From Octopus sinensis (taxonomy: Eukaryota), in contig NC_042999.1 of assembly GCF_006345805.1 (NCBI RefSeq), forward strand, positions 17,360,001-17,424,000: 64,000 nucleotides of DNA, given 5' to 3'. Below the pieces are notes generated by a model. It worked only from the letters and a program-made list of their open reading frames with translations, was not told where the DNA came from and did no database searches. Positions within the stretch are counted from its first letter, which is position 1. Each line of letters opens with the position of its first letter. The position numbers and the translations under genes were made by a program. This document shows positions 1-64,000 of the stretch, one piece after another.

Positions 1-790
1 CATCCTTTTTGTTCAGTAGGAAAGAGGTTATTCTCTTCCATAAACGTATATGTTTTCTCTACTAGAATAGATGTCAAAATCTTATAGGTAGTAGATCAAC
101 ATGTTATAGGCCGATAGTTTTTTGGGTCTTTCGTTTTGTTATTTTTGGGGAGGAGGTAAGTAATACCATTTGCCATCCAATGTGGTGTTTTTTCCGTGTC
201 TTTCATAATACTATTAAATAGTATTACTAGCATTTTGTGTGCGGACGAGAGTGATGAGAGCCAGAAATTTGGTACTCTATCAATACCAGGGGGTTTCCAT
301 TTGTGAGCCTTCGTTAGTGCTCTCCTTAGGTCGGCGATTGAGATGTCTTCCCATACATGTTCTTGTAGATTTTTGTAGTCACCTTGGGTGCGTTTGATCT
401 ACTCTGCATTTTCATTGTATGGTTTCTCATCACTCCAGATCCCCTTCCAAAAGTTTTCAACTTCTTCCATTAGGGGTGGATTTTCAATGGTTATTTTTTC
501 TTTCCCTATTTCCCTGTAAAATGATTTGGCATTGGATTTGAACGTTTTATTTTGTTTGTAGAATTTGATTCTTTTCTCAAATCTGCGTATTCTCTGAGAT
601 TTTGCTTGGACTTTTTGTTTAAGCGTTTCCTTCGCTGACATTAGTTCTTCTCTTGTTGAGTGACCAAATATTCTCACAATCTTCCTGCCTTTTCTTGATC
701 TTACATCATTTCAAGAGATTAGCTCAGTTAATATCGATAACTCCCTTCACAATAATTGAATTTCAGTTTCAATTCTACTCCTCCAGGTTG
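1..790 (-). pseudogene. 5'-truncated, decayed R4/Dong-clade non-LTR retrotransposon ORF (pre-RT region and RT start), running off the window edge
   Basis: One minus-strand frame with 4 internal stops reads TWRSRIETEIQLL*RELSILTELIS*NDVRSRKGRKIVRIF...KQNKTFKSNAKSFYREIG...WKPPGIDRVPNFWL...KDPKNYRPITC*STTYKILTSIL...FPTEQKG. The WK.PG.D.V.NFWL, NYRPITC and EQKG motifs are typical of R4-clade RT. ORF-track entry 399..677 is part of it. Confidence 0.85.
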
Positions 791-792
791 AT

Positions 793-808
793 TTTATTAT
801 TATTATTA

Positions 809-864
<56 letters not shown>
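793..864. repeat. (TTA)n/(TAA)n microsatellite abutting the 5' truncation point of the R4/Dong element
   Basis: Directly visible. ORF 653..898 (poly-Leu) is an artefact of it. Confidence 0.95.
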
Positions 865-866
<2 letters not shown>

Positions 867-1176
867 TATCTGGCTTGTGCATTTACGGAATTTATTGAAT
901 TAGGAATAATTATTTTTAACTGGGTGGGATGCATTTATGTAACATTTTCCTCGACCAGGGAAATTTGCATTCACACATGCAGACATATATGAAATTATAT
1001 ATTGTTGCTATATATTATATTCAATGATATAAATTACGTGATTGGCTAGTTATGGTGAAGAATAATATTTTGATTGCACTTTTGTATATTTAATATTATG
1101 CATAATACTGTTGGTAGCGAAATGCTGGCGAATTCCAGATCCTATTTGTGTGATGTGAAGGCATGTTAACGTTCTG

Positions 1177-1225
<49 letters not shown>

Positions 1226-2917
1226 CGCATGTAATTGGCTGTTTAATTTTGATGGAAAAAATGAAAGAAAATGATTATTTATTTTTGATATCAATATTTC
1301 CTTTTAACAACCCTTAAAAAATGATATACAAGAGGTTTTCGTCAATCTACATAAGACTCTAAAGTTACCTTCAGAATAGTTTTCGGGAAATGCTTGTAAA
1401 ATGATTACACAAGTAACCTATACGAAGTTATATGGAAATTCCCCCGTGTTTCAGTTAAATACTTCATTGTGGTGCAAGCACTTGGTTTGCTTCCGGGGCT
1501 TAAATATTGCAGGGGATAGAATCTTGTCTAGATTAAGCTAAGCTGAAGCAGATGGGAAAGTTTGGAATTCATATGAAACATGTTAAGAGCTTGCACATTT
1601 AATATTATTTTTCCTTCGCAATATAATATTCTTAAACTTTCTAGTCATTGGTAACAATGCACAGTGCTATTTCCTACTCTTTTTAAACCACGAGCATAGC
1701 ATAAATTGCGACAAATAAATTAAACTAAATTCAACGTTCTACGAATTTAGACATATTTTATGAAGAGAAAATAGTTTAGTTTAAAAAGCATACTTGATTA
1801 ATTTTTCTGGAACGTTAATTAGTGAGAAACGTTTTACAGTTATCCACAGTTATTAATTGAATTTCATTACTTAAACAGATTGGGCGATTTTAAAAGTGTA
1901 GTTCAATAGTATAGGTTGTTAAATTCTGAAGACCAAACGTGGTTTGACGCTTGCGTTAAATTTTCTCTGACAAATTTTGAAAATCTGATTATGCAGGTGG
2001 TTAAATAGAATTTTCAGTTAATCCACTGTAATCTATAAGTTTCTAATTACTGCCGTTGAGTAGATAACTAAATTTTCAAGACAATTTCCACTGAAAGCAT
2101 GCTGTGAACTGAATCACAAATGGATTTTGAGGTGCTGTTATACTAATAATTCAATATTATTAGTACTAGTAATGCAAAACAAATTATTTGTGAAGTTCGT
2201 TAGTTGTACATAGTTAATTTTCACACAAGTTTCTGTATAAAGCAGGTTTTTTTTTGATATCCGGGAAGGGAAGGGAATTTTGTAAGAGGAAAACGTTTTC
2301 CATTCGGGTTACAGAATTTAATTGAATGTAAATGATTAAACTTCGCAACTTTTTTTACATTTATCTTATTATTTGCATATTCTTGTATTTTAATAATTCC
2401 AAAGGTCATGCACTTTAATGCACCATAACCGGTGAATGTCAATTGTCATGTTACAATAATATTTCTCTGTCTTGTATGATAGCAGTTTGCCTCCCGCACA
2501 TAACTGCGATACATTTCCGACTTAAATCAACTTAAAATTAGCGATTTGACGCTAACGAACATCGCAAATATATGAAGGGTTAATATGCCGAGAAAACAGA
2601 AAATCAGAACAAATAATATAAATTACCACTTACAAATAATAAAATCACTTACAAATTCGGTTTCTATGAATGCACATTAGTTATGTACACAGCTACAGGG
2701 ACTCTAACATAAAATAGAACAGTACATGTAACTGATTAACTAGAAGATTAACTAGCAGTACATTTATACTTAAATAGGGAGAAAGAAGTAGCACTTTCAG
2801 AATTTTTAAGAACTACTAAAATAACATAATTTTAAGAAGCATTTGCTAACCATTAATGTAATACCTTAACTTGCAATACTAAACGTATATTTTAGACAAG
2901 GCATTTAATCATTTATG

Positions 2918-3140
2918 TACAGGGCGCGGTGAATAAACTATTGTCAAAATTACGCAAAATCGAAAATTACACTGTCATATCATTTTAACGGATATATTTG
3001 GCAAAATTACACAAAAATATCATGAAATACTAAAGAGCAAATTTATTCAATAAATTCGTCACTGATATCAACCACGGCCTTGAGACGACTTCAGAATCGC
3101 TTGCAATTCTCTGGGACGGTCTCCTTATTAATGTTGGAAC
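2918..3140 (-). mobile_element. Tc1/mariner (maT/DD37D-like) right-end remnant
   Basis: Minus strand reads SNINKETVPENCKRF*SRLKAVVDISDEFIE*, resembling the transposase C-terminus (C.RFR.RL.AVV...G..IE*). About 120 bp later it ends in TA|CAGGGCGCGGTGAATAAA, a plausible TIR with a TA target. Confidence 0.6.
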
Positions 3141-3165
3141 TTTGTAATCAAATAATGGACTGGAA

Positions 3166-3562
3166 CATCATCATCATCGTTGTTCGACCGTGGTCGAGAC
3201 AATGGAATTTACTATGCTACGCCAGACTTCACGGCCCATCATGGCATTACGGAGGTCCTGTTGCTGGATGCCTGTATCCCTGGAGATTACATCAGGGTAG
3301 GAGAGTGTGCGCCCTCTGGTATTGCGAGTAGATGGCTTCCAGAGAAGAAGAGTAGAAATTACTTCTTTTTCAGCTCTACAATAATGTCCAGCAAATTGGA
3401 CTCTCCTACCTTTCACAAGAGATGACACAGGTGGTAGTTTCCCATATATTTGCATTTTGGTTGGATGGCGCTTCCACGAGAGATTTTGAGCTCTCATAAG
3501 GAGGCGAGTGTAAGTTCCATCCAACCGCCTCTCAAGCTTCTTTGATAACGTCCAGGTTTCTG
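3166..3562 (-). mobile_element. RTE-superfamily LINE 3' end (ORF2 C-terminus plus (TGA)n tail)
   Basis: ORF 3174..3620 contains ETWTLSKKLERRLDGTYTRLLMRAQNLSWKRH...RRVQFAGHYCR...LLLWKP...DREVW-like end, then TGATGATGATG. The N-terminal CVCVCV part is microsatellite. Confidence 0.8.
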
Positions 3563-3564
3563 GA

Positions 3565-3710
3565 ACACACACACACACACATGTGTAGACATATACAGAG
3601 CCACGTCTGCGCGTATACACACATATGTGGCAAGTTTCTTCAACTAGAGCTCCAGCAAATTAAAGCCATGGGAGTAGAGTTCGTAAACGGAAACTCCAAG
3701 AATACCGACG

Positions 3711-3775
<65 letters not shown>

Positions 3776-3901
3776 CGTGCGTGTGTGTGTGTATATATCT
3801 ATATATATCTATATATGTATGTATATATGTATGTATGTATATATACATATATACATATATATACGTATATATACATATATGTATTTATATATATATATAT
3901 A

Positions 3902-3971
<70 letters not shown>

Positions 3972-4055
3972 TGTATATGTATATTTATTTAAATAATTAG
4001 GGTTAAGCAAGTGGTTGCTTAACCCTACTTATATATATATATATATATATACATA
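3565..4055. repeat. Compound (CA)n/(TA)n/(TG)n microsatellite block
   Basis: Directly visible; source of several YIYI/CVCV ORFs. Confidence 0.9.
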
Positions 4056-4619
4056 TTAAGAACTTTTTGTAAACGTTCCTACCGATAATGTTCATATTTC
4101 CATACCGAAAGTAGTTTCGGTATGGAAATATAAGGGTAAATTAATAATTATCTATCCTTATATTATATGTATAAATATATATACTTGCAAATATATATAT
4201 ACATGCATATGTATATATATACATATATATATGTATATATATATGCCTCTGTGTTTCTTTGTTTATATCTGTTCCCCCACCACGAACATCACACCTGGTG
4301 TTGGAATGTTATGCCTTTGTCATTTCGGGGTTCTACAACAAGTGCAATGGAGTAAGTACCACGTTTGAAAATATTTACTGGGTTCGACTAAAATTCTTCA
4401 AGAACTTGTTCCAGTATGACCGGAGTGTAATGACGAAAATAATAAAAATGTATAACAATTAAAAGGTATAATACATAAAAAACACACACACACACCTAAC
4501 GTGATGAGGCCTTGAATATCATATTGCACAACATACTAAAAAAGGCCTCGAAATTGAACCAAGTCCTTCTAACACTCCGCTATAAACAACAGAAAAAAAA
4601 GAAGAAAACCACTGGAATC

Positions 4620-4965
4620 TATGAAACAATTACTAACGAAGGCCAAACGTCAAAAGCAGATAATGGAACCAAAATTGGAAAATGCAATATATCGACTATC
4701 GTTTAAATTTTCATCGCAAAAAACATCAAAGATTGAGTTCAAACAAGGACAAAAATTTGCAATGAAAACTTTAATATTACCAGTGCATCTGAAAATCAAT
4801 TCTATACAATAACATGCTGAGAGTGTGAGTAGAATTATATTGGATGTGAACAAGCAAATACCTCTTCACAACAACGCATGATTCTAAATGGATCGCAAAT
4901 TAAAATACAAGTTTACAGATAAATGAATTTTAGCGAACATATAGACACATTTTTTAGTCAAGAAG
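4620..4965 (+). pseudogene. Highly decayed Penelope GIY-YIG endonuclease relic
   Basis: Frameshifted translation KIGKC...EFKQGQKF...SASENQFYTITC*ECE*NYIG...QRMIL..SQIKI aligns by eye to EFSFQQGQRF...CASENLIYSLTCSGCQEQYIG...KRMALHRSQIKI of ORF 6549..7508. Confidence 0.7.
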
Positions 4966-5034
4966 GAAACAAACTTTGCAATTTTTCTTATCTGTAATTT
5001 TGGCGATAGTACATCTCAATTCCAACGTATCAGC

Positions 5035-5207
5035 TAAGAAGTGCCCTCCTGTGTGGTACGTAGCTTGCTTACCAACCACATCGTTCCGGTTTCAGTCCCA
5101 CTGCGTGGCATCTTGGGCAAGTGTCTTCTACTATAGCCTCGGGCCTACCAAAGCCTTGTGAGTGGATTTGGTAGATGGAAACTGAAAGCCCGTCGTATAT
5201 ATGTATG

Positions 5208-5266
<59 letters not shown>

Positions 5267-5477
5267 CTGTTTGTCACCCCAACATCACTTGACAACCGAT
5301 GCTGGTGTGTTTACGCCCCCTTAATCTAGCGGATCGGCAAAAGGGTCCGATAGAATAAGTACTAGGCTTACAAAGAATAAGTCCTGGGGTCGATTTTCTT
5401 GACTAAAGGCGGTGCTCCAGCATGGCCGCAGTCAAATGACTGAAACAAGTAAAAGAGTAAAATAGTAAAAGAGTAAG
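5035..5477 (+). mobile_element. SINE family A, full length (tRNA-like head, internal microsatellite, tail ending GACTGAAACAAGTAAAAGAG)
   Basis: B-box-like GGTTTCAGTCCC; body CTTGGGCAAGTGTCTTCTACTATAGCCTCGGGCC; many homologous copies in this window. Confidence 0.85.
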
Positions 5478-5784
5478 GAAATGCCAACCAATTCCTCTAG
5501 TAGAGAAAAGAAGTAAAAATCAACACCAACAATAATGAAAACTTTATTGGGACCACCACAACTACTACTGATACATTGTAGATGGACACTCGGTATAATC
5601 CAAAACTACCACTACTAGGCAGATCCCTGTTTCTCAACCGCATTGCACATGGCCCTTAGCGTCCATATCAGATTATTTTGTTAAAATTTATGTATAATGA
5701 ATTGCTTATATTTTTACAATACACAAAATATATAAATATTTTTTATATAACTCCTAATGATATTTAATGATAATAATATTCTTT

Positions 5785-5975
5785 TTATTCTTTTATTGTT
5801 CTGTTTTTATCAGTCATTTTGACTGCGGCTATGCTGGAGCAGCAGAGCATCAGAGCACCAGTGCTTATTCTATCGGTGTCTTTTGTCGAACCGCTAAGTT
5901 ACGGAGACGTAAACACACCAGCATGTGTTGCCAAGCGATGGTGCGGCGACAAATACAGGCACACAAACATGAACA
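5785..5975 (-). mobile_element. SINE family A, 3' half
   Basis: Reverse complement of the family A tail (CAGTCATTTTGACTGCGGCTATGCTGGAGC...GAACCGCTAAGTTACGGAGACGTAAAC). Confidence 0.75.
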
Positions 5976-5976
5976 T

Positions 5977-6007
<31 letters not shown>

Positions 6008-6024
6008 ATATATATATATATATA

Positions 6025-6312
6025 TCAATGTGATCACGTGACCGACCAGACCATCAGATGTTGCTACACAGCGCTGGTCACAATGCGTTCGCATTGTTTT
6101 AGCCTTTGAATGACGCCACCCCGCTGGCTAAGCGAGCAGGCCAAGAGAAGAAAGAGTGGTGAAAGCAGGGATCACCACCCCCTGCCGGAGCCTCGTGGTG
6201 CTTTCAGGTGTTTTCGCTCAATAAACACATGCAACGCCCGGTCTGGGAATCGAAACCTCGATCCTACGACCGCGAGTTCGCTGCCCTAACCACTAGGCCA
6301 TTGCACCTCCAC
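6025..6312 (-). mobile_element. SINE family C, tail variant C2
   Basis: Head GGAGGTGCAATGGCCTAGTGGTTAGGGCAGCG...GGTTTCGATTCCC (A and B boxes) is shared with 9064 and 27996; the 3' part differs (GGCCTGCTCGCTTAGCCAGCGGGGTGGCGTCATT...). Confidence 0.8.
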
Positions 6313-6344
6313 ACACACAACACACACACACACACACACATATA

Positions 6345-7508
6345 TTTGCCAACCTAGTCATAGGATACCTAGAGATCAGTCTGTATCGTAAGGTTCTAGA
6401 AAGATATGGCAGCCCTTTCTCCATCTACATAGAAAACAACTGGAAGAGATATCTAGATGACTGTTTCATCCTTTGGCATAAAAATATAGAAAAACTCATA
6501 GAATTCCAGAAAATTTTAAACGGACTGGACGTAAACATCCAATTCACGATGGAATATAGCCAACAACAACTCCCCTTCCTCGATAACCTCATTAAGAAAG
6601 CTAATAATATAATAGAAACAGACATATACTATAAGCCTACAGACTCTAAGCAATATCTTCCATTCAATTCATGCCACCCCAGACACACCAGGATAAATAT
6701 CCCCTTCAATCTAGCAAAAAGGATATGCACTATAGTCTCTAACGCAAACACCAGAGACACACGACTACAAGAACTAAAAGATACCCTAATCACCAGGAAC
6801 TATCCACCTTCACTTATTGACAAGTGCATTCAACTTAACATCAAGGAACTGAGACATCCCAAATCAAAGAAAAACTTACAACCAAAAGCCTTACCATACA
6901 TCTCCACACACAACCCTCTCAATAACGAAGCCTTCGACACCATCCTCCATAACATACCCCTCCTAAAAAAAGACCACAGAATGAACACAATCCTCCAAAC
7001 ACACACGATCATAAAAAGCAAAAGACAGCCTAGATCCATGAAAAGTCTCCTTACACAAGCCCGAATTCACTCCTCAACACAGAAGCCGACAGTAAAAAAA
7101 TGTGGAAGACCCAATTGCGGGATATGCGACTATCTAATTGAGGGATCAGAGTTCTCCTTCCAGCAGGGACAACGGTTTACAGTGAAAAGCAACTTCACAT
7201 GTGCTTCGGAGAACCTAATATACTCACTAACCTGCTCCGGGTGTCAAGAGCAGTACATAGGCCAAACAAAAAATGGTTTGCGTAAACGAATGGCCCTGCA
7301 CAGATCCCAGATAAAAATTCCCCAAAACAGAAAAATAGCTTTTAGCCAACACATAGATACTTGCGCCAACAAAAAAACACCAAACTTCAGAATTTTCCCC
7401 CTCTACCAATTTAGGGACGATACAACCTCGAGACAACGAATAAGTAAAGAAAATCTCTTTATTACAAAATACAAGCCACTTCTAAACGGGTCTACGACAA
7501 AAAATTAA
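6345..7508 (+). CDS. Penelope-like element ORF, 5'-truncated: C-terminal half of RT (YLDD motif), thumb and GIY-YIG endonuclease
   Basis: ORF 6549..7508 extends in frame by 68 stop-free codons to 6345 (FANLVIGYLE...WKRYLDDCFILW...IQFTMEYSQQQLPFLD). It continues YYKPTDSKQYL.F.SCHP.H, KKCGRPNCGIC and LIYSLTCSGCQEQYIGQT...RISKENLFI.KYKP.LN. Confidence 0.93.
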   Translation, partial: FANLVIGYLEISLYRKVLERYGSPFSIYIENNWKRYLDDCFILWHKNIEKLIEFQKILNGLDVNIQFTMEYSQQQLPFLDNLIKKANNIIETDIYYKPTDSKQYLPFNSCHPRHTRINIPFNLAKRICTIVSNANTRDTRLQELKDTLITRNYPPSLIDKCIQLNIKELRHPKSKKNLQPKALPYISTHNPLNNEAFDTILHNIPLLKKDHRMNTILQTHTIIKSKRQPRSMKSLLTQARIHSSTQKPTVKKCGRPNCGICDYLIEGSEFSFQQGQRFTVKSNFTCASENLIYSLTCSGCQEQYIGQTKNGLRKRMALHRSQIKIPQNRKIAFSQHIDTCANKKTPNFRIFPLYQFRDDTTSRQRISKENLFITKYKPLLNGSTTKN

Positions 7509-7659
7509 TATACCTCAACTTTAGAATAAAAGAAAAAAATATATATACACACACAAATATTACACTCCATAGAAATATTACACTCCATATTACACTCCAT
7601 TACTAATCAGCCCCTTCATAGCTATACTTACACCCATTCATATCCCCCCTTCTCTGTTT

Positions 7660-7905
7660 TTTTCTTCTTCTTCTTCTTCCTCTTCTTCTTCATCATCATC
7701 ATTATCATCATCATCGTCGTCATCATCATCACCACCATCATCACCACCATCTTCTCCTTCTCCCTCTTCTTCTTCTTCTTCTTCTTCATCATCATCATTA
7801 TCATCATCATCGTCGTCATAATCATCACCACCACCACCATCATCGTCATCCTTCTCCTCTCCTTCTCTTCTTCTTCTTCTTCTTCTTCTTCTTCTTCTAC
7901 TTCTC
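7660..7905. repeat. Compound (TTC)n/(CAT)n/(CAC)n microsatellite, internally duplicated
   Basis: Directly visible; gives the poly-E/D/M/K ORFs 7628..7849 and 7638..7931. Confidence 0.9.
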
Positions 7906-8250
7906 CCCCCCCTACCCCTTAACTTTGTCACTAATGTTTTTTAGTATAACACCTACGCTAATTCTATAACAAGCCTGTCAATATAAATATTCTCCTGAAT
8001 TGAACTGAGACTGCCAGCCGCCACTGACCATTCAAAATACGACCATCAGGGCACTCCCAGATTCTCCCATCCCCCTTTCCCCACCAGCCTTCTTCCTCTA
8101 CTACCCTTCCAAGAACTCACAACGACCTCCGACACACAAGTGCAAACAAGGGAGTCAGAGAAAGGCAGAATGCCACTTAAATCTGAACACTACTAGAAAT
8201 ATTCTTTTAAAAAAACTTTTCTTCTAATTTTTGTAAATTAATTATTTAAT

Positions 8251-8298
8251 CGTTACAGTTGAAAAGGTCTCAAAATGACCGAAACCGGTACTGAAATG
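8251..8298 (+). ncRNA. Minimal type I hammerhead ribozyme motif (U3-A8 core variant) in the PLE 3' end
   Basis: CGTTACAG-TTGAAAA-GGTC tcaaaat GACC-GAA-ACCGGT-A-CTGAAATG: stem I with one mismatch, stem II 4 bp, palindromic stem III, GUA triplet. Confidence 0.7.
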
Positions 8299-8351
8299 TT
8301 CACTATAAAATTATTTTAGCATTTTCTACTTTTGACTTGTTTTTTCATATA

Positions 8352-8414
<63 letters not shown>

Positions 8415-8417
8415 TAT

Positions 8418-8458
<41 letters not shown>

Positions 8459-8489
8459 GTAATATAATATATTATATATATACACGTAT

Positions 8490-8645
8490 AAAACGGGCTT
8501 CTTTCAGACTCCATCTACCAAATCCACTCACAAGGTTTTGGTCGGTCGGAAGCTAAAGTTGAAGACGCTTCTCCAAGGTACAGTGGGATTGAACCCAGTG
8601 CCATTTGGTTGGGAAGCAAAGCTTGTTGCCACACAGCTACTTCTA
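8490..8645 (-). mobile_element. SINE family A, 5' half
   Basis: GGGCTTCTTTCAG..TCCATCTACCAAATCCACTCACAAGG... matches the other family A heads. Confidence 0.7.
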
Positions 8646-9063
8646 AATACATCAAATGGCTTTGGGGGTCCATCCGAGTAAAATAAGACTTAAATTGGTC
8701 CATAGGCAGAAAATGCTTGAGTACCAGTGACAAAATGTAAGACTTACTAGAAGCCACTGGCAATCCTACCTGCTGCTACATTTCCTCTCCTCCACCACCT
8801 GACCTACCTGCTATGACTTTCATTAACAAGTCGCCACTTCAGACTGGTAGTAATCAGAAAGGAATGCACTCGAGCACCACATCATTGCTATAAATAAAAA
8901 CATTTTAACTTCCAGGAAAAATATTTTGAGAGTTTAATGTAATTTGTTTTACCTCGATCGATTTCACGTTTTACTTCAGCAAGAAGAGCGAAACTGGTCG
9001 CTGCGAAGCTTCAAAACTACACATTGTCTCACTGTTTTCCATGATAGTATTTGCTTCTCGTGG

Positions 9064-9428
9064 AGGAGGCGCAATGGCCCAGTGGTTAGGGCAGCGGACT
9101 CACGGTTTCGATTCCCAGACCAGCGCTGTGAGTGTTTATTGAGCGAAAACACGTGAAAGCTCCACGAGGCTCCGGCAGGGGATGGTGGTGATCCCTGCTG
9201 TACTCTTTCACCACAACTTTCTCTCACTCTTACTTCCTGTTTCTGATGTACCTGTATTTCAAAGGGCCGGCCTTGTCACTCTCTGTGTCACGCTGAATAT
9301 CCCCGAGAACTACGTTAAGGGTACACGTGTCTGTGGAGTGCTCAGCCATTTACACATTAATTTCACGAGCAGGCTGTTCCGTTGATCGGATCAACCGGAA
9401 CCCTCATCGTCGTAACCGACGGAATGCT
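9064..9428 (+). mobile_element. SINE family C, tail variant C1, full length
   Basis: tRNA-like head GGAGGCGCAATGGCCCAGTGGTTAGGGCAGCGG...GGTTTCGATTCCC; tail ...GATCGGATCAACCGGAACCCTCATCGTCGTAACCGACGGA; homologous to 10603-10974 and 50122-50500. Confidence 0.85.
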
Positions 9429-9474
9429 AATGAAAAGAAGATTTGCTCCTTACACAGACACAAATGCATGCACA

Positions 9475-9510
<36 letters not shown>

Positions 9511-9829
9511 TACACACACACATTACACAGACATACATATATACACACTATTTTGTCTGGGTCTCTTTCTAGTTATTAGGTCCATTTCTAGGTCATTCAC
9601 AATCGCATGTTCGTAGTTTCGATTCACAGAAAGGAAGTGGTTTGTGTTCCTGAGCAAAAGACTTGATTTTTACATTCCAGTCAACTTGTCTATAAATGGG
9701 TAACGCTGTAATAAACAGGCGTTCCATTCAGTGGGGATGTTTGCAACAGGATGGGATCATTTAATTGCTGACACACTGCAAGGAAGCACATTGTGGCCAG
9801 CGGTCGATAATCTGGTCAGTATAACGATA

Positions 9830-10235
9830 TATATATTTTACTCTTTTACTTGTTTCAGTCATTTGACTTCGGCCATGCTGGAGCACCGCCTTTAATCGAG
9901 CAACTCGACCCCGAGACTTATTCTTTGTAAGCCCAGCACGTATCCTCTCGGTCTCTTTTTGCCGAACCGCTAAGTGACGAGGACATAAACACACCAGCAT
10001 CAGCTGTCAAGCAATGCTAGGGGGACAAACACAGACACACAAACATACACACACACATATATAAACATATATCCGACAGGCTTCTTTCAGTTTCCGTCTA
10101 CCAAATCCACTCACGAGGCATTGGTCGGCCCGAGGCTAAAGCAGAAGACACTTGCCCAAGATGCCACACAGTGGGACTGAACCAGGAACCATGTGGTTTG
10201 TAAGCAAGCTACTTACCACACAGCCACTCCTGCGG
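9830..10235 (-). mobile_element. SINE family A, full length
   Basis: Complete reverse-complement match to the head, body and tail of 5035-5477. Confidence 0.85.
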
Positions 10236-10274
10236 CTATATATATGCTTATGTTTAAAACAGTTTAAGTATACA

Positions 10275-11020
10275 TCCTTTCATTCTTTTATTTGTTTCAG
10301 ACATTTGACTACGGTCATGCTGGAGCACCGCCTTTAATCAAGCAAATCAATCCCAGGACTTATTCTTTGTAATACTAGTACTTATTATACAGGGATCTTT
10401 TGCCGAACTGCTAAGTTACCGGGACGTAAAAACACCAGCAGCGGCAGCCAGATACACACACACACACACACACACACATATCCGACGGTCTTCTTTCAGT
10501 TTCCGTCTAACAAATCCACCTACAAGGCATCGGTCGGCCCGATGTATAATAGAAGACACTTGCCCAATTTGCCACACAATGGAACTGAACCTGGTTAATC
10601 GTGGCACTCCGTTGGTTACGACAACGAGGGTTCCAGTTGATCCGATCAATGCAAGAGCCTTCTCCTGAAATTAACATGGAAGTGGCTGAGTACTCCACAG
10701 ACACGTGTGCCCTTAACGTAGTTCTCGCGGGAGATTCGGCATGACAAACAGCTGGGCCTTTGAAATACAGGTACAACAGAAGCAGGAATAACGTGTGAGA
10801 GAAAAATGTGGTGAAAGTGTACAGTAGGGTTCGCCACCAACCCCTACCGGAAACTCGTGGAGCTTTAGGTGTTTTTTGCTCAATAAACACTCACAACGCC
10901 CGGTCTGGGGATCGAAACCGCGACCTTACGACCGCAAGTCCGTTAACCTAACCACTAGACTATTGCGCATCCACTGTTGTTAGTAAGCAAGCTAGTCACG
11001 ACACAGTCACTCCTGCGCCT
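10275..11020 (-). mobile_element. SINE family A interrupted by a SINE C1 copy
   Basis: Family A sequence stops at ~10602 and resumes at ~10975 (TAGTAAGCAAGCTAG...CACTCCTGCGCC). Confidence 0.75.
10603..10974 (-). mobile_element. SINE family C1, nested inside SINE A
   Basis: Reverse complement of 9064-9428. Confidence 0.85.
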
Positions 11021-11916
11021 ATATATAAACACAAATGTATGCATATCTTTGTATGTATACACGGTTCATTATAGCTTCATTATCACTTTGAATTAATTCG
11101 TTCACATAAACCTCAACGGAAGTTTTACTGCTAAGATGATACTGATTGTAATAATGAATCCTTGCCTTCTACACAAATATCAATAGTAACCAAAATTATC
11201 TTAGGGAAATCTCGAAAGAAAAACAAAAATCATTACTCGTTCTTTAGAATCCAGTAAAAGCCTTCTCCGAATAGTATTCCACGAATTAAGATTGTCTTCA
11301 TATTAAGTAACATTTATACCATTAAATAACATTTATCATTTATTTTCAGAATATCACTCACAATAGCTGATGGTGTTCGACTCATGATTCTGAATGGCAA
11401 TGCTGACGAAGCTTTCGCAGACATTGAAAATTGCCATTAGAATACTTATAAGTCTTCAGTTTTGTTAGCGTCCTTACAGTTGTTGATAGCACATAGATCA
11501 GAAAAGTTTTTCGTGTTGAATACAAAAGTGGTGTTCAAGTTGTGATACAAGTTAAAGAAATTCATTTAAAACCGCTAATATACATTACAGTATCTCCAAA
11601 TACTTTCAAGGTGTTGTATCACCAAAACACAACCATTAGATTATATTTACACGGCTCTGTGATAAGACGTTTGCTTCCCAAACACACACAGTTCATTCCG
11701 ACACAGTGACACCTTTTCATAAAGTTTTCTGTTATAGCCATGGGCCACCAAATCCTTCTGAGTAGATTTGGACGATCGACAACGAATGAATCCTGTCGTA
11801 TTTGAATATAAATATATACATATATAGGGAGAGTTTACGAAAAAAAGAAAAGACGAAGACAGGTGGTGTACAAAACAAACAGGTGTATTAGTATAACGCT
11901 CAGGAATAGAAAGAGT

Positions 11917-11952
11917 CTTTTACGTTTCGAGCCTACGTTCTTCTACAGAAAG
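11917..11952 (-). ncRNA. Degenerate minimal hammerhead-like motif in a short TA-flanked PLE-type element (~11825-12030)
   Basis: Minus strand CTTT-CTGTAGA-A-GAAC gtag GCTC-GAA-ACGT-A-AAAG; core A6 and one stem II pair are broken. Confidence 0.4.
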
Positions 11953-12054
11953 GGACACAGAAAAAAACAAGGAAAGAAAGAAATGTGTGTAGTGGTTAAC
12001 GATCGATCATGGCGACTCATGATATACATATGGTATACATATATATCCATATAC

Positions 12055-12235
12055 ATGTGTGTCTTTGTATCTCTGTGACCACTCCGCCATCACTGTTTGA
12101 CAACCGGTGTCGGTGCATTTTCTTCCCCGTAACATATCGGTCTGGCAAGAGACCTATTAAATAAGTAACAGTCCTAGAAATGAAGTTCTGGGACCGATAC
12201 ATTCGACTAAAACATCTTCAAGGCAGCGTCAAACA
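12055..12235 (+). mobile_element. SINE family A, 3' half (diverged)
   Basis: TTGACAACCGGTGTCGGTG...AAATAAGTAACAG...GACTAAAACATCTTCAAGGCAGCG. Confidence 0.55.
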
Positions 12236-12277
12236 TTATCTGCTGGTTAATGAGAGAAAAAACGGAAAGGCATCTAC

Positions 12278-12322
<45 letters not shown>

Positions 12323-12331
<9 letters not shown>

Positions 12332-12968
12332 TTAATAAGGGTGAGAGAATTAGATACTATATCTATTCAACACCAAGTGGCCCAGTGCTTCGAGAAACCT
12401 GGATTATTATAATATTTTATTATACATTATAATATTTTATACAAAAATAAATATCAGAGAATGGTCACTATGTGGCTCATTCTAGCACTAGAAAATCCAA
12501 AAGGTTTCAACCACAAAAATACATGTTTCCCGTGAAAGTCACTACGATTGTTAGCTCACACGAACAGGGCAAATAAAAAATAACAAAAATACAGATTATT
12601 TTGGGACAATTGTTTCGCTATTAATGAATTAAATGTAATTTTACTTACAAAAAACCCACTTGTAGCTCCTCGGCCAAAACTATCTGGATGAAATCCACTC
12701 AATCACACGCCAGATTTTACCATAACGATAAATACACGCGTGGTTCAATTGATTACATCCGACGTTATAATTCAAATGCCCCTACAAACAGCGCGCCAAA
12801 CTTTCATGGAAACAAATACCACATTTAGAAATAAATGTAGCATAATTATAATTAATTAATAAGGGTGAGAGAATTAGATACTATATCTATTCAACACCAA
12901 GTGGCCCAGTGCTTCGAGAAACCTGGATTATTATAATATTTTATTATATATTATAATATTTTATTATA
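12323..12968 (-). mobile_element. PLE-type pseudo-LTR in partial tandem (524-bp period) between (TA)n tracts
   Basis: The ~120-bp block TATAATTAATTAATAAGGGTGAGAGAATTAG...CTGGATTATTATAATATTTTATTATA occurs at 12323 and again at 12847, with a hammerhead between them. Confidence 0.65.
12599..12679 (-). ncRNA. Type I hammerhead motif with a long loop II and a U4C core change
   Basis: Minus strand TTTTGG-CCGAGGA-GCTA (42-nt loop) TAGC-GAA-ACAATTGT-C-CCAAAA: perfect 6-bp stem I, palindromic stem III, GUC triplet. Confidence 0.7.
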
Positions 12969-12997
12969 TATTATAATATTTTATACATATTTTTTAT

Positions 12998-13030
<33 letters not shown>

Positions 13031-13402
13031 CTAGCAGTTATCTACCTAGCAGTTGTATATATATATATTATATATATATATATATATTTATTTATATATA
13101 CTGAGACGTTATATATTATAGTAAAGGAAAAAGCAAAACCAAAGCAAAATGAGTACCTCAAGTCATTTAGAAAAATTTAATTGGGTTAAGGGGAATTTTA
13201 ATTTTTGCAACAATTTCTAGGATAACCCAAGTGATAGTTTAGCATGTCCACGCACAGAAGATTTGGATTTTGGTCGGTATTTCTATGAAGGTACAGATTC
13301 TTAGTTAAAATCCCAGGTAAATTCAAGCGGTACTTCAGCAGTATTTTGAATGATGTATTCATACTGAAGCGATAGATCGTATGTAAATGTGTATATAGAG
13401 CG

Positions 13403-13762
13403 AGAAAGTGAGATAGACATAAATGGGATTTGTGGGTGGGTGTATTTTGGAGAGAGAGTGGAGAAAGGGAGAAAGAGAGAAATAGGACGAAGAGAGAGAT
13501 ATAAAAATTAGGTCGGGGTAAAACGGTAAGGATAAAAATAATAATAAAAATAGAATGAAACTAAAGGTAATTAGGGAGATATGTCAACATGGCTTCGGGG
13601 TGAAAGGTCAAACGTTTCACTACTCACTTATCCTTCTGTTATAAACCTCCTTGTAAACTGATCCCCGATCTAATTTTTATATCTTTCTCCTCATCCTCTC
13701 TTTCTCCTCTCTCTCCAATATACACTCACCCACAAAACCCATTTATGCCTATCTTACTTTCC
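13403..13762. repeat. Imperfect inverted repeat with ~75-bp arms
   Basis: GAAAGTGAGATAGACATAAATGGGATTTGTGGGTGGGTGTATTTTGGAGAGAGAG (from 13403) is the reverse complement of CTCTCTCTCCAATATACACTCACCCACAAAACCCATTTATGCCTATCTTACTTTC (to ~13762). Confidence 0.65.
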
Positions 13763-13855
13763 AGACAAAGGACAAAAATATGATCATCGTGAAGAACAGC
13801 ATGACCAGCGCCATCTTAGTCGTCGTCATCTACTATTACTACCTCTACTACTACA

Positions 13856-13893
<38 letters not shown>

Positions 13894-14417
13894 CACTATT
13901 GCTGCTGCTGCTACTACTGCTTTCACTACCACCACCACTACTACTGCTATCTCTACCAGAAATAAGTAATCACTGATTCTCCTTTCTTTCACAATTTTTG
14001 TCTAACGACACCTCTAAAAACATCAGAGTCTCACTTAGTTAAATTAGAACAAAAAAACCATCACGCCACGCAAACCAACAATGTTTCCACTTCAATGAGA
14101 ATACTGCACAAATAAATCAACTTAGAAATTACTCTCAAGACACAGTTATTTCATAATCTACCCGAACGTAGAAAACGGATCCCCAAATCTGCTACTTGTC
14201 CCTACGTGATACTTCCGCAAGGGCAAGCCCCGCGAAACAGAGTACCGGTTCCAGCGCATATTCTTCGCAATCCGCAGGAGCAAGGCCTTTTTTTCCTTTT
14301 GTGTGCTGAGACCATGAGGTGGTGAGAATTACAGGAAATCGTACGTTCCACTCCTTAATGTAAAGTTATTCTATTCATGGCAATCCTTTAAAAGTTGTTA
14401 AAAATGTTAAGCTCTTT

Positions 14418-14835
14418 TTTCTCTTTTACTCTCTTTTACTTGTTTCAGTCATTTTACTGCGGCCATGCTGAAGCACCGCCTTCTAGTCGAGTAAATCGAC
14501 CCCAAGATTTATTCTTTGTAAGCCTAGTACTTATTCTATCAGTCTCCTTTGATGAACCGCTAAGTTACGGGGACGTAAACAAACCAGCATCGGTTGTCAA
14601 GCAATGGTGGGGGGGGGGCAAACACAGACACACAAACATATACACACATACATATACACATGTACATATATATACATATATACGACGGGCTTTTTCCAGT
14701 TTCGGTCTACCAAATCGACTCACAAGGCTTTGGTCGGCCCGAGCCTATACTAGAAGACACTTGTCCAAGGTTCCACGCAGTAGGACTGAACCTGGGACCA
14801 TGTGGTTGGTAGGCAAGCTACTTCCCACACAGCCA
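14418..14835 (-). mobile_element. SINE family A, full length
   Basis: Full reverse-complement match. ORF 14395..15045 merely runs through it. Confidence 0.85.
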
Positions 14836-16229
14836 CTTGCTTATTTTCTCACAAATCAGAAGAACCAAATGAATCTTGTGAGAATGAAAGCTGCCTTACG
14901 TTGCAATTTAATCTCAACAGCACAGACTATAGGCTACATCAATTCTTCAAGAAAAGAACTCAATTTTGGCAATACTAAATCTGTAAATATTAAGAGAAGT
15001 ATTCTCGCTATAATCTGCTATCAATCTTTACTCTTCCTCCAGTGAACAAATTTCAGTTTAGTGCTCCTTTAAACAACAAGGAGTGCAATTTCAGGGATTT
15101 AAAACAATACAAGAGATCTTAGTATCCATTGTCATGCTAAAGATTCTATCCAATAATGGAAGATTCCATAACTGGAGTGTTGGATTGCCGAACCGTCACA
15201 ACAAATCACTTTATTCATTGTGAACCCGACCCAACCGAAATTAGACCCTTACCCGAAAGTTGAAATCAACAAGGAACTGCATTATCATCACGGTTAGTCA
15301 CAGCACTAGAATATCTGAGATTAGGTTAGTACACATTAGAAAAATATAAACATACGGAATTTAATTTCGAACGTCTACGTCGACTGATCAGAGGCTATGA
15401 CATTAAAATATATATAATTGAGATATAATTAATTTAACAATAATCTTTCGACTTGAACTCCTGACTAATAAAAACAAAGAATTCTCCTGCTCATGAAGAG
15501 AGAGAGGGAGAAAGAAAGGAAGGAAAAGTCTGATTGAACTTTTTTGTCATTGTGTTGTTATTAGTACTTTGCAATGCCATAATAAATGATTTAATAATTA
15601 GTGCGGCTTCTATGTGTTGTTATTGGTTCATTAGTAGCAGAGCGATATAACATCGGGGATATATCTGTTGGCCGAGAAAAATTGTTGAAAATTGACCAGC
15701 GTGCACACTTATATGAAATTCAATACTTTAAATAATATATATGTGCGTATGTATGTATATTGTATTCATAATTATACTTGTTTGAGGGCGTATCTGTGTG
15801 TGTGTATATATATGTATGTGTGTATGTGGGTGTCTGTGTAGTGACTTAAAATATGATTCTGCTCAACCATTGATTTTTTTTTAGTTATTTTTCTAATTAG
15901 ACACATTTTCTCGACAGGCTCGTAAATGAATTTCTTTTCAGAAACTTATAACTCTAATTTGATAAAACGCAATAATGAACGCAATGAAACAATGGCATGG
16001 ACGAATTTGCACGGCAGAATTTTCGGTCTCAGCAATCAAACAGTAAATAACGTAACTGAGATGAAGATTAAAAGAAGGGCACTGCAGAGTAAGGAAGAGA
16101 TCTGGAAGACTGCATAAAGTTGTTGGCAGAGCAAAGAGGGTTGTCATATGGGAAGTTGTTAAACATTAATGCTAAACAGTTTGATAGGCTAGACATTATA
16201 TGGATATGGAGCTTTATAGTATAAGAACA

Positions 16230-16460
16230 GGCGGCGAGCTGGCAGAAACGTTAGCACGCCGGGCAAAATGCTTAGCCGTATTTCGTCTGCGTTACGTTGT
16301 GAGTTCAAATTCCGCCGAGGTCGACTTTGCCTTTCATCCTTTCGGGGTCGATAAATTAAGTACCAGTTACACACTGGGGTCGATGTAATCGACTTAATAC
16401 CTATGTCTATCCTTGTTTGTCCCGTCTGTGTTTAGCCCCTTGTGGGTAATAAAGAAATAA
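16230..16460 (+). mobile_element. SINE family B, full length, with TSD ATAAGAACAG
   Basis: Head GGCGGCGAGCTGGCAGAAACGTTAG...GAGTTCAAATTCCGCC (A/B boxes); tail TTGTGGGTAATAAAGAAATA; ATAAGAACAG at 16221-16230 and 16463-16472. Confidence 0.9.
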
Positions 16461-17063
16461 GCATAAGAACAGTTTTAAAAGATCTTGGATATGAACAAAG
16501 AAACCAATAAATTGAAATTAAGTTAAAACCAGAATTTGGACTGAATTTGAAAATTCTACAAGGAAAATAAGTTTTGTTTTACAATAATATATTCTAACTA
16601 TAGAGCTGGCAGAATCGTTAGCACGCCGGATGAAATTCATACGTTTATCACTTCATCGGTTTATTTTACTTCCAGCCTTGTAATCTTACTGAAAGTTACT
16701 GTCAAGTTGTACCTGTTCGTATTCTATCGAATTAAGACCCAGGTTTGGCGCAACGCCTTTCAGAAATTGGATTTTAATGCTTTAACACATTGCATGGATA
16801 ATATGTTTCTGTGTATTATTAAAAAGGCGTCATCTAATCGATTTTTATCCTGGAATGGATGGGAGAAGGCAATTCCCGTGTATTTGAAGGCATTTTGTGG
16901 CATTTAAATAATTTTCAAAATGATTATCCGAATGCCATTTCCACCTTGTTTATTCTTTCCTTGCAAGCTTTCCCGCTCACAACTTCAAATTTAGCTGCGT
17001 CGCAAATATATTCGCCTTACAATGAAAAGGTAAATATAAACATTTTCGTTAGAATATATTATT

Positions 17064-17293
17064 TATTTCTTTACTACCCACAAGGGTTAAACACAGAGGG
17101 GACAAAGAAGGAGAGACAAACGGATTAAGTCGATTATGTCGACATCAGTGCGTAATTGGTACTTAATTTATCGACCACGAAAGGATGAAAGACAAAGTCG
17201 ACCTCGGCGGAATTTGAACTCACAACATAATGGCAGACGAAATACGGCTACGCATTTTATCCGGCGTGCTAACGATTCTGCCAGCTCGCCGCC
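17064..17293 (-). mobile_element. SINE family B with a 16-bp TSD
   Basis: GTTAGAATATATTATT at 17048-17063 and 17297-17312. Confidence 0.9.
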
Positions 17294-18359
17294 CTAGTTA
17301 GAATATATTATTGTTCTAGTTACGTTTTATTGACTTCTTCACTGGGACATTCAACCAGCACTCCTTTTTCATTATGAGTGACTATGGCTGCTACCATATG
17401 CATTTATGTATGTATTCATGTATGCATGCATGGATGTATGTGTGCCTTTATGTATGTATACATTTATGTATGTATGTACATCATTATTCAGTTCTATTTC
17501 AAGATTACTTGCCACTAGAGAAGGAGCCGTTTTCTAACCTAGATCCAGGGCGCCTTCATTCGAATTTCAACATCAAGAACAGCGCACTTTTGATTGCATG
17601 TATGTATGTATTTATGTATATGCGCAGATTTGGATGTTTTGTTTTGTGTATGTGTTCTCCCCCATAGAGTTGCATATCTAGATATCCTCGTATATATTTA
17701 AATGGTAAACTTGTGGAAAGTTTTACAAGCTTTTGCAGTTTCAGTGATGGATTGGTTCTTTTGTCTACGAATTAGCTTTCTCTTTCTCGCCTATGAGAAG
17801 CCTAATTTCTCAAGATTGGTATTTAATCTATGGGCCTGTTTTCCCGAACTAATAAGTGAAGGTGGCATAAATACAGCAACACCGGTCGTCAAGCTGCATT
17901 ATGGACAAACCGATACACACACACAAGTACATACACAGATACACAGACACTCACATATAGTAAGGTCTCCTTGAAGTTTTTTTCAATCGATCCACTGTCA
18001 AGGATTCAGACGACCCGGAGCTATAGTAGAAGACACTCGTCCAAGTTGTCACGCAATGGAACAAAATCCAGAACCACACAGCGACTGTTGAACCTATGTT
18101 TTTTATAAAATTCACATCAGTTTTTAAAATTCGAAATTGTTAAGTGTAATTTACTATGTGGCAATAAGAACACATAAATATCATTTACTCGTTTATTTAT
18201 GCAACCAAAAAAAAAACAACATATTAGATATCTAGCGCCAAGTAACAGACAACCACATCAGTTATTGCCGCAGAAAAGAACTTAACATATTTCTAATAAT
18301 AACACCGGATGTAAACAAAACCATGATTGAATAATTGCTGTTAATAAATGTTAAGTTAA

Positions 18360-18745
18360 AACGCAAACACACAGACACGCACACACACAGACACACACAT
18401 GCAGGCAGGCACACATACTTGCAGGCACACACATACGCAGGCACACACAGACAAACATAAAATACATACACACACAGACACGCAACACACATATATATAT
18501 ATATACAAAACACACGCACAAACGTAGGGAACCACACACTCACACACACATGCAGGCACACACACACGAACACACGAACACACACGTAGGCACGCACACA
18601 GACACACATACAAATACATACATAGACACACACACACCACACATATATATATATATATATATATACAAAACACACGCAGAAACGCAGGTAAACACACACA
18701 CAAACACACATGCAGGCACACACACACATACACACACAGACGTAG

Positions 18746-18782
<37 letters not shown>

Positions 18783-18810
18783 TACACATAGAACACACAA
18801 ACACACATAT
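18360..18810. repeat. Complex (CA)n-rich microsatellite with an internal ~140-bp duplication
   Basis: Directly visible; source of the CVCV ORFs. Confidence 0.85.
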
Positions 18811-19136
18811 AATGGATGCTATTCAGCAATTTTCAAATAAAACAAGAGTTAAAATCTAATGTTTTGAAAATAGATAGAAACTAGCTAAATATTTCCTGTA
18901 AAATCGCAATTAGAATTGATTTTTTTCTGAAAATTACTTTCGCAAATAATCGCATTCTAAATGGTTCCAGTTTTGAATATAGTATTCAAATCATTTCTTG
19001 TAATTCCAAATATAAGTTGATAACATACTTAAAGCAATGTCTTTTTACGAAGGAAATGAGTTTAATTCATAATACTCTCATGGACACTTACGAAGTCGTA
19101 TCTACCTTTATTGGCTTCATGCAATATGTATGTATG

Positions 19137-19192
<56 letters not shown>

Positions 19193-19320
19193 CACACATA
19201 TACAAACACATATATATAGTATATCTTCAACGTTGAGCAGTGATGAGAAATAGACGAACATTAGGTAAGTTAAATATCAGCGTATTCCTTCTGAGATATG
19301 CATACATACCTACGTACATC

Positions 19321-19353
<33 letters not shown>

Positions 19354-19656
19354 ATATATGTATGTATGTATGCATGTATGTATGTATGCATGTATGTATA
19401 TATATAAGGTTGGCTAAAAGTCACCTGAGAGTAAATCAAAACCATTTAATTCCAAGATTTATTTATGTCTAACAACTGAATGAATTTAATAAAAGCATTA
19501 GAATATGAAACATCATGAACTGTCCAAACTGAAGTCCTTGAGCGTCACCATCTTTGAAATTGAGTCAATACAGAATTAGAATTACAAAGAGTATTTACGG
19601 AATTTTGATTTACTGTGAATTCGGGTGACTTCTGGCCAACTGTCACTCTCGCTCTC

Positions 19657-19688
<32 letters not shown>

Positions 19689-19901
19689 CCAATTAAGGAC
19701 TGAACACGAAAAAGTGGACAGTCAACATGCTAGATATAGACGTCAAATCGCCATTCTCCACAAAAGATTATGTTCTCAGATCACACTCATGCAATAATGT
19801 TCGTTTTGATCTGAGAACATAATCTTTTATGGAGAATGGCGATTTGACGTCTATATCTAGCATGTTGACTGTCCACTTTTTCGTGTTCAGTCCTTAATTG
19901 G
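19689..19901. repeat. TA-flanked near-perfect palindrome (95-bp arms, 23-nt spacer), MITE-like or PLE-derived foldback
   Basis: CCAATTAAGGACTGAACACG...CTCAGATCA (19689-19783) versus TGATCTGAG...CCTTAATTGG (19807-19901), with one mismatch seen. Confidence 0.85.
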
Positions 19902-19989
19902 TATATATAAATATTTAATCTTCGGATTTTTTTAATATGTTAGACCACTGGTTTTAATTGATAAATATTGATTTCTACCCTTAATTAAT

Positions 19990-20093
<104 letters not shown>

Positions 20094-20105
20094 ATAGATA
20101 TATAT

Positions 20106-20141
<36 letters not shown>

Positions 20142-20186
20142 CATACATATATATATACATATATATATATATATTATATATATATA

Positions 20187-20235
<49 letters not shown>

Positions 20236-20368
20236 TATACATATAAGACGATTATGTATATATATATATAGGTACTCCAAACATGAACAAAAGGAAAACA
20301 CAACAACGCGAGGACGTGGAACAAATATAGTGTTATTGGACGCTCAGGAAAGGAAAGAATGAAGAAGG

Positions 20369-20402
20369 ATTTAACGTTTCGAGCAGAGCTCTTCGTCAGA
20401 AC
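20369..20402 (-). ncRNA. Minimal hammerhead-like motif in a short TA-flanked PLE-type element (~20270-20475)
   Basis: Minus strand TT-CTGACGA-A-GAGC tct GCTC-GAA-ACGT-T-AA: intact core, extra A before stem II, very short stem I. Confidence 0.5.
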
Positions 20403-22001
20403 ATAGAAAAATGAAAGATCTAAGGAGGAGAAAATGGAGAAAGAAAATCGCCAACGATACACACGCGGTCATATATTGTATACGTATATGTATATATGTT
20501 TGTGTATGTGTGTGTGTATGTGCATATACATAATTATATATGTGTATGCGAAAATGGATGTAACAAAATTGTGATACGTCACCGATATGTATATCACATC
20601 TTTTAAGTCAAGACCCCTGAATCTCAAAATTTTTCACTGTTTAGAGTGACGCTTAATTTGAATCGATAGAACTTAAGAACAAATTCCGTGACTTGTAAGA
20701 CAGTTTATTTTGCAGCCGAGTTATTTCATGTTTAAAGCGAATAGGCGAAAATTTAGACAATTGTCCGATTTAGCAAAATGAATACATTTGGTAGACTCAA
20801 ATGTGTGTAGGTGTGTGTCGGTGTGTGTGTGTCTGTGTTTGTGTCGGTGTTTTTTTATTTCTCCACTGCTTCACTTCGGGGTTTGAATTGTTTACATTAC
20901 CGTAGTTTAGTCATTCGTCAAAATTTATACAATATAATTAATACCAGATTTAATGAAATATAGCTAATTTTGTTCGACTAAATTCTTCAAGATAGTGCCC
21001 CAAAAGGGACGCATTTCAATTATTTAAGTTAAAATGCGAAATTAGAAAAATTTTATCTTACCAAATGGAATCTTTATCACCTATTACAACGCGTCTATGA
21101 CTATGCACCTACTAAACGTTTGATTCATATAACATCACAGGGCCTTAATAATTCCAGCCTATCACCTGGGATTAGTAAGAAGATGATGGTTCTGTTATGC
21201 TTGATTATTATCTGGGATGAATATCATTGCTTGAATATTTTTGATAATCAAAAACACGCAATGGGGACTGAAAAGTAACTAACATCCACCTGCGTAAAGA
21301 ACCGCAGCAGCAACAATAACAGCAACAGCAACGATGAAAGCAACTGAAAAATAGCAGCCGATAAATTGAAGATCGTCAGGTATGGCATTATTATTATTAT
21401 TGAGTGAGAGAGCAGTGAACGTCATCAAAGTGACACTGGGGTAAAATATGCGAAGCCCAGTATACCCATCATGCCTACCCGTCTGATAAGGGCACACCAA
21501 GCACATGCATCACAACCGTATGTGCACGACATTGTGATCTCATATCAAGACTCAAAACCATGAGAAACACACACATACACACAGGCACAAACGGACTCAC
21601 TCACACACACATAGCTATATATACGACAGACTTCCTTATAGTTTCTATCTATCAAATTCACTCACAAAGCTTTGGTTGGCTGGCCTGGTGCTATGATATA
21701 TGACGCTTAACAAATATGCTGAAATGTGAGACTGAACCCTAAAGCTTGTGATTGAAAAGTGACCAACTTAACCACAGAGTCAAGTCTGCACCTTATTTAG
21801 ATAAGTCACACTTGTTTGGGTATGTCGAGATGTAACCCGAAATTTATATCCGGCGTACATTTATCCTTTCTACACCGTTCTGATTCTTCTAACAAATAAC
21901 CTATCCCTCTGATTGCAAACATCTATCATTCCTAAATCTACAATATCAGTACAATGTTTCCACTGCTATGCTACAATTTCCATTACAGAGATCACTATAT
22001 A

Positions 22002-22222
22002 TATTTCTTTATTGCCCACTAGGGGCTAAACATAGAGGGGAGAGACAAAGGGATTAAGTCGATTACATCGACCCCAGTGCGTAACTGGTACTTAATTTAT
22101 AGACCGCGAAAGGATGAAAAGCAAAGTTGACCTCGGCGGAATTTGAACTCAGAACGTAACGGCAGGCGAAAAAGCGCTAAACATTTCACCCGGCGTGCTA
22201 ACGTTTCTGCCAGCTCGCTGCC
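22002..22222 (-). mobile_element. SINE family B with a TSD
   Basis: TTACAGAGATCA(C/T)TATA on both sides (from 21983 and from 22223). Confidence 0.88.
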
Positions 22223-23671
22223 TTACAGAGATCATTATAACCCACATTACTGAACGTGCCACGTACCTGACATGGTATAGCTGCTACAGATTTGCATTAT
22301 TTAGATTGTGTGAAGATAAGCACTTCACCTGATTGGCAACTGCTCTTCAGTACAGACTACTCACAGTATCACAAACGTACTTTAAACCTTCGATAACATT
22401 CTATGTTCTTTTGAATACGTATACTGCATGCCTTACCTAAAGCAGTTTGTTTCTGATACTGAGCTAAATATATTCCCACTTTCCCCTTCATCATGATGCC
22501 ACTGTTGTGAACTTCCGCTCTAATTTTGTACAAAAATGTCAACTAAAATAAATATAAAATGCATAGATACTGTCTATCTTAAAGTCAAGAGAATGTTATG
22601 AGTACTACTCCACTTCCAAGTTGAGCATCGAATATATATTGTATAATTGCTAGCTTTTTTTATCATGGTGTGTTTTTCGTCTGCTGGTATGAGCAAACGA
22701 AAAAATACAATCGAATTTAACAACTGTTGCTCCACATGTAAGCAACCTATAACAGAGGCTATGGAAAAAACAGTGAGCAGAATGAAGTTCAGAGAAAAAT
22801 AATCTAGTCTAGTTAATCTAAATCTCAGTTCTTTAGTCGAAGGTATAGCAGATTAGAAACGCATTATAGCCTTAGAGTAAATATTTTACCTACTCCTGTG
22901 AAATGTAGAAATATTGAAGCAGTTTCGCTGCAAATCTTAATTCCAGAACCCATCAAACTATGCTACCAAAACAGATAATCAGGAAGTGATCTAATAATCT
23001 AAATGTAATACGGCATTTTAAAGTGCATGGAATAATTTCTGTCAATTCTGCTGACAAGCTATAACACAAGAAGCACTACCAATGTCACAAGTAATGTTGT
23101 TTTATCAATTATTGTATATTTCTTGTTTGTTTCTCTGAATAATAGTGATAACAGTAAAGCTATTTATGATAGAGAAAGCTAGGAAAAAAAGGATATTGGT
23201 TTCTTTTGATGAAGTACAAAGGTCCTAGATTTTATAGCAAGGTTATGAGATATACGTTTGCCAAGAGCACTAATGGAATACTGAAGTAAAATTGATTCAA
23301 TGGATGCACATTGAAAAAAATAAAAAGAAACCTAAAACAATTTATTTTGGTTTACAGATATCTGCATTACTATTTTTCAATAAAACACCACCAAAACCGT
23401 GCTGTATTTACATTCCTAGTGGCAACGTGGCTACAGTGATAAAAAGCTGACAAGATGAAGTATTTGTTAAAAGAATATATATGATTAGGCATGGGGCCAA
23501 TATGTTTGTTTCACAACCCTACGTTTCAGGGTTCCGCCCTACTTGTGAAATAATTTAGGGACATGACTTCTAGCACAATCTTGATCCGACTATTTATTTC
23601 TGAATGGAATTTGGCGCACAAAGACTGTGTCACAGTCTGTTATGTACATACATACATACATATCCCAATCA

Positions 23672-23756
<85 letters not shown>

Positions 23757-24020
23757 ATATATATATATATATATATCTGTCTGTCTCTCTCCTTCTCACT
23801 CTCTCTCTCTCTCTCTCTAATATATATATATATATAACTTTTGAAAAAAGAGTTCCTACCGATAATGGTTATATTTACATACAGAAATCTACCCGAAAAT
23901 AATTGTTGTTTTTTTAAAATTAATAATTGCTTTCCCTTATATTATTAACAATGGAATTTTTCACTCCCTTATGACAATCCATAGCTCTATTTCTAAGGAA
24001 CTATTTTTAAAATTCCATTA

Positions 24021-24079
<59 letters not shown>

Positions 24080-24398
24080 TATTATTATTATTTCGCGTCG
24101 GTCCCATTCCTCTCTAAGTAGCAGAAACTTAGTATCGGCCGATTGCTGGTGCAGTTGACCTTCCCAGAGCTGCCACACCCTGGATATGCCACTGGTTCAA
24201 CGTATGCGAGGACCAAGATGATGAGGGTATTTTTGTCTTTTCGTGACTTCACGGGGACCTGACACAATTAACGAAAGCATGGTATCAGTTACCAAGCCAT
24301 ACTCACTTGCATTTGACGGTTGCCTCACAAAGGCAAAAACAATAGCTGATACAATATCGCTCGACTACTTAGAAAGAGAAGACATAACAAACAGAAGG

Positions 24399-24815
24399 GC
24401 GGCGAGTTAGCGGAAACTTCAGCACGCCGGGCGAAATGCGTAGCGGTATTTCCTCTGCCGTTACGTTGTAAGTTCAAATTCCGCCGAGGTTGACTTTGCC
24501 ATTCATCCTTTCGGGGTCGATTAAATAAGTACCAGCCACGCACTGGGGTCGATGTAATCGACTTAATCCGTTTGTCTGTCCTTGTTTGTCCCCTCTAAGT
24601 TTAGCCGCTTGTGGGTAGTAAACAAATAGGTATTTCGACTGTCTTTAGTGTTCTGAGTTCAAATTCCGCCGAGGCAGACTTTGCCATTCATCCTTTCGGG
24701 GTCGATTGAATAAGTACCAGTTACGCACTGGGGTCGATGTAATCGACTTAATCCGTTTGTCTGTCCTTGTTTGTCCCCTCTAAGTTTAGCCCTTGTGGGT
24801 AGTAAAGAAATAGAT
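24399..24815 (+). mobile_element. SINE family B head-to-tail dimer inside a single TSD
   Basis: The second copy starts at GTATTTCG (no A box); CAAACAGAAGG at 24388-24398 and 24820-24830. Confidence 0.85.
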
Positions 24816-26111
24816 ATAGCAAACAGAAGGATCGACATATCAGATAGTGAGTCATTCGAGATACACTGTACCTGACAAATGTGGATTGTGTATGGTTGGA
24901 ATGCCATGCACATCCCATCATTGTTGAAAGATACGATTTATAGGAATATTGTATGTACTGAATAATCAAAACCTTTTCTTTTTCTTCTATTTCATGATGT
25001 AATGGAAACAATACGAGAAATGAAATGTTAGTGAAATGAAATATTTCCTTCGCATGATTCTCTCGATATATCACATATATTGTACGGCGCAGGAATGATG
25101 GAATTATCTTTCTTTATATATAGAAAATGTTGTACTAGACATTCGATCAATTCTGATCTGGATCTAAAGAAAAAAACATATGTGTATGATGTTATTTTAA
25201 TCTAACCCTATTTTCAGAATATATCTAACCACGTATGAGTATGCTTATATAAAAAAGAACCAATCCAGTTTGTTTTCGTATTATAGATAGCCATTTAACG
25301 AGGAGAGAAAACTATCGTTTTCGAGTCGTATATCTCATGCGACATATAATATTAGTTTCAGGGTAGGAATTCTAGATTAATCCAGCGATCGGAGATGATG
25401 TACTAGTTTCCATCCGTAAATGACAAGAGAAACAAATAATTCATATCAATACAATCACACTTCTCATGCATTTTCAGTGACATTACTGCACTATGGAAAA
25501 TGCATTGCTTAAACAAATTCGTGACTTCATGAGCAACGTGAATTGTATTGGGACAAAAATGCATTTTCAGAAGAAAACATCTTTTCCAAAACGCCAAGTA
25601 TTTAACCATTGTAAAATATCTTGTTGAATAGTGTTGATCTAATACCAAGTAACCCTCAGTGACGAAGAGATCGACATGAATACCTCAATCGTTGTCACAG
25701 TGAAAACAAAAATGGGTGGGGGGGGTGAATTTGCTTCACTTTGTTCAATTCCGTTTCAAAGTATATAGCAGCGCTCAAAAGAAATGAAGAATTTTTCTAT
25801 TCGAAATATACCTCGTGCATTCAATAAATACTATTGTATAGAAACATGATAATAAATTTTGCAAACTAGCGACGCACTGGCACAAAAATACTGTATATTC
25901 ATACATATATACATATACATATATAATAATAATAATAAATATTAGGGAATAAATCCAAATTTACAGGGAAAAAATCAGATTTAGGATTAAATCCAATTTT
26001 ATAGTAAAATATTATATAATATTAATTCGAGACAAAACCACTATTTTGCAAATCAAACAAGGAAATACTTAATCAATACATAAAAAATTTTAATATAAAG
26101 TAAATAAATCG

Positions 26112-26155
26112 CCACTACAATTGTTTCATGTCTTCAAATGACATTCGTCAGGTGG
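26112..26155 (-). ncRNA. Canonical minimal type I hammerhead
   Basis: Minus strand CCAC-CTGACGA-ATGTC atttgaa GACAT-GAA-ACAATTGT-A-GTGG: all core positions intact, GUA triplet. Confidence 0.8.
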
Positions 26156-26238
26156 ATTTCCGATCTTCTAATCAGTTTTAATTTATGAAGTCATAAATTA
26201 AAACTTCATAAATTAAAACTGATTAGAAGATCGGAAAT

Positions 26239-26282
26239 CCACCTGACGAATTTCATTTGAAGACATGAAACAATTGTAGTGT
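26239..26282 (+). ncRNA. Mirror copy of the hammerhead, one stem II mismatch
   Basis: CAC-CTGACGA-ATTTC atttgaa GACAT-GAA-ACAATTGT-A-GTG. Confidence 0.72.
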
Positions 26283-26367
26283 TTATTTACTTTATATTAA
26301 AATTTTTTATGTATTGATTAAGTCTTTCCTTGTTTGATTTGCAAAATAGTGGTTTTGTCTCGAATTA

Positions 26368-26434
<67 letters not shown>

Positions 26435-26490
26435 ATATGGCCTGCTCGCTTCAAAGGCTAAAACAACAACAAACAATATGTATATATATA

Positions 26491-26730
26491 GGCTCTGGGA
26501 TTGAACTTGCACAAAGTAGATGTAGGGGTTTTGAAATCAAAGCTGGACCTCTTCCTGTCGAGAGTCCCAGATGAACCTACCACACGGCAAGAGGTGCAAA
26601 ATGAGGGTAGCTATATCAAACTCCAGTCTTCACCAAGTGTCACATATTAGAAGAGGCTCTTAGTAATAACAGTGTAGCAAAACGGCGGTACATCAGCATG
26701 GCCACAGCTCTGAGCTGAAACTAGAGAGAA
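26491..26730 (+). mobile_element. CR1-group LINE 3' end (ORF2 C-terminus plus short 3' UTR)
   Basis: Reads LNLHKVDVGVLKSKLDLFLSRVPDEPTTRQEVQ / MRVAISNS (one frameshift), matching the K.KLD.FL..VPDEP...R.A.SNS end of CR1-like ORF2s. Clade assignment is from recall. Confidence 0.65.
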
Positions 26731-27749
26731 AAAATATACATACATACGTGTGTGTTTGTGTATGTGTGTGCGTGTACATGTATGTAATATATATTCTAAA
26801 CAAGTTAAAGACCGCCTTTTCATGTTTGTGTTTTAAGCAAATGTCTGCGTTGTTACTGTTAAATGATGTGTTATTAAAACCCCCCAAACAGGGTCACATT
26901 GTAAATTGCTCAGGCTGCCCCTGTGCATATGGTTAATGCTCCCTTACTGTTCATTTACTTAGTTAGATTCCTCGTAAAAATTCATTAGTTATAGCTGGCA
27001 ATAAATTAATTGGAACTATTTCATAGATGGTAATTAAATTTCTATTGATTTGCAAAAACACTGATTGATAATCTGTCAACTGGACGTTGAATAATAACAT
27101 CTTCTATTATAAACAGAATAGTTAAACTCAAGGGGCTAATTTAGAGAACTTTTGAGGTAAAGTAAGCGAGCTAAACTTTCGACTGAACCAATAAATACAC
27201 TGCGGTTATTAGATCGGTCATTCGGTCCACTATTCATTTTACAATCTAATTAAATTGAAGATGGCATTGTATCGAACAGTTGCTTCAATTATTTCTCTCT
27301 TATATTTTTAACAATTTAGTATATAATGATTAATATTCCTATAGTTAATATAATATTCTGTTATATAAAGAAACAATGCTGCCGTGTTTTATGTATCAAA
27401 CGAAGATATAAAGGAGCTGTATGTTATTGATTCCAACATAAAAGATGCAATTATTTTTGATATTGCAGTATTTATTTTTTTATGTGGCATATTATTAAAC
27501 TGGTTGTTCTTTTTGTAACTGAAATTGTTCCCTACATCAGTATATTGTAAATAGCCGCATACAGTGTAGTGATGAAATATCCATACCGAATCCTTTAGTT
27601 CCGTTTGGGAAAATACTAGTAGTAAAATAGTATCGGGTAAAATTTTGTCAAATAGAAACTGCCTCATGTTTACCTTTTTAAGCAACTCGTATTCACATGT
27701 TTTGATATCGAAGCCACAATCATTTCTATGTTGGTAATATGTTATGCAA

Positions 27750-27980
27750 GGTGGAGAGCTGGCAGAAACGTTAGCACGCCGGGCGAAATGTGTAACCGTA
27801 TTTCGCCTGCCGTTACGTTCTGAGTTCAAATTCCGCCGAGATCGACTTTGCCTTTCATCCTTTCGGTATCAATAAATTAAGTACCAGTTATGCACTGGGG
27901 TCGATGAAATCGACTTACTCCGTTTGTCTGTCCTTATTTGTCCCCTCTATGTTTAGTCCCTTGTGGGTATTAAAGAAATA
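27750..27980 (+). mobile_element. SINE family B with a 15-bp TSD
   Basis: GGTAATATGTTATGC at 27733-27747 and 27981-27995. Confidence 0.9.
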
Positions 27981-27995
27981 GGTAATATGTTATGC

Positions 27996-28280
27996 GGAGG
28001 CACAATGGCCCAGTGGTTAGGGCAGCAGACTCGCGGTCGGAGGATCACAGTTTCGATTCCAGATCAGACATTGTATGTTTTTAAAGAGCGAAAACATCTA
28101 AAGCTTCACGAGTCTCCGGCAGGGGGGGGGGGTGACCCCTGTTGTACTCTTTCACTCCAACTTTTTAATACTCTTCCTTCCTGTTTCTTGAGTAACGCTG
28201 CGATGGACTAGCGTCCCGTCCAGCTGGGGGAAACACATACGCTACAGACACTTGGAAACCGGGACCATGAGCCTGTGAGG
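27996..28280 (+). mobile_element. SINE family C, tail variant C3
   Basis: Same tRNA-like head as 9064; the 3' part is GTAACGCTGCGATGGACTAGCGTCCCGTCCAGCTGGGG...GGAAACCGGGACCATGAGCC. Confidence 0.75.
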
Positions 28281-29119
28281 ATTTTCTCTCAGTCTATCTG
28301 TTACAACAGCCTGTTCTTATTCTCGAAAGGCCTTTAACTTCTGTAACCAATTAAAGAAATGCATGTAACAAAATAATGAGATCTCGTTTAATGTGTAGAT
28401 CTACTTCAGCTTCAATTTTATTTGTCACCTACTCGTCCTTCATATGTATATCGATATTTAATTATAAATGCATTTAGCATCAAGGAATTTCGAAAACAAA
28501 TGTTACTTTGCAATAAGATTGAACTGTAAAGCGCGAGTCCAATTTCGTGATCACCCAATCTTGTGGTCGTGTATATGTGCGTGTGCTGAAATGTGCAGAT
28601 TTTGTGTGAGTATGTTTGTGCGTTTATGCGTGTTTATGTTTCTATGTGCGTAGTGTGTGTATGTGTCTATGTGCGTGTGTCCTCGACTGTCCTCTTACCT
28701 ATAGATCATAAGCGTGTGAAGAATTCCTGGTTCTTCACATTATGTCCTCTCCGTCTATGGAATTGGTTTCAATTGCTTTATGATTATTGTTGACGCATCA
28801 GTCGGAAAAAAAAAACATTTACCAAAATCAAACGTTTATGATCTAGTAAATTTCGATATACTGTTATGTGACTGTCCGACCATGTATGTATGTATGTATG
28901 TATGTATGTATGTATGTATGTATTATGTATGTATTATGTATGTATGCATGTATGTATGTATGTATGCATGTATATATGTATGTATGTGCGTGTGTAACTA
29001 TGTACCTATGTACGTGTGTATGTATCTAATATATATATATATATATATATAAAGAGTATGTATATATATCTATACACATACATATATACATACACAGACA
29101 TACACACACACACACACAC

Positions 29120-29169
<50 letters not shown>

Positions 29170-29374
29170 ATATATTATATATATATATGCATATATGCAT
29201 ACATACATGCATACATTCATAAATTCATACATACAGACACGCATATAAGTATAAGCACATAATTACACTACCGTTCGTGTGTTTATGAGAAAAGCAACTC
29301 TTTGCAATATCGCTCTGTATGGTGCGTTTAATTTTGTGTAATTGTTCTTCTTGTGGCTAATAAAAAGAAACAAA

Positions 29375-29397
29375 AAATATCATCATCATCGTCATCG

Positions 29398-29459
<62 letters not shown>

Positions 29460-29522
29460 GACATCAACAACATCATCATCCGCATGAACGCCATTATTAT
29501 TACTATTATATTATTATTATTA

Positions 29523-29574
<52 letters not shown>

Positions 29575-29575
29575 T
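29375..29575. repeat. (CAT)n followed by (TTA)n microsatellite
   Basis: Directly visible; poly-H/I and poly-N/M ORFs are artefacts. Confidence 0.9.
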
Positions 29576-30604
29576 GTTGCTATTTTGTGCGGTTTCATTT
29601 TGCTTAATTAAGTTTCCCACCATATTTTGTTCACTTCTACCACCTTTTAAATAGATATATTATAAATATCTTTTTAAAGAATAGAAAATGTGTTGAAACT
29701 CTAGTGATTCCCTAGTCAGATGTATCGATTTGCTAATTGGATAAACTAGGCGTGACTTCAATTAGGTAAGTTACACGACTCTGCTTTATCTAAGTTTTGC
29801 TTTATTATTATTATTATTATTATTATTTATTTTTTTGTTTGAAATTTAGTATTATAATTGTTTATATTTTCTCCCTTATTTATTTATTTTTTTAAATCAA
29901 GCTGATTATCCATAGAAATTCCACGTTCTCAGTTGCTGGATTCCGCAAATAAAAGTGGTTACTAGAGTGTCTTCTACATAATACAGTTAACTGCCCCCGG
30001 AGCCTGACATACGTAAATGTTCGATGCGCAATCTTCTCGAGATCGATATATTCTAGCACATGCTAATTAGCCATGGAACAGAAACACCCAGAGTGCAGTT
30101 TCAGTTATAGATATATATATCTATGTAACTATTGATTTCTATGTTTTATTTATTCAAATTATTTCTTCTTCGTAGAAATTGTAGAAATGCTGTTTTCAAT
30201 AGTGTTATTATATAACGAACATCTACCTATTTCTCTAAGTCTATGTGTCAATCTATGTATCTATCTACCTATCCATCTGAATACAAATATATATATATAT
30301 ATATATATATATGAATATATATATATATGTATGTATGTATGTATGAGTGAATGTATGTATGTATATATACACACACATATATATACACAAACACATATGT
30401 ATATATATATATGCTTATAAATATATACAAACATATGTATAGATATACATGAACAAAGTCATCTCGTTTCTGGTTCATGTAATTCTTTTATATAGCATAG
30501 TAAATAAGTGAATAATATATACGTTGTACATATGTACGACACTTCTCATCGCTTCTCAGTCAAGTTCATTTATGTGTTGTATCTATCTCTCTCTCTCTTT
30601 TTCA

Positions 30605-30649
<45 letters not shown>

Positions 30650-32380
30650 AAATCAAAATAAGCAACAAGGATATCCAGAGGTAATGCTGTACGATCGTTT
30701 CATGCAACTCCATTTAATTGAGCACTTCAATCATTTCCTTACATCCATTTAAAATGTAGAGCAATCTTCAGCTGCACAAAACCATGGAATTTAATTATAT
30801 TGAATTAATTTAGTTAGAACAGGAGGACACATTAGTATAATTTTACCTAAAATCTCCAAGAAGTTAAGGAGATAGACAAAGAACATGTTTTACCAACAAT
30901 ATCATAGTTGTAACTAATATATGAGGAAACTAGCTCGTTTCTGGTTCACGTAATCCCTTTATATAGCATAGTAAATAAGTGAATGGATAAATCCGTACTA
31001 AATCCTGGTGCCTCAACTTAAGTACCTTATTCATCTGAATCTATATTATATGACGCATATTTGCCATTTGAATATGGCTAACCCCTAAGGGTGGATGCTA
31101 CTGTAGTTTGTAGCCCCAGGAAGATACCTCCTCTAGCTGGCTATAGACACACTATCTGTGCCCTATCAGTATTTGTGAAGGGAAGTCATCCTTCCCGTCT
31201 TCAACTTATGATACACACGGACTCGCTCTGAGATTTATCATAATATTATGTGAGAACGACGTAAACAAACAAGCCTTGTGAGTTAGGGTTCGGCCCAGGA
31301 ATATTTGAAGAAATCTTTAGCTTTTCAAGCCGGCGCTCTTTTTCTGAAGGGATAGATGCGAAGAGAGAAAATAAAGGGAAAAAAGCTGGTGCGTCTCAGT
31401 TGTTGTTTACAGGAACATACCTAGAGTATAGCATGATGGTGATATTCAAACACTTCTTGGACTCTATGCAAATATTTGGCGGATCAGTTTGAGCATCGAA
31501 CAAACTGCTTTGTATTTAGGTACCATCTTTTGTACTGTGTTTAAATATCGGTGAAGTTAAGAGCTTGGACTTGATTTAATCGACGATACACCTTACCGTA
31601 AATTTATGAGATGGTGCCTCTTTTAAAAATAGTTTTATGTCATTTATTGTCTTGTAGTTGTAGAAGCAGTACCATATTAGGAAAATTGCCTGATAGTATT
31701 TATGTAAAAGTACATCCTGCATTTTAGCTTAAATTTGATTCTTGTGAATCGATAAAATAAAATACTAGTCATGTACTTAGTTCAAGCTAATCGATCTTCA
31801 TCTGTTCCAAATTACCTTACTGTATGCCGATATTAGAAATCAATATAAATGGTTGTCTCCTTTGCAATATTACTGATTTGTCTCATTTGCATAACTTATC
31901 TAGGCTGCCATTAAATTATTTCAAGTGTTAAATCATAGGCGAGTTTATTTGATGGGGAATAATGAATATTTAACCTGGTGTGATACGAAAGGATATATTA
32001 TTAGATTTATTACTAAAATATATCACAGTTTTTAAATCAAGTTATCTATATGTGATACGAAAGGGTATATTTTTAGATTTATGTATATTTTTAGATTTCT
32101 TACTAAAATATATCAGTTTTTGAATCAAGTTATCTATATAATAATTTTGTTCAACGTCAGATCAACAATAATTGAGTTGAGCCAAGCTCCACCAATCTTC
32201 TGTTCAGACATGGTGTGTATATAACTCTAATGCACAATTTCCTTGCTTATGACACACTGATAACATCAGTGCCTGGATAACATTTTCCAAACTTTGCCGT
32301 CTTAAAATTCAAATCATAGTCACTCAATAACGAATCGAAATCAATGGGCCAAATTATATTTATTGAAATATACATATATG

Positions 32381-32968
32381 TTTCTTTATTATCCACAAGG
32401 GAATACACATAGAAGGGACAGACAAGGACAGACAAACGGATTAAGTTGATTACATCGACCCCAGTGCGTAACTGGTACTTAATTTATCGACCTCGATAGG
32501 ATGAAAGGCAAAGCCGACCTCGACGGAATTTGAACTCAGGGAGTAACAGCAGACCAAATACTTATTTCTTACTACCTACCGGGGACTAAACACAGAGAGG
32601 AAAAATCAGGACGGACAAATCAGGACCGACAAAGGGATTGAGTCAATCATATCGACCCCAGTGTGTAACTGGTACTTATTTAATCGACCCTGAAATGATG
32701 AAAGGCAAAGTCGACCTCGGCGGAATTTGAACTCAGAACGTAACGGCAGACGAAATGCCTATTTCTTTACTACCCACAAGAGGCTAAACACAGAGAGGAA
32801 GAACAAGGACAGACAAACGGATTAAGTCGACTACATCGACCCCAGTGTGTAACTGGTACTTATTTAATCGACCCCGAAAGGATTAATGGCAAAGTCGAAC
32901 TCGTAACGGCAGACGAAATACCGCTAAGCGTTTCGCCCAGCGTGCTAACGTTTCTGCCAGTTTGCCGC
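32381..32968 (-). mobile_element. SINE family B head-to-tail trimer
   Basis: Three bodies (32381-32560, 32561-32759, 32760-32968). Only the 5'-most (rightmost) has the full head. AATATACATAT occurs on both flanks. Confidence 0.8.
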
Positions 32969-33659
32969 TATAATATACATATGTACACACGTACACACAC
33001 ACTCACACACACTTACATACATACACACATACATACATACATACATACATACATACATACATACATACATACATACATACATACATACACACATACATAC
33101 ATGTATGTATGTATGGATGGATGGAAACCTACATTACGCATGCATTTATAAAGCTATCAGCAGTTAACGGCTTCAATTACGATATGTAAACTAAGGTCGA
33201 ATAATACCAGTTCTCGATAAGTAAATCCCTTCTCATGTGATAGAAACGTAATCTGTCATTGTAAATCTCTGAACGCCATTTCAGTGACAGGCTACAAAGC
33301 GATAACTATTATTTCGTATACTTAACTATACTTATATCAGTTAAAGTAAAGTAAGTGGATCTTATAACATGGTTGTGAATATATCATTTCTATTCAGAGA
33401 TACGGCATCATAATCTGAAGACATATCATCACAGCAGTCAAAAGTTTGACATTCTTTAATATTTCTTCACACCTTTCACTTAATAATTAATGTTAGGGTA
33501 TAATAATGTCTGGTGCCAATTTAACACCTCATTTGTCTCATTACATAAACCATTATCTCTGCTGATTCAGGAGTAGTAAACGTCTAAGAGGAATAGTCTC
33601 GCTAGTATTATGCTGTTATGTCTATGTGAAAGAGGCTTTACATTAATCTAATAGTATTT

Positions 33660-34317
33660 TCATCATACTTGTGGCTATGGCGAAAGAATGTATCTGGTGG
33701 AGGCGTCTGAAAGGATTAGAGACAAACACTTTCCTCTCTGGTCAATCTCTCATCAACTTCTTCAAGTATCACTTGAAAAGGAAAGTGAGAGTAGAGAGGC
33801 AAGTTTTGTCTAGCGAATATTTCAAAAAAGAATGGGTGAATGTTGCAAGGATGGCACGTATGAAAGACGAAGCCTCCTTGAGCATAATCCTATGAACCCG
33901 GAAAAATTTAAAACAGAGAGTTACTTACTTGCAAATAAATGAGTTAATATGTGGCATTAATGACCGAGGTTACCGTGGTCTTTTCCGTAGCCTTTTTTTT
34001 TACCATGGATAAGCCTTATCTGCTTCGCCCTTTACACATGACATTTCTGTGATATAGGATACCTATTGATCGTTTTTTCTTTCCTTTTTTCTTTTCTTTT
34101 TTTTTCCTTTCTACGATCCCTTTTGATCGAAAACCTACCCCACCTTTGTTTCTTTTTTCTCCCCAAAAAAGAAAAATTCTACTTTGTAATTTGTCTACGA
34201 TCCCTTTTGATCGAAAACCTACCCCACTTTTTCTCTTTTATTTTCTCCCCCTAAACAAAAGTTCTACTTTGTAATTTGTCCCGTCTGTGTCTAACCCTGT
34301 GTGGCTAATAAAGAAAA
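33660..34317 (+). mobile_element. L1/Tx1-like LINE 3' end (ORF2 C-terminus plus 3' UTR with an internal duplication)
   Basis: ORF 33671..33895 AMAKECIWWRRLKGL...LINFFKYHLKRKVRVERQVLS..YFKKEWV resembles Tx1-clade ORF2 ends; ends TAATAAAGAAAAA; a second 3' UTR copy lies at 63880-64000. Confidence 0.65.
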
Positions 34318-34794
34318 AATAATCTAATTGTAATTTCATTTATAACATAACTTTTCTGGTAGAATCATGTGCAGAAATGTACGATGACTGATACATAGAC
34401 CGATGAAGTTATTTGTAATATGTCATCATTATTTGGCAAATATCCTTCTCAAATATTTGTAAGCCTCTTCTTTCATACACGTTTACACACAATCTGTCAT
34501 TCGACAAATTAATACATTTGGAGAGTTGAAGATATGAATGCCAAACAAATCAAATAATAGGCTCTTATATTCTTCTTCAGGAAAAATTTATTCGTATTAG
34601 TCATTATGGTGAAACCCCAAAAGACAGCGAAATTATCAGGTTAATATTTGGCTGAACTTTCTGTTATGAGATGATAAGAATTATTATTTGAATAGGTAGC
34701 ACTGCAGCACAATTACTATTGAACGGAAGGAAAATAATTATATACTATGCATATAGGTGTTGTGTGCTGTTTCAGATATTGTTCCAAAGATTTT

Positions 34795-35334
34795 CTTTAT
34801 CTGTCTGTCTATCTATCTGTCTATCTAGCTATCTATCTATCAATCCATCCATCCATCCTCCATTCATCCATCCATCGATCTATCCATCGATCTATCCATC
34901 ATCCGTCCGTCTCTTTGTTTGTTTGTCTGTCTGTCTGTCTGTCTGTCTATGTATGTATGTATCTATCTATCTCGCTCTCTCTATCTATCCATCATCCATC
35001 CATCCATCTATCCGCCCGCCTGTTTGTATGTTTGTCTGTCTGTCTGTCTGTCTATATATGTATGTAGGTATGAATGTATGTATGTATGTATGTATGTATG
35101 CATGTATGTATGTATGTATCTATCTATCTATCTTAATATTTATCTATATGTCTATCTGTCTGTTTAACTGTCTATCTGTCTGTCTGTCTATCTATCTTTC
35201 TATCTACTTACCTACCAATATACCTACCTACCTACCTACCTACATAACTACTACTGTGTACCTACCTACCTAACTCTTTACCTACCTATCCACCTATCCA
35301 TCTATTTAGCCATCTATCTATCTATATATCTATG

Positions 35335-35397
<63 letters not shown>

Positions 35398-35460
35398 TTG
35401 TCTACCTATCTTGCCAACTAAACATAACATACATTTATGTACGTACATACATACATGCAC
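34795..35460. repeat. Compound tetranucleotide microsatellite (TATC/TCCA/TGTC/TATG/TACC)
   Basis: Directly visible. Confidence 0.9.
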
Positions 35461-35707
35461 ACACACAGTTGATATTAATATTTCTAAAAAAAATTTTGAA
35501 TAATGCAGACGAGATGTCGAACAATAATGGAAAGTGATATAAATGAGTTAATGCAAATGGAAAACATTACGACTTACATGGGTTGTGTATTAATCTTATA
35601 ATATTTCAGAAAATGATCTAACTCTCAAATTTAAAAATAAACCACCAAAGATCTTGTAGAGTTGTGCTGTTACCGATAGCAGCAGCATGTACGTGGTTCT
35701 ATATAAT

Positions 35708-35781
35708 CATGTATCTGTCAGCTCTTAAGTTTACCTGAAATTGTACTTGTTAATTTGCTCACACAGCCAAGGATTATTACG

Positions 35782-35866
<85 letters not shown>

Positions 35867-35952
35867 TATATATATATACGTAATAATCCTTGGCTGTGTG
35901 AGCAAATTAACAAGTACAATTTCAGGTAAACTTAAGAGCTGACAGATACATG
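35708..35952. repeat. Perfect palindrome with ~75-bp arms and a (TA)n core, fused to the start of the ribozyme array
   Basis: CATGTATCTGTCAGCTCTTAAG...GGATTATTACGTA-(TA)n-TACGTAATAATCC...CTTAAGAGCTGACAGATACATG. Confidence 0.92.
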
Positions 35953-36052
35953 GATGTAATATATGTAAACTCACCCATGTGCTTCGTTCATGTTGAGCAG
36001 TTAGCTGATCGGCTTAAGCAGGGCAGGGTCGTTGTTTTTTTATAATACATTC

Positions 36053-36100
36053 AGGCCTGCTGATGAGTACGTAAGTATGAAATCACTGTGATACAGGTCT
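36053..36100 (+). ncRNA. Type I hammerhead, unit 1 (intact); predicted cleavage after A36093
   Basis: AGGCCTG-CTGATGA-GTAC gtaa GTAT-GAA-ATCA ctg TGAT-A-CAGGTCT: 7-bp stem I, 4-bp stems II and III, AUA triplet. Confidence 0.88.
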
Positions 36101-36532
36101 ATATTTTTTAAATGTCTTACTTTGAAAAATTGCATTCGGTGGGATTAGTAATATTTTTGGTAGAAATGACTAATTGTCCCTCTTAGCGTTTGGCATGTAT
36201 GTATAATGCCTTCTGGCATGTATGTATAATGCCCTCTATATATAAATTAATATGTTCAATAAGAAATAATTATTTTCGAAATTTTTTCTCTTATGAGGTT
36301 TTTACGCTATCTACCTGACAATTTCTTGTTAAGTTTTCCTTATTAAGTAGTTGTCCTTAATTGCTAAATTTTTATTCCGAAAATACATTTCCTCTCCCGA
36401 GATGCAATTCGTAAAAGTTTGCCATTTATCCGGATGTAATATATGTAAACTCACCCATGTGCTTCGTTGATGTTGAGCAGTTAGCTGATCGGCTTAAGCG
36501 GGGCAGGGTCGTTGTTTATTTATAATACATTC

Positions 36533-36579
36533 AGGCCTGCTGATGAGTACGTAAGTATGAATCACTGTGATACAGGTCT
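36533..36579 (+). ncRNA. Hammerhead, unit 2 (one A missing from GAAA)
   Basis: ...GTATGAATCAC...; a real lesion or a homopolymer sequencing error. Confidence 0.65.
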
Positions 36580-37011
36580 ATATTTTTTTAAATGTCTTAC
36601 TTTGAAAAATTGCATTCGGTGGGATTAGTAATATTTTTGGTAGAAATGACTAATTGTCCCTCTTAGCGTTTGGCATGTATGTATAATGCCTTCTGGCATG
36701 TATGTATAATGCCCTCTATATATAAATTAATATGTTCAATAAGAAATAATTATTTTCGAAATTTTTTCTCTTATGAGGTTTTTACGCTATCTACCTGACA
36801 ATTTCTTGTTAAGTTTTCCTTATTAAGTAGTTGTCCTTAATTGCTAAATTTTTATTCCGAAAATACTTTTCCTCTCCCGAGATGCAATTCGTAAAAGTTT
36901 GCCATTTATCCGGATGTAATATATGTAAACTCACCATGTGCTTCGTTGATGTTGAGCAGTTAGCTGATCGGCTTAAGCGGGGCAGGGTCGTTGTTTATTT
37001 ATAATACATTC

Positions 37012-37058
37012 AGGCCTGCTGATGATACGTAAGTATGAAATCACTGTGATACAGGTCT
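37012..37058 (+). ncRNA. Hammerhead, unit 3 (G10.1 missing)
   Basis: CTGATGATACGTAAGTATGAAATC. Confidence 0.65.
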
Positions 37059-37512
37059 ATATTTTTTTAAATGTCTTACTTTGAAAAATTGCATTCGGTG
37101 GGATTAGTAATATTTTTGGTAGAAATGATTAATTGTCCCTCTTAGCGTTTGGCATGTATGTATAATGCCTTCTGGCATGTATGTATAATGCCTTCTGGCA
37201 TGTATGTATAATGCCCTCTATATATAAATTAATATGTTCAATAAGAAATAATTATTTTCGAAATTTTTTCTCTTATGAGGTTTTTACGCTATCTACCTGA
37301 CAATTTCTTGTTAAGTTTTCCTTATTAAGTAGTTGTCCTTAATTGCTAATTTTTATTCCGAAAATACTTTTCCTCTCCCGAGATGCAATTCGTAAAAGTT
37401 TGCCATTTATCCGGATGTAATATATGTAAACTCACCCATGTGCTTCGTTGATGTTGAGCAGTTAGCTGATCGGCTTAGCGGGGCAGGGTCGTTGTTTATT
37501 TATAATACATTC

Positions 37513-37559
37513 AGCCTGCTGATGAGTACGTAAGTATGAAATCACTGTGATACAGGTCT
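37513..37559 (+). ncRNA. Hammerhead, unit 4 (one G missing in distal stem I, core intact)
   Basis: AGCCTG-CTGATGA-GTAC...CAGGTCT. Confidence 0.8.
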
Positions 37560-37988
37560 ATATTTTTTTAAATGTCTTACTTTGAAAAATTGCATTCGGT
37601 GGGATTAGTAATATTTTTGTAGAAATGACTAATTGTCCCTCTTAGCGTTTGGCATGTATGTATATGCCTTCTGGCATGTATGTATAATGCCCTCTATATA
37701 TAAATTAATATGTTCAATAAGAAATAATTATTTTCGAAATTTTTTCTCTTATGAGGTTTTTACGCTATCTACCTGACAATTTCTTGTTAAGTTTTCCTTA
37801 TTAAGTAGTTGTCCTTATTGCTAAATTTTTATTCCGAAAATACTTTTCCTCTCCCGAGATGCAATTCGTAAAAGTTTGCCATTTATCCGGATGTAATATA
37901 TGTAAACTCACCCATTGCTTCGTTGATGTTGAGCAGTTAGCTGATCGGCTTAAGCGGGGCAGGGTCGTTGTTTATTTATAATACATTC

Positions 37989-38036
37989 AGGCCTGCTGAT
38001 GAGTACGTAAGTATGAAATCACTGTGATACAGGTCT
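37989..38036 (+). ncRNA. Hammerhead, unit 5 (intact)
   Basis: Identical to unit 1. Confidence 0.88.
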
Positions 38037-38485
38037 ATATTTTTTTAAATGTCTTACTTTGAAAAATTGCATTCGGTGGATTAGTAATATTTTTGGTAGA
38101 AATGACTAATTGTCCCTCTTAGCGTTTGGCATGTATGTATAATGCCTTCTGGCATGTATGTATATGCCTTCTGGCATGTATGTATAATGCCCTCTATATA
38201 TAAATTAATATGTTCAATAAGAAATATTATTTTCGAAATTTTTTCTCTTATGAGGTTTTTACGCTATCTACCTGACAATTTCTTGTTAAGTTTTCCTTAT
38301 TAAGTAGTTGTCCTTATTGCTAAATTTTTATTCCGAAAATACTTTTCCTCTCCCGAATGCAATTCGTAAAAGTTGCCATTTATCCGGATGTAATATATGT
38401 AAACTCACCCATGTGCTTCGTTGATGTTGAGCAGTTAGCTGATCGGCTTAAGCGGTCAGGGTCGTTGTTTATTTATAATACATTC

Positions 38486-38533
38486 AGGCCTGCTGATGAG
38501 TACGTAAGTATGAAATCACTGTGATACAGGTCT
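38486..38533 (+). ncRNA. Hammerhead, unit 6 (intact)
   Basis: Identical to unit 1. Confidence 0.88.
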
Positions 38534-38964
38534 ATATTTTTTTAAATGTCTTACTTTGAAAAATGCATTCGGTGGGATTAGTATATTTTTGGTAGAAATG
38601 ACTAATTGTCCCTCTTAGCGTTTGGCATGTATGTATAATGCCTTCTGGCATGTATGTATAATGCCCTCTATATATAAATTAATATGTTCAATAAGAAATA
38701 ATTATTTTCGAAATTTTTTCTCTTATGAGGTTTTTACGCTATCTACCTGACAATTTCTTGTTAAGTTTTCCTTATTAAGTAGTTGTCCTTAATTGCTAAA
38801 TTTTTATTCCGAAAATACTTTTCCTCTCCCGAGATGCAATTCGTAAAAGTTTGCCATTTATCCGGATGTAATATATGTAAACTCACCCATGTGCTCCGTT
38901 GATGTTGAGCAGTTAGCTGATCGGCTTAAGCGGGTCAGGGTCGTTGTTTATTTATAATACATTC

Positions 38965-39012
38965 AGGCCTGCTGATGAGTACGTAAGTATGAAATCACTG
39001 TGATACAGGTCT
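38965..39012 (+). ncRNA. Hammerhead, unit 7 (intact)
   Basis: Identical to unit 1. Confidence 0.88.
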
Positions 39013-39448
39013 ATATGATTTTAAATGTCTTACTTTGAAAAATTGCATTCGGTGGGATTAGTAATATTTTTGGTAGAAATGACTAATTGTCCCTCTTAGC
39101 GTTTGGCATGTATGTATAATGCCTTCTGGCATGTATGTATAATGCCCTCTATATATAAATTAATATGTTTAATAAGAAATAATTATATTCGAAATTTTTT
39201 CTCTTATGAGGTTTTTACGCTATCTACCTGACAATTTCTTGTTAAGTTTTCCTTATTAAGTAGTTGTCCTTAATTGCTAAATTTTTATTCCGAAAATACT
39301 TTTCCTCTCCCGAGATGCAATTCGTAAAAGTTTGCCATTTTCCGGATGTAATATATGTAAACTCACCCATGTGCTTCGTTGATGTTGAGCAGTTAGCTGA
39401 TCGGCTTAAGCGGGGCAGGGTCGGTCGTTGTTTATTTATAATACATTC

Positions 39449-39496
39449 AGGCCTGCTGATGAGTACGTAAGTATGAAATCACTGTGATACAGGTCT
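39449..39496 (+). ncRNA. Hammerhead, unit 8 (intact)
   Basis: Identical to unit 1. Confidence 0.88.
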
Positions 39497-39925
39497 ATAT
39501 TTTTTTAAATGTCTTACTTTGAAAAATTGCATTCGGTGGGATTAGTAATATTTTTGGTAGAAATGACTAATTGTCCCTCTTAGCGTTTGGCATGTATGTA
39601 TAATGCCTTCTGGCATGTATGTATAATGCCCTCTATATATAAATTAATATGTTCAATAAGAAATAATTATTTTCGAAATTTTTTCTCTTATGAGGTTTTT
39701 ACGCTATCTACCTGACAATTTCTTGTTAGTTTTCCTTATAAGTAGTTGTCCTTAATTGCTAAATTTTTATTCCGAAAATACTTTTCCTCTCCGAGATGCA
39801 ATTCGTAAAAGTTTGCCATTTATCCGGATGTAATATATGTAAACTCACCCATGTGCTTCGTTGATGTTGAGCAGTTAGCTGATCGGCTTAAGCGGGGCAG
39901 GGTCGTTGTTTATTTATAATACATC

Positions 39926-39973
39926 AGGCCTGCTGATGAGTACGTAAGTATGAAATCACTGTGATACAGGTCT
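39926..39973 (+). ncRNA. Hammerhead, unit 9 (intact)
   Basis: Identical to unit 1. Confidence 0.88.
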
Positions 39974-40405
39974 ATATTTTTTTAAATGTCTTACTTTGAA
40001 AAATTGCATTCGGTGGGATTAGTAATATTTTTGTAGAAATGACTAATTGTCCCTCTTAGCGTTTGGCATGTATGTATAATGCCTTCTGGCATGTATGTAT
40101 AATGCCCTCTATATATAAATTAATATGTTCAATAAGAAATAATTATTTTCGAAATTTTTTCTCTTATGAGGTTTTTACGCTATCTACCTGACAATTTCTT
40201 GTTAAGTTTTCCTTATTAAGTAGTTGTCCTTAATTGCTAAATTTTTATTCCGAAAATACATTTCCTCTCCCGAGATGCAATTCGTAAAAGTTTGCCATTT
40301 ATCCGGATGTAATATATGTAAACTCACCCATGTGCTTCGTTGATGTTGAGCAGTTAGCTGATCGGCTTAAGCGGGTCAGGGTCGTTGTTTATTTATAATA
40401 CATTC

Positions 40406-40453
40406 AGGCCTGCTGATGAGTACGTAAGTATGAAATCACTGTGATACAGGTCT
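40406..40453 (+). ncRNA. Hammerhead, unit 10 (intact)
   Basis: Identical to unit 1. Confidence 0.88.
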
Positions 40454-40887
40454 ATATTTTTTTTAAATGTCTTACTTTGAAAAATTGCATTCGGTGGGAT
40501 TAGTAATATTTTTGGTAGAAATGACTAATTGTCCCTCTTAGCGTTTGGCATGTATGTATAATGCCTTCTGGCATGTATGTATAATGCCCTCTATATATAA
40601 ATTAATATGTTCAATAAGAAATAATTATTTTCGAAATTTTTTCTCTTATGAGGTTTTTACGCTATCTACCTGACAATTTCTTGTTAAGTTTTCCTTATTA
40701 AGTAGTTGTCCTTAATTGCTAAATTTTTATTCCGAAAATACTTTTCCTCTCCCGAGATGCAATTCGTAAAAGTTTGCCATTTATCCGGATGTAATATATG
40801 TAAACTCACCCATGTGCTTCGTTGATGTTGAGCAGTTAGCTGATCGGCTTAAGCGGGGCAGGGTCGTTGTTTATTTATAATACATTC

Positions 40888-40935
40888 AGGCCTGCTGATG
40901 AGTACGTAAGTATGAAATCACTGTGATACAGGTCT
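40888..40935 (+). ncRNA. Hammerhead, unit 11 (intact)
   Basis: Identical to unit 1. Confidence 0.88.
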
Positions 40936-41201
40936 ATATTTTTTTAAATGTCTTACTTTGAAAAATTGCATTCGGTGGGATTAGTAATATTTTTGGTAGA
41001 AATGACTAATTGTCCCTCTTAGCGTTTGGCATGTATGTATAATGCCTTCTGGCATGTATGTATAATGCCCTCTATATATAAATTAATATGTTCAATAAGA
41101 AATAATTATTTTCGAAATTTTTTCTCTTATGAGGTTTTTACGCTATCTACCTGACAATTTCTTGTTAAGTTTTCCTTATTAAGTAGTTGTCCTTAATTGC
41201 T

Positions 41202-41206
<5 letters not shown>

Positions 41207-41275
<69 letters not shown>

Positions 41276-41280
41276 ATTAT

Positions 41281-41367
<87 letters not shown>

Positions 41368-41420
41368 TATAATATATATTATATATATATATATATATGT
41401 ATATATAACTTTATTATATA
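41207..41420. repeat. (TA)n tract at the right boundary of the array
   Basis: Directly visible. Confidence 0.95.
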
Positions 41421-41680
41421 TAGGCGTAGGAGTAGCTGTGTGGTAAGTAGATTGCTTACGAACAACATGGTTCCAGGTTCAGTCCCACTGCGTGGCACCT
41501 TAGGCAAGTGTCTTCTACTATAGCCTCGGGCCGACCAAAGCCACGTGATTTGGATTTGGTAGACAGAAACTGAAAGAAGCCCGTCATATATATGTTTTTG
41601 TGTCAGTGTATGTACCCCCACAACATCGCTTGACAACCGAAGCTGCTGCGTTTACGTACCCGTAACTTAGCAGTTTGGCA
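41421..41680 (+). mobile_element. SINE family A, 3'-truncated
   Basis: AGGCGTAGGAGTAGCTGTGTGGTAAG...GGTTCAGTCCCACTGCGTGGCACC... Confidence 0.8.
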
Positions 41681-43962
41681 TTGTCTTTAATATATAACAT
41701 AAAACTAGTTTCTTTTGGCATTTTTGGTTGGTTAACTTTTGTACATTTCCTTAAGTGATAATCCGATCAGTATTTCCAGAAGTACGGAAAACATATATGC
41801 TTCTTTTATGAGGATAGAGCAAAGGCGGACTATATCCGGTATTATCTCCTATACATGCCAAAATGATTGAAATTATTTTAGTGAAAGACTAATAGCGTTT
41901 TTCCATTCTCTGTCTGCAATTATATCTAGTTTAAAACTACTTTTTACATTAAACAATGCTAACATTAAATTGACAGTTATTTTTCTTGCAGATGGCATCT
42001 TCGAATAATTTAAAATAAAAACACTTGAAATTTTCTACATCAACCAGTGTATATTTACTTAGTAATTTTCTCGTCACTATATTGGCAGTTATAGTGAAAT
42101 CTATGCTTCATCGATAATGCCGGAAATATATCGAAACCCGTCCAGAATTATTTCCTGTACTTGTCGATAAAATTAAATTATTTTTTCTCTTCGCATAATT
42201 ATTTCCAGTTCGCTTTACAATGATACTTACATTAACTATTATTTCTCTAAATTGACTGCAACTTAGCAACAGACAATGGTGTTTGTTAGGTTCTAATTTC
42301 AAACTTCAGGAAATATCTCTATATATTTATCTGAGACTCAGCTAATTTTAACGGTACACATCTACAAATAAATGACTTGGTGATTATTCAGATTTTTTTG
42401 TGTCGAGTTAAATAACTAATATTGATATAATTAAAGCATTTACATTCCATTCCTATTTGTCTCTTTCTTAAGAATGCATTGTAATATATATATTCATATT
42501 ATCTGGAGTAGATAGACAAAAAGATTCAACGGTAACTGATCTAGAGTAGAAAAGCTATGCTATAACAAATGGACACACAGCCTATTGAATACAATACTAA
42601 ACTGTCTGTTTTATACGATTATAATCATATTTTTACTGATTTAAATTCGCTTTTTTTAAATGAAGGCACTGATAACGGGTGTTTATATTACGTCTAATTC
42701 ATTTCCAGACATTATCAGTATTGGATACGAAGCAGGACATCGTCTTTAGGTCCTGCTAGAATTTGATATGAATAACGAAATATAACTAATAGCAACGAAA
42801 ATTAAAATAAAACAGAATGTATCGTTATTACAGTTTATTTTCCTCAATCTATTTTATTATTTAAATTTCAAATGAACACGAGGGTCGTGATTTCTCTGTA
42901 ATTTAAGAAATAAATTTAACCCTTTATTTGTTGGCTTCGTTTTAATTTTACAATAACGAACAAAAATTTAAAATAACGTAAAGAAGAAACGTGAGATTAA
43001 GTAATGTATTAACTTGCATTGATACGTTGTATTTGAAAATGAATTTGGCTGCTGAGGTGATGTTCAATCAATTACTCAATTACCACTAACAGCAAGCGAT
43101 CAAAACAAAACGCGAGTGTTGTTTAGACTCTTAATCAATATCTATTCATTACAATGAGTTAATTTTCTTCCTATCGATCCAAATGCACTGACGCGTTTAT
43201 GCGTGCTTTCTTGAATGGTTTTATCATAATATCAATTCTTTATTTTTCATTTTTTTATGCTGCTATTTTATTTCACCGCGTAACTGATATTAAAAATTAT
43301 ATTCGCAAATGTAAGAATTAAGTCAAAATTAATCCACTTAAAGTAATTTGTGGAGGCTGCATTTACTAAACATTCATGTTCATTAACAAAGCATTGACGT
43401 ACAAATTACAGGAATTTCATTTAATATACCAAATAATTTATTTGTTTTTATTTATAAAATTTGATTATCCATTGCATATACTTTTCATATAATTATGATT
43501 CAGAAAGCACGAACTATATGTTTATTCTGCAGTCCATTGGTTTAATAAATTGTTCGAAGATTGAACAGCAATATTTGTTTAAGGAGGAAAAGTAAATTTT
43601 TCTGCGCAATGTATGAAACATATGTCTTAAATTTATCCAAGAAAAACTATTCTCTTGCATATCGGCTAGCAAAGCAACATTTGAACTAAGCACCTACATG
43701 TTATTAATGAGAGTTTACCGCTGAATATTGGCAAAAAAAAAAAAAAGAAAAATTGTACATCAAAATGTGTAAGTTAATATTATATATTATTTTATACTTA
43801 TATCAATATCTATCGACGCCTCCATCAAGAAGAATCCAGGAACCTACTCTAGGGTCCTTAGGAAGTAATATGGGTAACTACAAAGTTAATAGGATAATAA
43901 CAACAGTATCTATTATATTAGTTCATGTTTTAAAACTGTCTGTCATGTTCTATATCGCACCC

Positions 43963-44120
<158 letters not shown>

Positions 44121-44394
44121 ATATATGGGGTTTGTTCACATGTGATCCAAACGACTGGGTACGCTGGGTAAGTGCTGTACGGAATACCAGGTCTCCACGC
44201 TTGTAGGGGACAAGGAGTAATGGGACAACTGTGATATTTCCGATTGTAGAAGATATATAATTGTTGAAGAGGACAATAATCGCTAAATCAAGACAAACAT
44301 TTTCCAATATTAATAACGTATATGACTTGAGATGTTTGTCTTGCCTTAGCGTTTCTTTTCCACTTTAACAATTATATATAATTATATAGAAAAC

Positions 44395-44580
44395 CGTATT
44401 TCCTCTGCCGTTAAGTTCTGAGTTCAAATTCCGCCGAGGTTGACTTTGCCTTTCATCCTTTCGGTGTCGATAAATTAAGTACCAGTTACGCACTGGGGTC
44501 GATGTAATCAAGTTAATCCGTTTGTCTGTCCTTGTTTGTCCCATCTGTGTTTATCCCCTTGTGGGTAGTAAAGAAATATA
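44395..44580 (+). mobile_element. SINE family B lacking the A-box head
   Basis: Starts CCGTATTTCCTCTGCCG; normal tail. Confidence 0.8.
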
Positions 44581-44629
44581 TATATATACATATGTGTGTA
44601 TATATATATGTATATATATATATGATATA

Positions 44630-44660
<31 letters not shown>

Positions 44661-44664
<4 letters not shown>

Positions 44665-46285
44665 GTAAACAGTAAAAATAATTACAGACATGGACAAGAA
44701 CATGAAACACCACAGAGACGACACAAGAACCACAGGACGGGACATTCGAAGCCCTCAGTCATCAGACAAGAACCAGATCATCTTAGCAATTTCGGCTGAT
44801 TAATCTTGAGATTGCTCCGATATGGCCAGCCCGCCAAGGGAAATCTAAGCCAAGCGCATTAGATCCCCTGGAAGAAAGCTTCGAATGTATACAACACGAG
44901 GACGGAAAACGAACGAAGTACACGAAAAAAAATACAGAATACGTGACACCAATAAGAATACAAAAACGTAAAAACAATAACGGTAAAAATAAAAAATAAA
45001 CAATAAAACAAAACCAGGACGTAGGACAAGGGTCTTTCGACAGGACGAGTTGAGTATGGGGCTGGCTTGTGAAGTTGTGCCTAATGGCCGCAGGGAGACG
45101 AACAATAGTGTTGCTTCTGCGACTGCTGAAACGAAAAGAGCGCTCAACAGCGGCTAGCGGTCACGTGAGAACAAAAGACAGGAGAAAGGGACAGATGAAA
45201 AGAGAGAGAAGGTGGACGAGGGAGGAGAAGAAAGAGGACAGATCGAGGGGCTGGAGGTGAGAGAGAGAGAGAACGTAGAAGGGGGGGGAAGACGGATGAG
45301 AGAGGGAAAGAAAGGAAGGGGAATAAGGGAGGAGAGAGAGAGGACAGAAAGAGACAGATTAAGAGTCGTATCAATGCTAGAGAAAAAATATACTTATCGT
45401 ATAAGGACAATTGTGGATACGTAGCCGCGATTATATAGGTAAACAGTAAAAATAATTACAGACATGGACAAGAACATGAAACACCACAGAGACGACACAA
45501 GAACCACAGGACGGGACATTCGAAGCCTCAGTCATCAGTCAAGAACCAGATCATCTTAGCAATTTCGGCTGATTAATCTTGAGATGCTCCGATATGGCCA
45601 GCCCGCCAAGGGAAATCTAAGCCAAGCGCATTAGATCTCCTGGAAGAAAGCTTCGAATGTATACAACACGAGGACGGAAAACGAACGAAGTACACGAACA
45701 AAAATACATAATACGTGACACCAATAAGAATAGAAAAACGTAAAAAAACAATAACGGTAAAAATAAAAAATAAACAACAAACAAAATCAGGACGTAGGAC
45801 AAGGGTCTTTCGACAGGACGAGTTGAGTATGGGGCTGGCTTGTGAAGTTGTGCCTAATGGCCGCAGGGAGACGAACAAATACGTGTTGCTTCTGCGACTG
45901 CTGAAACGAAAAGAGCGCTCAACAGCGGCTAGCTAGCGGCACGTGAGAACAAAAGAAGGAGAAAGGGACAGATGAAAGGAGAAGAAGGTGGACGAGGGAG
46001 GGAAGAAAGAGACATATCGAGGGGGCTGGAGGTGAGAGAGATAGAGAAACGTAGAGGGGGGGGGAAGACGGATGGAGAGGGAAAGAAAGGAAGGGGAATA
46101 AGGGAGGAGAGAGAGAGAGAGAAAGAGACAGATTAAGAGTCGTATCAATGCTAGAGAAAAAATATACTTATCGTATAAGGACAATTGTGGATACGTAGCC
46201 GCCGATTATATAGGTAGACAGTAAAAATAATTACAGACATGGACAAGAACATGAAACACCACAGAGACGACACAAGAACCACAGG
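44661..46285. repeat. 2.1 tandem copies of a ~775-bp non-coding unit (PLE pseudo-LTR-like)
   Basis: ATAGGTAAACAGTAAAAATAATTACAGACATGG at 44661, 45435 and 46210 (third copy has one substitution); TA-rich flanks. Confidence 0.85.
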
Positions 46286-46349
46286 AATATATATATATTT
46301 ATATATATAAGAAAAAAGGTTGAAAATGCAATTTAAACGATGTTTATTT

Positions 46350-46390
46350 ACTTAACCGGTTTCACTCTTTGGTAAACGATTGTCAAAAGT
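46350..46390 (-). ncRNA. Degenerate U3-A8 hammerhead motif
   Basis: Minus strand ACTT-TTGACAA-TCGTTTACCAAAGAGT-GAA-ACCGGT-T-AAGT: stem I and palindromic stem III intact, stem II damaged. Confidence 0.5.
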
Positions 46391-47607
46391 TACATTTAAG
46401 GAAACATTGAATAATATGGGTTCAAAAAAAGTTTTTTACGTAATTGTCACATTAAATATTATGCATTCAAAAAAGTTTTTTATATAATTGTCACATTGGA
46501 TTATGAATTCAAAAATTTTTTTATACATAATTGTCACATTACATGTATAAATATAGTGTTTGGTAACAGAGAAGTTCAATAGTGTGATGAGAATATTTGG
46601 GAAAATTTGGCAGAAAAGGATAAAACAAATATATTATTGGAAATTGGTTGCGTTAATTATTGGTTGTCGCAAATTGTCACATTACATGTATATATATACT
46701 ATCTTGGTATATATACAGCCTTTTGACAGCAAAAGTTAAAATGGATTTTTTATACATCTCAGAATATTTTAAGTATGTTTTTACTGACCTGTCGGTATTA
46801 GCAGAAAGGCTGAACTGAGAGAACAGAAGAAGTAGCCAATGTGGTGTATACTTCCCCTTTATGCATGAATGATTTTGGGGTTATTAGGAGGTTAGTATGC
46901 GGGTGTGAATAGATGTGTCCGTGCCTGCTGGTCAGATAGCGTCTGTTCGTCACACACATATATATACACACAAACACACACACACACAACAACACACACA
47001 CACACACACATAGTATACAAACACACACCACATACAAACAACACACACAAACACACAGAACACACACACCCACACACAACGCACCCACATATATCACATA
47101 TACACACAGCACACAAATATAACATGTATCTATATATAACATACACAGATATATAACACACATACACACACAACACACCAACACACACCCACGCACCCAC
47201 ATACATACATAATAAAATATCACACAAATACACCTAGCATATATATACACACATACAATACACACATACAGCATGTAAGTAATATACATACACAATATAT
47301 GCATGCAATATACATACGCAATACATACATATAATATATATATATATAGACATGCATATACATATATACACAATATTATATATATATATATATATATATA
47401 TTATACACATACATACATACATACATGCACATACATATATTTTTTCACACACATACACACACATATATATATATAAAAAATTCAACCCCCCCCACACACA
47501 CAAATTACAAACCTATAGCGTACACACTCAAATATATCTCTACATGCCGCACACACACACAAACAAAGTACTAACATATACACACATACCATGCATATAC
47601 ACACACA

Positions 47608-47648
<41 letters not shown>

Positions 47649-47868
47649 CATATATAAAAACAAATACACATGTAAATACATACACACGTACACAATGCTC
47701 GTACACACACGCACACACCCGCACACAGTGCACACACACACATATATACACACGTGCACACACACACACACACAACGCGCGCGCACACACACATATACAC
47801 ACACACGCACACAGTGCACACACACACACATATATATATATACACCCGCGCACACACACACGCAACGT

Positions 47869-47900
<32 letters not shown>

Positions 47901-48085
47901 CACTCACACACATACATCACCTACATATATATAATGCATGCGTGTGCATGCCACGTATGTGTGCGGTCAATGCCCGCTAGTGTGTCCCATGCGTGCCGAT
48001 GCGCGCATGTGCCCGCCCGCACGATATGCTGTGAGCGTGCGCGCGTCCCTGTGTGCTTGCTCTGGATGTGCTTCCAGGGGGTATG

Positions 48086-48540
48086 TTAGAATATGTTTAG
48101 TTGTGGTCTGTATTTTTGAATAAGATTACTTTCCTTATTTATTCGTGTTTGGTCTGTGGTGTTGTCCGAGCATTGTATAGTGGGAAGACTAAGAATTTGG
48201 GGGACTTATTGTGTGCACAAAGGTCTAAGTGTCCACTTAGTGGTATCTGTCTTGTGGAGGGGTCCCTCAGTTGTTGTCGGTGAACTGTCATTCTGTCTCT
48301 GAGGGTAAGGCTCGTTTGCCCTATGTAGTCTTCGTGGCATCTTTCACACCTTATGACGTAGAGTAAATTTTTTGATGCGCACGTGAAATTATTTTTTATG
48401 ATGAATGTGTGTCCCGAGTGGAACTTGTACGACGATCCCTCAATGAGGTGGACGCAGGTCTTGCAGTTGGGGCGACCACATTTTTTGATGGTGGGCGGTG
48501 GGTTTGTGTGTGTAATTTTGCGTTGGTGAGGGGGGGTTTT
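48086..48540 (-). pseudogene. Penelope GIY-YIG endonuclease domain with one frameshift (absent from the ORF track)
   Basis: PTIKKCGRPNCKTCVHLIEGSSYKFHSGHTFIIKNNFTCASKNLLYVIRCERCHEDYIGQTSLTLRDRMTVHRQQLRDPSTRQIPLSGHLDLC...FPLY / CSDNTTDQTRINKESNLIQKYRPQLNIF*, colinear with the C-terminus of 6549..7508. Confidence 0.9.
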
Positions 48541-48588
48541 TTAGGGATTTAGGTTGTCTCTTACTTTTTATTATTTTATGAGCTGCCA

Positions 48589-48632
<44 letters not shown>

Positions 48633-48724
48633 CATATGATGAGGGTACAAACTCATATCAATCAATTAACACCAATTTAAACCAGTGGTCTAGCATATTT
48701 CAAAAATCCGAGCATTTAAAAATT

Positions 48725-48868
48725 ATATTACAATTGATAAGAGGAATGACCACTAAAGTGGGATCCTATAATCTCAAGAAAACACTCTTTGTCGTAAGGC
48801 GATTTGACGTCTATCTGTAGCGTATAGGAATCCACTTTAGTGGCCATTCCTCCTATTTATTGTAATAT
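48725..48868. repeat. Small foldback element (~45-bp imperfect arms)
   Basis: GAGGAATGACCACTAAAGTGGGATCCTATA versus TATAGGAATCCACTTTAGTGGCCATTCCTC; the spacer shares GGCGATTTGACGTCTAT with the 19689 palindrome. Confidence 0.65.
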
Positions 48869-49849
48869 ATTTATATACATATGTGTTTGCATATATCTAT
48901 GTGTATGTATAATATTCGTTTCCAAAAGAGAAAAATTGCGTGATGTAAAGTTTATATCTTTTACCAATCTGTTCCTGATTCTCTAATGTCGTCGATGATC
49001 AAATGTTCATTCAGCCAAAATAATAAATAAATAAATAAATAAATAAATAAAATAAAAAAAAGGCTAAGTGTTGATTCTAATTTGTTAAGACTGGCAACGT
49101 GCTCGAAAAGACAGCAAAACAGGGATATCAGTATTTCCTAGGAGACTAAGACGGCGAGCTGGCAAGCCGGGCAAAATGCTTTCGAACATCTAGTCTGCAT
49201 TTTCGATTTGAGTTGAAGTGCCGTCAAACTTTGCCTTTCATCTTTTCGGATTCGATAGAATGAATGTCAGTTGAACATTGGGATGGATGTAGTCTAACAT
49301 CCTCTTTACCGCAATTGCTGGCCGTCTACGAAAATTTGAAATCAACATTACTAGAAGACTGGAGTACTGCAGTATCAATGGTAGCAGCCCTATTAGAGCG
49401 TATTTGCCGGTTTGTCGTAAGTTTTCGATCCCATATACCCTTGTAAAAGTGGTCTCAGATGAGACGGTTTCTCTTATCTTCATTTGTGTAATAATGTGGT
49501 TGTTTTAGCATTTTAGTATTCCAAACTTCTGACTTCGTCGTAACTAATTTGAGCGCTATTTTGGAATATGAAGAATTTCTGTCGACGATAATTCATGCGT
49601 TTTAAGGTATATTCAGATCTGCCAATTGTAATGGCAGTCACGTTTGTCCTTAGAGCACGACCTGAATGAATATAAATGGTGGTGATATTGGCTAAATTTG
49701 ATATTTACCAGTCATTTTATTCATTCCCCCAGGGTGTGATGTTAATAACCCGCAGACATATTTCCCCTTATGAATTCTGAGAAGTGAAAGTAAAGTAGGT
49801 TCAGAATGTTTTTCTGAGAATATGCACTTTAATATCTTTTTGAAAATTG

Positions 49850-51480
49850 CAGCTGTTTGAAACGAAATGTTGTACAAGTTCTGTCGAACTAGTGTTATTG
49901 TGCCTGACGTCGAATCTCTGCCCATTAAGCATTTTTGTTTCATTTTTCTTTTGTACAACCACCGTGAATCAAGTTGTCTTTCGTGCATTCTGCCAGTAAC
50001 ACTCATTGGGAATCTCTACATATCCCACCTTCTGCATAAATCATAAAATTACACTTGACACTTGTTATTGCACAATGAACAGAGCTGAACTCTCTTACAG
50101 CTATTTTTCAATGTACTGGAAGCACTCCGTCGGTTACGACGATGAGGGTACCGGTTGATCCGATCAAGGGAACAGCCTGCTCGTGAAATTAACGTGTAAG
50201 TGGCTGAGCACTCCACAAACACGTGTACCCTTAACGTAGTTCTCGGGGATATTCAGCGTGACACAGAGAGTGACAAGGCCGGCCCTATGAAATACAGGTA
50301 CAACAGAAACAGGAAGTAAGAGTGAGAGAAAGTTGTGGTGAAATAGTACAGCAGGGAGCACCACCATCCCCTGCCGGAGCCTCGTGGAGTTTTAGGTGTT
50401 TTCGCTCAATAAACACTCATAACGCCCGGTCTGGGAATCGAAACCGCGATCCAAGGACCGCGAGTCCGCTGCCCTAACCACTGGCCCATTGCGCCTCCAC
50501 TTTCAAGGTACAACGTGCAGGTCTCCAATGTTCGTTTTCTTAGAGTAAGCAATAGAGGTCAATAATTCTCTTTTGTTCTTATTCCGTCTAAATGCTACGA
50601 TAAGCGGCTGAAGAAATATTTGTTTGAAACGAGGATAACATTTTCGCCACATGCTTGTAACTTTCATGCAACACTTTTGAAATGTCATCGAAATTTCGGT
50701 GCATAGTCTCTAAAGGAGTTCTGTCATCTATTGTATTCTGTTTGCTAAACTTATGCGTGTAGGTTTGTGTATGTTTGCTAATCTTAGCTATTTCATTTGC
50801 TATTTCCTTTAATCGTGATTCACTGTAACCGCGTTTGACATAATGATGTACAAAAGCATTTGTACGTTTTCAGCAATCCCGTATGCCAGTACAAATCCGT
50901 TTTATTCTCAAAAATTGGGAATGCGAATTTGACCGAATAATATGATGTGGATGATCGGAGCGGTGGTGGATATAAATGTGGGATGTCGTGGGCTTGCAAA
51001 ATAATTCTGTCACTATTCTGCCTCGAGAAAACTGGGTTTTGTGTCCCAAAATTCAACACTATTTTTTGAAAAACTACACCTAAAATTTATGTTGGACTTA
51101 CAGCCATAGTTTTTAGCATAACAGTTACAGAAATGCAAGAAGTCAATTAAACTATCCTGTGATGCTTCCCAGACAAAAATACGTCATCTATGAACCGTAA
51201 CCAGAGTATTGGTTCATGACCATGAAGGGATCTGAATGTCTTCAGTAACTGTCTCGAATTTCGTCATGAAGATATTAGCAAAATTAACTGCAGTGGGGGT
51301 ACTCATGGCGCAACCCATCGTCTGGTTTTCGATGTCCGACATAAAATTTACATTTAGTTTTTCAAAACCTAGCCTTGAGATATCGCGTATTGAAACTAAA
51401 CTTCATGTAACAAAAATCTTTCCGATTTTTTAGTTGCTTTGCTTTAACAGAAATTGTCTCAGTTGTATCGCGAAGTTTTC
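49850..51480 (-). pseudogene. Old decayed Penelope-like element (RT plus GIY-YIG), split by a SINE C1
   Basis: Minus-strand fragments QTMGCAMSTPTAVNFANIFMTKFE, ILWLRFIDDV, SDHPHHIIRSNSHSQFLRIKRIC...KRGY and LAECTKDNLIHGG...LNGQRFDVR occur in the correct order. Confidence 0.8.
50122..50500 (-). mobile_element. SINE family C1 inserted in the old PLE
   Basis: Reverse complement of 9064-9428; possible TSD TTTCAA(T/G)GTAC at 50106-50116 and 50501-50511. Confidence 0.88.
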
Positions 51481-51567
51481 CTTCCATCGCACTGATGGTA
51501 TTCGATTAAGTTTGTGTTGTGGTGAGAGGTTATTAGTGTAAATCCATGTTGTTATTTAGCCCGGAGC

Positions 51568-51617
<50 letters not shown>

Positions 51618-51989
51618 TATTATTAATATTATTATTATTATTTTTAAGTTCTTTTACTCACAGGTTGTTTTTGGAACTCCTGAAATTTTGCATGCGTAGA
51701 GGGCTGGCTATATGCAACATACATTACCATGCTATCCGTTCTTTTCAGTTATATAATGCTTACCTGATTATTATGTCTGTACCATTATTATTATTATTAT
51801 TATGTTTTTTTCCTTCTTTCTTCAAATTTTCTTCCGTTTCTCGTCGAGTGTTTTCCATTCACCTAGGGCAGAAAAGCTCATTGTATGCTTTCCCAGATTG
51901 CACACACAAATTCACAGATAAAATATGTATTTAAAATTAATAAATAAATAAATTCATGGATTGATGTTGTTTTCACAGCGATAATGCTC

Positions 51990-52058
<69 letters not shown>

Positions 52059-52061
52059 TAT

Positions 52062-52108
<47 letters not shown>

Positions 52109-52160
52109 TTATTATTATCATTATTATTATTATTATTATTATTATATTATTATTATTATT
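51990..52160. repeat. (TTA)n/(CTA)n microsatellite at the 3' end of the Dong piece
   Basis: Directly visible. Confidence 0.92.
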
Positions 52161-52545
52161 TGAAGACTCACAGCATATTTTGCTACGTATGATGGAAAGT
52201 GTCAGCTGTCTACAGCCCGCTGACAAAGGTGACACTTTATCGATAATGCTTCAAGAACCCTGAAAACATTCTTGCAGTTCCAAGCAATGCTGATTTTTGT
52301 AGGTGTTCTACCTTCACAATTGCACCTATGTTTTTCACTCATATTCGTAGGTGAGTGCTGATACTTTCAAATGTACCAGTTACTATTGGTATCACGTCTA
52401 CTCTGTTCATTGACCACACCCATCACATTTCCCACTTTAAATCTTCGTAGTTGTTCATTCTTTTCTTTTTTCAAATTGATCCTGTTGACACTGTATCATT
52501 CTATGTCGATAATCATAATGTTCTTTCTTTCTTATTCCCGTAGCT
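52161..52545 (-). pseudogene. R4/Dong-clade LINE 3' end (restriction-like endonuclease C-terminus)
   Basis: Minus strand KKERT..MIIDI...MNNYEDLKWEM*WVWSMNRVDVIPIVTGTFESISTHLRI*VKNIGAIVKVEHLQKSALLGTAR. LQKSALLGTAR is the typical R4-clade terminus. A ~90-bp UTR follows, then (TAA)n. Confidence 0.82.
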
Positions 52546-53705
52546 AGGCATGGATGAGTCTAAGAATACTTTTTTCCTCTATAAATTCAACGCATTCTTC
52601 ATGTAAGATGCTGATTTTATCAAAAATATAGAACTACATTGATGTTTTGAGCATGGTAATATTTTGTATGTTGTTTGTTATTAAAGATTTTCGTTCGATT
52701 GATCTTTAGAGAGACTTTGATATTTGAATGGCGGTTAATGTTTTAAGCGTTTTAGGAATAGATATTTCTTTTTGTTTTCTTTCCAAAATATCTAAAATCA
52801 ACTTTCTGTGTTCGCAAATGCGTGTGCTTTCTTTTAAATTTCAGCGCTTCATTAATATTTCGTATGCTTCAATGTTTTAATGAAATCAGCATATTCAAAT
52901 CTTTGGATACACTTGTTTATTATTTCATGGAGATCTTAAATTATAAAATGTTATCGCCTATTTGGTACGGCAGTCGTAAATTCGTCCATAGATATGAAAT
53001 ATAAACGACATCATTTCTTCTGATGTAAAAGCGTTTCACTGTGTGTTTTGCGAAATTCATTCTTGATACAAGAAATATTATTTTTATATATGTTTAATTA
53101 GTAAATATATTCTATTATCGTTGTCATTTAGCATACACTGTTTGGGTGATACGAAAAGATTCTCAGAAGCTGCTTCAGAAGTTTACACCGATTTGAAATT
53201 GTTTCAATGACTTAAAATCGTCTATAGATCCGTTTTAAATGTAGATGTTTTCCTTAAACCGCCAGTTAGTACTTCAGATAATTTTACTCGTGGTTATATA
53301 GCAACGTAATTGTTGTGAGGTAAAACTGCGATTGCATATATAAATAAATAAGTGAACAAATAAGTCGTCACTTCTCTTATAGAAAATGTATATAACATTT
53401 CGTTAGTATCGAGTCCGTATAATACTCAATACATACGACAAAACAAGTTTGTGAGGCAATTGATATAGAAGCGTTTTTCGTTTGGAACCAAAATCATCTT
53501 TAAAGAAGTGTCTTTAAATGAACTATCAATATTATTATGTGAAACAGGTTATAAGCAGCTTAAATATTATTTGTAAAGAACGTTCTATAAAAAAATAAAG
53601 AATGCGCGACTAACATAAATGTTCCCACCCTTTTACCTAAAATTTGTAACTTATTTATGTACGGCTCGTTATATGAATTCCTACTTATATACATAGATAC
53701 ATATC

Positions 53706-53935
53706 GGCGGCGAGCTGGGAGAAACGTTAGTCCGCCGGGCGAAATACGTAGCCGTATTTCCTCTGCCGTTACGTTGTGAGTTCAAATTCCGCCGAGGTCG
53801 ACTTTGCCTTTCATCCTTTCGGGGTCGATAAATAAAGTACCAGTTACGCACTGGGGTCGATGTAATCGTCTTAATCCGTTTGTCTGTCCTTGCTTGTCCC
53901 CTCTATGCTTAGCCCCTTGTGGGCAATAATGAAAT
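53706..53935 (+). mobile_element. SINE family B, full length
   Basis: Head and tail as at 16230; ATATACATAGA(T/C)ACAT on both flanks. Confidence 0.88.
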
Positions 53936-54489
53936 ATATATACATAGACACATCATTCGCTAAATTATACGGTTACATAAATGGGTTTTACTTCTGTAGG
54001 TCATTCCATTCAGTCACTGTCGTATTGTACAAGATGGTATATTACATACGCACATTGAATAGGGTTGTAGGTGCGTACATTGAAAACCAGGTATTGTGTC
54101 TGCTTGTGATATTTAACGCTTTCCTGTTAGAAAGTACAGATGCATTGATTTATGAATACCATTTTCCGATTCTGTTTGACAGTTTATTCACTTGGTAATA
54201 AGTTTTACTTTGCTTTTACCTAGCGTGTGTAGAATCACCTGCATGAAACACATTGACCGTTTCATTTATTACCTCCTAATATGTGCAGTATAAGTTCACT
54301 GTTTTATCACATTTCAATTAACGCCTGTAAATATACAGCTGATAGGCATATATTTACACAACAAAATTGAATGGAGCACGTTTCGCTGCTGTACATCAAC
54401 ACATCTTTGTACAAGAAAGAAACGACATCAATTTATTGCCTAAAAGTAATTGACATTTCTGAAACAACATTGAGTTCCACCCAATGCTT

Positions 54490-55000
54490 TCAACAAATAC
54501 GTGCGGTGATTCACCTCAGATATATTAGCTTTATGTAATGTTCACAGTGATTCGTCTAAGTTATACTTGCTATATATAAGGCAAACTGTGATTCGCTAAA
54601 CGCATGCTACAGCTATGTACTGCTCATGGTGATTGATCTAACGTGTGCTTACATAATAGTTTATATAATACTTGTGAAGATTCACCAAGCGCACATTAGC
54701 TATTAAAAAGCCTACGGTAATTCACCTAAAATAGACTAGCTCCATATAATGTCAATGTAGATTCAGCTATGATATACTAGCTCAGTATAAGAAATGCGGG
54801 AATGTACCATTTTGTCCTACGGCATATAACGACCGCCGTGATTTCCCTAGAGTTGGCTTGCTCCGTATGAAGGTAATGGTAAATTGCCAGACTATAATAA
54901 AAACATATGATGATTAAGTTGCGTCGCCAAAGATACATAGTCTATATATAATGATGACTTTGTTTCAACAAGCATTCACTAGCTATATGCAATGCCTATG
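54490..55000. repeat. Degenerate ~36-bp minisatellite; ~140 bp of it recurs at 56445-56590
   Basis: Recurrent GATTCAC/GATTCG...TAGCT motif. ATTCACCTAAAATAGAC(T/C)AGCTCCATATAATGTCAATGTA...GAATGTACCATTTTGT occurs at ~54720 and ~56486. Confidence 0.55.
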
Positions 55001-55334
55001 CAAAAGTCATCAGGAAATAATGGACACAAATTGCAATAACTATATTTCTATTAATGCGACAATACACAGCTTCTATAAGCTTTCACACTGAATAAATTAA
55101 TGGACATACAACTGATTTCAACAATATAACACTTGAAATTACATATAAACAACGCATATACAATATTTTATCTAAATTGAAAACAACAAATACAAACTAC
55201 AATTCAGTGTTAAATTGAAGTTATAAATGGATGTATAACCTAAATTCTTACGAAAAGTTTTAACAGTTAAAATCGTAAATAGTGAATACATATAAGTTTG
55301 TTGGCAGTAGTGCACGTTTACATCTATATATACA

Positions 55335-55544
55335 CTCTCTTTTACTCTTTTAATTGTTTCAGTCATTTGACTGTGCCCATGCTGGAGCACCGCCTTTGGT
55401 CGAAGAAATCGACCCCAGGACTTATTCTTTGTAAGCCTAGTACTTATTCTATCGTTCTCATTTGCCGAACCGTTAAGATACGGGGACGTTAACACACCCG
55501 CATCGGTTGTCAAGCGATGCTGGGGGACAAACACAGAGATACAA

Positions 55545-55583
<39 letters not shown>

Positions 55584-55608
55584 ATATATATTATATATAT
55601 AATATATA

Positions 55609-55656
<48 letters not shown>

Positions 55657-55805
55657 GACAGGCTCCTATCAGTTTCCGTCTACCAAATCCACTCACAAGG
55701 CTTTCGTCGGCCCGAGGTTATAGTAGAAGACACTCGCCCAAGGTGCCACGTAGTGGGAATGAACTCAGAACCATGCTACTTACCGCATAGCCACTCCTGC
55801 GCCTA
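55335..55805 (-). mobile_element. SINE family A, full length with an expanded internal (CA)(TA) tract
   Basis: Full match to family A. Confidence 0.85.
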
Positions 55806-56079
55806 TGTGTGAGTGCATAATTTTAAAAATGCTTTTCTATTGCTGTAAACACTTGCTTGGAATACACTTATTACTTTAAAAAACCCATTGCAAGTATAAC
55901 AATAGAACACTTTTGAGTAGACGTTTTGTGTTGCGATTAAAAGTTAGACCAAGCTAATCTGAAATCTGTATTTAGAACTCCACAATATTTATGCTAACAC
56001 CGGTGAAAATCCTTCAACTTGTTTTGATTTCAAATTGGAAATATTTCACGCGATTTTCACTATCTTTGTCTATTGGGAG

Positions 56080-56440
56080 ACATTGCCAAATCGCCAAGTA
56101 TCTATATTCATCATTGCACTATGAGTTCTTGGATAGAATCCAATTCTGTGTCTGCTTTTTGTTTGTGAATAAATGTAAGCCACGTTCCCTGAATTTGTCG
56201 GCATCATGCTCTTGGTGCCAGAGAACAGGTTTTGTGGCTTCTTCTCACTGGTGACTCATGTAATGAGCTAATATACTGAGCCGTCTCACCTTGAACATGT
56301 TGCTGATTTTTAGAAGGAGTTCATAGTGATACTCATTCCTCATGTGCTGTTGCAATTTCGCGTCCAGGTCATTCGTAAACCCTAGTATACAAGCCACCCA
56401 AAACACAGTTTTGATCCCTCGGTATTTTATAAAATGCTTG
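56080..56440 (-). pseudogene. Older RTE-superfamily LINE 3' fragment
   Basis: KISNMFKVRRLSILAHYMSHQ*EEATKPVLWHQEH resembles VSSLVKGRRVQFAGHYCRAEKEVISTLLLWKP of 3174..3620. Confidence 0.5.
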
Positions 56441-57441
56441 TGATGGTTCACTAAGCGCTCATTAGCTATTATAAAGCTTACGATAATTCACCTAAAATAG
56501 ACCAGCTCCATATAATGTCAATGTAAATTCACCTAACGTATACTAGCTCAATATAATAAATGCTGGAATGTACCATTTTGTACCACGTTTCGCTACAATA
56601 CAGTAGAACTGACTCAACATTATCAACAAACCATCTACTTTTGTTCCCCTTAACAGTCTTAAATTTCATATTCTCTTAAGTTTGTGAGATGTTGTCCAAT
56701 CTTATGCTTTTATGACATTGATGTCAGCATGGGAGCCGTTTACCCAACCACCTACATACATGATATTCTCAACTGAATTCATGGATGAACCATCGAAGGC
56801 TCGTAGATCTAGATGTTTGTTTTGATTGAAGTTCGTGTACATCTCTTGCTTCCTATTTAAGAGAAATGAATGGCTAATTTTTAATTTGTAACAGTTGATG
56901 ACAGCTAGAGGTCAGTGTGGATTTAGTAAAACATTAAAATCAGAAACTAACTAAACATTCCTGCCTTATGCAGTTGAGGTTAAGTTCACTGTAATCATAT
57001 TACGTATACTTACTGGGGCAAAATGGAGTGACTTTATAATTTTCAGAACTGTGTGTCGAAAGTTATTATAAAATCCTCTGAAACTGTTTGAAATTAATTC
57101 TGAACAAGACATACGAAAACGGAAGCTGACATACTTACTGACACAAAAATTCTAAACATACTGGCAGCTTCAAGAATTAATTATGCACTTTTAAAACAGA
57201 TAATATAAAACTACGACCAGCAATTAAGAATCAGACGTCTTTCTGATATGAAATTATACACATTTGACTATTGATCAGAATATTGAATAGACTGAGGGAG
57301 ATTAATTGAAAGCAATGCGAAAAATATTGACAAAATTCAAGAAAAGGAAAGTAAAAACGAAAATGAAGATTACGGTTGTGAGGAAAATGGGAGATGAACG
57401 GCAAACACACGAATACATGAAATACAAATATATATATATAT

Positions 57442-57485
<44 letters not shown>

Positions 57486-57533
57486 GTATTTGCGGTTATA
57501 TATGTGCAAGCGCAAATATATATGAGAATGTGA

Positions 57534-57618
<85 letters not shown>

Positions 57619-60246
57619 GTATATGTATATATATGTATATATTTATAAATGCGCACGTATATTTATATGTATGATTCCATATATATGTATTGACATACGC
57701 ACACATACGCACAGGCACACATACACATACATACACATTTATACTGAGAAAGTGCTGGAAAGTTTCATGGAATGGTTATTGTGTACAGATGTATAGATAT
57801 ATTCATATATATTTATCTATGACGACGGTGTGTGAGAATGGTGTGAATTAGAATAATAATAGGTCACAGATTAGCATTTAATATAATAAGCAGTTACAAC
57901 TTAATAGTAGCCCGTTAGTAACACACCCACTATGATATATATATTTGCGTATACGTATTTATACGTGTGTATATGCATATGTATACGTATACAATTGCAT
58001 ATGTATATATATACAATTGCATATGTATACATATACAATTGACCGTATGTATACATATACACATACATACGTATATATGTATATATTATATATATATGCA
58101 CACATTTATATATGCATATCTGTTATATAAAATTCCTAATATGAATTATTAAAGTATTAACCCTGAAGGCCTTGTCTGAAAGATAGAAACGTATTTATCA
58201 ATAATTTTTTCAGTATTTATTATAACATTTCCTTTGTATGGTGTTTTTCATTTCCTGAATTCTAATTCTCGTAATTCATTAAAATAGCTCATGAAGAATT
58301 CAGCTTATGTTGAACGAAATTCCCACACGGATATGTAAATGAAAAATAATAAAGATGTATGTTAATTATTTATATAAAGTCGGAAAATATATAATGATAT
58401 CTGCGTATATTTCAATCGGAGAGAAAGAGAAGTAAATCTGTTTAGCCTTCCGAGAAAAAAATCCTAGTACAATTTAAGCTGTAAAATAGTATATATAATG
58501 ATTTTGAAGTCAAGAGTTATTGCAATTTGAAATATATAATTAATGATACATAAAAGTATAAGTGTTACAGAATCCTTAATGCTAATTATATATATAAATA
58601 TATATATATATATAAATGAGATAGTGATTTTCTCATTCATATGCTAATGAATATATTTCAGGCGAACATATGTTTCTCTTCAATTACAAGTTTTCTGCAA
58701 CTTCCCTGTGCATAGAGAGGTAGCTTCCATTATATGCATTACGATATTCCACGATAAGGATAGACTGGCGAAATATAAGTTGCCATTGTTGTCATATGCT
58801 GCGTTGTCATGCGTAATGATATGCCTGTGATTCGATAGAAGTGTTTCTATTAATATGAAGGAAAGATATTGAAGAGCTTTATATGTATTATGTTGACGTA
58901 TTTAAACATTTCCATTTGAAATGTCGAAGTGCTAAATCGGTCACATGCGTGGGAATTACTTCAAAGTCCTGACGTATGCTGGAATATAAATTTCTATTTT
59001 ATCATAAAAATTCCCGAAGGTCATTGTAGCTTTCGCAATGTAGAGTTAACGGCTCACTATTTCTGCCTTTCGACAATGTCAGAGGGTTAAAAAAACAGCA
59101 CCTGATTATCACGAAAAGGCATTCACATCCAAAGTTACATTCGTCTAAAGCTTTCAATTTTCAACTAATGAGGCGAGTGTCTCTACAGTCAATAAACAAA
59201 ACTTTTTTAATGAATGGACATGAAAACACGATCCTTAAGAAGTAAGATAAGATGGACTGATTCTTCTTGACACGCTACATGCTAAGCGTAAAGATGGTTG
59301 ATTTGACAGAATTAGGTCTCATATCAAGTCAATAAAGAGGACTAGGGCTTTAAACATAAGTGTCTTAATATTCAAACATAGCTGGCTTCAAATATAGCTG
59401 TCTAAATATTTAGTTACATCGTTGTCTCTGTAGTACATCTAAATCATTATTTTCCATAAAACCTAATGACGGAAGCCTGCAGAAATATTTCTGTTGTATG
59501 GAAAAGGGTATGACGATGATTCGAAATGAAGATATAGAACAGTTGGTATTTCTCACCTTGTTATGGAATCCCTCCACATTCTCATTTCAATTATAGCAAG
59601 CGCTAAGTGTTTTCGTCTTCCTCCACAAGCCAAATTTTAAAAAAATTCGCTGATACATTTTCGTTTCTCGTAGGAAGAGTACATAGATATTTATCAAAGC
59701 TAAAACGTTATCTAACATCAGTGACGTTCTTTGTTTTTGCAAAGTATATTCATCACAAACTAAAGGTATTAGTTTTGTTTAAGCAGTGTCTTCGTGATGA
59801 ATTCTTATCAATCTGCAAAAAACAAAACGCAAAAGGAAAATACGATTATATCAAAGATATGACAATATTTAATACTAGATTTGATAAAAAAAAAATAAAG
59901 CTGGGGAGTATAAAGATGAAATTAATCCTTCTGTATGTGTCAGAGAGATTAATCTTACATTTTTATCTTTCAACATTGTCTAATCCAATCTCATTTGTTG
60001 GAAAAATATCATGATTTAATGGGTATACAATGGCTCCAAAGCTAGAGGTTATTTGGCAATAATAATATCGTTTATATTATTTTTTGAGGATATATTAGCT
60101 ATTTTATAAAATAATGGCAATATAACCACACAATGCTTTGAGAATGTATATGTGCCTTATACATATGCCCACGCACAAACTGTCTAATGCCCGCGCGCAC
60201 ACACACATATCAAACAAATACCGAGGGATTAACAATTCGGGTAACA

Positions 60247-60640
60247 TCTTTATATATAAAACTGTAGTTGTGTGAGTGTCTCTCCCCTTCGATTTAGATT
60301 CCTAACTACTCCCACATTTTGCGGTGCAGTTTAACCAAAACCGGGTATCTTATAGTCGTGATTCATATCGAGCCCTTCTGGGTATTAGCGCTTGTCTACG
60401 ATGAGTCTACGATTTTAAAAATAATTTACCATCATTTTTTTACATTTTCATGCATATTTTTTTAAAGGGAAGTAACTCTCTAAAAATGTCTACGATGAGT
60501 CAACGATTTAAAAAAAAAATTACCATCATATTTTTTCCATTTGTAATGCATTTTTTGCTATTTTTTGGCTATAACTCTCTAAAAATGCTTATATAGTTAT
60601 TTCCCTTACAAACCCGAGCAACGCCGGGCGATACTGCTAG
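60247..60640 (+). mobile_element. Non-autonomous Helitron (394 bp)
   Basis: A|TCTTTATATATAAAAC 5' end; subterminal hairpin CCCG agcaacgc CGGG (60613-60628); CTAG|T 3' end; AT target and no TSD; internal ~115-bp tandem duplication (GTCTACGATGAGTC...). Confidence 0.75.
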
Positions 60641-60923
60641 TACTTCATAAGTCTCTGTTGGCACGGCGGGCTAACAAAATTAGATTAGTGAAGCACTACA
60701 GGAAATCTTTTTGTAGGGTCCTAGTTATGGTCCATCACAATTCTGTATTGCAAATCCATAGATGGGCTTCAAATAAAATGCTTTTTATACAAACTGATAT
60801 ATAAGAAACAAGTTAAAATAATGGCCATTATATATGATCCATTTACAAATTTAGCTTACAGCTGTTTCTAGCAATTATTATAAATACGTTTACACATTGG
60901 TCCTATTCGTTTGATCAACTAAG

Positions 60924-61214
60924 TTAAATTGAACAACGTAAGAAAATGTACTTACGAAATTTTAGTTTGTTCGTGAGCTTCAGTAGGTCCGCTTCGAAGT
61001 CTTCTAAGCCTTTGATTTTTGGAGGGAATTTTTGGATGAATTTAATTCTATAGAATATGTTCCCTGTAGTGTCCTTTTCCATGTTGTGAAAGAAAGCTAT
61101 CCATCTAATGCTCTTAATAAGATCTGTAATTTTCTCCAAAAGTTTCTTAGAGTATAGTTCCCTGGATGGTATAGGCATGTTTTTCATAGAATAATTGAGT
61201 TTGTAGGTGTCCAT
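60924..61214 (-). pseudogene. N-terminal fragment of a Penelope-like ORF
   Basis: NYSMKNMPIPSRELYSKKLLEKI..LIKSIRWIAFF...PPKIKGLEDFEADLLKL.NKLKFR matches my recollection of PLE ORF N-termini (YS.KNIP.P...RMRWKA.F...F..DL...KFR). Confidence 0.6.
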
Positions 61215-62064
61215 ATTGAATTCGCCTGCGGGGCGGAGTCCTTAACCGATTTACAGCGATTTTTTAAAACAAGCTTATGAGCTTTTAGGTAAAAAGTGCG
61301 TTGTACGGGAGGTAATTTGTTAATAGTAATAGTATGACAACAAAAGAATGAAAAAAGCTAAAAAAAAATTGAGATATCAAGGAGATATCAGGAAATATGA
61401 AAATTCACCAAATAGTTATTATTTATCTTTTATAAAATTACTCAGTGCTTATACAAATTTCAAAACATGTTATCTATGACCCTAAGATACGATAAATAAA
61501 TTTCGCATTTGAATAACAATTCCCATAAGTACTCTATCATATGCTCGTTCTTCTTTTGCTTCTCCTTCACCTTCGTCACCTCCTTCTTTTTCCCTCTGCA
61601 TCTTTCTCCCTGTACGAGTGTGTAGTGTTTCTTTACTCAATGTCTGTGGTGAAACTTCGCATGAGCTCTTATGCTGCACCTATTTTATCAACTATTTCTC
61701 TATCGCTATTTTACTCTCTCCTTCTCTATAAGATATAAAGAACGAATGAAAAACATAACCAACCAACCAACGAACCAACCTGCATTTATTAGCTTCATTA
61801 TTATATAGAGAATTGGAAACAGGTATCACTGTAGTTAAAATCTTCATTTTACTGTCATAAAAAATCCTTCTACATGGTATCTTGAACACGTTTTGGATAA
61901 ATCCAAAACTCGAGTGGATTTCGCGCTGACATACACATACACATGCGCGCGCGTTCATATCATGTTTATCGACCTCCTAATATGTGAATGCTGACTCAAC
62001 ATCTTACTTTCAAATTTCGAATTATTATAATTTACTTTTCTCTAATTATCTTCTTGCATCATAC

Positions 62065-62065
62065 A

Positions 62066-62151
<86 letters not shown>

Positions 62152-62435
62152 ACTGTCTGTCGGTCTCTTTGTCTGTCTGTCTGTCTGCCTATCTTTCTAT
62201 CTATCAATTTATATATCTCTTTATTTCACTATGAATATTCCTATCACGTACTCATATTTGTATGTATGTATGCATGCATGTAGGTATGCATCTATCTATC
62301 TATCTATCTATCTATCTACCTAACTATCTATTTATCTACTTATCTATTTATCTATCTATTTATCTATCTATCCATCCATCCATCCATCCATCCACCCACC
62401 ACCATCCATCCATCCATCCATCCATCCATCCATCC

Positions 62436-62490
<55 letters not shown>

Positions 62491-62493
62491 AAC

Positions 62494-62549
<56 letters not shown>

Positions 62550-62550
62550 A
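62065..62550. repeat. Compound (TATC)n/(TCCA)n microsatellite
   Basis: Directly visible; SIYL ORFs are artefacts. Confidence 0.92.
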
Positions 62551-63537
62551 TCAATTTAGCTACCAAACACTCTCCTGACATCCATAAACATATTTGCATA
62601 TCATATAATCATGTAAATATATATATATATATACACGCACATCGTTATATTTCTAAGCGCATGTGTTTTTGTTATGAAATTATATCGCTCGAACAAGCTA
62701 GTAAATATGATTATAGAATATTATGCTGTGGAAAACAGTCGTAAAGTTCCATTGGTGTATTGATTCCTGTCGTCTTGGAGCAGCTCTGTAAGAACCGTTC
62801 CAAGACGACAATTAAATTATGGAATTATTTTTGCATGTAGCGAAATATCGAAGGCCACGTATGTTTGGATATTTTCCCTTTTATACCCCTGAATGATTTT
62901 TATTTGCTTTTACCCCTATTGCCATATTATAATATTAATCATGGAAATATAAAAATGAAAGACTTTCAGTACAGACTTCACAAGATCTAAACTAGAGATG
63001 AAATAATGTTTAATTCGAATGGTAGATTGATTTTATTATGGATGTTTAAATTTAATATGCAGAAAACTTAACAGAAATAAGTGAAGGCTGAATTAGGCAC
63101 ATATTCTTAGTTCTATGTGCATTCAAGTAGAACCTGAAAAATTCAATGATTGACCAGATGGAAAAGGATCAAGTAAATCTATCCTAGCTATAACAGGCGA
63201 GTGCAAAGGATTATATACGCATGCGTATAGCAATATATTGGCGAATGTATGGAAGGCGGTGTGCTACTATAGGAAGAGGAGGGGGTTAATATGGTGCCGG
63301 TGGTGAAACAATAGATTCAAAGAATTTTACATTCTGTAAATGTTATGTCTATAATGTATCAAATATAGTAGTATTATAGTTTGTACAAAACGAAGAATAT
63401 ATTCGTAAAGGGAATAAAAGAATGAGTGAAAACTTCACGAAAGAGTTATTGAATGAAAAGATTATTTATGGAGCTGTATAGTGTTGTATAATCTTATTCT
63501 ACAGAAAAGGATTTCAGCATAGAAAATATAATTTCAG

Positions 63538-63595
<58 letters not shown>

Positions 63596-63879
63596 TTATT
63601 ACCATTATACACTACACTCGAACGTAAGTATCGGGAATGATGAAACTATATGAATTTAATCGACTTGGCAACAGTTATAGTTAGTCTTATTTCTTGTTAA
63701 TTAGCCCGACGCTGATCGACTTGACTTTTCTCTGAAAAAATGTACAACGGCCTTAGCTATCTTGGATGTTTGCAGGTTGTATATCAGGAACTAGCCGTAG
63801 GCATCTAGGAATTTATTTTGAGCTTGAGTATAACAAATACCGCAGTAGCAGTTTATGGAATTTATTTTCAAATTCTGTT

Positions 63880-64000
63880 TTTTTTACGATCCCTTTTTAT
63901 CGAAAACCTACCCCCCTCCTTATTTCTCTCCAAAAAGAAAAGCTCTACTTTGTAATTTGTCCCCTCTGTGTTCAGTCCTGTGTGGCTAATAAAGAAACAT
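63880..64000 (+). mobile_element. 3' UTR and tail of the same L1/Tx1-like family as 33660-34317
   Basis: TACGATCCCTTTT(TA)TCGAAAACCTACCCC...CTACTTTGTAATTTGTCCCCTCTGTGTTCAGTCCTGTGTGGCTAATAAAGAAA. Confidence 0.75.

What the first reader, a model, noticed from the sequence alone, without database searches (positions are those of the whole stretch)
35952..41206. An 11-unit, ~480-bp tandem array in which every unit carries a type I hammerhead ribozyme: candidate retrozyme / circular-RNA replicon
SEEN: eleven near-identical non-coding units. Each holds AGGCCTG-CTGATGA-GTAC gtaa GTAT-GAA-ATCA ctg TGAT-A-CAGGTCT, which gives a 7-bp stem I, the invariant CUGAUGA and GAA core, 4-bp stems II and III and an AUA cleavage triplet. 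Eight copies are perfect (units 1 and 5-11); units 2-4 have single-base deletions. Unlike the other hammerheads in this window, stem III is a real hairpin, so the fold should be able to form as a monomer. ESTABLISHED: tandem repeats with one type I hammerhead per unit are the architecture of newt satellite 2, schistosome SM-alpha, cave-cricket pDo500 and animal non-LTR retrozymes. Their multimeric transcripts self-cleave to unit-length RNAs, some of which circularise, and they are thought to be copied by a borrowed RT, with PLEs as proposed helpers. INFERENCE: + strand transcription would release ~480-nt monomers (first one 36094-36572). The array may be one rolling-circle-like cDNA insertion, since it starts mid-unit, ends mid-unit and is bounded by TA-rich DNA like the PLE ends nearby. 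The unit is somewhat long for the class as I know it. I know of no description of this family in a cephalopod, but I could not search. Caveats: the stem II closing pair is G-U rather than G-C, and a T7 run 5 nt downstream would stop Pol III read-through.
Basis: partly seen in the sequence, partly recalled or inferred. Interest (0 to 1): 0.92.

Follow-up and report, generated by a model that had tools for sequence, protein, structure and literature searches.

The report
Hammerhead-ribozyme retrozyme array in an octopod
This is a young 11-unit tandem array of a 481-bp non-coding repeat in an octopus-like genome; each unit carries a self-cleaving hammerhead ribozyme motif, which makes it a new cephalopod example of the known animal "non-LTR retrozymes" that are thought to spread through small circular RNAs.

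Summary
Window 35952-41206 is a 10.9-copy tandem array with a 481-bp consensus unit and 33% GC. Each unit has one type I hammerhead (HHR) motif on the + strand. A strict HHR descriptor finds only the array copies and scored zero hits in 300 shuffles of the window.

The unit has no ORF over 54 aa. Its + strand RNA is predicted to be unusually self-paired (z about -5.5 to -7.3; 40 control segments average -0.7, minimum -3.2) and more so than the - strand. Units differ by 0.76% in substitutions, variants are almost all private, and adjacent units are no more alike than distant ones. This fits one amplification burst.

The right end abuts (TA)n. The left end abuts a perfect 73-bp inverted copy of the flank on the far side of another (TA)n. 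PLE remnants and PLE-type minimal hammerheads lie in the same window.

It meets the published operational criteria for a metazoan non-LTR retrozyme. It fails Rfam thresholds (19 bits against 52), has G10.1-U11.1, and has a marginal helix III that favours dimer-mode cleavage.

Cleavage, circular RNA and mobility are untested. Verdict: new member of a known kind.

The parts
35952..41206 (+). Tandem array: 142-nt 3' part of a monomer, ten full monomers (36094-40928) and a 278-nt 5' part. Consensus unit is 481 bp. The array starts at monomer coordinate 340 and ends at 278.
   Evidence: TRF; unit alignment; phases
36053..36100 (+). Hammerhead, unit 1, intact; predicted cleavage after A36093
36533..36579 (+). 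Hammerhead, unit 2; one A of GAA-A15.1 is missing, so it is predicted inactive if the deletion is real. Cleavage site would be after A36572.
37012..37058 (+). Hammerhead, unit 3; G10.1 is missing, so it is predicted inactive if the deletion is real. Cleavage site would be after A37051.
37513..37559 (+). Hammerhead, unit 4; one G of the helix I 5' strand is missing. The core is intact and helix I is 5 bp. Cleavage site after A37552.
37989..38036 (+). Hammerhead, unit 5, intact; cleavage after A38029
38486..38533 (+). Hammerhead, unit 6, intact; cleavage after A38526
38965..39012 (+). Hammerhead, unit 7, intact; cleavage after A39005
39449..39496 (+). Hammerhead, unit 8, intact; cleavage after A39489
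39926..39973 (+). Hammerhead, unit 9, intact; cleavage after A39966
40406..40453 (+). Hammerhead, unit 10, intact; cleavage after A40446
40888..40935 (+). Hammerhead, unit 11, intact; cleavage after A40928
38030..40928 (+). Six predicted unit-length RNAs bounded by intact ribozymes on both sides: 38030-38526, 38527-39005, 39006-39489, 39490-39966, 39967-40446 and 40447-40928 (477-497 nt)
   Evidence: fold of 39490-39966
36191..36237 (+). 23-bp internal sub-repeat TGGCATGTATGTATAATGCCYTC. Most units have two copies; units 3 and 5 have three, which explains the 501- and 497-bp units. The sub-repeat recurs in every unit.
   Evidence: TRF
35709..35781 (.). Unique left flank, the original arm of the palindrome
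   Evidence: blastn; the repeat finder
35782..35878 (.). (TA)n microsatellite at the centre of the palindrome; presumed left half of the target site
35879..35951 (.). Inverted copy of 35709-35781, 100% identical, ending exactly at the first base of the array; presumed fold-back copy made at the 5' junction
41206..41422 (.). (TA)n microsatellite directly abutting the right (3') end of the array; presumed priming side of the target

Best explanation
The array is a metazoan non-LTR retrozyme: a non-autonomous, non-coding retroelement whose genomic form is a head-to-tail multimer.

Proposed cycle:
1. The + strand is transcribed as a multimer. Pol III is unlikely, because each unit has five T runs of 5 or more.
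2. The type I hammerhead in each unit cleaves after the A of GAUA|C. This most likely happens in a double-hammerhead form, in which the near-palindromic helix III segments (AUCACUGUGAU) of two units pair.
3. [quoted passage not shown] Helix I holds the two ends together.
4. A host RNA ligase closes the RNA into a highly base-paired circle.
5. A Penelope-like element RT/GIY-YIG endonuclease uses the circle as a rolling-circle template at a nicked (TA)n microsatellite, laying down a multimeric cDNA.

This locus looks like one such event, about 11 turns long. It appears to have been primed at the right-hand (TA)n and closed at the left by a snap-back copy of the flank.

Shown here: the array, the motif, the non-coding nature, the strand-specific excess of predicted structure, the star-like near-identity of units, the flank anatomy, and PLE remnants nearby. 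Inferred from the literature on the class: transcription, cleavage, circularisation, the PLE as helper, and the order of events at the junctions.
For: Array and motif:
- Array.
- Full hammerhead core and three helices in 8 of 11 units, with 7 consecutive.
- Zero descriptor hits in 300 shuffles.
- The Rfam HH9 model aligns helices I-III, the core and the cleavage site correctly, although it scores only 19 bits.

Non-coding, structured RNA:
- No reading frame over 54 aa in a consensus trimer.
- GC is 33%.
- + strand monomer: -134.7 kcal/mol, z -7.3. Consensus circle: -127.7 kcal/mol, z -5.5, 65% paired, 20 G-U pairs. The - strand gives z -3.7 with 8 G-U pairs.
- Forty control strand-segments of the window: mean z -0.70, sd 0.94, minimum -3.2.
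- In the circle MFE, hammerhead helices I and II form a separate branch.

Age and origin of the array:
- 16 private against 2 shared substitution sites.
- Mean pairwise difference is 0.76%, the same for adjacent (0.758) and non-adjacent (0.761) units.
- The array ends are out of phase, at monomer coordinates 340 and 278.
- The right end abuts a 217-bp (TA)n tract; such tracts cover only 2.6-4.5% of the window.

PLE context:
- PLE RT/GIY-YIG remnants at 6297-7505 and 48142-48540.
- PLE-type hammerheads at 26.1-26.3 kb next to another (TA)n.

Literature:
- Features of the class and circular RNAs: PMC7229834.
- Operational criteria (TRF repeat, type I HHR, MFE below -5 kcal/mol, at least 2 consecutive complete units), all met here: bioRxiv 10.64898/2026.07.22.740005.
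- PLE bias for (TA)n and tandem/inverted insertion structures: PMC8557442.
Against: - No Rfam hammerhead model reaches its gathering score.
- The 10.1-11.1 pair is G-U, whereas G-C is described as highly conserved (PMC4209133).
- The archetypal loop 1/loop 2 nucleotides are not recognisable.
- In the nearest-neighbour model the canonical fold is only about 1% of the ensemble of the isolated 72-nt motif, because UGAU of the core competes for AUCA.
- Three units carry disabling or weakening one-base deletions, and the motif is no better conserved than the rest of the unit within the array.
- There is no second locus of the family in the window or in a 20.7-kb Octopus vulgaris locus, and no hit in three public collections, none of which holds cephalopod genomes. 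Mobility and conservation therefore could not be tested.
- No similarity to the PLE copies at hand.
- No expression data.
- Repeat homogeneity and the one-base deletions could partly be products of long-read assembly and polishing.
Confidence: 0.72

Rival explanations
1. Ordinary minisatellite that grew at the DNA level. A single hammerhead-bearing fragment, for example a solo PLE terminus, was duplicated and then expanded by unequal crossing-over or replication slippage. The ribozyme is a passenger with no present RNA-level role.
For: Only one locus is seen. The motif is not better conserved than the rest of the unit within the array, and three copies are damaged. The 23-bp sub-repeat copy number varies, so slippage does occur. 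Li et al. 2026 themselves propose local amplification from PLE termini followed by unequal crossover.
Against: Variants are star-like, with no blocks of shared variants and no adjacency effect, whereas stepwise unequal crossover usually leaves shared variants. The strand-specific excess of RNA structure (z -5.5 to -7.3 against -3.1 to -4.1 for the complement) is not expected of a DNA-level satellite. The unit has no similarity to the PLE copies available. Insertion-like borders lie at (TA)n.
Confidence: 0.15
2. Part of a Penelope-like element itself: a run of pseudo-LTRs of an autonomous PLE rather than an independent non-autonomous element.
For: PLEs form tandem and inverted structures, carry type I hammerheads in their pLTRs and favour (TA)n (PMC8557442, PMC4209133). 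Helix III here is near-palindromic, like PLE hammerheads. PLE remnants lie in the window.
Against: There is no RT/EN reading frame in or next to the array, and its nearest neighbours are a palindromic flank and a SINE. The unit has no similarity to the PLE fragments of the window or of L001. The PLE-type hammerhead of this genome, at 26112-26155, has a different architecture: a 4-bp helix I, a 5-bp helix II, and a loop-less palindromic helix III.
Confidence: 0.07
3. DNA copy of an autonomous viroid-like or delta-like circular RNA replicon that replicates RNA to RNA. The genomic array would be an incidental endogenisation.
For: Circular-RNA-like size, a high degree of predicted self-pairing, and a hammerhead.
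Against: There is no ribozyme of any Rfam class on the - strand. There is no ORF. GC is 33%, typical of animal retrozymes rather than viroid-like RNAs. The HHR pattern has no match in the viral or metagenome collections.
Confidence: 0.03

Closest known systems
Metazoan non-LTR retrozymes (Cervera & de la Pena, NAR 2020, PMC7229834; Li, Clavereau & Pollet, bioRxiv 2026), especially the Mytilus galloprovincialis family
   Same: Head-to-tail repeats of a few hundred bp, low GC, and one type I hammerhead per unit. There is no coding capacity, and the monomer RNA is predicted to be highly self-paired with the ribozyme left free. PLEs are present in the same genome. As in the mussel ribozymes, the archetypal loop 1/loop 2 nucleotides are not recognisable.
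   Different: The host is a cephalopod; none was found described in the searchable literature. The unit, 481 bp, is larger than the mussel's 350-390 bp. Helix III has 4 bp plus a 3-nt loop, against the usual 1-2 bp. Helix I has 7 bp rather than 6. The 10.1-11.1 pair is G-U. Expression and circularity are not shown here.
Dolichopoda cave-cricket pDo500 satellite and newt/axolotl satellite 2 hammerheads (PMC2837043; PMC7229834)
   Same: Satellite-like repeats of about 330-500 bp, each with a type I hammerhead. The hammerheads can act as double hammerheads through an extended helix III. The axolotl HHR_Amex2 also has a non-Watson-Crick pair (U-U) at the base of helix II and still cleaves, best as a dimer.
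   Different: In those families, conservation and compensatory changes across species, as well as in-vitro cleavage, have been demonstrated. Here there is only one young locus with no informative variation.
Minimal hammerheads of Penelope-like element pLTRs (Cervera & de la Pena 2014, PMC4209133)
   Same: Type I topology, a (near-)palindromic helix III suited to dimer formation, tandem arrangement, and association with (TA)n insertion sites. An example lies in the same window at 26112-26155.
   Different: The array unit has a real helix III hairpin, a 7-bp helix I and a GNRA-type loop 2. It has no adjacent RT/EN gene and no sequence similarity to the PLE copies at hand.

Membership tests
Hammerhead ribozyme, type I (Rfam clan CL00010: RF00163, RF02275) | Conserved core C3 U4 G5 A6 N7 G8 A9 ... 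G12 A13 A14, the A15.1-U16.1 pair, and H17 (not G) at the cleavage site | tested here: met
   CUGAUGA ... GAA, A15.1/U16.1 and A17 are present in units 1 and 4-11. Units 2 and 3 each lack one core-adjacent base.
Hammerhead ribozyme, type I (Rfam clan CL00010: RF00163, RF02275) | Three helices around the core, with helix I open and helices II and III closed by loops | tested here: met
   Helix I is 7 bp and open. Helix II is 4 bp with a GUAA loop. Helix III is 4 bp with a CUG loop. The HH9 model aligns all three.
Hammerhead ribozyme, type I (Rfam clan CL00010: RF00163, RF02275) | G10.1-C11.1 pair at the base of helix II, described as highly conserved (PMC4209133) | tested here: not met
   The sequence has G10.1-U11.1 in all units. 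Active natural variants with a U-U there are reported (axolotl HHR_Amex2, PMC7229834).
Hammerhead ribozyme, type I (Rfam clan CL00010: RF00163, RF02275) | Score at or above the Rfam gathering threshold | tested here: not met
   No hit at gathering, and none at E<=10 in 1.2 kb. In a 111-nt search HH9 scores 19 bits against 52, E 0.011. The accepted PLE-type hammerhead in the same window also fails, at 14.5 bits against 34, so the threshold is insensitive to these variants.
Hammerhead ribozyme, type I (Rfam clan CL00010: RF00163, RF02275) | Tertiary contact between loop 1 (in helix I) and loop 2 | not testable with these tools
   The geometry is compatible: a 7-bp helix I followed by a U-rich unpaired stretch, and a 4-bp helix II with a GNRA loop. 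The archetypal nucleotides are absent, as in the mussel retrozyme ribozymes (PMC7229834).
Hammerhead ribozyme, type I (Rfam clan CL00010: RF00163, RF02275) | Site-specific Mg2+-dependent self-cleavage | not testable with these tools
   Needs in-vitro transcription. The nearest-neighbour model gives the canonical fold -9.4 against an MFE of -12.4 kcal/mol, about 1% of the ensemble. The dimeric helix III is -12.1 kcal/mol.
Metazoan non-LTR retrozyme | Short tandem repeat: 150-450 bp in PMC7229834; consensus 51-972 bp in Li et al. 2026 | tested here: met
   481-bp consensus, 10.9 copies
Metazoan non-LTR retrozyme | Low GC (below 45%) | tested here: met
   33.2%
Metazoan non-LTR retrozyme | [quoted passage not shown] 2026) | tested here: met
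   Seven consecutive complete units, 5-11. The 48-nt motif has an MFE of -12.4 kcal/mol. My own descriptor was used in place of rnabob.
Metazoan non-LTR retrozyme | Non-coding, with no LTR, PBS or PPT features | tested here: met
   The longest stop-to-stop frame in a consensus trimer is 54 aa. No protein homologues were found. The array is a simple head-to-tail repeat.
Metazoan non-LTR retrozyme | Monomer RNA predicted to be highly self-paired, with the hammerhead free | tested here: met
   z is -5.5 to -7.3, against window controls with mean -0.7 and minimum -3.2. 65% of bases are paired. Helices I and II form a separate branch.
Metazoan non-LTR retrozyme | Co-occurrence with autonomous Penelope-like elements in the genome | tested here: met
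   RT/GIY-YIG remnants at 6297-7505 and 48142-48540. PLE-type hammerheads at 26.1-26.3 kb. Whether any PLE copy is intact was not established.
Metazoan non-LTR retrozyme | Multiple dispersed loci (evidence of mobility) | tested here: inconclusive
   No other copy in the 64-kb window or in L001. No cephalopod genome is searchable by DNA with these tools (searches returned nothing).
Metazoan non-LTR retrozyme | Expression as unit-length linear and circular RNA | not testable with these tools
   No transcriptome access
Metazoan non-LTR retrozyme | Sequence relationship to a PLE pLTR (Li et al. 2026, shown for Xenopus) | tested here: not met
   blastn of the unit against the rest of the window and against an O. 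vulgaris PLE locus finds nothing. Only a handful of PLE fragments were available, so this is weak negative evidence.
Autonomous viroid-like / delta-like circular RNA | Ribozymes in both polarities, or a coding frame | tested here: not met
   No - strand ribozyme and no ORF

The most novel reading that the evidence does not exclude
The locus may be an almost undecayed footprint of a single rolling-circle reverse transcription of a circular retrozyme RNA by PLE machinery. On this reading it was primed at a nicked (TA)n microsatellite at the right junction, ran about 11 turns, and was sealed at the other end after the broken (TA)n end snapped back on itself and copied 73 bp of flank. That would give direct junction-level evidence for a mechanism that has so far only been proposed. 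It would also imply a currently active retrozyme/PLE pair, and an abundant ribozyme-made circular RNA of about 480 nt, in an octopus.
Probability: 0.3. Interest if true: 0.6.

Novelty: new member of a known kind. Interest (0 to 1): 0.42.

Why it matters
Hammerhead-bearing tandem repeats are the only known ribozyme-driven route to circular RNA in animals. They can make up a sizeable share of total RNA in some tissues (up to about 1% is reported in mussel).

A cephalopod family would extend the class to a lineage that is studied for its unusual RNA biology. It would also offer a ribozyme variant (G10.1-U11.1, a long near-palindromic helix III) for testing how monomer and dimer cleavage are balanced.

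The very young, cleanly bounded array is also a useful specimen for working out how these elements integrate, because the junctions have not yet decayed.

If the family turns out to be single-copy and silent, this is just one more satellite with a ribozyme relic.

Tried and rejected
- **Rfam.** No hammerhead appeared at gathering or at E<=10 on the window or on 1.2 kb. Only a 111-nt search brought up HH9, at 19 bits. I do not take this as refutation, because a PLE-type hammerhead in the same window also fails.
- **Public DNA collections.** I scanned the metagenome, viral and prokaryote-genome collections for the family-specific hammerhead pattern and found 0 hits in each. These collections are not expected to hold cephalopod DNA.
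- **Reaching eukaryotic assemblies through short ORFs.** I concatenated the five consensus ORFs of the unit and searched the protein collection. No hits.
- **Octopus vulgaris locus.** I fetched a locus through a PLE protein (L001). It shares SINE-like repeats with the window at 84-92% identity, so the host is an octopod, but it holds no copy of the unit.
- **Conservation within the array.** I looked for stronger conservation or covariation of the motif. The units are too similar to be informative, and the motif carries as many one-base deletions per column as the rest of the unit.
- **Other copies in the window.** None of the unit or of the 73-bp flank arm.
- **Poly(A) signals.** None on the + strand, but only about 0.7 would be expected by my own composition-based estimate, so this says nothing.
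- **Literature.** Searches for hammerhead, retrozyme or satellite DNA in cephalopods found no description. Only open-access text was searched.
- **Rejected readings.** A coding gene, a Pol III unit (five T runs of 5 or more per unit), and a both-polarity RNA replicon.

Full report
**1. The observation**

Tandem Repeats Finder reports an array at 35952-41206 with period 481, 10.9 copies and 96% matches. The 41-nt core of the proposed ribozyme occurs nine times exactly on the + strand, where none is expected by chance.

Reading all eleven copies gives the following:
- Units 1 and 5-11 have the full 48-nt motif AGGCCUG-CUGAUGA-GUAC-GUAA-GUAU-GAA-AUCA-CUG-UGAU-A|CAGGUCU.
- Unit 2 has lost one A of GAA-A.
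- Unit 3 has lost G10.1.
- Unit 4 has lost one G of the 5' strand of helix I.

The topology is type I: helix I is open, and helices II and III are closed by loops.

I wrote a strict descriptor requiring the core, A15.1/U16.1, H17, helix I of at least 5 bp, and helices II and III of at least 3 bp each. It finds nine hits in the window, all in the array, and none in 300 dinucleotide-preserving shuffles of the whole window on both strands. The motif is therefore real and not a chance match, even when the array is counted as a single independent instance.

**2. What Rfam says**

- No family reaches its gathering score anywhere in the window.
- No hammerhead appears at E<=10 in a 1.2-kb search.
- Only a 111-nt search brings up Hammerhead_HH9, at 19 bits against a threshold of 52 (E 0.011). 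That alignment places helices I-III, the core and the cleavage site as expected.

As a calibration I ran the same search on the PLE-type minimal hammerhead at 26108-26157. It scores 14.5 bits on Hammerhead_1 against a threshold of 34. So Rfam thresholds are insensitive to the hammerhead variants of this genome. The published retrozyme surveys use descriptors rather than covariance models (PMC7229834; bioRxiv 10.64898/2026.07.22.740005).

**3. The unit**

The consensus is 481 bp and the array is 33% GC. The longest stop-to-stop frame in a consensus trimer is 54 aa, and a search with the concatenated short frames found no protein. The unit is therefore non-coding.

The + strand RNA is predicted to be unusually structured.
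- A natural monomer (39490-39966) folds at -134.7 kcal/mol, against -97.7 +/- 5.1 for shuffles: z = -7.3.
- The consensus folded as a circle gives -127.7 kcal/mol, z = -5.5, with 65% of bases paired and 20 G-U pairs.
- The complement is weaker: z between -3.1 and -4.1, with 8 G-U pairs.
- Forty control strand-segments of the same length from the window have mean z -0.70, sd 0.94 and minimum -3.2.

In the circular MFE structure, helix I and helix II of the hammerhead form a separate branch, and the rest of the molecule forms two long imperfect hairpin domains. This matches the description of metazoan retrozyme circles as highly self-paired with the ribozyme left free (PMC7229834). The strand asymmetry argues for constraint at the RNA level rather than for DNA palindromes alone.

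**4. The ribozyme in detail**

Against the canonical metazoan type I architecture (helix I 6 bp, helix II 4 bp, helix III 1-2 bp with a small palindromic loop, G10.1-C11.1 highly conserved; PMC4209133), this motif has:
- helix I of 7 bp, including one G-U;
- helix II of 4 bp with a GNRA-type GUAA loop;
- helix III of 4 bp with a 3-nt loop;
- G10.1-U11.1.

The archetypal loop 1/loop 2 nucleotides are not recognisable. This is also reported for the mussel retrozyme ribozymes, which nevertheless cleave (PMC7229834). A non-Watson-Crick pair at the base of helix II is tolerated in the axolotl HHR_Amex2, which works best as a dimer (PMC7229834).

The nearest-neighbour model does not favour that. The canonical structure is -9.4 kcal/mol against an MFE of -12.4, because UGAU of the core competes with UGAU of helix III for AUCA. 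In a 72-nt context the canonical fold takes about 1% of the ensemble.

The segment AUCACUGUGAU is nearly palindromic. Two copies pair over 10 bp around a single U-U mismatch, at -12.1 kcal/mol. I therefore predict that cleavage is most efficient in the double-hammerhead form on multimeric transcripts, as for newt, axolotl and PLE hammerheads. These energy models ignore tertiary contacts and Mg2+, so this is a prediction and not a result.

**5. History of the array**

The eleven units are almost identical.
- There are 16 private substitution sites against 2 shared ones.
- Mean pairwise substitution difference is 0.76%.
- The difference is the same for adjacent (0.758%) and non-adjacent (0.761%) units.
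- Units 2, 4, 5 and 11 carry no substitution at all.

This star-like pattern, with no blocks of shared variants, fits one burst that created all units at once. Stepwise unequal crossing-over would usually leave shared variants.

One-base deletions are the commonest difference: 21 private sites and 2 shared. They are concentrated in the interior units, with per-unit counts of 1, 1, 3, 5, 6, 3, 1, 3, 2, 0, 0, and they occur even in units with no substitution. That is the signature of indel-type long-read assembly error in the poorly anchored middle of a repeat. The ribozyme 'defects' of units 2-4 may therefore not exist in the animal. Equally, polishing could have made the units look more alike than they are. 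Raw reads would settle both questions.

As assembled, six monomers are bounded by intact ribozymes on both sides (38030-38526 through 40447-40928). A seventh (37553-38029) follows if unit 4, with its 5-bp helix I, is active.

**6. Borders**

The array begins at monomer coordinate 340 and ends at 278, so it is out of phase at both ends.

The right end runs directly into a 217-bp (TA)n tract. Next comes a tRNA-SINE-like repeat that is 89% identical to one in Octopus vulgaris.

The left end is not TA-rich. It abuts a 73-bp sequence (35879-35951) that is a 100% identical inverted copy of the unique flank 35709-35781. The two are separated by a 97-bp (TA)n. The order is therefore: flank, (TA)n, inverted flank, array, (TA)n.

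(TA)n tracts cover only 2.6-4.5% of the window, so an insertion into one is unlikely by chance alone. PLEs are reported to favour microsatellites, (TA)n in particular for some clades, and to leave complex tandem/inverted structures and short extra 'tails' at one end (PMC8557442).

My reading is as follows, and it is inferred. The target was a single (TA)n tract. cDNA synthesis was primed at its right half and went round a circular template about eleven times. The self-complementary left (TA)n end folded back and copied 73 bp of its own flank before being joined to the end of the cDNA, with at most 1 nt of microhomology. An assembly artefact at the palindrome cannot be excluded.

**7. Context**

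The window holds PLE remnants:
- an RT C-terminus plus GIY-YIG frame at 6297-7505 (+);
- a CX4CX2C plus GIY-YIG frame at 48142-48540 (-).

For the first of these, the best named relatives are from Argonauta hians (53% identity) and Octopus vulgaris (67% over 55% of the query). Bivalve hits follow.

A head-to-head inverted repeat at 26019-26371 carries a PLE-type minimal hammerhead on each arm and abuts another (TA)n. Dispersed repeats of the window match an O. vulgaris chromosome at 84-92% identity. The host is therefore an octopod or a close relative.

The unit has no detectable similarity to these PLE pieces or to anything else in the window.

**8. Comparison with the known class**

The closest known class is the metazoan non-LTR retrozyme (PMC7229834). 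The older hammerhead satellites also belong to it: newt satellite 2, Schistosoma Sm-alpha and cricket pDo500.

The array meets all the sequence-level criteria:
- repeat size within the class;
- GC below 45%;
- one type I hammerhead per unit;
- at least two consecutive complete units, with hammerhead MFE below -5 kcal/mol (Li et al. 2026);
- no coding capacity;
- a self-paired monomer;
- PLEs in the same genome.

It does not meet the Rfam threshold or the G10.1-C11.1 rule. The functional criteria (cleavage, circular RNA, many loci) could not be tested. At 481 bp the unit is not out of range: pDo500 is about 500 bp (PMC2837043), and vertebrate families span 51-972 bp.

I found no description of such elements in cephalopods in the searchable literature. 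That library lacks most subscription papers.

**9. Verdict**

This is a new member of a known kind.

Interest is moderate, for three reasons:
- the class has been established since 2020;
- the host lineage and the ribozyme variant are new;
- the locus is a clean specimen for the proposed rolling-circle, PLE-assisted insertion mechanism.

The main uncertainties are whether the ribozyme cleaves with G-U at 10.1-11.1 and a weak helix III, whether the family is expressed and mobile, and how much of the fine detail is assembly error.

Noticed in passing
window 26019-26371: Head-to-head inverted repeat. Each arm carries a PLE-type minimal hammerhead (CUGACGA...GAAACAAUUGUA). The - strand copy at 26112-26155 is intact; the + strand copy at about 26233-26278 has a helix II mismatch. 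The structure abuts (TA)n at 26368-26438. It looks like two 5'-truncated PLE ends inserted in inverted orientation. Rfam Hammerhead_1 gives only 14.5 bits against a threshold of 34.
   Followed up: partly
window 6297-7505 (+) and 48142-48540 (-): Remnants of Penelope-like element genes: an RT C-terminus plus GIY-YIG endonuclease, and a CX4CX2C zinc-finger-like motif plus GIY-YIG. The closest named relatives of the first are from Argonauta hians and Octopus vulgaris, followed by bivalves.
   Followed up: partly
window 35708-35952: A 245-bp near-perfect palindrome made of a unique flank, (TA)n, and a 100% identical inverted copy of the flank. It ends exactly at the first base of the array. It is either a fold-back repair product of the insertion or an assembly artefact.
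   Followed up: partly
window 36432-39825 (units 2-8): One-base deletions are concentrated in the interior units of the array (per-unit counts 1, 1, 3, 5, 6, 3, 1, 3, 2, 0, 0). They occur in units that have no substitutions at all. The pattern suggests uncorrected long-read indel errors rather than mutations.
   Followed up: partly
window 41416-41593; also 5050-5465, 9839-10238, 14421-14682, 55337-55775: Copies of SINE-like dispersed repeats, 84-92% identical to sequences in an Octopus vulgaris chromosome (OX597819.1). This points to an octopod origin of the window.
   Followed up: partly
window 24471-24817: A 185-bp unit repeated 1.9 times at 95% identity. It is probably a tandem pair of another short interspersed element.
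   Followed up: no
whole window: Microsatellites are very dense, with about 100 TRF rows, especially (TA)n, (CA)n and (TATC)n. They draw many spurious sub-threshold miRNA-family hits from Rfam.
   Followed up: no
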